Of a stretch of 64,000 bases of DNA, positions 1 through 64,000 are shown one piece after another. Position numbers and translations under genes: made by a program. The stretch lies in assembly GCA_964354805.1 (NCBI GenBank), contig CAYHBD010000042.1:26455-90454 (forward strand), given 5' to 3'. The notes under the pieces are model-generated. The model had not been told where the DNA came from, ran no database searches, and saw only the letters and a list, made by a program, of their open reading frames with translations. The number at the start of each line of letters is the position of its first letter. Position 1 is the first letter of the stretch. The DNA comes from an uncultured archaeon (GTDB lineage Archaea > Iainarchaeota > Iainarchaeia > Iainarchaeales > GCA-2688035).

Positions 1-624
1 GAAGTTTTTGCCCAGGTATTGCACGCCAAGCAGCTGGTCAAAGCTTATCATTAAATCGCCTTCTTTTCTTGCCCAGGGCCCGATTGGCTCATTCGCATCG
101 GCTGTCGGGTCTCTTTCAGTGGTGTAAAGCAATTGGTCTTTCACCATTTTTCCGCCGACATAACTTTCACCAGGCTCTGTTCCTGCATCGCCTGTCCAGA
201 TAAGGGTTCCGCCTGTCGGACCTGTTGCGTAATCAATGAACGCCCTCAATTGCGTTGTGTTGATTTTTTTCGCCCTCTCAACAATAACCAGGTCATAGTT
301 GCGCAAATTCCCGAGTGTTACCCTGCCAACATCCAGCATGTCTGCATGAACGCCCAATATCTCGGGGTTTGCAAGCAGGTCGCGCAAGCCCCCTTCGTCA
401 ATAGGGTTGCCAAGGCCGCTTTCCCCGTAAACAATAAGGACCCTTGGCGCGCCTGTTGTAAAGGCCTTAATTGCCCAGTAAGCATTGCACCATGCTCCGC
501 CAATGACCGGGAATTGGTTGCATTTTATTATTCCTGTGAATGTTATAACGAAAAGAAGGGCAACTATTAATGCAATTAAAAAAACCACCCTGGTTGTGTT
601 CTTGATTAATAACTGCTGGTTCAT
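1..624 (-). CDS. Membrane-anchored hypothetical protein, runs off the window edge; possible GATase-like alpha/beta domain
   Basis: Manually translated open frame from ATG 624: MNQQLLIKNTTRVVFLIALIVALLFVITF...RVLIVYGESG...NYDLVIVERAK...GGTLIWTGDAG; no stop before position 1; not in the ORF track. Confidence 0.7.
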   Translation of the reverse strand, partial: MNQQLLIKNTTRVVFLIALIVALLFVITFTGIIKCNQFPVIGGAWCNAYWAIKAFTTGAPRVLIVYGESGLGNPIDEGGLRDLLANPEILGVHADMLDVGRVTLGNLRNYDLVIVERAKKINTTQLRAFIDYATGPTGGTLIWTGDAGTEPGESYVGGKMVKDQLLYTTERDPTADANEPIGPWARKEGDLMISFDQLLGVQYLGKNF

Positions 625-789
625 GCAAAAAACACTCTCACTACAATATTCACCAACAACCGCTGATTCATGCAAAAACGCCCCTGATTGAACCCTTAAT
701 TAACAAATGCCTGTTCATGCCAAATCCATATACTTTTTATATCTTAATCAATATAAAATTCTTACCAAAGACATTTTTGGGGGTTTAAT

Positions 790-972
790 ATGGTAAAATT
801 GGAGCATGGCCCTGCTGTAAGGGGCCCGAGCAGTGCTTTGGGAATAATGCGCTTTTTCGACGCAGACACTAGTGGCCCAAAGCTCAGCCCTGAGTTTGTT
901 GTGGGAATCGCAATCGCGCTGATTATAGTAGTTTTAGCAATTAAAGCAATGACGGCAGTCCCGGTGGCGTAA
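790..972 (+). CDS. secG: Preprotein translocase subunit Sec61beta (archaeal SecG)
   Basis: 60 aa; GIMRFFD..GPKLSPEFVV followed by one C-terminal TM helix. Confidence 0.85.
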   Translation: MVKLEHGPAVRGPSSALGIMRFFDADTSGPKLSPEFVVGIAIALIIVVLAIKAMTAVPVA

Positions 973-1055
973 AGCAATTAGTGAATGAATTTTAATTCTT
1001 TTTTCTAAAACATTGTAGTCTTCACCAATCATTTTCTTTGTAGGCTGCGGCAAAA

Positions 1056-1985
1056 TCAAAAAATGCCTTTTTCTTTCAACGCTGCCGCAATCAGTGGGAA
1101 AGCGATTGTTGCATCGCAAAAGACATTCACATGCTTTGCATTTTCCCTGAGCTTTCCCCAGCTTTTTGCCTCGTGGGTTCTTGCGCCGCTTAATGAACCG
1201 TCCAGCTCTGTTGCCGTTGAAATGTAGACAGCGTAATCCAGGCCGTCCCGCAGAATGTTTGCCCCGATCAGGTGGTGCTTTGCAATTCCCCCGCCTAAAA
1301 CAATGCCTGCTGTTTTTTCTGCCGTCAAAACAATCTGCCCGAGTTTGGGCAAATCGGCTGTTACATCAATGCAGAAATCCCCGCGCTGCTGCTTGAAGAA
1401 ATAGAACTGCAGCCCTATTGCCCCGTCTGTTATTCCGGGGCAGAAAACCGGAATCTTGTTTTTGCTGCACCAGTGCAGGAAGCTGCCGCTGCTTTCAATT
1501 TTTTGCCCGATCAATTGGATTAGTTCGCTTGGCGAAAAGCACTGCTGTTTTTTGCAGAATTCCTGCAGCCAGCTTTGCATTTTCTTTTCAAGCAGGATAA
1601 AGCCCTTGTTTGGGGAGAAAATGTTTCCAATCCTGTTAATGCCCTTTTTGTGCAATTGCGCATCATCAGCATCAAAGCTGCCCTGCCCGTAATCAACCAG
1701 TGTTTTTACTACATCGTGGTCAACGCTGCCTGCTGTCGTAATTATGGCGTCAATGAAATGCTTTCTGCACATTTCTGCAATAATGCCCCTCAGCCCTGAT
1801 GCAACGAGGTTTGCTGTAAAGGAAAGGAAAATTGTTGCATTTTCTCTTTTTGCTTTTTCAATCAAATCAACCGCTTCCCCGAGATTGCTTGCCTGGAAGC
1901 CTGCAGTGCTTAATTGATCGGCCAGATCAATTGCGCTGTTTTTTTCCTTTAATTTAATGTCTTTTATTTTGTTCACGCGAATCAC
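1056..1985 (-). CDS. dys: Deoxyhypusine synthase (archaeal type)
   Basis: GFQASNLG, TANLVASGLR, NRIGNI, DGSLSGARTHEAKSWGK motifs. Confidence 0.9.
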   Translation of the reverse strand: MIRVNKIKDIKLKEKNSAIDLADQLSTAGFQASNLGEAVDLIEKAKRENATIFLSFTANLVASGLRGIIAEMCRKHFIDAIITTAGSVDHDVVKTLVDYGQGSFDADDAQLHKKGINRIGNIFSPNKGFILLEKKMQSWLQEFCKKQQCFSPSELIQLIGQKIESSGSFLHWCSKNKIPVFCPGITDGAIGLQFYFFKQQRGDFCIDVTADLPKLGQIVLTAEKTAGIVLGGGIAKHHLIGANILRDGLDYAVYISTATELDGSLSGARTHEAKSWGKLRENAKHVNVFCDATIAFPLIAAALKEKGIF

Positions 1986-2044
1986 TTGGACTTTTTTTTC
2001 AATTTAATTAAATCTTTTATTTTATTAAATCAATTGCCAGAACT

Positions 2045-4966
2045 TCATTTCTTTAACTCAATTGAAAAGCTTCTTTCAATCAGCTTTTCTTTCACTTCTT
2101 TCTCAACAATCTGCATTGCGGTGTTTGTCTCTTTTTCAATCCATTTTCTGTTGCCCTGCAAAAAGCTTTTGTCATCGCAGGCAACCAGCAGTAGTGCTTT
2201 TTGCTGGGGTAGCAGGTTTGCCTGCTTTCTCATCTCCTGAATCCTTCTCCTGAGTTCCTGCAGCTCCCACTCATTCCGCAGCTGCCCATCGGCATCCAAA
2301 AGCAAAAACAGCTTTGCGCCTGCAGCATCAGCCCTTGCATAATTTCCGCTTGGCTCTGCTGTTGCTTCAACAACGCGCTTTACATTGCAGCTGCTTGCAA
2401 TAACACTGTGCACTTTGCTGAACTGCTTTCCTTTGCCAGAGGCAGACTTTTTCCCAAGGCTTTTTTGCTTTGGCAAAAAAGGCTTTTTTTCTGTTACAAT
2501 GACAAGTTCCCTCAAAGGCCAGCGCAGCCGCAGTTTCTGCTGCTCTCTCAAAGAAAGAACAGCCTGGGTTAATTCTTTTGCGGAATCAAACTGCTTTTCC
2601 AGTTCAGGGTCAACCAGTTTTTTTTCAACGGCAGGCAGCTGCCTCAAGTGAATTGACAAGGGCATTTTTCCATTTCGCAAATGCTGGTAAATGTATTCGG
2701 TTATGTGCGGGGTGATTGGGGAAAGCAGCAAAAGCAGGCCGTCAATTACAGCCGACATTGTCTTGTTCACTGCCTGCGCTGTTTTTCCTTCTGTCCTGCC
2801 CCTGATTAATTTAATGTATGTCCTGCTCAAATCCTCTAAAACGAATTGCTCTATTGCTGCAGTTGCCCTGAAAAAATTATAGCTGTTATAAGCATCTGTT
2901 GCTGTTTCAATTAATGAATTCAGTTTGCTCAGAATCCACTTGTCTTCAACCTGCAAGCTAAGGGTGCTGATTTTTTTGCCCTTTGCAATGTCCAGCTTCA
3001 GATACATGTTCGCGTAGTTGAAGCAGTTCCAGAAGATTGAAAAGAAGCGGTGGATGTCCTTGAAGCTGTCCCAGTCAAAGGCAAAGTCCTCGCCCTTGCT
3101 TGTTGCAGTTAGATAATAGCGCAGGTAATCCCTGCTGTGTTTTTCAATTACCTCTTTCGGCTGGACTGCATTGCCCTTGCTTTTGCTCATTTTCCTTTTC
3201 TCAATGTCAAGCACAAGGCCGTGGACTGAAATTGTTTTGAAGGGCGCTTTGTCAAAAGCAATTGTTGAAAGGATTAACTCACTGTTCCACCATCCCCTAA
3301 ACTGGTCTGTTCCCTCAAGATTGAGGTCGGCTGGCCAGAAGCGCTTGAACAATGCGCTGCTTGCAGGGAAACCGAGTGCTGCCCAGCTGCTGACTCCGGA
3401 ATCAAACCAAACATCCAGAACCTCAGATACTCTGCGCATTTTTGCGCCGCAGCTGCATTTTATTTCCACTGAATCAATTTCCGGCTTGTGCAATTCCTTT
3501 ACTTTCTTTCCGCTCAATTTTTGCAGTTCTTTTAAGCTGCCAATTACTTTCTGCTCTTTGCATTTGCCGCACTGCCAGATTGGAATTGGAGTTCCCCAAT
3601 AACGGGCCCTTGAAATTGGCCAGTCTCCAATGCTTTCGAGCCAGTTCTGCATCCTGCTCTGCATCCAATCCGGAACCCACTGCACTTTGCCGTTCAATTC
3701 AATCATTCTTTTCTGAATGCTGCTTATTTTGAAAAACCATTGCGGAACTGAAAGCATGAGCAAAGGATTTTTGCATCTCCAGCACAATGGGTAATCGTGC
3801 GTGTAAGGGTGCCTGTAAACCAATGCATTTGCTTGCTCCAAATCGGCGATTATTTCCTTGTCCACTTCCCTGCATCTTTTGCCTGAATACTTTCCTGCTT
3901 CAGCTGTCATCAAGCCATTCAATTGCACTGGCGAAATTGCCGGCAGGCCTGCCTTGCTGCCTGCATCAAAGTCCTCTTTTCCATGCCCTGGCGCGCTGTG
4001 AACCAGGCCTGTTCCTTCTTCAAGATTAACGTACCGCTCGCTTAGAATTACTCTGTAAGCGTTTTTCAGCGGAGGCAATTGCAGGTGCTTTGCAAGCGGG
4101 TTCTCGTACTGCATTCCCTGCAATTCTTTTCCCTTAACTGTTTTTTCAATTGTAAAGCCTGCCTCAATCGCTGCCATCAATTCCTGCACTTTTTCCTTTG
4201 CAATCACCCATGTTTCGCCATTGCTCATTTTTGCAAAAGAGTAATCAAATGCAGGGTGGACCATCACCCCGGTGTTTCCAGGCAGTGTCCAGGGAGTTGT
4301 TGTCCAGACAACGAGGAAAGTGTTCTCTTCTCCTTTCACTTTGAATTTCACAAAAACAGCTTCATCTGTCAGTTTGCTGTACTCGATTTCATTGAATGCA
4401 ACTGCTGTTTCGCATCTCGGGCAGACATGCACAGGGTAAAGCCCTTTGTACAGCAGGCCTTTTTCTTCCGCTTTTTTGAAAGTCCACCAGATTGCCTCAA
4501 TGTATTCATTGCTCAAAGTGAGATATGGATTCTGCCAGCCCATCCAAACGCCCAAGTCATTGAATTCGTTGTTCATTACATCAATGAACTGCGTTGCATA
4601 CTGCTTGCATTCTTTAATGAATTTCCCCACTCCGTATTGTTCGATGTCCTGCTTTGATTTGAAGCCCAGCTTTTCCTCAACCTTGTTTTCAATCGGCAAT
4701 CCATGGCAGTCATAGCCAGGCCTGTCGAAAACATTGCAGCCCTGCATTCTCCTGCTTCTGATTGCAACATCCTTTTGGATCTTGTTCAAAGCAGTCCCCA
4801 TGTGGATGTGGCCTGTTGCATAAGGCGGGCCGTCCATGAAATAAAAAGCCTTTTTCTGCTTGCCACTCTGTTTCCTAACCAAGGCAGGCACTTTCCTTTT
4901 TAGCCAGAAGCGTGTTATTTCCTCTTCCTTCTGCCTGCTGTATGGCTCAAGTAATTTTTCGGGCAT
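2045..4966 (-). CDS. ileS: Isoleucine--tRNA ligase
   Basis: DGPPYATG-HMGT (HIGH), WTTTPWTLP, GTGLVH, KMSKS. Confidence 0.97.
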   Translation of the reverse strand: MPEKLLEPYSRQKEEEITRFWLKRKVPALVRKQSGKQKKAFYFMDGPPYATGHIHMGTALNKIQKDVAIRSRRMQGCNVFDRPGYDCHGLPIENKVEEKLGFKSKQDIEQYGVGKFIKECKQYATQFIDVMNNEFNDLGVWMGWQNPYLTLSNEYIEAIWWTFKKAEEKGLLYKGLYPVHVCPRCETAVAFNEIEYSKLTDEAVFVKFKVKGEENTFLVVWTTTPWTLPGNTGVMVHPAFDYSFAKMSNGETWVIAKEKVQELMAAIEAGFTIEKTVKGKELQGMQYENPLAKHLQLPPLKNAYRVILSERYVNLEEGTGLVHSAPGHGKEDFDAGSKAGLPAISPVQLNGLMTAEAGKYSGKRCREVDKEIIADLEQANALVYRHPYTHDYPLCWRCKNPLLMLSVPQWFFKISSIQKRMIELNGKVQWVPDWMQSRMQNWLESIGDWPISRARYWGTPIPIWQCGKCKEQKVIGSLKELQKLSGKKVKELHKPEIDSVEIKCSCGAKMRRVSEVLDVWFDSGVSSWAALGFPASSALFKRFWPADLNLEGTDQFRGWWNSELILSTIAFDKAPFKTISVHGLVLDIEKRKMSKSKGNAVQPKEVIEKHSRDYLRYYLTATSKGEDFAFDWDSFKDIHRFFSIFWNCFNYANMYLKLDIAKGKKISTLSLQVEDKWILSKLNSLIETATDAYNSYNFFRATAAIEQFVLEDLSRTYIKLIRGRTEGKTAQAVNKTMSAVIDGLLLLLSPITPHITEYIYQHLRNGKMPLSIHLRQLPAVEKKLVDPELEKQFDSAKELTQAVLSLREQQKLRLRWPLRELVIVTEKKPFLPKQKSLGKKSASGKGKQFSKVHSVIASSCNVKRVVEATAEPSGNYARADAAGAKLFLLLDADGQLRNEWELQELRRRIQEMRKQANLLPQQKALLLVACDDKSFLQGNRKWIEKETNTAMQIVEKEVKEKLIERSFSIELKK
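2448..2485. repeat. Palindromic repeat family A copy, in frame within ileS
   Basis: TTTTTCCCAAGGCTTTTTT-GCTTTGGC-AAAAAAGGCTT; first 19 nt identical to the tRNA-Pro(UGG) intron copy at 36183. Confidence 0.8.
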
Positions 4967-5040
4967 TTTGTTTCACTTATAATATATTTTATTAAATTAA
5001 AAACTATAAAGTTTAATCAATAAATTCCCAAAAACACCAG

Positions 5041-5775
5041 TCACAGTTTTTTTGTGAATTCCAGGATGAATTCGCTTTGTAGCGCGCGCATTTTTCTCAT
5101 GGCTGCTTTTGCCACCTCTTTGTTTCCTTTTTCTGCCGCTGCATACATTTCATGCGCGGTTCCATGAATTTTCCATTTTAAATCATTTGCTTTTTTTATT
5201 TCTTCCTGCGGACATTCAAGCAAATGCATTCTCTTTATTGTGGCGTTTGTAATAAGGGACTTTGGGCTGCCGTATTGCATTGCAACCCTTAAAATTTCGT
5301 CGTAAAATTTTCCCCGCCCGCAGTTCATTACTTGGGAAATAACTTTTTGCGGCACTCTCCTTTCATACCAGTTTTCAATGTGTTGTATAAGGGTCTCAAA
5401 AGATATTGTCTTGTTTGCGAAATCCTTCAGGTACCTCTTTAAGGTCGTAAAGGCAACAGGCGCAGCAAACACCCTCACAGCGGTTGCAACTGACAATGGC
5501 TTTGTTTCATTCAGTTGGCAAAGCCTCCTGATTACTTTCCTGCCTGCCCTTGGCTCCACTTCAAGAAAACGCGCTATTGTTGAAGCCGCATTTCTTACAA
5601 TCATTTTTCTTTTTTTATTTTTTGCAATGCTCAGAAGCAATTCAATTGCTCTCGGCGTGTTCAAAACAGGGGCCCTCTTCAGCAACCTTGCCAAAGCCAA
5701 TACTGTTTCTTTCACATGCCTCGGCTTCGCCGGCCGCCCAAGCCTTAATTTCGTCGGGTTAGCTAATTCATGCAT
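5041..5775 (-). CDS. Hypothetical basic helical protein
   Basis: 244-aa ORF with GGTGT RBS-like site and Arg/Pro-rich N-terminus. Confidence 0.65.
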   Translation of the reverse strand: MHELANPTKLRLGRPAKPRHVKETVLALARLLKRAPVLNTPRAIELLLSIAKNKKRKMIVRNAASTIARFLEVEPRAGRKVIRRLCQLNETKPLSVATAVRVFAAPVAFTTLKRYLKDFANKTISFETLIQHIENWYERRVPQKVISQVMNCGRGKFYDEILRVAMQYGSPKSLITNATIKRMHLLECPQEEIKKANDLKWKIHGTAHEMYAAAEKGNKEVAKAAMRKMRALQSEFILEFTKKL

Positions 5776-5803
5776 TCGCAGTTACACCTTGCAATAAATA
5801 CAT

Positions 5804-5923
5804 TGGGCCCGGAGAGACTCGAACTCTCGACCCTTGGTGCGCTAACAGGGCAACAAGATGCCGAAATGAATTCACTCATCACCCTGCTATAAGACCAATG
5901 CTCTGCCGCTAAGCTACGGGCCC
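5804..5923 (-). tRNA. tRNA-Ile(UAU) with 48-nt intron at 37/38 (5840-5887)
   Basis: GGGCCCG/CGGGCCC-A acceptor; TTGGT-CT-TAT-A|intron|C-ACCAA; TTCGAGT T-loop; BHB-like junction with one U-U mismatch. Confidence 0.9.
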
Positions 5924-5967
5924 TACTCGGCAAATTCCGAGAGCCGGCAAATTCCGGCTGTGAATTA

Positions 5968-6019
5968 AGCCCATACTTCGCTTCGCTCTGTATGGGCTGT
6001 GCTCGGCTTTCGCCTCGCA
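5968..6019. repeat. REP-like hairpin family B copy
   Basis: CTTCGCTTCGCTC...GCTCGGCTTTCGCCTCGC; related to 38629-38682 (inverted) and 40345-40408. Confidence 0.55.
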
Positions 6020-6184
6020 TTAAATAGAAAGTGGAATTGTTTAAGTATTTAATTAAGGCAGTAAAATCAGGTTCGGCCCGGTATCCGTGAATCGCCTTTT
6101 ATTGTTTTCATTCAGTTTTCACTTTTGCCAAAATGTCTTTTTCGCTTAAAATTATTTTACCCGTTTTGTTTTCATTCATTTTTT

Positions 6185-6538
6185 TCATTTTGCCGAAAGC
6201 GATTTTTCGCTTAAATTATTCTCTTTGTTGATTTGGCCTATTTCTTCGGGCGCTTCCTCCATTTTGCCGTATCTTCCAATGTTCAACCGAACACTATTTT
6301 TGAATGTCGAGGCATAGCCGTTTGCTATTTTGTATGTTTTTCCCAGCTGGATTGAATCAATTGCATCATCCCAGAGCGTGAGCAGAATGCATCCGCTTTC
6401 ATCTCCAACCAATGCTTCGGCAACTTTGTGGCTGCTGTTGTCAAGCCTGCCAGTGACCTCGCGTGGCTCGCCTTTTTCCTCCACTCTGATGACTACGTCA
6501 ATTCTTTTTCCGAATGGCTTTATTTCGCTGACGTTCAT
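6185..6538 (-). CDS. ssb: Single-stranded DNA-binding protein, single OB fold
   Basis: KVAEALVGDESGCILLTLWDD...LNIGRYG; start moved to ATG 6538. Confidence 0.85.
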   Translation of the reverse strand: MNVSEIKPFGKRIDVVIRVEEKGEPREVTGRLDNSSHKVAEALVGDESGCILLTLWDDAIDSIQLGKTYKIANGYASTFKNSVRLNIGRYGKMEEAPEEIGQINKENNLSEKSLSAK

Positions 6539-6708
6539 TGCAGCACCTGTAAAACGATTAAGAACTGTAATTTTTTTAAATGAAACTGTTTTTCGGCGTT
6601 TTCCCATTTAAATTTTAAAAACATTCAATTTCAAAAAAATAAGCATAGGTAGCCCTAATTAAAAGTAAATAAAAAGAAAAGAAAAAAGGGTTAACTTAAA
6701 CCCTTTTT

Positions 6709-7416
6709 TTACTTCAATGATTTTTTCAGGTCAACTGCCATTTTTCTGATGTCTTCTTTGAAAGCCATCAGGCAAACTACTCCAAGAACAACCGCTGTCA
6801 CACAAGCGAATGCAACTATGAACGGCCCGATGAACAGATTCAGGTAGTCTTTTAACACGCCCATTGTGTCCTTGCCCAGAATCATTGTCAATGCAAGGAT
6901 GCCTGTGAACAAAATAATGATTCCCTCTGCCAAAGCCGCTGCCATTTTCTTGAACTTGTGCTGTGTTACCTCAATTGAATTCTTGGCGTATCTTCCAAGC
7001 AGCAATCCGCCTACAAATACAAGAATGCCGCCCAAGACACCGGGTATGTAGTAAACCAAAGCTGTCAGGAACTGCTGCAATGCGCTCAATTTGACATTCT
7101 CAGCTGCCGCAGCCAAGAACAGCACAATGATGTACCACTTGACCAAACTGCCTGCCAATGCGCTGACCTCTTTGCCGCCGATTGCGGCTGAAAGGTTCTG
7201 CTCGTCAATCCACTGGTCGACTCTTGTGCTCTGCAGCAATTTGATGACAATCTGCTTCAGAATTTTTCCGATAATCCAACCGATCAGGATTATAATCGTT
7301 GCACCAATCAGTGAAAGAACAACAGGAATACTGTCAATGACAAGTTTTTTCCCGGCCTCCTGTAACCCAGCATAGAATGCTGCCCAAACCTCAGCTAATA
7401 TGTTACCATCAGCCAT
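6709..7416 (-). CDS. TM-helix repeat membrane protein (MscS-associated/CmpX-like)
   Basis: Repeated IP..IGA.II..IGWIIGK TM units; GGTGA RBS before ATG 7416. Confidence 0.7.
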   Translation of the reverse strand: MADGNILAEVWAAFYAGLQEAGKKLVIDSIPVVLSLIGATIIILIGWIIGKILKQIVIKLLQSTRVDQWIDEQNLSAAIGGKEVSALAGSLVKWYIIVLFLAAAAENVKLSALQQFLTALVYYIPGVLGGILVFVGGLLLGRYAKNSIEVTQHKFKKMAAALAEGIIILFTGILALTMILGKDTMGVLKDYLNLFIGPFIVAFACVTAVVLGVVCLMAFKEDIRKMAVDLKKSLK

Positions 7417-7453
7417 GAATTGAATCACCGATAGGAAAAAGGCTTTGTTGTTT

Positions 7454-7984
7454 TTAAATCTTGCGCATCAATTCGTCAATCGCCTTATTCAAATCGTTTA
7501 AAGACGAATTGTTTGCGATAGTACGGCTAGCGCTGTCTATTACTTTCTGCAAATCGAATTTTAGCAGGTTGTGCTTGTCCCTTTCAAAGAACGCTTCTTT
7601 GCTCTGGACATCCAAATCTGTTCTTCTCTCAAAGCGCTTGTCGGAATCTGCTTTCACTGCAATCAGGACAAATTTCTTCGAGCTTTTTTTAAGGTATTTC
7701 ACTTCATCCAGTGACTGAATTCCTGAGAAGACAACCCGCTTCCATGCCTGGGCTTTAGCTTTCTGGACAACCCTTTTCGCAAGCACGTCATTGCCCTCCT
7801 TCTCCCTCATTTCAACTCCAAGCAGGCTCCTGTTCATCTTTGTGTCAGGCCTGCCCTGCCTTCTCAGCTCTGTTGCAAGCACATCGCTTAAAACAAGCTT
7901 GTGGAAACCGTGCTTCTCAACAAGGCGGTCTGCGACAGAATCCTTGCCGCTTCTCGCAAGACCTGTTACTGCAATTGCAAACAT
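7454..7984 (-). CDS. P-loop nucleotide kinase, dephospho-CoA kinase/UPF0200-like
   Basis: N-terminal TGLARSGKDS Walker A; RFERR lid motif. Confidence 0.75.
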   Translation of the reverse strand: MFAIAVTGLARSGKDSVADRLVEKHGFHKLVLSDVLATELRRQGRPDTKMNRSLLGVEMREKEGNDVLAKRVVQKAKAQAWKRVVFSGIQSLDEVKYLKKSSKKFVLIAVKADSDKRFERRTDLDVQSKEAFFERDKHNLLKFDLQKVIDSASRTIANNSSLNDLNKAIDELMRKI

Positions 7985-8049
7985 GAAAACAAGGGTAATA
8001 AGAACTTATTAATAATTTAATTCTCGCCCAAAAATCGGATTAAACAGGA

Positions 8050-8277
8050 TATGAAAATGAAAAATGAATTAAAAGCAAACAAAAAATTGGAAAAAAAAGA
8101 AAAAGAAAAAAGCAGGGGAAATTGAAAATTAAAAAAAAGAAAAATGGAAAAAAACAGGAAAAATTAGAAAATAAAAAAACACCGAAAATTAAAAAAAATG
8201 GAAAAAACAGGAAAAATGGAAAATTAAAAAAAGAAAGCAGAAAGAAAAGAATTAGAAAAAAAAGAAAAAAAGGAGAT
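8050..8277. repeat. A-rich low-complexity intergenic tract
   Basis: Degenerate GAAAATTAAAAAAA/ATGGAAAAAACAGG repeats downstream of the thermosome gene. Confidence 0.7.
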
Positions 8278-9918
8278 TTACATCTCCATGTCTCCCATTC
8301 CGCCTGGAGGCATTCCGCCCATTGGCGGACCCTTGCTTTTGCTGTTCCCTGCAATAATGTCATCAATGCGCAGAATCATTTCCGCAACCTCTGTTCCGCT
8401 GGTGATTGCCTGCAGCTTCACTGACAATGGCTCAATAACATTTGCTGCACGCATATCAGAAAGCTTCTGCTTGAATACGTCAACTCCAATGTATTTGCCT
8501 TCCTTTGCCTTGTGCCTTGCCCTAAGGTTAACGATTGTTTCAAGCGGGTCCATTCCTGCTGTTTCAGCCAAGGTCCTTGGAATTTCCTCCAGGGTTTCTG
8601 CAAAGGCGTCAATTGCCAACTGCTCCTTGCCTCCGATGGTTTGAGCATATTCGCGCAGCCTTACTGCCACTTCAGCCTCAATGCTGCCTCCGCCTGCCAC
8701 AATCTTTCCGTCCTTAAGCACGTCAGCAACACTCATTAGGCCGTCGTGCACTGCTCTTTCAACTTCGTCAATAACATGCTCCGAGCCTCCCCTTATCAGC
8801 AGTGAAACGCTTTTCGGGTTTTTGCATCCTTCCACAAAAACCATTTCATCGCCTGCAATCTTTCTTTCTTCAACCAGGGCAGCTTTTCCAAGGTCGCTTG
8901 CGCTCAAATCATTTATTCTTGAAACAACCTTTCCCTTTGTTGCCCTTGCCAATGCCTCCATGTCTGACTGCTTTACTCTTCTTACTGCAGCAATTCCTTC
9001 TTTTGCAAGGAAGTGCTGTGCCAGGTCATCAATTCCTTTCTGGCATACAACAAAATTTGCTCCGGATTGCTTTATTTTTTCAACCATCTTGCGCAGCATT
9101 GCTTCCTCCTGGTCAACGAATGCCTGCATTTGGTCCGGGCTTGTTATCTCAATCTTTGCGTCTGTCTCTGGCTCTTTTATCTCTAAAGCAGAATCAATCA
9201 AGGCAATTTTTGCCTCTTTCACTCTTTTCGGCATTCCGCTGTGGACAATCTCCTTGTCAATTATTATCCCCTGGACAAGCTTGCTTTCGCCCAATGCTGC
9301 CCCCTGCTTTTTCTCAACCTTTACATTGTCAATATCAACGATGGTTTTTCCTTCAACCTCTTCGGCAACAGCGTTGATTGCATTCACAACCAGGTCAACA
9401 AGCGCTTCAGCTGATTCAGCGACCTTTCCAGTCATTGTTGTCAGGGCAATGTTGCGTAGCATCTTGCTGTCGTTTTTTTCAATTGAATCAGCAGTATTGT
9501 TCAAAATCTCTTTTGCCTTTTTTGCAGCCTCCCTGTAGCCCTTGATTATAATGCTTGGGTGAATCTCGTCATCCAGCATTTTTTCAGCATTCTTAAGCAA
9601 TGTGCCTGATATTATAACAGCTGTTGTTGTTCCATCGCCAACCTCTTCATCCTGCGTTTTTGCAACTTCAACCATCATTTTTCCTGCGGGGTGGTCAATG
9701 CTCATTTCCCCCAGAATTGTTGCGCCATCGTTGCTTATTGTAACATCCCCAAGCTCGTCAACAATCATTTTGTCCATTCCCTTTGGCCCAAGAGTGCTCT
9801 TTACCGCGTTTGCAACCGCCTTTGCAATCAGAATGTTTATTCTCTGGGCGTCCCTGCCCCTGGTCCTCTTTGTCCCTTCGGACAAAAACATAATTGGTTG
9901 TTGTGATGCGTCAGCCAT
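8278..9918 (-). CDS. ths: Thermosome (group II chaperonin) subunit
   Basis: [19 protein letters not shown]-rich C-terminus. Confidence 0.97.
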
Positions 9919-10166
9919 AAAAAAAACCCCTCCTTAAAAAGGTCCAATTTCCAGATTAATGCAATATTAATCCAGCAAAAATCGGTTAAAAAATTGATGG
10001 ATATAAATGTTTAAAAATAGTGCGGTTGGCGAATGTGGATGTTGAACATTTGCTCTGGGCAAGCTTGCATTATTCAGATAATTCCCATGCAAAAAGCCTG
10101 AACCGCTACGATTTTTAAAGGTTTTGAAGCCCAATTGCTGCAAATAAACGTTGAGGAGGAAGCCTT

Positions 10167-10265
10167 ATGCCAAAGAAAGTTGAGGAAGAGGAAGAATTCG
10201 GAGACGATGAAGACAATGATGAGGGAGACGAAGACGAAGGGTTCGACGAAGAGGAAGAGGAATAA
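10167..10265 (+). CDS. Highly acidic 32-aa microprotein
   Basis: MPKKVEEEEEFGDDEDNDEGDEDEGFDEEEEE*, preceded by GAGGAGG RBS. Confidence 0.6.
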   Translation: MPKKVEEEEEFGDDEDNDEGDEDEGFDEEEEE

Positions 10266-10520
10266 CAGCGGAAAAAATTGCGTTTATTGGTGCCGGGCGT
10301 TCCGGGCGTTAATAGGGCAAGCGGCCAATTAACTTTTTTTATTTATTAAAAATTTTGTGGGTTTTTTAGTTTCCTGCCCTTTTTAATCTGTTTCTGTTAA
10401 TTTGCTTATTCCCTGATTGTTTCAACTGTATTAGTCTGCCGGATTGCTTGTTGGGTTTCGCTTATTCCCTGGTTGTTCCAGCTGTCAGGGTAAGGAATGT
10501 TCCCCTGCTTTGGCATTGGG

Positions 10521-11210
10521 TTATTCTCTTGTTGTTTCAACTATCAGGCCTTTGTCCGATATTTTGACAGGGTGCAATAACTCGCTGTGGCCAGTGCCCC
10601 TCATTTTTACTATGCTCAAAACCCTTTCGAATGAAACGGCTTTTCTAAGCCTGCCCATAAGGATCAAGCCATCGAATAAGAAATCCTCCGGGATGAATTC
10701 AACCATTTCAAAGTCTGTCCTTCTCCTTTCGGCTGTTGCAAGCAGTGTAACATTTTCTTTTGAAAGCAAATCAATAAGGGTAAGCAGTTTTACCCTGAAT
10801 TCCTTCTGGCTTTCTGTCAGGTACTCGAATGGTGTTATTGAATCAATTGCCACTCTTGTAACATCTGCTTTTTTCACTTCGCGCAGCAATGCCTCTGGGA
10901 TCATTTCATAGCCCTTGGCAATCGGGACCCTGATTAATTTTATCAAGCCGTTTTTTTCAAACTGCTCCAGGGGCATGCCGAGGTTTGCGGCAATTTCCCT
11001 GATTTTTTCAACGCTCTGCTCTGAGGTAACGAATACCCCGCTCTCTCCATAAAGCCTTGCCCCGTTGTAAATGAACTGCAGCGCCAGGATTGTTTTGCCT
11101 GCGCCAGGCTCTCCTGCAACCAGGATGCTGCTGGTTTTCCTGAATCCCTTTATTCCGATGGCTTCATCCAGGCCTGGAGTGCCGCTTTTTACAATATTCG
11201 CTTCCGGCAT
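10521..11210 (-). CDS. KaiC/RAD55-family RecA-superfamily ATPase
   Basis: GEPGAGKT, VAIDS, IVKMRGT motifs. Confidence 0.9.
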   Translation of the reverse strand: MPEANIVKSGTPGLDEAIGIKGFRKTSSILVAGEPGAGKTILALQFIYNGARLYGESGVFVTSEQSVEKIREIAANLGMPLEQFEKNGLIKLIRVPIAKGYEMIPEALLREVKKADVTRVAIDSITPFEYLTESQKEFRVKLLTLIDLLSKENVTLLATAERRRTDFEMVEFIPEDFLFDGLILMGRLRKAVSFERVLSIVKMRGTGHSELLHPVKISDKGLIVETTRE

Positions 11211-11253
11211 AAAAAACCATTAAATAAAATATTTAATCTTCTTTTAATTAGTT

Positions 11254-11844
11254 ATGATTGGCGCAATTGGGCTGTTTTTGCTGGAGCGAAAGCTGCTGAT
11301 GGTTGCCAAAATCGGCAAGGGCCACAGCAGTGAAATATTTGCCGTAAAAAATGGCGCAGGGCAAAAATTTGTTTTAAAGGCAGAGAAAAGCGGCAGCCAG
11401 CGCTTCCAGATGGCTGAAAGGGAAGTGGAAAACCTGCGCAAGGCAAACAGCCTTGGCATTGGGCCAAGGCTGGTTGATTTTGATTTGGAAAAAAGGGCGA
11501 TTCTAATGGAATTTGTTGAGGGCAAAACCTTTGCCCAATGGCTTTTTTCACAGCCCACGAAAAAAGAATTGCTTCTTTTTGCAAAAGAATTGGTTGAACA
11601 GGCAAAAGCGCTTGACTTAATCGGCTTGGACCATGGCCAGCTTGCTGGCGCAGGAAAAAACATTCTTGTAAGGGAGGGCAAGCCAGTGATAATTGATTTC
11701 GAGAAGGCAAGCTGCAGCAGGAAATGCCACAATCTTTCCGTGATTAAGGCATTCCTTTTCAGGAACCCGAACAGCGCCATTGCCAGAAAGGCAAAAGAAA
11801 TACTGGGAAAAAAAGAAGCTGAAAAATTGCTTTCCCAAAAATAA
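11254..11844 (+). CDS. Small atypical Ser/Thr protein kinase (COG2112-like)
   Basis: IGKGHSS, LKAE, HGQL..KNILV, IIDFE. Confidence 0.8.
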   Translation: MIGAIGLFLLERKLLMVAKIGKGHSSEIFAVKNGAGQKFVLKAEKSGSQRFQMAEREVENLRKANSLGIGPRLVDFDLEKRAILMEFVEGKTFAQWLFSQPTKKELLLFAKELVEQAKALDLIGLDHGQLAGAGKNILVREGKPVIIDFEKASCSRKCHNLSVIKAFLFRNPNSAIARKAKEILGKKEAEKLLSQK

Positions 11845-11945
11845 TCAAAAAAAAGCGAAAATAAAGCAAAAAAGCGCTGCTTTCCAAAAAATAAAAATAT
11901 TTAGAAAATAAAGAAAAAAATTACTTCCTAAATTTTCTATCCACC

Positions 11946-12010
11946 AAACTTTTAGAAAAAGTTTGATCAAACAGCCTTTTCTTAAAAAGAAAAGGCTGGC
12001 GAAAAGAAGA
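11946..12010. repeat. Two tandem hairpins related to family A
   Basis: CAAACTTTT-AGA-AAAAGTTTG and CAGCCTTTTCTT..AAGAAAAGGCTG followed by GCGAAAAGAA. Confidence 0.5.
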
Positions 12011-12012
12011 CT

Positions 12013-12426
12013 TCATTTCCTGAATTTGCGGTCAACTTCGTTGATTAGTACATCGCATGCTGCTTTTATTGCCTCAAGCTGCTTTATGATGCGCTCTTTT
12101 TCCTTTTCAATGTCCTGCACTGTCTCATACAGCTCAATCGCTTCCCTCAGCATGCCGCCGTCAACATAAGCGTAAGGGTGGGAATCCATTTTCTGGGCAA
12201 TCCTTTCAACCATTTTGCCAAGCCACAAATTCATTTCGTCCTTAACCTGGCCCTTAATTTGCTTTCCCTTGCCCAAATGCTTCCTAAGCATGTTAACAAT
12301 TGTTGCCCTTGGAAAAGGCAGCTTTTCTTCAGGAATTTCTTCGCCTTTTTCCTCCAATTCCTCCAACTGCTTTGTAACCTCTTTCTCCTCTTCCTTTTGT
12401 TCCAATTTCATCTCCTTCTTAGACAC
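12013..12426 (-). CDS. Histone-fold protein (NF-YB/HMf-like) with acidic N-terminal tail and C-terminal coiled coil
   Basis: LPFPRATIVNMLRKHL...helical fold pattern. Confidence 0.6.
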   Translation of the reverse strand: MSKKEMKLEQKEEEKEVTKQLEELEEKGEEIPEEKLPFPRATIVNMLRKHLGKGKQIKGQVKDEMNLWLGKMVERIAQKMDSHPYAYVDGGMLREAIELYETVQDIEKEKERIIKQLEAIKAACDVLINEVDRKFRK

Positions 12427-12590
12427 AAAAACCAGCCCCTCAAATTTTCAACAGAAACCATCAAGAATATAGCAAATAATTTTGCCAGCATTCAGATTTT
12501 AAAGCATTACTGTCCAAAAAAACAAAGCCCATTTTTGCGCCCTGTGGGGCTGCAAAAAATGCACTTTGGTTATGTATAATGCATAATTGT

Positions 12591-12662
12591 GTGCGGCTCA
12601 GTTCGCCCATCTTTCTTCATTGCCGAAGCTCAGTGTCATCGTCAGATCGCTCATTGCCGCAC
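12591..12662 (-). ncRNA. Box C/D methylation-guide sRNA
   Basis: GTGCGGC/GCCGCAC terminal stem; degenerate C box ATGAGCGA; guide TCTGACGATGACA; D' CTGA; GC-TTCG-GC; C' ATGAAGA; guide AAGATGGGCGAA; D CTGA; guides complement conserved 16S GUCRUCGUCAG and 23S UUCGCCCAU. Confidence 0.85.
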
Positions 12663-12782
12663 GATACAATATGCTGGAGGAAGCTTTTTAATGCAATTTT
12701 TTTGGTTTTCAAGGCAGCTGAATTGCAACGGAAAAAAACTGCTTTTCAATGCAACTTTGCTGAAAGAAGTTGGCTTGTGTTG

Positions 12783-13799
12783 TCAAAATGGTTTTTTTAT
12801 TGCGCCGACTGCCAGCGCATAGTAGTAGAATTCGCCCCATAGTTCAAAGTATTTTACTGGCTTTTCCTCCAGTTCTGAATAGTTTATTATGAATTCCTTG
12901 AATGCAAGCCATTTTTGCCTGTGCTCAGCCGACTCTTTTGTTTCAAACAGCCAGTAGAAAAACTTGTAGGCTATTTTTCCAAAATAGCAGTAGTAAAGAA
13001 CCTGAATTGCAAGATATGCGATAACCACTAGCGTCAATAAGAGTGCTAACAACTGCGTTTGAATGAAAACAATGTTCTGCATGAAAAAGAATATTGCGGC
13101 AATCGGCAGGATAACCAAGATGCCGAACGCAAAAAACAGCAGCTGCAATTTTATAATTTGCCAGATTATTTCTTTTGCCAGAAATTTTTTTTCAACCGTT
13201 GAACGGTTGATTTTGCTTAAGCTGATGAAGTAAATTATCAAGAACGGCACAGCCAGCATTACCAGCAATAGCAGCAACATCGCAATTGCCACGGCAATTG
13301 TGTCTTTGATTGCGAAAAGCAGGAATGGAATTAGAATTTGGAACGGGGCTGAAACCATTGAACTGATAATTGAAAGGGCAAGGGAGGCTATGAAACCGAA
13401 TGCTATAAAGCCAATGCTGCTTTTTGGCTTGAATCCAAAAGCCGAACCGAATTTGTTTGCCGTACTTTCGATTACAAGTGTTTCATACTTTTTTACAATT
13501 TTATCCAAATCAGAAAACTGCACTTTCGCATTTTCGCCTTGCTTATTTTTTTCAAAGAACTGCCAGAGGAAAACCTCGTTGTAGTTCAGGTCGGTGTTAT
13601 TTTTTAGTTTCAGCTCAAAACCATCAGCAAAATATTGCTCCACTTCCAGTTTTCCTTTTTTTGCAAGATGCAGAATGTCGGCAATTATTCCTTTTTTCGT
13701 TACCTTGAATGTTGAAAGATATTCCGCTACCGAAGGCCTGTACGAAAAAGGCGGTTCTATATAGAAATCTTCATTTTTAAGGTTTGACGTTTCTTCCAT
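12783..13799 (-). CDS. DUF2207-like membrane protein
   Basis: ADILHLAKKG; KWLAFKEFI...WGEFYYYALAVG; four TM segments. Confidence 0.7.
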   Translation of the reverse strand: MEETSNLKNEDFYIEPPFSYRPSVAEYLSTFKVTKKGIIADILHLAKKGKLEVEQYFADGFELKLKNNTDLNYNEVFLWQFFEKNKQGENAKVQFSDLDKIVKKYETLVIESTANKFGSAFGFKPKSSIGFIAFGFIASLALSIISSMVSAPFQILIPFLLFAIKDTIAVAIAMLLLLLVMLAVPFLIIYFISLSKINRSTVEKKFLAKEIIWQIIKLQLLFFAFGILVILPIAAIFFFMQNIVFIQTQLLALLLTLVVIAYLAIQVLYYCYFGKIAYKFFYWLFETKESAEHRQKWLAFKEFIINYSELEEKPVKYFELWGEFYYYALAVGAIKKPF

Positions 13800-13907
13800 A
13801 AAAAAAAACCATTTAAAGTCCTTATCAAACGTGCATCAATTTATAAGTGTTTTTTGGAATTAAATATCTTTCGGGTTGCAATGCAATGCCAAAGAGAGGG
13901 CGGTTCA

Positions 13908-14594
13908 GTGCTAAAAGGAAAAAAAGTCCGGCCTGAAACTCGGTTTTTTGCAGTAATAACAGGCTTGTTTGTTGCAGTGCTGCTTATTTCAAACGCTGCT
14001 TCAACAAAAATAGTTGATTTGGGGATTTTTGTTTTCGACGGCGGAACACTGCTTTTTCCCTTATCATACATTTTCGGCGACATTTTGACAGAGGTTTACG
14101 GCTACAGGAAAGCAAGGCAGGTTATCTGGACTGGCTTCTTTTCAGCTGCGCTCATGTCTGCTGTTTTTGCAGTTGTCGGCTTTCTGCCTGCAGCAAAAGG
14201 CTGGGAAAACCAGGCAGCATATGATGCGATTCTTGGCATGGTTCCGAGGATTGTTATTGCTTCACTTATCGCGTATTTTGCAGGAGAGTTCTCAAACAGC
14301 TTTGTGCTTGCCAAAATGAAAATAATCACTAAAGGAAAAATGCTTTGGGCGAGAACAATCGGCAGCACTGTTGTAGGCGAGGGCGTTGACACAATGCTTT
14401 TTGCAACAATCGCTTTCTATGGAACGCTGCCAGCTGAAATTTTCATTGCATTGGTTGCCTCAAACTATGTTTTCAAGGTAGGCGTTGAAGTGATTTTCAC
14501 GCCCTTAACATACAAAATAGTGAATTTCCTCAAAAAAGCGGAAGGCGTTGACGTTTTCGATTTCAAAACAAACTTCAACCCATTCAAGTTATAG
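13908..14594 (+). CDS. yhhQ: Queuosine/archaeosine precursor transporter (YhhQ/Vut_1)
   Basis: FPLSYIFGDILTEVYG, RIVIASLIAYFAGEFSNS, RTIGSTVVGEGVDT; start codon uncertain. Confidence 0.9.
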   Translation: MLKGKKVRPETRFFAVITGLFVAVLLISNAASTKIVDLGIFVFDGGTLLFPLSYIFGDILTEVYGYRKARQVIWTGFFSAALMSAVFAVVGFLPAAKGWENQAAYDAILGMVPRIVIASLIAYFAGEFSNSFVLAKMKIITKGKMLWARTIGSTVVGEGVDTMLFATIAFYGTLPAEIFIALVASNYVFKVGVEVIFTPLTYKIVNFLKKAEGVDVFDFKTNFNPFKL

Positions 14595-14715
14595 CATTGC
14601 GCCGTTTGCTGCAGCTATAAAAAACAAAAAAATTCAGGCAATTGCAATTTTCAGCCCAGGGCTTTTGAGCTGAAAGACAGATGCAATGCCAAAAAAATTC
14701 AGGCAACTGCAATGT

Positions 14716-15660
14716 TCAGCCAAGCGCTTTTGAGCTGAAAGAGGCGATCAGGAAAACAATATACAGCAGTATGAAAATAATGCCCTGCCTTTTGCCTATG
14801 CCCTCGTGCTTTACAAGGGAGTATACAAGAAAAGTGTTTGCAATAACCACAAAGCATATTCCGACAGTGAACGCTGAAAGGCTTATTCTGATCGGGTTTA
14901 TAACCAAAACACTTCCAAGCACAAGCGTCAGGTTCACTACACTGCTGCCTAAAATGTCGCCTATTGCCAGGGCAATCTGCCCTCTCCTTATTGCGGCAAA
15001 ATCAACGGCTAGCTCAGGCAGTGTTGTGCCGAAGGAAACAAGCGTAAGACCGATTACTGCCTCGCTGAAGCCTATTGCCAAGGCAATTTCCTTGCCGCTC
15101 CCTACCACAAAATAGCTGCTTAAAACAACGATTGCAAGGGATAGAAAGAACATCAAGACAACCTTTCCTCTCTCACGCCTCGGTATCCCATCGCGCAGGT
15201 GCAGTGTAAACCTTTCTTTCATCGTGAAAAAGCAGTAAATTAAAAACAGCAGCAGCAAAACAAGCCCTTCCCCTCTCCCGAGCGTTCCAAGGATGAGGAA
15301 AATCATTGGAACAGCGCCGATTAGCAGCAGCAGCTCTGCGCTGTCCAAAACGTGCCTCCTTTCAACATCAATCCTTCTGATAAGGGTCGCTATTCCGAGA
15401 ACAAGGCAGATGTTTGCAACAGTGCTGCCCAAAGCATCGCCGATTCCAAGCTCCGGGCTGCCTGTGCCAGCCGAAATAACCGAAACAACCAGGTCAGGCA
15501 TGGAAACCGTTATTGCAACCAGAATGAAGCCAATCGCAAGCTGCGAAATGCCGTAATGCTCGGATAGCTTTATGCTGTTGTTGATTACCACCCTGCTGCT
15601 TAATATAAGCACGGCGAGCGAAATGCAGAAAACCAAAATGGAGAAAAACAATGAAACCAC
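14716..15660 (-). CDS. Sodium/calcium antiporter (CaCA family)
   Basis: Two alpha repeats: SMPDL..IGDALGSTVAN and GTTLPEL..IGDILGSSVVN. Confidence 0.9.
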   Translation of the reverse strand: MVSLFFSILVFCISLAVLILSSRVVINNSIKLSEHYGISQLAIGFILVAITVSMPDLVVSVISAGTGSPELGIGDALGSTVANICLVLGIATLIRRIDVERRHVLDSAELLLLIGAVPMIFLILGTLGRGEGLVLLLLFLIYCFFTMKERFTLHLRDGIPRRERGKVVLMFFLSLAIVVLSSYFVVGSGKEIALAIGFSEAVIGLTLVSFGTTLPELAVDFAAIRRGQIALAIGDILGSSVVNLTLVLGSVLVINPIRISLSAFTVGICFVVIANTFLVYSLVKHEGIGKRQGIIFILLYIVFLIASFSSKALG

Positions 15661-15853
15661 CAGGTTAGACAGCTAATTCAAACAAACAAAAAGCATAAAT
15701 AATTAGCCTACCAGCGCTGGTCAAAAAAAACAATCAAAAAAATAATTAACCAACAAAAAAAATGCCGAAAACAAAACAAAAAATAATCAAAAAAATAGAA
15801 ATAAATAATTAGCTTGCCAGAAATTGGCTAAAGTGAGTCGTGAGCTCAACTGT

Positions 15854-16075
15854 TCAGGGCTGCATTGTCAGGAAGTAAACAGCTGCCTTGCTTTTTGCAA
15901 CCCTTTTGACAACCTTTTTGTTTTGCAACTGCATCAGAATGTTGTTGACCATGCCTTTTGAAAAGGGGCACTTGCCTGAAATGATGTCCGCTGTCTTCGC
16001 ATTGCCTTCCTCTGATGCGCCGATTTCCCGCATTGCTTCAACAACCTTCTTTTCATTGTCGTTCAATTCAACCAT
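15854..16075 (-). CDS. Small winged-HTH protein
   Basis: 73 aa with wHTH pattern; GGTGAG RBS. Confidence 0.65.
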   Translation of the reverse strand: MVELNDNEKKVVEAMREIGASEEGNAKTADIISGKCPFSKGMVNNILMQLQNKKVVKRVAKSKAAVYFLTMQP

Positions 16076-16135
16076 GCGTTCTCACCATGCTAAAATTGTT
16101 TTATCAAAAATAGGTTCGCTTTCCGCACCCAGCTG

Positions 16136-16513
16136 CTATGCTTCAATTATTTTCTTTAGGTCAACTTTCCTTATGCCAAGCTCAAGGCAGCCTGCTGCCT
16201 TGCCGCTTATCAGCTGCCCTGCCTTTGGAGTAAAGCCAGTGCTGCTGACTGAAACCCTCACGATTATTGTAAAGCCGCTTTCCTTTGTTCTCTGGATTTT
16301 TCCGCTTATTGCATCCAGTTCAAATTGCTGCTTGAAAAGAGTCCTGTTAACGCTGCCCTTCTGCTCGTGCGAAATTATCTCAAATTCCTTTATTTTCCCG
16401 CAGCCGCTTTCAATAAAACCATAGTCAATTGCCTTGTCCTTCGCCAGCTTTTCAAGCGCTGGAATTATGTCGCTTCCGTCATTCAGTTTCAGAATCAAAG
16501 TCTGTTCAGCCAA
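16136..16513 (-). CDS. PPC/DUF296 domain protein
   Basis: LILKLNDGSDIIPALE, FELDAISG, AGQL; TTG start after GGGGGTG. Confidence 0.75.
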   Translation of the reverse strand: MAEQTLILKLNDGSDIIPALEKLAKDKAIDYGFIESGCGKIKEFEIISHEQKGSVNRTLFKQQFELDAISGKIQRTKESGFTIIVRVSVSSTGFTPKAGQLISGKAAGCLELGIRKVDLKKIIEA

Positions 16514-16713
16514 ACAAAACACCCCCACAAAGGGAACTAAACCCATCCCCAAAATGAGGCATAGGTCAGGCATTTGCTAGTATCAGTCAAGCCGCCACAG
16601 CAAAAAGCTGCCACGCCTTAAATCTATACTGCCTGCAAGCAGTATTTAAATATTATGCAAGGCAGACTTTGCTGATTGAAGATTTAAAATCTGATGCGTT
16701 TTTCATTGTGTAA

Positions 16714-17175
16714 ATGTTCAACCAAAAAGAGCGCAGGGTTGCAATTGCCTACATGGCACTGCAGGTCGTGATTTGGGCAAAGTGCGCTTTGTTTTTTGCT
16801 TGGTTCGGCCACGGAAAATCAATGCAGTTCAGCTTGCAGGATTTTCCGGCTGACGCCATACAGTTTGATTTCTTTTTCCACAACGGAGTGCATGTTTTGA
16901 TCGGAGGGCTTGCGCTGCTTTTCGGAGCGAGCTTGCAAAAAATTGAATTGCGAAAATTGGCTGCTGTTGTGCTTGCTGCAGCAAAGCTTGCTGCAATTGT
17001 TGCAGCTGCTGTTGCACTGCACAATGTTGCATACTGGTTTACTGCAACGCATCTTGGCATTGAATACACTTTATTCGATTTCGCAAGGGATTTTGTACTG
17101 TTGTTTGCAGCTGTGGCAGCTGGCTTTTTGCTGAAAGTGATTTGGGTGAAAATTAAATGCAAACAAAACGTTTAA
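16714..17175 (+). CDS. Hypothetical membrane protein
   Basis: Four hydrophobic segments; internal duplicated KLAAVVLAAA/KLAAIVAAA. Confidence 0.65.
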   Translation: MFNQKERRVAIAYMALQVVIWAKCALFFAWFGHGKSMQFSLQDFPADAIQFDFFFHNGVHVLIGGLALLFGASLQKIELRKLAAVVLAAAKLAAIVAAAVALHNVAYWFTATHLGIEYTLFDFARDFVLLFAAVAAGFLLKVIWVKIKCKQNV

Positions 17176-17204
17176 ATTTCTGAAAAACCATTCTCTTTTT
17201 CATT

Positions 17205-17885
17205 ATGCAATGCATGCTTAATTTCACTTTGCAGGAAAAGGAAAAAGTGCTTTCTTTTTTGCGGCGCTTTCCTGCAAAGGAAACAAAAACGCCTTTTGAG
17301 CTGTTCAGGTGCAGCATTGGGCAGAGCACTGTAACCTTGTACACTTCGGGCAAGCTGGTTGCGCAGGGAAATGACTGTGAGAAAGCCAAGGAAAAAATTC
17401 TGGATGCAGCAGGATTGGAGAAAGAGCTTGTGCTCGGAATTGATGAAACAGGCAGGGGCGAATCATTCGGGGCATTTGTTGTTGCAGCTGTTTTGGCTGA
17501 TTCAAGCAAGATGCGGGAGCTGCGGGACAGCAAAAAGGTCAGTGACATTGAAGGGAAAAGGAAAATCGTTGAAAGGAATGCTTCGGCAATTGCTTTTTTT
17601 AAAATTGAAGCAAAAGAGCTGGATGAATTGAGGGCAAAAGGCATTAATTTGAATCAAATTGAGGTGCAGGCGATTAATGCATTCGCTGATTTTTTTTGGG
17701 CATCTGATAAAAAAATAAAAATTCTGGTTGACGGCTCTCCATTGAAAGGCAGCAGAAAAGGCATTCAGTTCATTGTAAAAGGCGATGACAGGAATGCTGT
17801 CATCGGAGCAGCAAGCGTTGTTGCAAAAAGTGAGAGGGAAAGAAGCGGTAGGGAGCAGAGGCTGAGCTGGGGAAAAAGAAATTAA
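17205..17885 (+). CDS. Ribonuclease HIII-like (TBP-like DUF3378 N-domain plus RNase HII catalytic domain)
   Basis: TVTLYTSGKLVAQG; GIDETGRGE, DSKK, KGD, AASVVAK. Confidence 0.8.
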   Translation: MQCMLNFTLQEKEKVLSFLRRFPAKETKTPFELFRCSIGQSTVTLYTSGKLVAQGNDCEKAKEKILDAAGLEKELVLGIDETGRGESFGAFVVAAVLADSSKMRELRDSKKVSDIEGKRKIVERNASAIAFFKIEAKELDELRAKGINLNQIEVQAINAFADFFWASDKKIKILVDGSPLKGSRKGIQFIVKGDDRNAVIGAASVVAKSERERSGREQRLSWGKRN

Positions 17886-17944
17886 AAGGCAAAAGCAAGG
17901 GAAAAAAAGCGGCAGGGAAAAGCATTTGCTTTGGGGAAGAAAAA

Positions 17945-18718
17945 ATGAAGAGGGCTGTTTTCTTTAAGTGCGTTTTGCGGCTGCGTGGAACCGCCTGCCT
18001 GGCTTTGTTGCTGATTGCAGCGTATTTTTTCCTCAGCAATGGCACTCTTTTTATTGAACGCAGTAGGCTGCTTTCTCTTGCATTTAGTTTACAACAGCCT
18101 TGGAACGCTGTTTTCTACATGTTTGCCCATTTGAGTTTGCAGCACCTTGCGGTTAACGTGCTTTACGTTGTTTTCTTTGCAGCAATTGTTGAGCTGACTC
18201 TAACAACTGCTGATGTTTTGCTGATTTTCTTTTTCAGCGGCATTCTGACGGCAATTGTTTTTTCTGCCTTGAATCCAGGCACTAGCTTGGTTGGAGGCAG
18301 CGGTGCCGGCGCTGCTTTGCTGAGCAGCGCATTTCTGCTGGATTTGCGGAAAACGTTTATTGCATTGATTGCAATTGTAGCGCTTTTTTTGTTTTTGCCA
18401 GGTGCAATAAATTTTTTGCAGGAACAGCAGGAGGCAGCAATGGCTGCTAAAACAACTGAATTGCAGCGCACCCTGCAACAAGCTGTGCAGGAAGGGAAAA
18501 GCGAAGAGGCAGCGCAAATTGCTGCTGCTAAACTGGTTGCTGAAAAGGAATTGAGTGAATTCAAGGAAAGCAAGCAATTGGCTTTTAAAACAAAAACAGA
18601 TTTATCTGTGCATGCCTTTGCTGCGGCAATCGGTGTTTGCTATGTCCTGTTGTTTAGGAGAAAAAAATTTATTGACAATGCAAAGCAATTGAATGCATTG
18701 CTTAAAAGAAAGAAATAG
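17945..18718 (+). CDS. Rhomboid-family intramembrane serine protease
   Basis: FAHLSLQHLAVN, VGGSG, late His (SVHAF); contains a soluble helical insertion. Confidence 0.75.
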   Translation: MKRAVFFKCVLRLRGTACLALLLIAAYFFLSNGTLFIERSRLLSLAFSLQQPWNAVFYMFAHLSLQHLAVNVLYVVFFAAIVELTLTTADVLLIFFFSGILTAIVFSALNPGTSLVGGSGAGAALLSSAFLLDLRKTFIALIAIVALFLFLPGAINFLQEQQEAAMAAKTTELQRTLQQAVQEGKSEEAAQIAAAKLVAEKELSEFKESKQLAFKTKTDLSVHAFAAAIGVCYVLLFRRKKFIDNAKQLNALLKRKK

Positions 18719-18798
18719 CCTACCTCTGCCACTTTGATAAAAAAAGTTTTGTAATCGACCAAGTTGCTTCATCCAGCGAAAGCAGAAAATTAGCAACC

Positions 18799-19344
18799 CT
18801 ACCTGCTTCCGTGGTAAACGATTGCGTGAGCCCGCTTTTCATCAGCAGCACTTAATTCAGTTTCTTCTTCATTTTCTTCTGGCAGCTCGTTTCCCTTTAA
18901 TGCGGTCAACTGCTGTTTCAATGCTGCTATTTCAAGCGATGTGTTTTGCCTGAATTCCTCCAGGCCGCTCAGCTTTTGCTCAAGGTTTGCCCCGTTCAGT
19001 TTGTATGAAACAAATTTTGCGCCATTCATTTTTAGCAGAAGGCTTTCAAGCCTGTCAACCCTCTTGTTAAGCATCCTGGCTCTTTCCCTTTCAGCCATTT
19101 GCCGGAAATCGGGCTGTTCGGCTGAAACAAAAGCAGGCCTTATTTTGCCCTGCTGCAGCAATTGCTTGCTTGCGGCAATGTTTTTGTTGTTCTGCATTTG
19201 CTGCAAAAGCGCCCTGCTGTTTTCTTTGCCGCCAATTTCCCTCAGCAAAGCCTCTTCAATCTTTTTTGGCTTTGCAATGCTCAAAAAAATGTTGCCCAGG
19301 ATAAGGGCTACAATCAGTATGCTCAGGAAAATTGTTACAAGCAT
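18799..19344 (-). CDS. Membrane-anchored coiled-coil hypothetical protein
   Basis: N-terminal TM segment followed by heptad-rich sequence. Confidence 0.65.
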   Translation of the reverse strand: MLVTIFLSILIVALILGNIFLSIAKPKKIEEALLREIGGKENSRALLQQMQNNKNIAASKQLLQQGKIRPAFVSAEQPDFRQMAERERARMLNKRVDRLESLLLKMNGAKFVSYKLNGANLEQKLSGLEEFRQNTSLEIAALKQQLTALKGNELPEENEEETELSAADEKRAHAIVYHGSR

Positions 19345-19500
19345 TCAGCACCAACCTGAATAGATTAGGGCAAAATTTGTTTTTTAATTCTTTTGCTGGC
19401 ATGCTAACCAAAGCAAAAAATTATTAAAGAGTATCCTTGAAAATTCAGTAGAGAGACTGTTTAGACATTAGAGTATTAAATGTGAAAAAAGGTGCCATTA

Positions 19501-20817
19501 ATGCCTGCTGCAATTGCAAAAAAGAAAAAAGGGAAAACAAAAAGCCCTGCTGTAAAAGAAAAGCCGATGAAGGAACAAAGGCTTGGCGAAGAGAAAACAG
19601 GGGAAAGGCAGGCTGCCCTAAAAGAAGCAATGGGAAGGGAAGAAAACGCTTTTGAACAAAAAGAAGCAATGAAAAAAGAAGAAAAGGCAGGGAAACAAGC
19701 AGGAAAAAAGAAAGCTGCAAAAAAACCAGTTGATGTCAAATTGGCTGCAGCTATTGCAATAATTGCGGTAATTTCAATTGCAGGCTTTTTTTTGAGCCAG
19801 CCCAGGCAAGCAGATGTGAACGATTTCTGGGAGTGGAATCAGCCAGCTGATGAAAAATTGAAGATGATAATCGTTTACAGCGATAAATGCCCAGAATGCG
19901 AGGTAAATAATTCACTTCAAATCATGTTCTCAGAAAACGGCATCCCTTATTCCGTAAACAAATTCGAGCAGAACAGCGCTGAAGGGCAGAAAATTATAAA
20001 CGAATTAGGCCTGATAAAGCTGCCTGCTTTTTTGATTGACGGCAGAACAATCAAAGACAGCTGGCAGGTGAAAACAAAAAGCGGCTCAGCGCCATTGAGG
20101 GACACGCTGCGTTTCTATGTAAGCAAAGGGCAGGCGAAATTTGAAAACGATGTCTTCATTTTCTATGAATTAAGTTTGGATAACAGGCCGCATGTGAACA
20201 TGCTGTTGACAGAGCCATGCGGCGGTGCTGGCAATGTTTTAGTGCAGTATTTCGCTGATCCATACGATCCGGCGACAATTGCAACAAGCGCTGATATGGA
20301 AACCTTGCGGGAAATGTTTAGTGACTACAATGTTGAATTCGTGTACGGCTATCTGCCGACAACAGCTTCGGTAAGCATGCAGCAGATGTTCACCCAGGAC
20401 ACGATTGAAACAGCGGCAAAGCATTTAACTTGCGCAAGCAATTTTGGGGCTGAGAAATTCAATGCACTGCAGCAATCCTTTTACAGCAAATACTGTGACG
20501 TAAATGCTGCAACTTACCGGGACAAACTATATAATTGCGCTGACGGCAACCGCTTTGGCGCGCCAATAAATGGTGATGAAGCAATGGAAGGCATTGAACA
20601 GGTTGGATTGAAAAGCGACCTGCAATACAATTTATGCCTCTACAACTACAAAAACAGGTTTGATGCATCAAAGGCCCTGGCGGAAAAATGGCAGATTGAC
20701 AAAAGCCCAACAATAGTTGTTAACTGCACTTTTGAAACACCAGTATCAATGGCCCACACAGTGATCTGTTCTTATATGCCGGATGTTTTGGTCTGCAGAA
20801 ATCCGAGAACCAGTTAA
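19501..20817 (+). CDS. Membrane-anchored thioredoxin/DsbA-like protein
   Basis: Lys-rich N-terminus, TM segment, CPEC, second DsbA-like domain (SPTIVVNC). Confidence 0.65.
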   Translation: MPAAIAKKKKGKTKSPAVKEKPMKEQRLGEEKTGERQAALKEAMGREENAFEQKEAMKKEEKAGKQAGKKKAAKKPVDVKLAAAIAIIAVISIAGFFLSQPRQADVNDFWEWNQPADEKLKMIIVYSDKCPECEVNNSLQIMFSENGIPYSVNKFEQNSAEGQKIINELGLIKLPAFLIDGRTIKDSWQVKTKSGSAPLRDTLRFYVSKGQAKFENDVFIFYELSLDNRPHVNMLLTEPCGGAGNVLVQYFADPYDPATIATSADMETLREMFSDYNVEFVYGYLPTTASVSMQQMFTQDTIETAAKHLTCASNFGAEKFNALQQSFYSKYCDVNAATYRDKLYNCADGNRFGAPINGDEAMEGIEQVGLKSDLQYNLCLYNYKNRFDASKALAEKWQIDKSPTIVVNCTFETPVSMAHTVICSYMPDVLVCRNPRTS

Positions 20818-20924
20818 GCATCCTGGGCAATTTGCGAATTAATTCAATCGTTAATGATTTGCAGGTCAAGCAAAAATTTTGCTCCAGTTTCTCGGCTGCC
20901 TTCGCTGCCAAATGCCAACGCCAT

Positions 20925-21959
20925 TCAGCAAAAAATTTTGCTCCAGTTTCTCGGCTGCCTTTTTCTCCAATCGCCTTTGTGGAAAACATAGCTTGCTATC
21001 AGCGGCAGAACGCTGGTTGCTTCAGCGTAAACCATTTGCTCCTGCTTTGCTTCAACCTTGCCCCAGCTGCTTGCCTCCTTGAAGGTTGAGCTGCTGCATC
21101 CGCCGTCCCTTACGTCTGCAACGGTTATCTGCACGCTGTATTTGTGCATTGGGACATTTTTTCCAAGGACCTCGGCGCAGATGACAGTGTCCTGCGCAAA
21201 GTTTTTTGGAACTCCGCCCCCTACAATGAACAAGCCTGAAACAGGGGCCTGCATTTTTATTTTGGTCAATTCCATGAAATCCTTGACTGAATCAATTGCT
21301 ATGTGCGCTTCTTTCCTTTGCCACTGGTGTGCAACCAATCCAAGGCCTGCGCTGCTGTCGCTAAAAGCAGGGCAGAATATCGGCACATTGTGCTTATATG
21401 CTGTCTGAATCAGCGAGCCTTTTTTCTTTGCATGTTTTTGGAGATATTTGCCCATTTCTGCAATGAATTCTCTTGAACTGTAAGGTATTGGCTCAAGTGC
21501 ATCAGCAATCTTTTTAATTGCCATGTCACAGTGCTGCAATTGCTGTTCATCAATGTAAGTGTCATATATTCTGTCAATGTAAAGCCGCCTGAGCTTTCTG
21601 TCGTCAACGTGTGGGCTGCCTTTATAATGCCTGAAGCCGAGTGCTTCAAAGAAATCCATGTCAACGATTGTTGCGCCTGTTGCAACAATTGCGTCAACCA
21701 TATTATACTTTACCAAGTCAGGGTAAATCTGCATGCATCCTGCAGCTGAGGTGCTGCCTGCAATGCAAAGGATTATGGTGCAGCCTTTGTCGGCAATCAT
21801 TCTGTTGAAAATGTCTGCTGCATTCGCCACTTCCCTCGATGTGAAGGACATGTTTCGCATTGCGTTGATTATTGGCGTTGAATCAAATTTGGTTATGTCA
21901 ATGTGCTGGACAGGCTCACGCAGAAACTGCTTTTTCTCAGCCGCGTTTATTTTAGACAT
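20925..21959 (-). CDS. Deoxyhypusine synthase-like protein (bacterial/SpeY homospermidine synthase-like clade)
   Basis: AGSTSAAGC, DRIYDTYIDE, GGGVPKNFAQD, DGGCSSSTFKEASSWGK. Confidence 0.85.
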   Translation of the reverse strand: MSKINAAEKKQFLREPVQHIDITKFDSTPIINAMRNMSFTSREVANAADIFNRMIADKGCTIILCIAGSTSAAGCMQIYPDLVKYNMVDAIVATGATIVDMDFFEALGFRHYKGSPHVDDRKLRRLYIDRIYDTYIDEQQLQHCDMAIKKIADALEPIPYSSREFIAEMGKYLQKHAKKKGSLIQTAYKHNVPIFCPAFSDSSAGLGLVAHQWQRKEAHIAIDSVKDFMELTKIKMQAPVSGLFIVGGGVPKNFAQDTVICAEVLGKNVPMHKYSVQITVADVRDGGCSSSTFKEASSWGKVEAKQEQMVYAEATSVLPLIASYVFHKGDWRKRQPRNWSKIFC

Positions 21960-22082
21960 TTTTATCCCTAAAACCATAAGTGCAAATAGCATAAATAAGT
22001 TTTGTTGGGGGAATTGCACTGATTGGGAATTCAAAAAAACCAAAAATTCTTTTTTTAACCCTTTTCAACAACTATTTCCGTT

Positions 22083-23150
22083 ATGCCTGCGAATGTCACT
22101 ATTGAATTCGAGAAAGCAAGGCTGAGCTATCAGGCTGCCACTTCCCCAGAAGCAAAACTTGAGGCCCTGCTTGCAATGCAGAGCGGTGCGCCAGCGCACA
22201 AGGGCGGCGAGAACCTGAGGAGGGACATCAGCAAAAAAATTTCTTTGCTGCGAAAAGAGATTGAGAAAAAAAAGAAGCAGGAAAAGAAGAAGGGCAGCGC
22301 TCCGAGCATTGCCGTGAAAAAAGAGGGCATTGGGCAGATTGTTCTGGTTGGCTTGCCGAATAGCGGCAAAAGCTGGCTGCTGAACAAGCTGACCGGCGTT
22401 GATGTTGAGATTGCGCCATATCCTTTTACCACAAAAAAGCCTGTTGTAGGCATGATGGATTTTCAAGGTTCAAAGGTGCAGCTGGTTGAAGTTCCTGCAT
22501 TGGTCAAGGGAAGCAGCAAGGGCAAGGCAAACGGCTTGCGGCTGCTTTCAATTGTGAGGAATGCAGACGCTGTTGTATTGCTCGCGAGAAGCAGGAGGGA
22601 AGAGCAAGTGCTCTTGCATGAGCTTGGCAATGTGAAGATTTTTTTGAACGAGAAAAAGCCGGCTATTGAAGTGCAGCTGTCGAAATTCAAGGGCATTGCA
22701 GTAGTGCACAAGCAAAACCTGAAAATAAAAGAGGTAGTGCTGCATGATTTTTTGCACGCAAGGGGAATGTTCAATGTGAGTGTTGTTTTGAACCAGCCTT
22801 TGCGCGATTTGCTGACTGTTGAAAGAGTGCTCGATGAAACAATCTCCTACAAGCCGAGCATTACCGTGGATGCTTTCGGTGAAATAAATTTTGAAGAGCT
22901 GCACCAAAATATTTTCGGTCTGTTAAAAAAAATTTTGGTTTTCACGAAAAAGGCCGGGCAGCCGCCTGACATGAATGCGCCTCTTGCGCTGCATGCCGGC
23001 GCAACCGTTGCAGATGCTGCAAAAATGCTGCACAAGGACTTCGCTAATTTCAAGTTTGTCAGGGTCTGGGGCAGCAGCAAATTCCCAGGGCAAAGGGTCG
23101 AGCACAACTTTGAACTGCGCAACGGGGACATTATTGAAATTTGCGTTTGA
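22083..23150 (+). CDS. DRG/Obg-family GTPase with TGS domain
   Basis: GLPNSGKS, YPFTT, RVWGSSKFPGQRV. Confidence 0.9.
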   Translation: MPANVTIEFEKARLSYQAATSPEAKLEALLAMQSGAPAHKGGENLRRDISKKISLLRKEIEKKKKQEKKKGSAPSIAVKKEGIGQIVLVGLPNSGKSWLLNKLTGVDVEIAPYPFTTKKPVVGMMDFQGSKVQLVEVPALVKGSSKGKANGLRLLSIVRNADAVVLLARSRREEQVLLHELGNVKIFLNEKKPAIEVQLSKFKGIAVVHKQNLKIKEVVLHDFLHARGMFNVSVVLNQPLRDLLTVERVLDETISYKPSITVDAFGEINFEELHQNIFGLLKKILVFTKKAGQPPDMNAPLALHAGATVADAAKMLHKDFANFKFVRVWGSSKFPGQRVEHNFELRNGDIIEICV

Positions 23151-23289
23151 ACAAGGCTGGCAGTAATGAGTTCCTGTTTGAAAAAAAGTGCTTTCTAAGG
23201 CTACGGCAGTGCAATTTAATGCCCCAAAGCCATAAAGAAACTAATATATACCCCATCGGATTTAATAGTTTCAAAAAAATGGGTTTGAA

Positions 23290-23751
23290 ATGAGTAGGTT
23301 AATTGTAGGCGTTACGTGTTTCATTGCTTTGGCTGTTTTTCTTAGCGGCTGCATTGACGGCAAGCAGATTCTATTCAAGGAAATTCCGGGCGCCATTGTT
23401 CCATCACCTTGCGAGTCATTCGCCAGAGAGCATATATGTGCCTTGTTCAAGTGCATGGTTGACAGCTGCTGGTGCGATGAAGGCAGCATTCCAAGCCCGA
23501 TTTTGGAGGAGCCCAGTGCTGTTGGCAGTTTTATTGGGGCAGGCACAGCCGCCATTAAAAGCGATCAGGACGCGATAGCAGCCGTCCAGCGGTATGTGCA
23601 AAGAACTGGTTCAGAGTACAGTGATGTCAGGAGGGCAGTGAAGCTGAATAATGTTTTCTGGAACGTGTTTGCATTCAATTCGGAAAACGATGAAACGGTT
23701 TTCACTGTTGCGGCAGACGGCACAATTCTGAAAACTGTTTGCGGTGTCTGA
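23290..23751 (+). CDS. Secreted Cys-rich lipoprotein-like protein
   Basis: Signal peptide ending LSGC; clustered cysteines. Confidence 0.7.
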   Translation: MSRLIVGVTCFIALAVFLSGCIDGKQILFKEIPGAIVPSPCESFAREHICALFKCMVDSCWCDEGSIPSPILEEPSAVGSFIGAGTAAIKSDQDAIAAVQRYVQRTGSEYSDVRRAVKLNNVFWNVFAFNSENDETVFTVAADGTILKTVCGV

Positions 23752-23832
23752 ATCCAACCAGCATAAAAAACCCGGCGCAGTTCTGCAAACCAAATAGAAT
23801 AATTTAAATATTACAACGCGGTTGTAATTATT

Positions 23833-24507
23833 ATGAAATTGAAGATTTTGATTGCTCTTCTTGTTTTATGCACGCTGGTTCTCGGCGGCTGCCTGCAAAG
23901 CGAACAGGCAGGCGGTACAGGCGAGCCTGCTGGTGCTGCTGGTGAAGAGGCAAATGGCGCAAACGAGCCGGCTGGCGGTGCAGGCGAACAAACAGATGGC
24001 ACTGCCGAAACACTTGGCGTTGGCGAGTGGGCTGTGGAAATAAAAAGCGCAATAACTTTGACACCTGAACACAAAATAACAGAAACGGTATACGAGGACC
24101 TTAAGTCCGTTGATGATGTCAGGTTTGAAATTACCAGTAATTGCGGGAAAACATCAGACAAGCTTTTCAAGTTCGAGCCTGAACACAAAATAGTCATGAA
24201 AGTAGTGGATGCACAGGGGGAAAAGACAAAGTTTTATACTCATGCGTATAAGGAGGCTTCCAACAGGGAATTCGTTGACGAAATGGAAGTAAAGATAAGG
24301 CTGTATCACCAAGACGTGCCAAGCTTTGCCTGGATGGATATCGGAGAGGACGGCTTCATAAGGGAGTCATACGAAGCTTACCCTTCAACTAACTCTTTTT
24401 ACAATCCTGCAATAGCAGCAAATGCATCAGGCCTAAAGCTGAGGCTGGAAATTGTTGATACTGAAACAGGCCAGACACTCGCCTTCGGCGAGTACACTTT
24501 GGCATAG
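23833..24507 (+). CDS. Lipoprotein-like secreted protein
   Basis: LGGC signal; Gly/Glu-rich repeated linker. Confidence 0.7.
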   Translation: MKLKILIALLVLCTLVLGGCLQSEQAGGTGEPAGAAGEEANGANEPAGGAGEQTDGTAETLGVGEWAVEIKSAITLTPEHKITETVYEDLKSVDDVRFEITSNCGKTSDKLFKFEPEHKIVMKVVDAQGEKTKFYTHAYKEASNREFVDEMEVKIRLYHQDVPSFAWMDIGEDGFIRESYEAYPSTNSFYNPAIAANASGLKLRLEIVDTETGQTLAFGEYTLA

Positions 24508-24573
24508 GGCAATCCCGAGAATTGAAGCCCGCCAGCCAAAAGCATTAAGCAATAATCTCTATACATTACAGTA

Positions 24574-24590
24574 GGCGATGATGAGGTTAA
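24574..24590 (+). repeat. 5' fragment of the box C/D sRNA at 26078
   Basis: GGCGATGATGAGGTTAA identical to 26079-26095. Confidence 0.75.
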
Positions 24591-24639
24591 TCTCTTACTG
24601 GAGCAAGGCTTTAATATATGTGCAATTAATTGTTTTATT

Positions 24640-25938
24640 ATGAAAAGTGAAAAACTTATCTTATTTTCAGTTTGTATTGCAGTCTTTCTTATTTGTGGGT
24701 GCGTGAACCCGCCAAACAATGAGGTTTTGACTCCACCAGGCAAGGCCGTTTCTGTTTCTGATTTTGCAAAATGCCTTACTGAAAAAGGCGTGACGGTTTA
24801 TGGTTTCGGCACTAGCTGGTGCACGTTTTGCACTGAACAGGAAAAAATGTTTGGCAATGCATGGAAAGACCTGAATTATATTGAGTGTTCAATATCCGAA
24901 AACTTTAATGAACAGAGCGAATTGTGCAACAAAGCGGGAATAAGGGGTTATCCTACTTGGGTGTTAAAGGGCGGCGAAAAAATCGAAGGAACGTTTTCTT
25001 TTGACGTATTAAGCCAGCGAACCGGCTGCCCAGCGCCCACAATACCAAGTCAGCCTAACACAACAGACTTGAATAACGAAGTTCCTGTCGTAAATAACCA
25101 GCAATTAAAATTTGACGTAGTACAACCATTACCAGCGGGAACAGTAGGCGAGCAATACAATTATTCATTCTGCAAGCCAGACTTGACTTCAGCAAGCGAC
25201 CTTTGCGCAGGAAGCGAAATAACAAATCCTTCGGGAGGAAACCCGCCATATCATTTTGTTCTGGATTCTGGAGCGTTTGCCCCAATGGGCCTTTCTTTAA
25301 ACTTGAACGGGCTTTTGAGTGGAAAGCCCACAACCGAGGGAGAAAGCACTTTTAGTGTCTGTGCTGTTGACCAATCAGGCACGCAAACATGCAAGCAAGT
25401 CACATTAGGCATTAGTCAAGCTGTTGCAAAACCAGAAACTTGGACAGGCAAAATGACAGGCACTTATACAAGAGAATCTCTGCTTGGCGGCGGCGAGTAC
25501 GGTTATGATTTTAGCGTGAGTTTTACTGTCCCAAAAAGCATAATTGCTAACTTCAAGGACCCGGCGAATACTGACGACTGGATTGATATTAAAAAAACAA
25601 GCGGAACTATTGCTGAGACGACTACTGTCTTACAGCAGTTGGATACAACAAATAATCCCGGTGACTTAATGGTTGGAGGTTCACTTAACGAACCAATTCA
25701 AGTAGGAGTTGCAGGAAGCGTTTACCAGGCAAACGGAATATTTTTTGTTTCACCGACTGGCAAAGAGCTTATTGCGGGTTATTTGCAAAGAGATGGCGCA
25801 CCGTTTTCCGATAGTCGCTGGAGCGATATAAAGCTAACTGTTACTAATTACACTGACACAACCATTACAGGCACGTGGGGCACAGGTTTGTTTGGGGAAC
25901 TGGTAGCACACGGAACCTTCACTCTCAACAAGCAATAA
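24640..25938 (+). CDS. Secreted thioredoxin-like plus Ig-like (He_PIG) domain protein
   Basis: ICGC signal; WCTFC..GYPTW; LPAGTVGEQY..GLLSGKPT. Confidence 0.75.
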   Translation: MKSEKLILFSVCIAVFLICGCVNPPNNEVLTPPGKAVSVSDFAKCLTEKGVTVYGFGTSWCTFCTEQEKMFGNAWKDLNYIECSISENFNEQSELCNKAGIRGYPTWVLKGGEKIEGTFSFDVLSQRTGCPAPTIPSQPNTTDLNNEVPVVNNQQLKFDVVQPLPAGTVGEQYNYSFCKPDLTSASDLCAGSEITNPSGGNPPYHFVLDSGAFAPMGLSLNLNGLLSGKPTTEGESTFSVCAVDQSGTQTCKQVTLGISQAVAKPETWTGKMTGTYTRESLLGGGEYGYDFSVSFTVPKSIIANFKDPANTDDWIDIKKTSGTIAETTTVLQQLDTTNNPGDLMVGGSLNEPIQVGVAGSVYQANGIFFVSPTGKELIAGYLQRDGAPFSDSRWSDIKLTVTNYTDTTITGTWGTGLFGELVAHGTFTLNKQ

Positions 25939-26077
25939 TAGGAAAATGCAAAAACTTCCAATACAAATGATGGTTAATAAAAGGATAAAAAGCGCCAATT
26001 GAAATCATCCTCAGACTCATCAAAAGCCAGAAAAAGTAAGGCATAAGAAAATAAATTGTAACACCTATAAGCTAAAT

Positions 26078-26141
26078 TGGCGATGATGAGGTTAACACCA
26101 TCCGAGCGCAAGCTGTGAGGAGACAACTCAACACTGAGCCA
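26078..26141 (+). ncRNA. Box C/D sRNA, full copy
   Basis: TGGC/GCCA stem; C ATGATGA; 12-nt guide GGTTAACACCAT; D' CCGA; GC-GCAA-GC; C' GTGAGGA; 12-nt guide GACAACTCAACA; D CTGA. Confidence 0.8.
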
Positions 26142-26187
26142 CATTCGATTTCATTCCAAGATTTTTAGGCAGCCGTCTTTTAATCGG

Positions 26188-26811
26188 TTATTCGATTATA
26201 ATCACTTCACCGTCTCTCAGAGTTTTAAACGGAATCTTATTTTTATTGCAATATTCAACTTCTTTGTCAATGTCTGCGGACTCAGGATGGTTAGATTTAT
26301 AGTGCGGGAGAATAATGTAATCAAGGACTCCAAGGCCTTCCCAAATTGTTTTCTGAAGCTCTTGGTAAGGCCTGTCATTGGGGTCGTCAACAATTTGCAG
26401 TGCCTTGAAATCAGGAGCCAACACGCATATGCCGGCACTATATCCTGCATACACAAAATCGTTTCTTTTAAGAAGCTCTTTAAAAATTACGTCAAAACCA
26501 CTCAATTTCATTGCCTGTCGCAGAATAAATGTATTTCCTCCTCGGACGAATATGCCTCCAAATTCATTCAATTTTTTCCGCAATTCATCAGTCTTTCCAA
26601 AAAAATTCTTTAAATCAAGGTATTCTACGGTTAAGCCCAACCCTTCCAAACTTTCAATATCCAGTTTTTCCCACCTGTTTTTCTTGACCCAATCAACATT
26701 AGAATAATCACAGGCGTTTGGAATGTAAGCAATTTTTTTGTTGTTGGGCATTAGCCCGGCTAACTCGCCAGCCTTATTCCCCAGCCTAAAAGAGGACAAA
26801 TAAAACTTCAT
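26188..26811 (-). CDS. Peptidase E / S51 family (class I GATase-like)
   Basis: GGNTF, GYSAG nucleophile, ILPHY. Confidence 0.9.
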   Translation of the reverse strand: MKFYLSSFRLGNKAGELAGLMPNNKKIAYIPNACDYSNVDWVKKNRWEKLDIESLEGLGLTVEYLDLKNFFGKTDELRKKLNEFGGIFVRGGNTFILRQAMKLSGFDVIFKELLKRNDFVYAGYSAGICVLAPDFKALQIVDDPNDRPYQELQKTIWEGLGVLDYIILPHYKSNHPESADIDKEVEYCNKNKIPFKTLRDGEVIIIE

Positions 26812-26867
26812 ATAAAAACCAGTTCATCGAGGTTATTAAAACCTATAAGTATTCTTAGTTTTAATAG

Positions 26868-26918
26868 GGTTAACACCGTCTGACCGAAAGGTGTGAAGAT
26901 TTAACTCAACACTGAGCC
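26868..26918 (+). ncRNA. Box C/D sRNA paralog lacking its C box (3' fragment)
   Basis: GGTTAACACCGT-CTGA-CC GAAA GG-TGTGAAGA-TTTAACTCAACA-CTGA-GCC. Confidence 0.7.
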
Positions 26919-26954
26919 GCTTTTAAGTTAGAACTATATGTGAGTGCAATAATA

Positions 26955-27437
26955 TCAGCGATTGCCACCCAAATCAAGCAGGCGCTGCAATTGCCAATTG
27001 CGTTCCCTGGTTACTTTGGCTGCAGCATCAGAGGGGCTGGCGGCTCTATAAATAGCTTGCAAGGCATAATTTGCAGCACCGATAGAATGAGCGGGAACAT
27101 GCGCAGTTGCCGCCGCTTGGCCTGCGGCCCTGGCAGCAGAGCAAGCGGCATTATCTTCCCCTACTTCACGAGCGGCAGCATGAGCATCAAGTGAAGTTTT
27201 GCGCACGTCCGGCATCTTGAATATTCCGGTGCGCATCCATTTTCGGAGGGCTTCAATGGCTTTTCTGGGCCTGTGGTCTTCCGGGTATTTTTCCTCAAAA
27301 TAGGGAAGAACACGCTCGACACAATCAACCGCCCAGCGTGCCAATGTTTTATGGTCGGTTTTTCCCACAAGCGCTGCAATTGCCTCGTCTTTGTGCGTAA
27401 CTGAGAATTTGGATTTTTCCTTCATATTCTCAACCAT
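26955..27437 (-). CDS. Imm-5-like putative immunity protein
   Basis: LARWAVDCVERVL, DHRPRKAIEA, AARAAGQAAATAH, ERNWQ. Confidence 0.8.
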   Translation of the reverse strand: MVENMKEKSKFSVTHKDEAIAALVGKTDHKTLARWAVDCVERVLPYFEEKYPEDHRPRKAIEALRKWMRTGIFKMPDVRKTSLDAHAAAREVGEDNAACSAARAAGQAAATAHVPAHSIGAANYALQAIYRAASPSDAAAKVTRERNWQLQRLLDLGGNR

Positions 27438-27496
27438 TTATAGGCAATTTTTAATGTGTTGTAGTGTTGTTGAGCCAAAAAATAGTTTTGCGCCGG

Positions 27497-28879
27497 CTAC
27501 TTTTCAAAATCGTAAATCTGCACTTCTTGTTCCTGCTCTTGCTTTGCTGCAATTAATTTGAACAACTTTTTCCTGTTCTTTATTATGAATAAAACAATCA
27601 GAACAATAATCAGCAGGATGATTCCGGTGAAAAGCAAATCCGTGTCGAACTGCCCATCTTCTTCCAGGCCTCCTTCGTAAACGCGCAAAGCGTCCTCTTT
27701 TGCAGTACCTGCGTATCGTTCCGCATCGTCAAAGCTGCCGTTGCCGTAGAATGTTTCTGCCTTTGCCCAGTTGCTCTGCATTTCTGTTACGCTGCCCTGC
27801 TTTATCCATTTGAAAACATAGTCATCCTGCAGGATGAAGTCAACCAGATTGCTCAAGGTCTGCTGGCCTGTTTTTTTCATCAATTCATCGCTTTGGCCGT
27901 ACAGCACCTGAAATGCGCTGTTTCTTTTCTCCCTTGTTGTGAGGTCATCAGTTAAGCCCGTTATGAATGAGGGGGAATCAACTTTTGAAAAAATCTGGTT
28001 TATTCTTTCTTTAAGTCTTGTGGAAAGAGACGCTATTGAACTGAAGTTCTGAAAATTTTGTGAAATATTAGCCAAGGTGTTGAGGCTTCGTATGGTTTCT
28101 ATGGAAAGCGTTGTCTCACCAATTCCCTGTCTCAAACAGTCCAAAGAAACAATGTTTGAACATGTATCGGAAGAGCTTTTTTTTTCACCTTCTAAGTAAA
28201 TAGAACGCTTTGAATCAATGGATTCTATTAAATCAAAAACAGTTTGGAATTTCCTTTCAAAATCTTTGAGTTTGTTTGTGTCAGGATTGGCAACAAAATT
28301 TTCTTTAGAATACGTGGCATCAAGAACCGCAGCGCTTATGTCTTCTGCCAAAGGAAACATTTCATCCAGCTGATTTTTTAAGGCATCAGTTTTATTTTGC
28401 AACTCTGGAAAGCCTTCTAGGTTTGATTTGACCGTCACCAAATCAATCCTTTCATTTTTCAAATCTTGTGCCAAGTCAGAAAAATACTTTGCTGTATCCG
28501 CATTGAAAAGCCAATAACTTTTTTGAGTGGAGTCTCCAACGCTTTTTTCCAATTGAAGATAATAGCGCAGGACATAAGCTGTTTTAATCAGCTCCCTTCT
28601 TGCAACAAGAGATTCAGGCAATTGCATTGGCTCTGCATCAGAAACAGGAATAAAGCCAGCAAGGCTGCTATCGGTGCTTAAAACAGTTACAACAAAAAAG
28701 TATTTCCCAGAATTCCTTATTTTCACATCAGGGTAAACTCCGGCTGTTTCGTTTTCAGTCAGAAAGTTGTTCTGCTTGCTGACAAAATCAATTGCCTCCT
28801 GGCTGCTTGCGGCAAAGGCAGCGCCCAAGAGCAATAAGAACACGCCGGCAATGACAGTGAATTCTATATATTTATTCAT
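27497..28879 (-). CDS. Secreted, C-terminally anchored helical protein
   Basis: Signal peptide, coiled-coil body, C-terminal TM segment plus basic residues. Confidence 0.7.
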   Translation of the reverse strand: MNKYIEFTVIAGVFLLLLGAAFAASSQEAIDFVSKQNNFLTENETAGVYPDVKIRNSGKYFFVVTVLSTDSSLAGFIPVSDAEPMQLPESLVARRELIKTAYVLRYYLQLEKSVGDSTQKSYWLFNADTAKYFSDLAQDLKNERIDLVTVKSNLEGFPELQNKTDALKNQLDEMFPLAEDISAAVLDATYSKENFVANPDTNKLKDFERKFQTVFDLIESIDSKRSIYLEGEKKSSSDTCSNIVSLDCLRQGIGETTLSIETIRSLNTLANISQNFQNFSSIASLSTRLKERINQIFSKVDSPSFITGLTDDLTTREKRNSAFQVLYGQSDELMKKTGQQTLSNLVDFILQDDYVFKWIKQGSVTEMQSNWAKAETFYGNGSFDDAERYAGTAKEDALRVYEGGLEEDGQFDTDLLFTGIILLIIVLIVLFIIKNRKKLFKLIAAKQEQEQEVQIYDFEK

Positions 28880-28945
28880 TTATAATATTAAACAGCCAGC
28901 CCATATTAAAAGATTGCGGTGAAAGCATAAAAAGCGGATTTTTTT

Positions 28946-29659
28946 ATGAATGCGAAAATCGTTCTTGTAAGGCCGTCATACGAGGAAAATGTTGGCTACA
29001 TTGCAAGGCTTGCTGCAAACTTTGAGTGCAGGGAAATTGCATTGGTGCAGCCGAAATGCGATTGGAAGACTGGAAAAGCGAAAAGCAGGGCAATGCACGG
29101 CCAGCATTTGCTTTCGAAGGCAAAAAAGTTCAATTCACTGCGCAGGGCTTTAAGCGGGTGCGCTTACAGCATTGCAACAACAGCGATTGCAAGCAGTGGC
29201 GGAAACATTGAAAGAACAGCTGTCAGCGTTCAGCAATTTGCCGAACGGTTCAGCACATGCAAGCGAAAGATTGCGCTTGTTTTTGGCTCGGAGCAAAACG
29301 GATTGTCAAATGCTGAAATAGCCGAGTGCGATTTCGTTGTGAGCATTGAGGCAAGCAAAAAATACAAAACGCTGAACATTGGGCATGCTGCAGCGATTTT
29401 GCTGCACGCGCTTTTTGCGGCAAAGCAGGCTAAGAAGGGAACGCCTTTTCTGGAGGCAAGTAATACCTTAAAAAAGCGGCTGGGCAAAAAATTTCAGCAA
29501 ACGCTCCAATGCCTGCCTGGCATTGAAAACAGGGCTGCTGTTTTCTCTTCATTCAAGGCGCTGGCAGGCAGAAGCCTACTTGCGGAAAAGGAGGCAAGGG
29601 CACTGCTGGCATTTTTAAACGAAGCACAAAAGGGGATTGGCGCGAAACAAAAGAATTAA
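28946..29659 (+). CDS. trmJ: SPOUT tRNA methyltransferase, TrmJ/LasT family
   Basis: IVLVRPSYEENVG, VFGSEQNGLSN, TLNIGHAAA. Confidence 0.85.
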   Translation: MNAKIVLVRPSYEENVGYIARLAANFECREIALVQPKCDWKTGKAKSRAMHGQHLLSKAKKFNSLRRALSGCAYSIATTAIASSGGNIERTAVSVQQFAERFSTCKRKIALVFGSEQNGLSNAEIAECDFVVSIEASKKYKTLNIGHAAAILLHALFAAKQAKKGTPFLEASNTLKKRLGKKFQQTLQCLPGIENRAAVFSSFKALAGRSLLAEKEARALLAFLNEAQKGIGAKQKN

Positions 29660-29696
29660 TAATAACAAAAAGAGAAATTTTGTTGGAGTTGTTTAA

Positions 29697-48289: not shown

Positions 48290-49645
48290 ATGGACCTGAA
48301 CAGCTTTCTCAAAAAAAATAAATTAGCCGAAGGGGACATTGCTGAAATGCAAAAAGGCGGGCAAACCCTTAAAGGCACAATTGTCCCGTCAAAAGAGCCT
48401 GATATTTTAGTGCTTAAACTCAACTCAGGCTATAACGTCGGAATCAATTTAAGCGAAATCGCTGGAATAAAAAAAATCGGCGCAGGAAAAGCGGTTGGAA
48501 AGGCTGCTGCAGCTGCCTTAAAGAAAAACCCGGCACTGCCAACTATTTCAATCCTGCACACCGGCGGCACAATCGCGAGCAGGGTTGACTACAGGACAGG
48601 CGCTGTTTACAGCACTTTCAACCCAGCTGATTTGCTGACAATGTTCCCAGAGCTTAGCGCAATAGCAAACTTTGATTCAAAATTGCTTAGGAATATGTGG
48701 AGCGATGATTTGCGCTTCGAGCACATTTCACTCATAGCAGAAGCGGTTGCAGAGGAAGCGAAAAAAGGCGTTGCCGGAGTTATAATTGGAATGGGCACTG
48801 ACAATCTGGCTGTTGCAGCAGCAGCGCTCGCATTCGCAATTGAAAAAAGCCCTATCCCAGTGCTTTTTGTTGGAGCGCAGAGAAGCAGCGACAGGGGCAG
48901 CAGTGATGCGGCAATGAACTTGGTATGCGCATCGCACTTTATTACAAAATCGGATTTTGCAGCTGTTGCAATATGCATGCACCACAGCAGCTCGGATGAG
49001 AAATGTGCGATTCTTCCAGCATGCAAAACAAGGAAGCTGCACACAAGCAGGAGAGACGCATTCAAGCCGGTGAATGACACTCCAATTGCATTGGTCGGTT
49101 ACAACACAAAAGAAATCCAATTTTTGAAAAAGGATTACAACAAAAAAGACAAAAACGCAAAAATGATAATAAAACCAAACTTTGAGGAACGGGTTGCCCT
49201 GCTGAAAATAACAATCAACATGTTCCCAGAACAATTCGAATTCTATTCAAAGCAAAAATTCAAAGGGCTTGTGATTGAGGGAACAGGCCTAGGGCAAACG
49301 CCAGGGCACATGCCTGATGAAATAACAAAAAAAGCGCATGCAAAAATCTTTCCGGCAATAAAAGAATTCGTTGAACAAGGCGGAACAGCAGTAATGACCT
49401 CAACCTGCCTGTTCGGCAGGGTGCAGATGCACGTTTATGACAAGGCAACGGATTTAATGAACCTCGGGGTAATACCAGGAGAAGACATGCTCCCTGAAAC
49501 AGCATTCGTAAAGCTCGCATGGCTGCTTGGCAATTATAAAAAAGAAGAAGCGGAAAAACTTATTGGGCAGAATTTGAGGGGAGAAATAAGCAGCAGGACT
49601 GAAATCGAGGAATTTGAACCTGGTGCAGAAAATGCAGGAAATTGA
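48290..49645 (+). CDS. gatD: Glu-tRNA(Gln) amidotransferase subunit D
   Basis: KLNSGYNVG, TGGTIASRVDYRTGAV, GAQRSSDRGSSD. Confidence 0.95.
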   Translation: MDLNSFLKKNKLAEGDIAEMQKGGQTLKGTIVPSKEPDILVLKLNSGYNVGINLSEIAGIKKIGAGKAVGKAAAAALKKNPALPTISILHTGGTIASRVDYRTGAVYSTFNPADLLTMFPELSAIANFDSKLLRNMWSDDLRFEHISLIAEAVAEEAKKGVAGVIIGMGTDNLAVAAAALAFAIEKSPIPVLFVGAQRSSDRGSSDAAMNLVCASHFITKSDFAAVAICMHHSSSDEKCAILPACKTRKLHTSRRDAFKPVNDTPIALVGYNTKEIQFLKKDYNKKDKNAKMIIKPNFEERVALLKITINMFPEQFEFYSKQKFKGLVIEGTGLGQTPGHMPDEITKKAHAKIFPAIKEFVEQGGTAVMTSTCLFGRVQMHVYDKATDLMNLGVIPGEDMLPETAFVKLAWLLGNYKKEEAEKLIGQNLRGEISSRTEIEEFEPGAENAGN

Positions 49646-49704
49646 TGAAGTTAAATTGAAGGAAGAAAAAATGCGGGAAATTATTGAATGTGGAGTGAAT
49701 TAAA

Positions 49705-50235
49705 ATGCAAGAGGTTGAATTGAACGCAGCAGCTCGCTTGCTTTACCCAAGGCTGACTGTTTTGGTTACAACAGTTAACCCTGCCGGAGAGCCAAACGCT
49801 GCTCCCTACAGCTGGGTTGCGCCTGTTTCTTTTGCTCCGCCAATGCTTTACATTGGCATACAGAGGAGGGAAACCCTGACAATAAAGAACATTAAGAGAA
49901 CAAAAGAATTTGTTGTAAACATTGTGACAAAAGGCTGGGCAGAGAAGGCGGTTGCGTGCGAGGCAAAACTGCCTGACAAGGTTGAGAAAAGCGGCATTAC
50001 CCTGCGGGAAAGCAAAAAGGTTAATGCACCAAGCGTGCTGGAAGCAAAAATTGTTCTGGAATGCGTTCTGAAGGACATTGTTGAAACAGGCAGTGCAGAC
50101 CACTACCTTGTCATCGGGGAAATAGTGCACGCGGAAAAGGATGAAAGCATGAAAGACAGCGAAATTGTATTGCACAACACTGGGAGCGGCTTTTTTCTCC
50201 CGAGCAAAAAGCTTGAGGTGCAGAGGAAGAAATAA
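49705..50235 (+). CDS. Flavin reductase family protein
   Basis: PNAAPYSW, TIKNIKRTKEFVVN, DHYLVIGEI. Confidence 0.88.
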   Translation: MQEVELNAAARLLYPRLTVLVTTVNPAGEPNAAPYSWVAPVSFAPPMLYIGIQRRETLTIKNIKRTKEFVVNIVTKGWAEKAVACEAKLPDKVEKSGITLRESKKVNAPSVLEAKIVLECVLKDIVETGSADHYLVIGEIVHAEKDESMKDSEIVLHNTGSGFFLPSKKLEVQRKK

Positions 50236-50244
50236 AAAGAACGC

Positions 50245-50430
50245 ATAACAAAAATAGAAAGAATTCAGGTGATAGACTTGAACAAGGAAATTATTCTAAT
50301 ACCCAAAAAGAAAGGCAGCCTGCGCAATTTAGTTGGAAAATTCAGGGCAGGCAAGAGATTTGATGCAGTCAAAGAGCACGACTTGATTGTTGCAGGTTTT
50401 AGATAACGTCGTTTATTGACACAATCAATT
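50245..50430 (+). pseudogene. Remnant of an AbrB antitoxin/VapC pair
   Basis: C-terminal AbrB-like IQVIDLNKEIILIPKKKGSLRNLVGK..* followed by ACG-TCG-TTT-ATT-GAC-ACA (start-like, SFIDT), then truncated. Confidence 0.5.
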
Positions 50431-50491
50431 TGACCATTTAAAAAAGGGGCTCCAATCTGATTTAAATCAATTTTCCCCCATTCTGTTAATT

Positions 50492-51043
50492 ATGAAAGTC
50501 CTTGCAATCTGCGGTTCGCCGCGAAAAGGAAACACAGAAGCAATGCTCAAAAGAGTGCTTGACGGAGCAAAAAGCAAGGGAGCAATAATTGAGCTTGTTC
50601 TTTTGAGGGACAGGAAGATTGAATTTTGCGACGGCTGTGATACCTGCTGGGGCACTGGAAAAGGCTGCAGGGCAATGGATGAAATGCAGCCGTTGTACGG
50701 GAAAATGTTTGCTGCTGACGCAATTGTTTTCGGTTCGCCAAATTACTTCAGCAATTATTCAGCCCAAATGAAAACTTTTGTTGACAGGCTAAACCCTTAC
50801 TGCAAGCCAAGCAGGTTCAAGGGAAAAAAAGCGGCAATTGTATGCGTCGGAGGCCAAAGGCTGCAAAATGTAAAGAGATGCGAGCGCGCGCTGCGCCTTG
50901 TTGTAAGCGGTTTGAAAATGCTGCTGGTTGGCAGCATTGTTGCAAAAGCGGAAAATCCGCTTGAAATATTAAAGGACGAGAAAGTAATGCAGCAATGCTT
51001 TGAATTAGGGCAAAAGCTGGCTGAAAGTCGATTCCTATTTTAA
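50492..51043 (+). CDS. Iron-sulfur flavoprotein / NADPH-dependent FMN reductase
   Basis: GSPRKGNT, CDGCDTC, GSPNY. Confidence 0.9.
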   Translation: MKVLAICGSPRKGNTEAMLKRVLDGAKSKGAIIELVLLRDRKIEFCDGCDTCWGTGKGCRAMDEMQPLYGKMFAADAIVFGSPNYFSNYSAQMKTFVDRLNPYCKPSRFKGKKAAIVCVGGQRLQNVKRCERALRLVVSGLKMLLVGSIVAKAENPLEILKDEKVMQQCFELGQKLAESRFLF

Positions 51044-51083
51044 ATAGGAAAGTTTAAAAATACTATTATTTATAGTAATTAAT

Positions 51084-51329
51084 ATGACTGAGGTTGTTGT
51101 TACCAGGCACGGGCAAATTACCCTCACAAAAGAGCTGAGGGAAGAACTTGGCATAAAAGAGGGGGATAAAGTGATTGTGAACAAGGAAAATGGTTTTGCG
51201 ATTATTTCAAAGAAAGACATATCAGTTTGGGATAGGTTGGGTGACTTTCTGCCTGACAATTTCGAAAAAGTGCTGGAAAAAATCAGATCGGATAGCACTA
51301 AAAGATTCAAAGCCGTTGGTTTAATATGA
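51084..51329 (+). CDS. vapB: AbrB/MazE-family antitoxin
   Basis: VTRHGQITLTKELREELGIKEGD. Confidence 0.88.
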   Translation: MTEVVVTRHGQITLTKELREELGIKEGDKVIVNKENGFAIISKKDISVWDRLGDFLPDNFEKVLEKIRSDSTKRFKAVGLI

Positions 51330-51757
51330 AAGTACTGCTTGACACCTCTTTTCTTGTTGCAATCGATAGAAAGAGCAAGGAAGCGATAGCATTCGCAAAA
51401 AAGCTTGTTCAACGTGACGCAGAGCTGTGGATTTCAACCATAACTGTCTCAGAGATAATGACAGGCGCTTACTTGAGAAAAGATTTTAAAGAAGCGATTA
51501 GCAATGCAAGGCTTGCCTTGGCACAGTTCCAATGGCAAGACCTTGATGCAGGCATTGCAATAATATTAGGGGAATTACTTGCATTTCAAATAACACAAGG
51601 CAGCAAAATTGAGTACCAAGACAGCGCAATTGCAGCAACAGCGATTGAATTAAAGGCAGATTACCTGGTTTCAGAAAACAAAAAACACTTTATAATATTT
51701 CCAATATTAAAGAACAAAGTAATGACAATAAAGGAAGCGAACGAAAAAATAAAGTAA
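51326..51757 (+). CDS. vapC: VapC PIN-domain toxin
   Basis: LLDTSFL, TVSEI, DSAIAATA, NKKHF. Confidence 0.9.
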   Translation: MKVLLDTSFLVAIDRKSKEAIAFAKKLVQRDAELWISTITVSEIMTGAYLRKDFKEAISNARLALAQFQWQDLDAGIAIILGELLAFQITQGSKIEYQDSAIAATAIELKADYLVSENKKHFIIFPILKNKVMTIKEANEKIK

Positions 51758-51846
51758 TGCAGCAATGCTTTGAATTGGGGCAAAAGCTGGTTGCGGAATA
51801 GTGCTCCCTGAAAAGCAAAGACTGGGTTTCTGGGGAAGGCACGTTT

Positions 51847-52614
51847 TCATTTAATGCAAACGTATTGGTAGAAGTCTGCGTTTGGATTGTATCCTTTTTT
51901 GTAGTCAGAGAATTGCTCAATTTTTGTGAATCCCACGCCTTTGAGTAAACCTGAAAGCTCATTTCTTTTAAAAGGGTAAAGAATAAGATAGCCTTTCTTC
52001 CCTGTTCTTTCATCTGTGTATTGCATCCTGACTTTATCTTCAGAAATTTCAATAGGTTCCCCATGAACTTTATCCCCACAGTAAACATATTTTTTGGAAT
52101 AACTGAATTTGCCTTCTTTCAAGATTTCTTCTCTTTTGTCCAAAAAGTACTGATAGTTTCTTTCATCAATAATTAAAATTCCGCAGTCTCTTAAAAGAAA
52201 TAAAAAATTTTTGAGGGTTTTAAGTTGATCTTCCCTTTTAAATAAGTAAGTTAACGAATTGCCAAGACATAAAACCGCGTCAAAGCGCCCCTGTTTGAAA
52301 TGCTTGTCAAGCTCACGCCAATCGAATTCAGTGATGTTTAATACTGTCCCCCCTTGCTTCGCACGCTTCTGTGCTTTTTTGATAAACAGTTTATCTAAGT
52401 CATTGCTTGTGACATCAAAGCCCTCTTTGATTAAATAAATGGAATCACACCCATCACCCATACAAGAGTCAAATACTTTTTTGCACTTGAAGCGCCTTAA
52501 TTGATTAAGAAGAAAGCCCCTCTCGCCAGCTCGCCTCTTTTCCCAATCCACGAAGTCGCTCCATATTTCAACAAGAACCTTTGAATTGTAATTTTCTTGA
52601 TAAACATCTTTCAT
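51847..52614 (-). CDS. Class I SAM methyltransferase, glycine/sarcosine N-methyltransferase-like
   Basis: WSDFVDWEKR, CMGDG.DS, FDAVLCLGNSLT, LIIDERNY. Confidence 0.8.
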   Translation of the reverse strand: MKDVYQENYNSKVLVEIWSDFVDWEKRRAGERGFLLNQLRRFKCKKVFDSCMGDGCDSIYLIKEGFDVTSNDLDKLFIKKAQKRAKQGGTVLNITEFDWRELDKHFKQGRFDAVLCLGNSLTYLFKREDQLKTLKNFLFLLRDCGILIIDERNYQYFLDKREEILKEGKFSYSKKYVYCGDKVHGEPIEISEDKVRMQYTDERTGKKGYLILYPFKRNELSGLLKGVGFTKIEQFSDYKKGYNPNADFYQYVCIK

Positions 52615-52677
52615 AATTAGATTAAATCCAAATTACTATTTAAAACATTTATTGCTCTTTCTATTACTGGTTTTTGA

Positions 52678-54555
52678 ATGGAAACAGACTGGCAAAAAAT
52701 CGGCTTAAAGGCAGGGTTGGAGTGCCACCAGCAGCTTGATACTGGTAAACTCTTTTGTAGATGCCCTTCTATCCTACATGAAGATAAGCCAGACGTAAAA
52801 GTAAAAAGATACATTCGCGCAGTTGCTTCAGAATTAGGTGAATTTGATAGGGCTGCACTTGAAGCCGTTGGAAAAAAACAAGTTTTTATTTACGAAGGCT
52901 ACAAAGACGTCACTTGCGAATTGGAATTCGATGAATGCCCCCCAAAACCAGCTGAACCAGAAGCGCTTGCTACAATTCTAAAAGTAGCTTTAATGTCCAA
53001 ATCCGAAATTCTTGACGAAATGTTTGTGATGAGAAAAAGTGTTGCGGATGGCAGTGTGGTATCATCTTTTCAGCGCACAATGCTTGTTGCCTTGGGCGGA
53101 CTACTTGAATTGGGCAGCAAAAAGGTTGGCATTCAATCGCTTGCGCTTGAAGAGGACGCTGCAAGGCCGATGGAAAAAAAAGCGGGCGAAATTGTGTACA
53201 GGCTTGACAGGCTCGGGATTCCGCTGATTGAACTGGCTACTGCGCCTGATTTGAAAACCCCGGAAGAGGTCAAAGAGTGCGCTGAAAGAATCGGAGAATT
53301 GTTCAGGAGAACGTGCAGGGCAAAGAGAGGCCTTGGAACAATAAGGCAGGACGTGAATATTTCAATTGCAAAGGGGGCGAGGGTTGAAATAAAGGGCGTG
53401 CAGGCGCTTGAGCTCATTGATGAGTATGTAAGAAGGGAAGCGCAGAGGCAGATTGCGTTGGTTGAATTGAAAGAGGAAATGCAGCACAGGAAAATAAGCG
53501 AAAAAGAATTGGGAGAAGGCGAAATTGCCGATTTGAGCCAGATTTTTTCAAAAAGCGAGTGCAAATTTTTGCATGGAAAAAGCGTTTTTGGCATCAGGCT
53601 GCAAAAAATGCAGGGATTGCTTGGAAAAGAGCTGCAGCCAGACAGAAGATTTGGAACAGAATTGGCAGGCTATGTAAAAGCAAGGACAGGTTTGCATGGA
53701 ATAATTCACAGCGATGAGCTGCCCGCTTACGGAATAAGCGAAAGGGAAGTGGAGCAGGTTAAGCACAAATGCGATTGCATTATGAACGATGCCTTTGTTT
53801 TGGTGCAGGCGGAAAGGGAGAAGGCTGAAAGCGCATTGCATGTTGTTGTTGAGAGATGTAAGCAGGCTTTGCTTGGAGTGCCGGAGGAAACAAGGGATGC
53901 TTTGGAGAACGGCAACACAGAGTACAGCAGGCCATTGCCAGGGGCAGCAAGAATGTACCCTGAAACAGACTTGGAGCCTGTGAGAGTTGATGAAAAATAT
54001 TTGGGTGAATTGAAAAAGCAGCTGCCTTTGACAGTTGCAGCAAGGGAGAAATTGTACAGGGAGAAAGGATTGAGCACTAATCTGGTTGAGGGAATGAGGC
54101 TGAGCAATTTCGCCTGCTTTTTCGAGCAGCTGCTTGAGAAAGGGATTAATGCAACAACTGCCGCAACACTTTTGCTCGAGGGCCTGACCCAATTGAGGAG
54201 GGAGGGAATAACCGAGATTAGCAATGAAATGATTGGGAAAATTTTGCTGGCTGAAAAGGAAAAGAAAATTACCAAAGACATTTTGTTGGATGCCCTGCGC
54301 GCTTGGGCAAAGCAGCCTGAAAAAGAGCTGGAAGAGATACTGGGAGAATTGAAAATGGTGAAAGTTGCTGCAGGCGATGTGAGAAAAATCATTGCTGGCA
54401 TTATTGAAAAGAACAGGCAGCTTGTTGAAGAAAAAGGCGAGCACGCAATTGGCGCGCTGATGGGAGAAGTGATGGCACATCTCAGAGGAAAAGCGGATGG
54501 CGGCGAGATCAGCAGAATCCTGAAAGAGGAACTGGGCAAGAGAGCGAAGAAATAA
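52678..54555 (+). CDS. gatE: Glu-tRNA(Gln) amidotransferase subunit E
   Basis: GLECHQQL, LDRLGIPLIE, GTIRQDVN, RPLPGAARMYPETD. Confidence 0.95.
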   Translation: METDWQKIGLKAGLECHQQLDTGKLFCRCPSILHEDKPDVKVKRYIRAVASELGEFDRAALEAVGKKQVFIYEGYKDVTCELEFDECPPKPAEPEALATILKVALMSKSEILDEMFVMRKSVADGSVVSSFQRTMLVALGGLLELGSKKVGIQSLALEEDAARPMEKKAGEIVYRLDRLGIPLIELATAPDLKTPEEVKECAERIGELFRRTCRAKRGLGTIRQDVNISIAKGARVEIKGVQALELIDEYVRREAQRQIALVELKEEMQHRKISEKELGEGEIADLSQIFSKSECKFLHGKSVFGIRLQKMQGLLGKELQPDRRFGTELAGYVKARTGLHGIIHSDELPAYGISEREVEQVKHKCDCIMNDAFVLVQAEREKAESALHVVVERCKQALLGVPEETRDALENGNTEYSRPLPGAARMYPETDLEPVRVDEKYLGELKKQLPLTVAAREKLYREKGLSTNLVEGMRLSNFACFFEQLLEKGINATTAATLLLEGLTQLRREGITEISNEMIGKILLAEKEKKITKDILLDALRAWAKQPEKELEEILGELKMVKVAAGDVRKIIAGIIEKNRQLVEEKGEHAIGALMGEVMAHLRGKADGGEISRILKEELGKRAKK

Positions 54556-54607
54556 CGAAGCAGGCTTTGAACCAATAAATATTTATTCTTTTGAGCAATA
54601 GTAGGTA

Positions 54608-55624
54608 TTGATTGAAATGCACTGGGAGCAGTTAAGGCAGCGGTATGACAAAAAAGATGTTCTCAGCTGGCTTAGGACTTTTCCTGACCAGTGCATTGAG
54701 GCAATTTACATTGGAAACAAATTCAAGCCAAAGAAAAGGAGAATTGACAAAATTGTTGGCTGCGGAATGGGCGGCAGTGGAGTTGGAGCAGCCCTGCTGC
54801 GGAATATGCTGAAGGAAGAGCTGCGTGTTCCTTTTGAGGTATTCAATTCATATGATTTGCCTGCTTATGCTGATAATAAAACCCTTGTTTTTTGCGTTAG
54901 CTTTTCCGGCAACACTGAGGAAACCCTGCAGTGCTACAGGCAGGCAAAGAAGAAAAGGGCTTACGTTGTTGCACTTACAACAGGCGGCAAATTGAAAAAA
55001 ATGGCGAAGAATGACTGCATCATTATTCCAAAAAGCAGCCCGCAGCCGAGGATGGCGGCAGCCTATTTGAGCATTCCAATGATTATTATCCTGCAAAGGC
55101 TTGGTTTGATTGAGCGGAAGAACGGTCAGTTGAATGAAATGGTTTTTTTGCTGAAGAAAGAGCAGGCAAGGATTGAGGACAAGGCAAGGGAGCTGGCTTT
55201 GCGTTTCAGGGGAAAGCTGCCTGTCATTTACGCCGCAGAGGAGCTGCAGACTGTTGCCTACAGGTTCAGGACTGATTTGAACGAGAACGGAAAGCAGTTT
55301 GCTTTAAGCCATTTTTTCCCAGAGCAAAACCACAATGAAATAAACGCTTACCTTGGATTGAAGAGAAGCAGCTGCGAATTTGTTTTCCTAAGGCACGAAA
55401 ATGAACTGAAGAAGATTCAAAAAAGGTTTTCAGCTGTGAAAAAGCTTTTTGAAAAGCGCTTCAACATCACGGAAGTGCAGCTGAAGGGGAAATCCCTTAT
55501 TGCAGCAACATACTATGCATTGTTTCTGGCTGCTTTAACATCATATTATCTGTCTCTGGTGAACAAGCTCGACCCAGAGCCAGTTCCATACATTGCCTTT
55601 TTGAAAAAAGAGCTGAAAAAATAG
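54608..55624 (+). CDS. Bifunctional phosphoglucose/phosphomannose isomerase
   Basis: GMGGSG, SFSGNTEET, LNENGK, PEQNHNEI. Confidence 0.9.
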   Translation: MIEMHWEQLRQRYDKKDVLSWLRTFPDQCIEAIYIGNKFKPKKRRIDKIVGCGMGGSGVGAALLRNMLKEELRVPFEVFNSYDLPAYADNKTLVFCVSFSGNTEETLQCYRQAKKKRAYVVALTTGGKLKKMAKNDCIIIPKSSPQPRMAAAYLSIPMIIILQRLGLIERKNGQLNEMVFLLKKEQARIEDKARELALRFRGKLPVIYAAEELQTVAYRFRTDLNENGKQFALSHFFPEQNHNEINAYLGLKRSSCEFVFLRHENELKKIQKRFSAVKKLFEKRFNITEVQLKGKSLIAATYYALFLAALTSYYLSLVNKLDPEPVPYIAFLKKELKK

Positions 55625-55834
55625 TCAAATCATCTTTCTCGCGCCTTTGCGCGCTGCGCGGTAGCATTTGCGATGCCAGTATTGCCCCATCCACTTTTTT
55701 TCTGTTCTGGGATTGCCGCACAAAGCGCAGGCTTCATTATACTTTCCTTCCGGCGCTGATTCAGCTTCTTGCGCTTCTTTCTTCTGCGCTTCAATTTCGT
55801 CTTTTTTTGCTTTCAATCTGTCAAACAAGCCCAC
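55625..55834 (-). CDS. Small Zn-binding hypothetical protein
   Basis: CALCG...HRKC. Confidence 0.65.
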   Translation of the reverse strand: MGLFDRLKAKKDEIEAQKKEAQEAESAPEGKYNEACALCGNPRTEKKWMGQYWHRKCYRAARKGARKMI

Positions 55835-55839
55835 AGCAA

Positions 55840-55962
55840 TTACCCCATTTCAATGAATTTGCCCTTTTTCTTTTCCTTTTTGTTTTCTTCAGCAGCTTCA
55901 CCCTGCGACTGCCTTTTCGCTGCGGCGGAGCGGACCCTGAAATAGATATTCCTGATGCCCAT
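55840..55962 (-). CDS. 40-aa hypothetical protein
   Basis: MGIRNIYFRVRSAAAKRQSQGEAAEENKKEKKKGKFIEMG*; TTTTTATAT promoter upstream; 5 nt from the next gene. Confidence 0.5.
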   Translation of the reverse strand: MGIRNIYFRVRSAAAKRQSQGEAAEENKKEKKKGKFIEMG

Positions 55963-56015
55963 TCAAATAAGATTTAGCTAAAGGAATATAAAAAGCTTAG
56001 CCCAAAAAACAGGCA

Positions 56016-56381
56016 CTATTTTGCGAATTCTGCGTTTTTCAATCCCTTAAATTGCTTGTCAGCCGTTAGAAAACGTACGCTCATGTCAAGGGAAAGCTGG
56101 TAGCCAATTGCGTCAACATAAGAAAAGTTCTTTTTTTGTTCGTATCTGAATTTCATTGCTTTTTTTATTGTTTCATCCCCCATTTCAACACACTTTGCCA
56201 AAAAAGTATTATAGTATATTCCAGCCATTTCTTCGTTTGATTCCGCCAGCGAAATATAATAGAGCTCCATAAGATTAAGTTTGGTGGTCACAATCTCATT
56301 GCCTTCAAAATAGCCAGCGTATGCCCTATCTCCCTTCAAATATGCAATTAAAGCGCAGGTGTCGGCAAAGTATGTTGCCAC
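56016..56381 (-). CDS. vapC: VapC PIN-domain toxin
   Basis: YFADTCAL, NLMEL, SYVDAIGY, TADKQF. Confidence 0.88.
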   Translation of the reverse strand: MATYFADTCALIAYLKGDRAYAGYFEGNEIVTTKLNLMELYYISLAESNEEMAGIYYNTFLAKCVEMGDETIKKAMKFRYEQKKNFSYVDAIGYQLSLDMSVRFLTADKQFKGLKNAEFAK

Positions 56382-56593
56382 TAATCCCACCCTTTTCTCA
56401 GCTCATCCTTCAACTGTTGCACTGATTTCTTTGTTTTAAAGGTTCCAAACAATTCACGAATTGGAACAACCTTTCGCACATTCAACAACAGCTTATCGTT
56501 TGGCTTGATTCTCTCCCGTTCAACAGTTTCACTCGGCAGAGTAACGCCAACACTATTCCCCCATTTCCTGACCGTAACAACAACCTCAGCCAT
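56381..56593 (-). CDS. vapB: AbrB/MazE-family antitoxin
   Basis: VRKWGNSVGVTLP. Confidence 0.88.
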   Translation of the reverse strand: MAEVVVTVRKWGNSVGVTLPSETVERERIKPNDKLLLNVRKVVPIRELFGTFKTKKSVQQLKDELRKGWD

Positions 56594-56742
56594 AATTATA
56601 TCACCAATATAATTATACAATAAGTTATATTTAAATTAGTTTGGGTTGCGCTGCCTACTGGGAAAAAGCTCATTTAATAAAATTCTAAGAAAAATTGCTT
56701 ACCGACAGATTTTTTAAGTACTTAATGCAATTAATTAGCAAC

Positions 56743-57402
56743 ATGAACAAAATATATTTCCTATCCCTGCTGGCTTTAAGCTTGCTTTTGCTCGGCTGCG
56801 TGCAGCAAACAGCGCCAGAAACCAAGTACGTGTGCGCTGACGGAAAAACAATTGTAACAGATGTAACCGCTTGCCCTGCGGTAGCTGCTGTAACTCCGGC
56901 ATCGCCTTTTGCGGCAGAACTGGCTGTCTGCAGCGGAATGCCTTTGTACCAGAGCACTTCATTGGAGGACTGGTGCATAATGGGAATTGCGGCAAAACAC
57001 AAGGACACTTCCCTTTGCCTTGAGGTCATCAGAGACCAGCGATTAAACTGCTATGCGCTAGTTGCTGAACTGAAGGCTGACCCAGACACTTGCAGCGAGT
57101 CAGGTACAGAGGCAGACAGGTGCTTCCAGCAGTACGCAACAGACAAGAAAGACGACAGCGTTTGCGACAAAATAAGCGATGCAAGCGCCAAGGACAGCTG
57201 CTACAACAGCCTGGCATCACAGCTGAGGGACCCAGAATTGTGCGGCAAAATCAAGAACCTTAGCCAGAAAGACAGCTGCTATTTCAGCATGGCAATGAGC
57301 CTTGGTGACACAGCATACTGCGACAAAATATCAAACGAAAGCCAAAAACAAAACTGCACACAGAACCTTGCAAACAGGACAGGCATTCCAATGGGAAAGT
57401 AA
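56743..57402 (+). CDS. Secreted Cys-rich helical repeat protein
   Basis: LLGC signal; repeats of C-x-KI-x5-KDSCY-x2-A about every 25 aa. Confidence 0.75.
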   Translation: MNKIYFLSLLALSLLLLGCVQQTAPETKYVCADGKTIVTDVTACPAVAAVTPASPFAAELAVCSGMPLYQSTSLEDWCIMGIAAKHKDTSLCLEVIRDQRLNCYALVAELKADPDTCSESGTEADRCFQQYATDKKDDSVCDKISDASAKDSCYNSLASQLRDPELCGKIKNLSQKDSCYFSMAMSLGDTAYCDKISNESQKQNCTQNLANRTGIPMGK

Positions 57403-57494
57403 AAGCAATTGCAGGCAGCCAAAGAAAAGCAGCAAGGGAAAAACAAAGCGGTTGGATTAACCAGCTTAGTAACCGCTGCCAATTTTTCTGCAAA

Positions 57495-57584
57495 TAGCCC
57501 CGGAGAGATTCGAACTCTCGTCCCAGGGTTTCCTCGCTTTGAAGCGCCAAAGCCCTGTATCCTTGGCCACTAGACGACGGGGCT
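57495..57584 (-). tRNA. tRNA-Gln(UUG) with 17-nt intron (57530-57546)
   Basis: A1-U72 acceptor AGCCCCG/CGGGGCT-A; CAGGG-CT-TTG-G|intron|A-CCCTG. Confidence 0.92.
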
Positions 57585-57661
57585 ATTGTCAATAAATATT
57601 TCGGAATTAAACTTATTAAATAGGTAGCTTTTTATAGTTCTTTTTCTATTACATTTTAATT

Positions 57662-64000: not shown

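Follow-up and report, generated by a model that had tools for sequence, protein, structure and literature searches.

The DNA examined here (the window) is a 64,000-nt stretch of one contig from a 1.38-Mb archaeal metagenome-assembled genome of the Iainarchaeota that is 88.5% complete. Between positions 24574 and 26918 it carries a left fragment, a full copy, and a right fragment of a small RNA gene of the box C/D type. Sequence comparison confirmed what a first-pass annotation, made from the sequence alone, had claimed: all three copies are present on the + strand at the positions given, and the genes around them follow the order thioredoxin-like plus Ig-like region (Trx/Ig), peptidase S51, and Imm5-like. 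The 17-mer of the left copy (24574-24590) occurs twice in the window versus 0 times in 100 shuffles, and the middle and right copies are 82% identical across 51 nt (E 1.6e-8), with internal hairpins (GC-GCAA-GC and CC-GAAA-GG) as previously described. The junctions are not assembly errors, because contigs from two public runs reproduce them without differences, each junction being spanned, and a JGI contig is identical to the window over 25718-26914 and has the same junctions (these contigs may come from the same population as the assembly).

The sequence directly before the left copy is interpreted as the right-end arm (type A; 24545-24573, + strand) of an upstream mobile unit. It includes a TATA-like TTAAG at sRNA-promoter spacing, and its last 21 nt plus box C are matched with at most three mismatches in 17 genomes from eight families. 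A 224-aa lipoprotein-like gene (23833-24507, + strand) stops shortly before this arm and is probably the cargo of the type-A unit, the left boundary of which is uncertain; a core with three mismatches at 23159-23172 gives a weak hint of where it lies. In the same area (23161-23766), a 153-aa gene at 23290-23751 is bypassed in the contig of one run. The left copy itself (24574-24590, + strand) has the makeup of a hybrid attachment site, comprising the sRNA 5′ end, box C, and a 7-bp overlap (24581-24587). The left-copy junction is identical in genome G006, where the upstream arm is different.

What we refer to as unit 1 measures 1,505 bp from core to core. Its cargo (24640-25938, + strand) encodes a 432-aa lipoprotein-like protein with thioredoxin-like and Ig-like parts, the former matching PF00085 with a score slightly below the cut-off; a protein atlas search returned a single result, an Ig-domain lead (0.76). 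A copy of this cargo in another genus is 92% identical and starts at the same core/left junction, with a different arm in front. The right-end arm of the unit (type D/E; 26040-26078, + strand), which is common to G011, G010, and G004, forms the upstream region of the intact sRNA gene and presumably provides its promoter activity. A frame annotated earlier as a truncated membrane-protein-like gene is indeed hydrophobic and open for 44 codons (25940-26071, − strand), but no protein homolog was found for it and it partly coincides with the element-end arm.

Unit 2 measures 778 bp from core to core and carries a full sRNA 3′ part and the peptidase E (S51) gene (26188-26811, − strand; 39% GC), copies of which are 81-85% identical in G004, G010, and G018, each in another context. 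Its right-end arm (26825-26870, + strand) contains a variant, decayed core in which the overlap has two changes and box C is destroyed. The right copy (26868-26918, + strand) is the 3′ part of an apparently displaced sRNA; it lacks box C and is probably nonfunctional, and its D box is further decayed in a sister strain. This fragment had been taken to begin at GGTTAA, and although the copy is there, a decayed site precedes it in register. Three relatives with a peptidase unit have the same terminal arm with a variant core, and the site reads intact in them, with the overlap unchanged in two (G018 and G004). Directly behind the right copy, the Imm5-like gene (26955-27437, − strand) is an insertion separate from units 1 and 2, because the JGI contig, which matches the window exactly up to 26914, lacks it and the contigs of the two runs skip it. 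Farther upstream, near the end of a deoxyhypusine synthase gene, the window has an exact 31-nt direct repeat (20872-20902 and 20931-20961, 59 nt apart).

The guide RNA and its predicted rRNA targets

The middle copy (26079-26140, + strand; 26078-26141 including the outer T-A pair) is an ordinary archaeal box C/D sRNA, predicted to guide 2′-O-methylation of U2552 and G2581 in 23S rRNA. It has box C (26083-26089), a D′ guide (26090-26101), box D′ (26102-26105), box C′ (26114-26118), a D guide (26119-26133), box D (26134-26137), and a 4-bp terminal stem; its D′ and C′ are variants that are common in relatives. The D′ guide can form 10 bp with the A-loop of 23S rRNA, and the D guide can form 9 bp with a site located 29 nt farther downstream. 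The fifth base before D′ and D then corresponds to U2552 and G2581, respectively (E. coli numbering, by alignment to E. coli rrlH). The D guide had earlier been assigned to 16S rRNA at about 1083-1091; this gives way to 23S G2581, and no 16S match was as good and as rule-conforming as those in 23S.

The guides pair over 8-11 bp with 23S rRNA in about 25 genomes, with compensatory changes. In G028, G085, and G131, position 2552 of the 23S is G instead of U and the guide has C. A neighboring A-to-U change in 23S is also matched by the guide. Where the second target is polymorphic (G/A), the D guide mostly has the corresponding C or U. Guide compensation would imply Gm2552 in the three genomes for which both guide and 23S were read. 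Position U2552, normally conserved in the A-loop, is G in several Iainarchaeota (L124, L129, L138, L396, and L397, the 23S sequences of G028, G060, G039, G131, and G085, respectively).

Of the 150 genomes of the order that were searched with a model of the sRNA, 118 have a match, as do 49 of the 53 high-quality ones; weak matches may be other C/D RNAs. Genes for Nop5 and fibrillarin are adjacent on contig C30 of this genome. At the gathering score, Rfam finds nothing in the window, and the matches below it are weak ones to C/D families (best, sR1 with 23.8 of the required 45 bits). A search with Pfam FtsJ gave no match in this genome and no full-length match at the RlmE/FtsJ level in 121 genomes of the order, the best being partial at 78 bits. 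A true RlmE would score far above this, and RlmE therefore seems to be missing. A sigma-70 promoter scan, with a model unsuited to archaea, stayed at background. Among the sequencing runs listed as containing this DNA, none was of RNA.

The variant site beside the peptidase E gene of relatives was considered as a second guide RNA and rejected, as it has no rRNA match. A hairpin sequence of about 35 nt is the same in the D′-C′ loop of the sRNAs of G050 and G033 and before the variant site of G042 (L392:6043, L406:5286, L408:6070-6110), and the sRNA of G011 has a longer insert in this loop.

Probable attachment sites and integrases across the Iainarchaeota

The 17-mer is found in 50 of 121 genomes, in up to eight copies each that are clustered and co-oriented, and in many genomes the sRNA 5′ end is repeated in tandem around small cargo units. 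In the loci that we fetched, the arrays run from a core through left arm, cargo, and right arm to the next core, and the last element is often a full sRNA. Part of the target gene is directly repeated at both ends and the gene is restored. Five genomes (G037, G035, G048, G058, and G147) have a single-copy site with unrelated upstream DNA and no stub within the 8-20 kb fetched. Such loci represent the empty state, although the exact empty allele of the window locus was not seen among them (no same-genus genome exists in which to find it).

Units are shared among genomes. One of 1,283 bp is common to two genomes at 98.9% identity in different array positions, and another of 2.2 kb is common to two families at 92% identity. 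Array cargo includes toxin-antitoxin pairs, Fic, AAA ATPases, Ig/propeller surface proteins, and TATA-binding protein (TBP). In L052:6097-6687 and a matching L019 unit, a second TBP gene and a PCC-domain gene sit in one cassette. This genome has a second unit, on the small contig C41, in which a toxin-antitoxin pair lies between well-paired ends (score 30). The layout in G042 is identical in kind to that of the window (full copy, cargo, variant site). The earlier proposal that a guide-RNA gene acts as an integration hotspot is supported by the empty single-copy sites, the tandem arrays, the shared units, and a site-linked integrase clade (see below). In relatives from the same family, the sRNA is found upstream of an RNase HII cluster, at a distance of about 10 kb from where it lies in this genome; therefore the sRNA gene itself has moved.

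Similarity between stubs and the gene stops after the third guide base. When both ends of each unit are joined, the result is a dyad with its axis at the center of the 7-mer ATGAGGT, where the axis peak is sharp (0.40 versus ~0.27). The overlap comprises the last four bases of box C and the first three guide bases and, at 7 bp between inverted arms, is within the 6-8 bp of tyrosine-integrase elements at RNA genes. The left and right copies had been described as overlapping exactly at GGTTAA; the crossover maps instead to the 7 bp that end two bases into that hexamer. The two ends of one unit pair above shuffled partners (mean 15.2 versus 12.7 ± 0.55; 0 of 2000 shuffles), and scores of at least 20 are reached in 12 of 51 units versus 3.2 expected, a test that overstates significance because units and genomes are related.

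The arms track the integrase subtype. The type-A arm at 24545-24573 pairs at 15 of 20 positions, ungapped, with the arm preceding clade-A integrases. For the arms of the middle and right copies, pairing is 10-13 of 20 with D/E versus 4-7 of 20 with A (for 26040-26078, 11-13 of 20 with the arms of D/E-type integrases). The pairing of the window arms with arms of integrase subtypes A and D/E ties the window sites to the integrase clade. The two ends of unit 1 fail to pair with each other (score 12), which makes it a hybrid or decayed unit.

Three larger units, of 6.1-12.6 kb, begin with a gene for a tyrosine integrase of ~430 aa with a C-terminal zinc ribbon. The relatives of this integrase, with an intact set of catalytic motifs (R, K, HxxR, and Y), form a clade with 100/99 support. 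Among the 13 clade members with upstream DNA, the core lies 76-244 nt upstream of the integrase match in 11 and a tRNA in none, whereas most members outside the clade sit behind tRNAs; two or three clade members are without the core. Eight further metagenomic members show the core-integrase layout. With a tree rooted at its midpoint only, the target switch would have run from tRNA to C/D genes. Related integrases with neither a tRNA nor a core upstream were seen at L069, L070, L072, L073, L075, L078, L083, L086, and L108. Type III restriction genes, MazF, and SduA are found on the autonomous elements, one of which also has a terminase. A 12.2-kb integrase element (L040:4112-16334) has genes for a terminase large subunit, a virion-like protein, SduA, and a proteasome-subunit-like protein, and is possibly a virus remnant or satellite of Iainarchaeota.

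An integrase with the R-K-H-R-Y set beside an att site is found in relatives; neither the units of the window nor this 88.5%-complete assembly includes a member of the clade. This genome does encode other tyrosine recombinases, one XerA-like and the other an integrase located behind a tRNA, which share 25-29% identity with the clade; the scan found no IS110. At G000:C10:30500-32000 (L059), a tyrosine integrase follows an intron-bearing tRNA gene with long hairpins in the intron. No circular form or attP junction was seen in contigs, and there was no back-joint among the joints listed; the one joint bypassing 24590-26892 comes from a related organism and extends over only 27 nt on one side. In viral contigs, scans for the 16-nt core gave chance matches only and those for the longer arm-core gave none; integrase matches there were at most 32% identical, with no close integrase.

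Proposed integration mechanism and alternative explanations

In our view, the best explanation (with a probability of about 0.85) is integrase-driven tandem insertion at the box C/D sRNA gene, the window containing two tandem integrase-less units (1,505 and 778 bp) rather than one 2.3-kb insert. The sRNA 5′ end would double as attB for the Iainarchaeota clade of tyrosine integrases, with recombination occurring within the 7-bp overlap between imperfect inverted arms. Most incoming circles would bring a new promoter and a new sRNA 5′ end, so that the right junction regains a working gene while the left one keeps a 5′ stub. Repeated events would stack units in tandem, and a minority of circles would carry the sRNA 3′ part instead. 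For the window, we infer a start state with a type-A unit before the resident sRNA. The peptidase E unit, with its spare sRNA, would have inserted first, leaving the old copy without box C, and the Trx/Ig unit would then have entered the new copy. Neither unit has an integrase, and both would have depended on one supplied in trans. The idea put forward previously, of an insertion that supplies a replacement copy, fits the peptidase E unit but not the number of events, as there are two units.

We also suggest, tentatively and as something that may well prove wrong, that several integrase subtypes use one 7-bp overlap with their own arms, and that the gene serves as an integron-like capture platform across the order with cassettes mobilized and reordered in trans. 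If true, the platform shifts cassettes of one to three genes between Iainarchaeota families and repeatedly swaps the promoter of a ribosome-modification RNA.

A more literal integron-like scheme, in which a trans-acting integrase excises and reorders cassettes via folded single-stranded attC-like sites, seems unlikely to us. The long imperfect palindromes at the ends, the units of mostly one to three genes without an integrase, and the reversed order of three modules between G004 and G018 are all in keeping with it, although independent acquisition would also explain the differing order. However, the clade integrase scores 44 of 265 and 23 of 435 bits, far under the integron-integrase cut-offs (TIGR02249 and NF011946), branches among tRNA-targeting integrases, and travels inside 6-12 kb elements instead of beside a fixed attI. 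No IntI with its additional domain was found beside an attI, and the array sites are hybrid attL/attR rather than self-contained hairpins. The single entry of one composite 2.3-kb element (Trx/Ig, spare sRNA, and peptidase E) would account for the presence of both cargo genes in the JGI strain and for the way in which the left and right copies, when joined, rebuild arm, core, and sRNA, a state seen in a related organism. Yet relatives have either cargo, with its own end, in the absence of the other, and the arm in front of the middle copy is of the element type; we consider such an entry quite improbable. It is possible that a composite was assembled elsewhere and moved as one block.

Very little speaks for capture without a recombinase, with homologous or illegitimate recombination duplicating gene ends around foreign DNA. 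The lack of a clade integrase in this assembly would be consistent with it, but the fixed 7-bp crossover with dyad arms, and the match of arms to particular integrase subclades, would be left unexplained. An RNA-guided system of the TIGR-Tas or IS110 type acting on C/D-like repeats, which the first-pass annotation had raised, has the dual-guide C/D layout in its favor and nothing else, and is scarcely credible. The TIGR-like reading is refuted by guides that covary with 23S rRNA; moreover, the sole Nop-domain gene is the Nop5 gene beside fibrillarin, and a repeat-spacer array with variable spacers is absent. As for IS110, neither it nor Cas1 is present in this assembly, 11 genomes among 215 have IS110, and the array maps showed no conspicuous IS110-like cluster. 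A casposon was likewise rejected, with no Cas1 in this assembly and a tyrosine integrase as the linked enzyme.

Related systems and further observations at the sRNA gene

Archaeal integration targets described to date are tRNA genes, coding genes, and intergenic DNA, and the review that covers them makes no mention of sRNA or snoRNA targets (PMC8371274). Elements of the pTN3 type use the tRNA 5′ half, and the rebuilt gene is expressed from an element promoter (PMC8371274); the SNJ2 family offers another comparison with archaeal tRNA-targeting tyrosine integrases (PMC5861418). Integration as we reconstruct it for the Iainarchaeota resembles that of tRNA-targeting archaeal elements, especially pTN3-type ones, in the conserved stable-RNA gene as attB, the 7-bp overlap with dyad arms, the restored gene, the fixed int-att spacing, and the putative promoter from the element. 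Unlike in those elements, the target is a box C/D methylation-guide gene, and the integrase, which ends in a C-terminal zinc ribbon, is intact rather than interrupted by att.

Tandem genomic islands and cis-mobilizable elements occur at Dehalococcoides ssrA (PMC3146451). These are similar in that many tandem units, often without an integration module, accumulate at one RNA gene, but they differ in involving a serine recombinase, the tmRNA 3′ end, far larger islands, and bacteria. The genes ryeB and ryeE encode regulatory sRNAs of the Hfq type. Both are bacterial prophage integration sites (PMC3603311) and so are non-tRNA small RNA genes used as attB; the elements are phages, and cassettes are not stacked there on a modification guide. 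Integrons and CALINs, including archaeal ones (bioRxiv 10.1101/2022.02.06.479319), share the small gene units between recombination sites, an integrase that is often not nearby, and a cargo of toxin-antitoxin, Fic, and defense genes. In contrast, the Iainarchaeota arrays are without IntI or attC, their sites derive from a host RNA gene, and their cargo is in mixed orientation with its own promoters.

Archaeal box C/D sRNAs that target the equivalent of E. coli U2552 have been predicted in five of the species studied (PMC4644070). The Iainarchaeota sRNA is like these in architecture and A-loop target, but reaches the cut-off of no Rfam family, and a partner guide for G2581 was not found in the main text of that paper. 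A narrow literature search turned up no report of C/D sRNA genes serving as attachment sites.

If an entire integrase clade uses a methylation-guide RNA gene as its standard attB, this would add a class of target, and island finders anchored on tRNAs would miss the islands concerned. It would also identify a main route by which an uncultured DPANN group gains accessory genes (toxin-antitoxin, Fic, restriction and Shedu defense, surface proteins, and a second TBP), and integration at C/D sRNA genes would explain their duplication and movement. The system would, in addition, be a small and testable one for site-specific recombination.

There are also repeats at the other end of the gene. The last 16 nt of the sRNA recur 120-640 nt downstream of full copies (L015:1231, L016:2152, L027:8582, L034:11223, and L036:9799), suggesting a second insertion route at the sRNA 3′ end, to which the Imm5-like gene of the window may belong.
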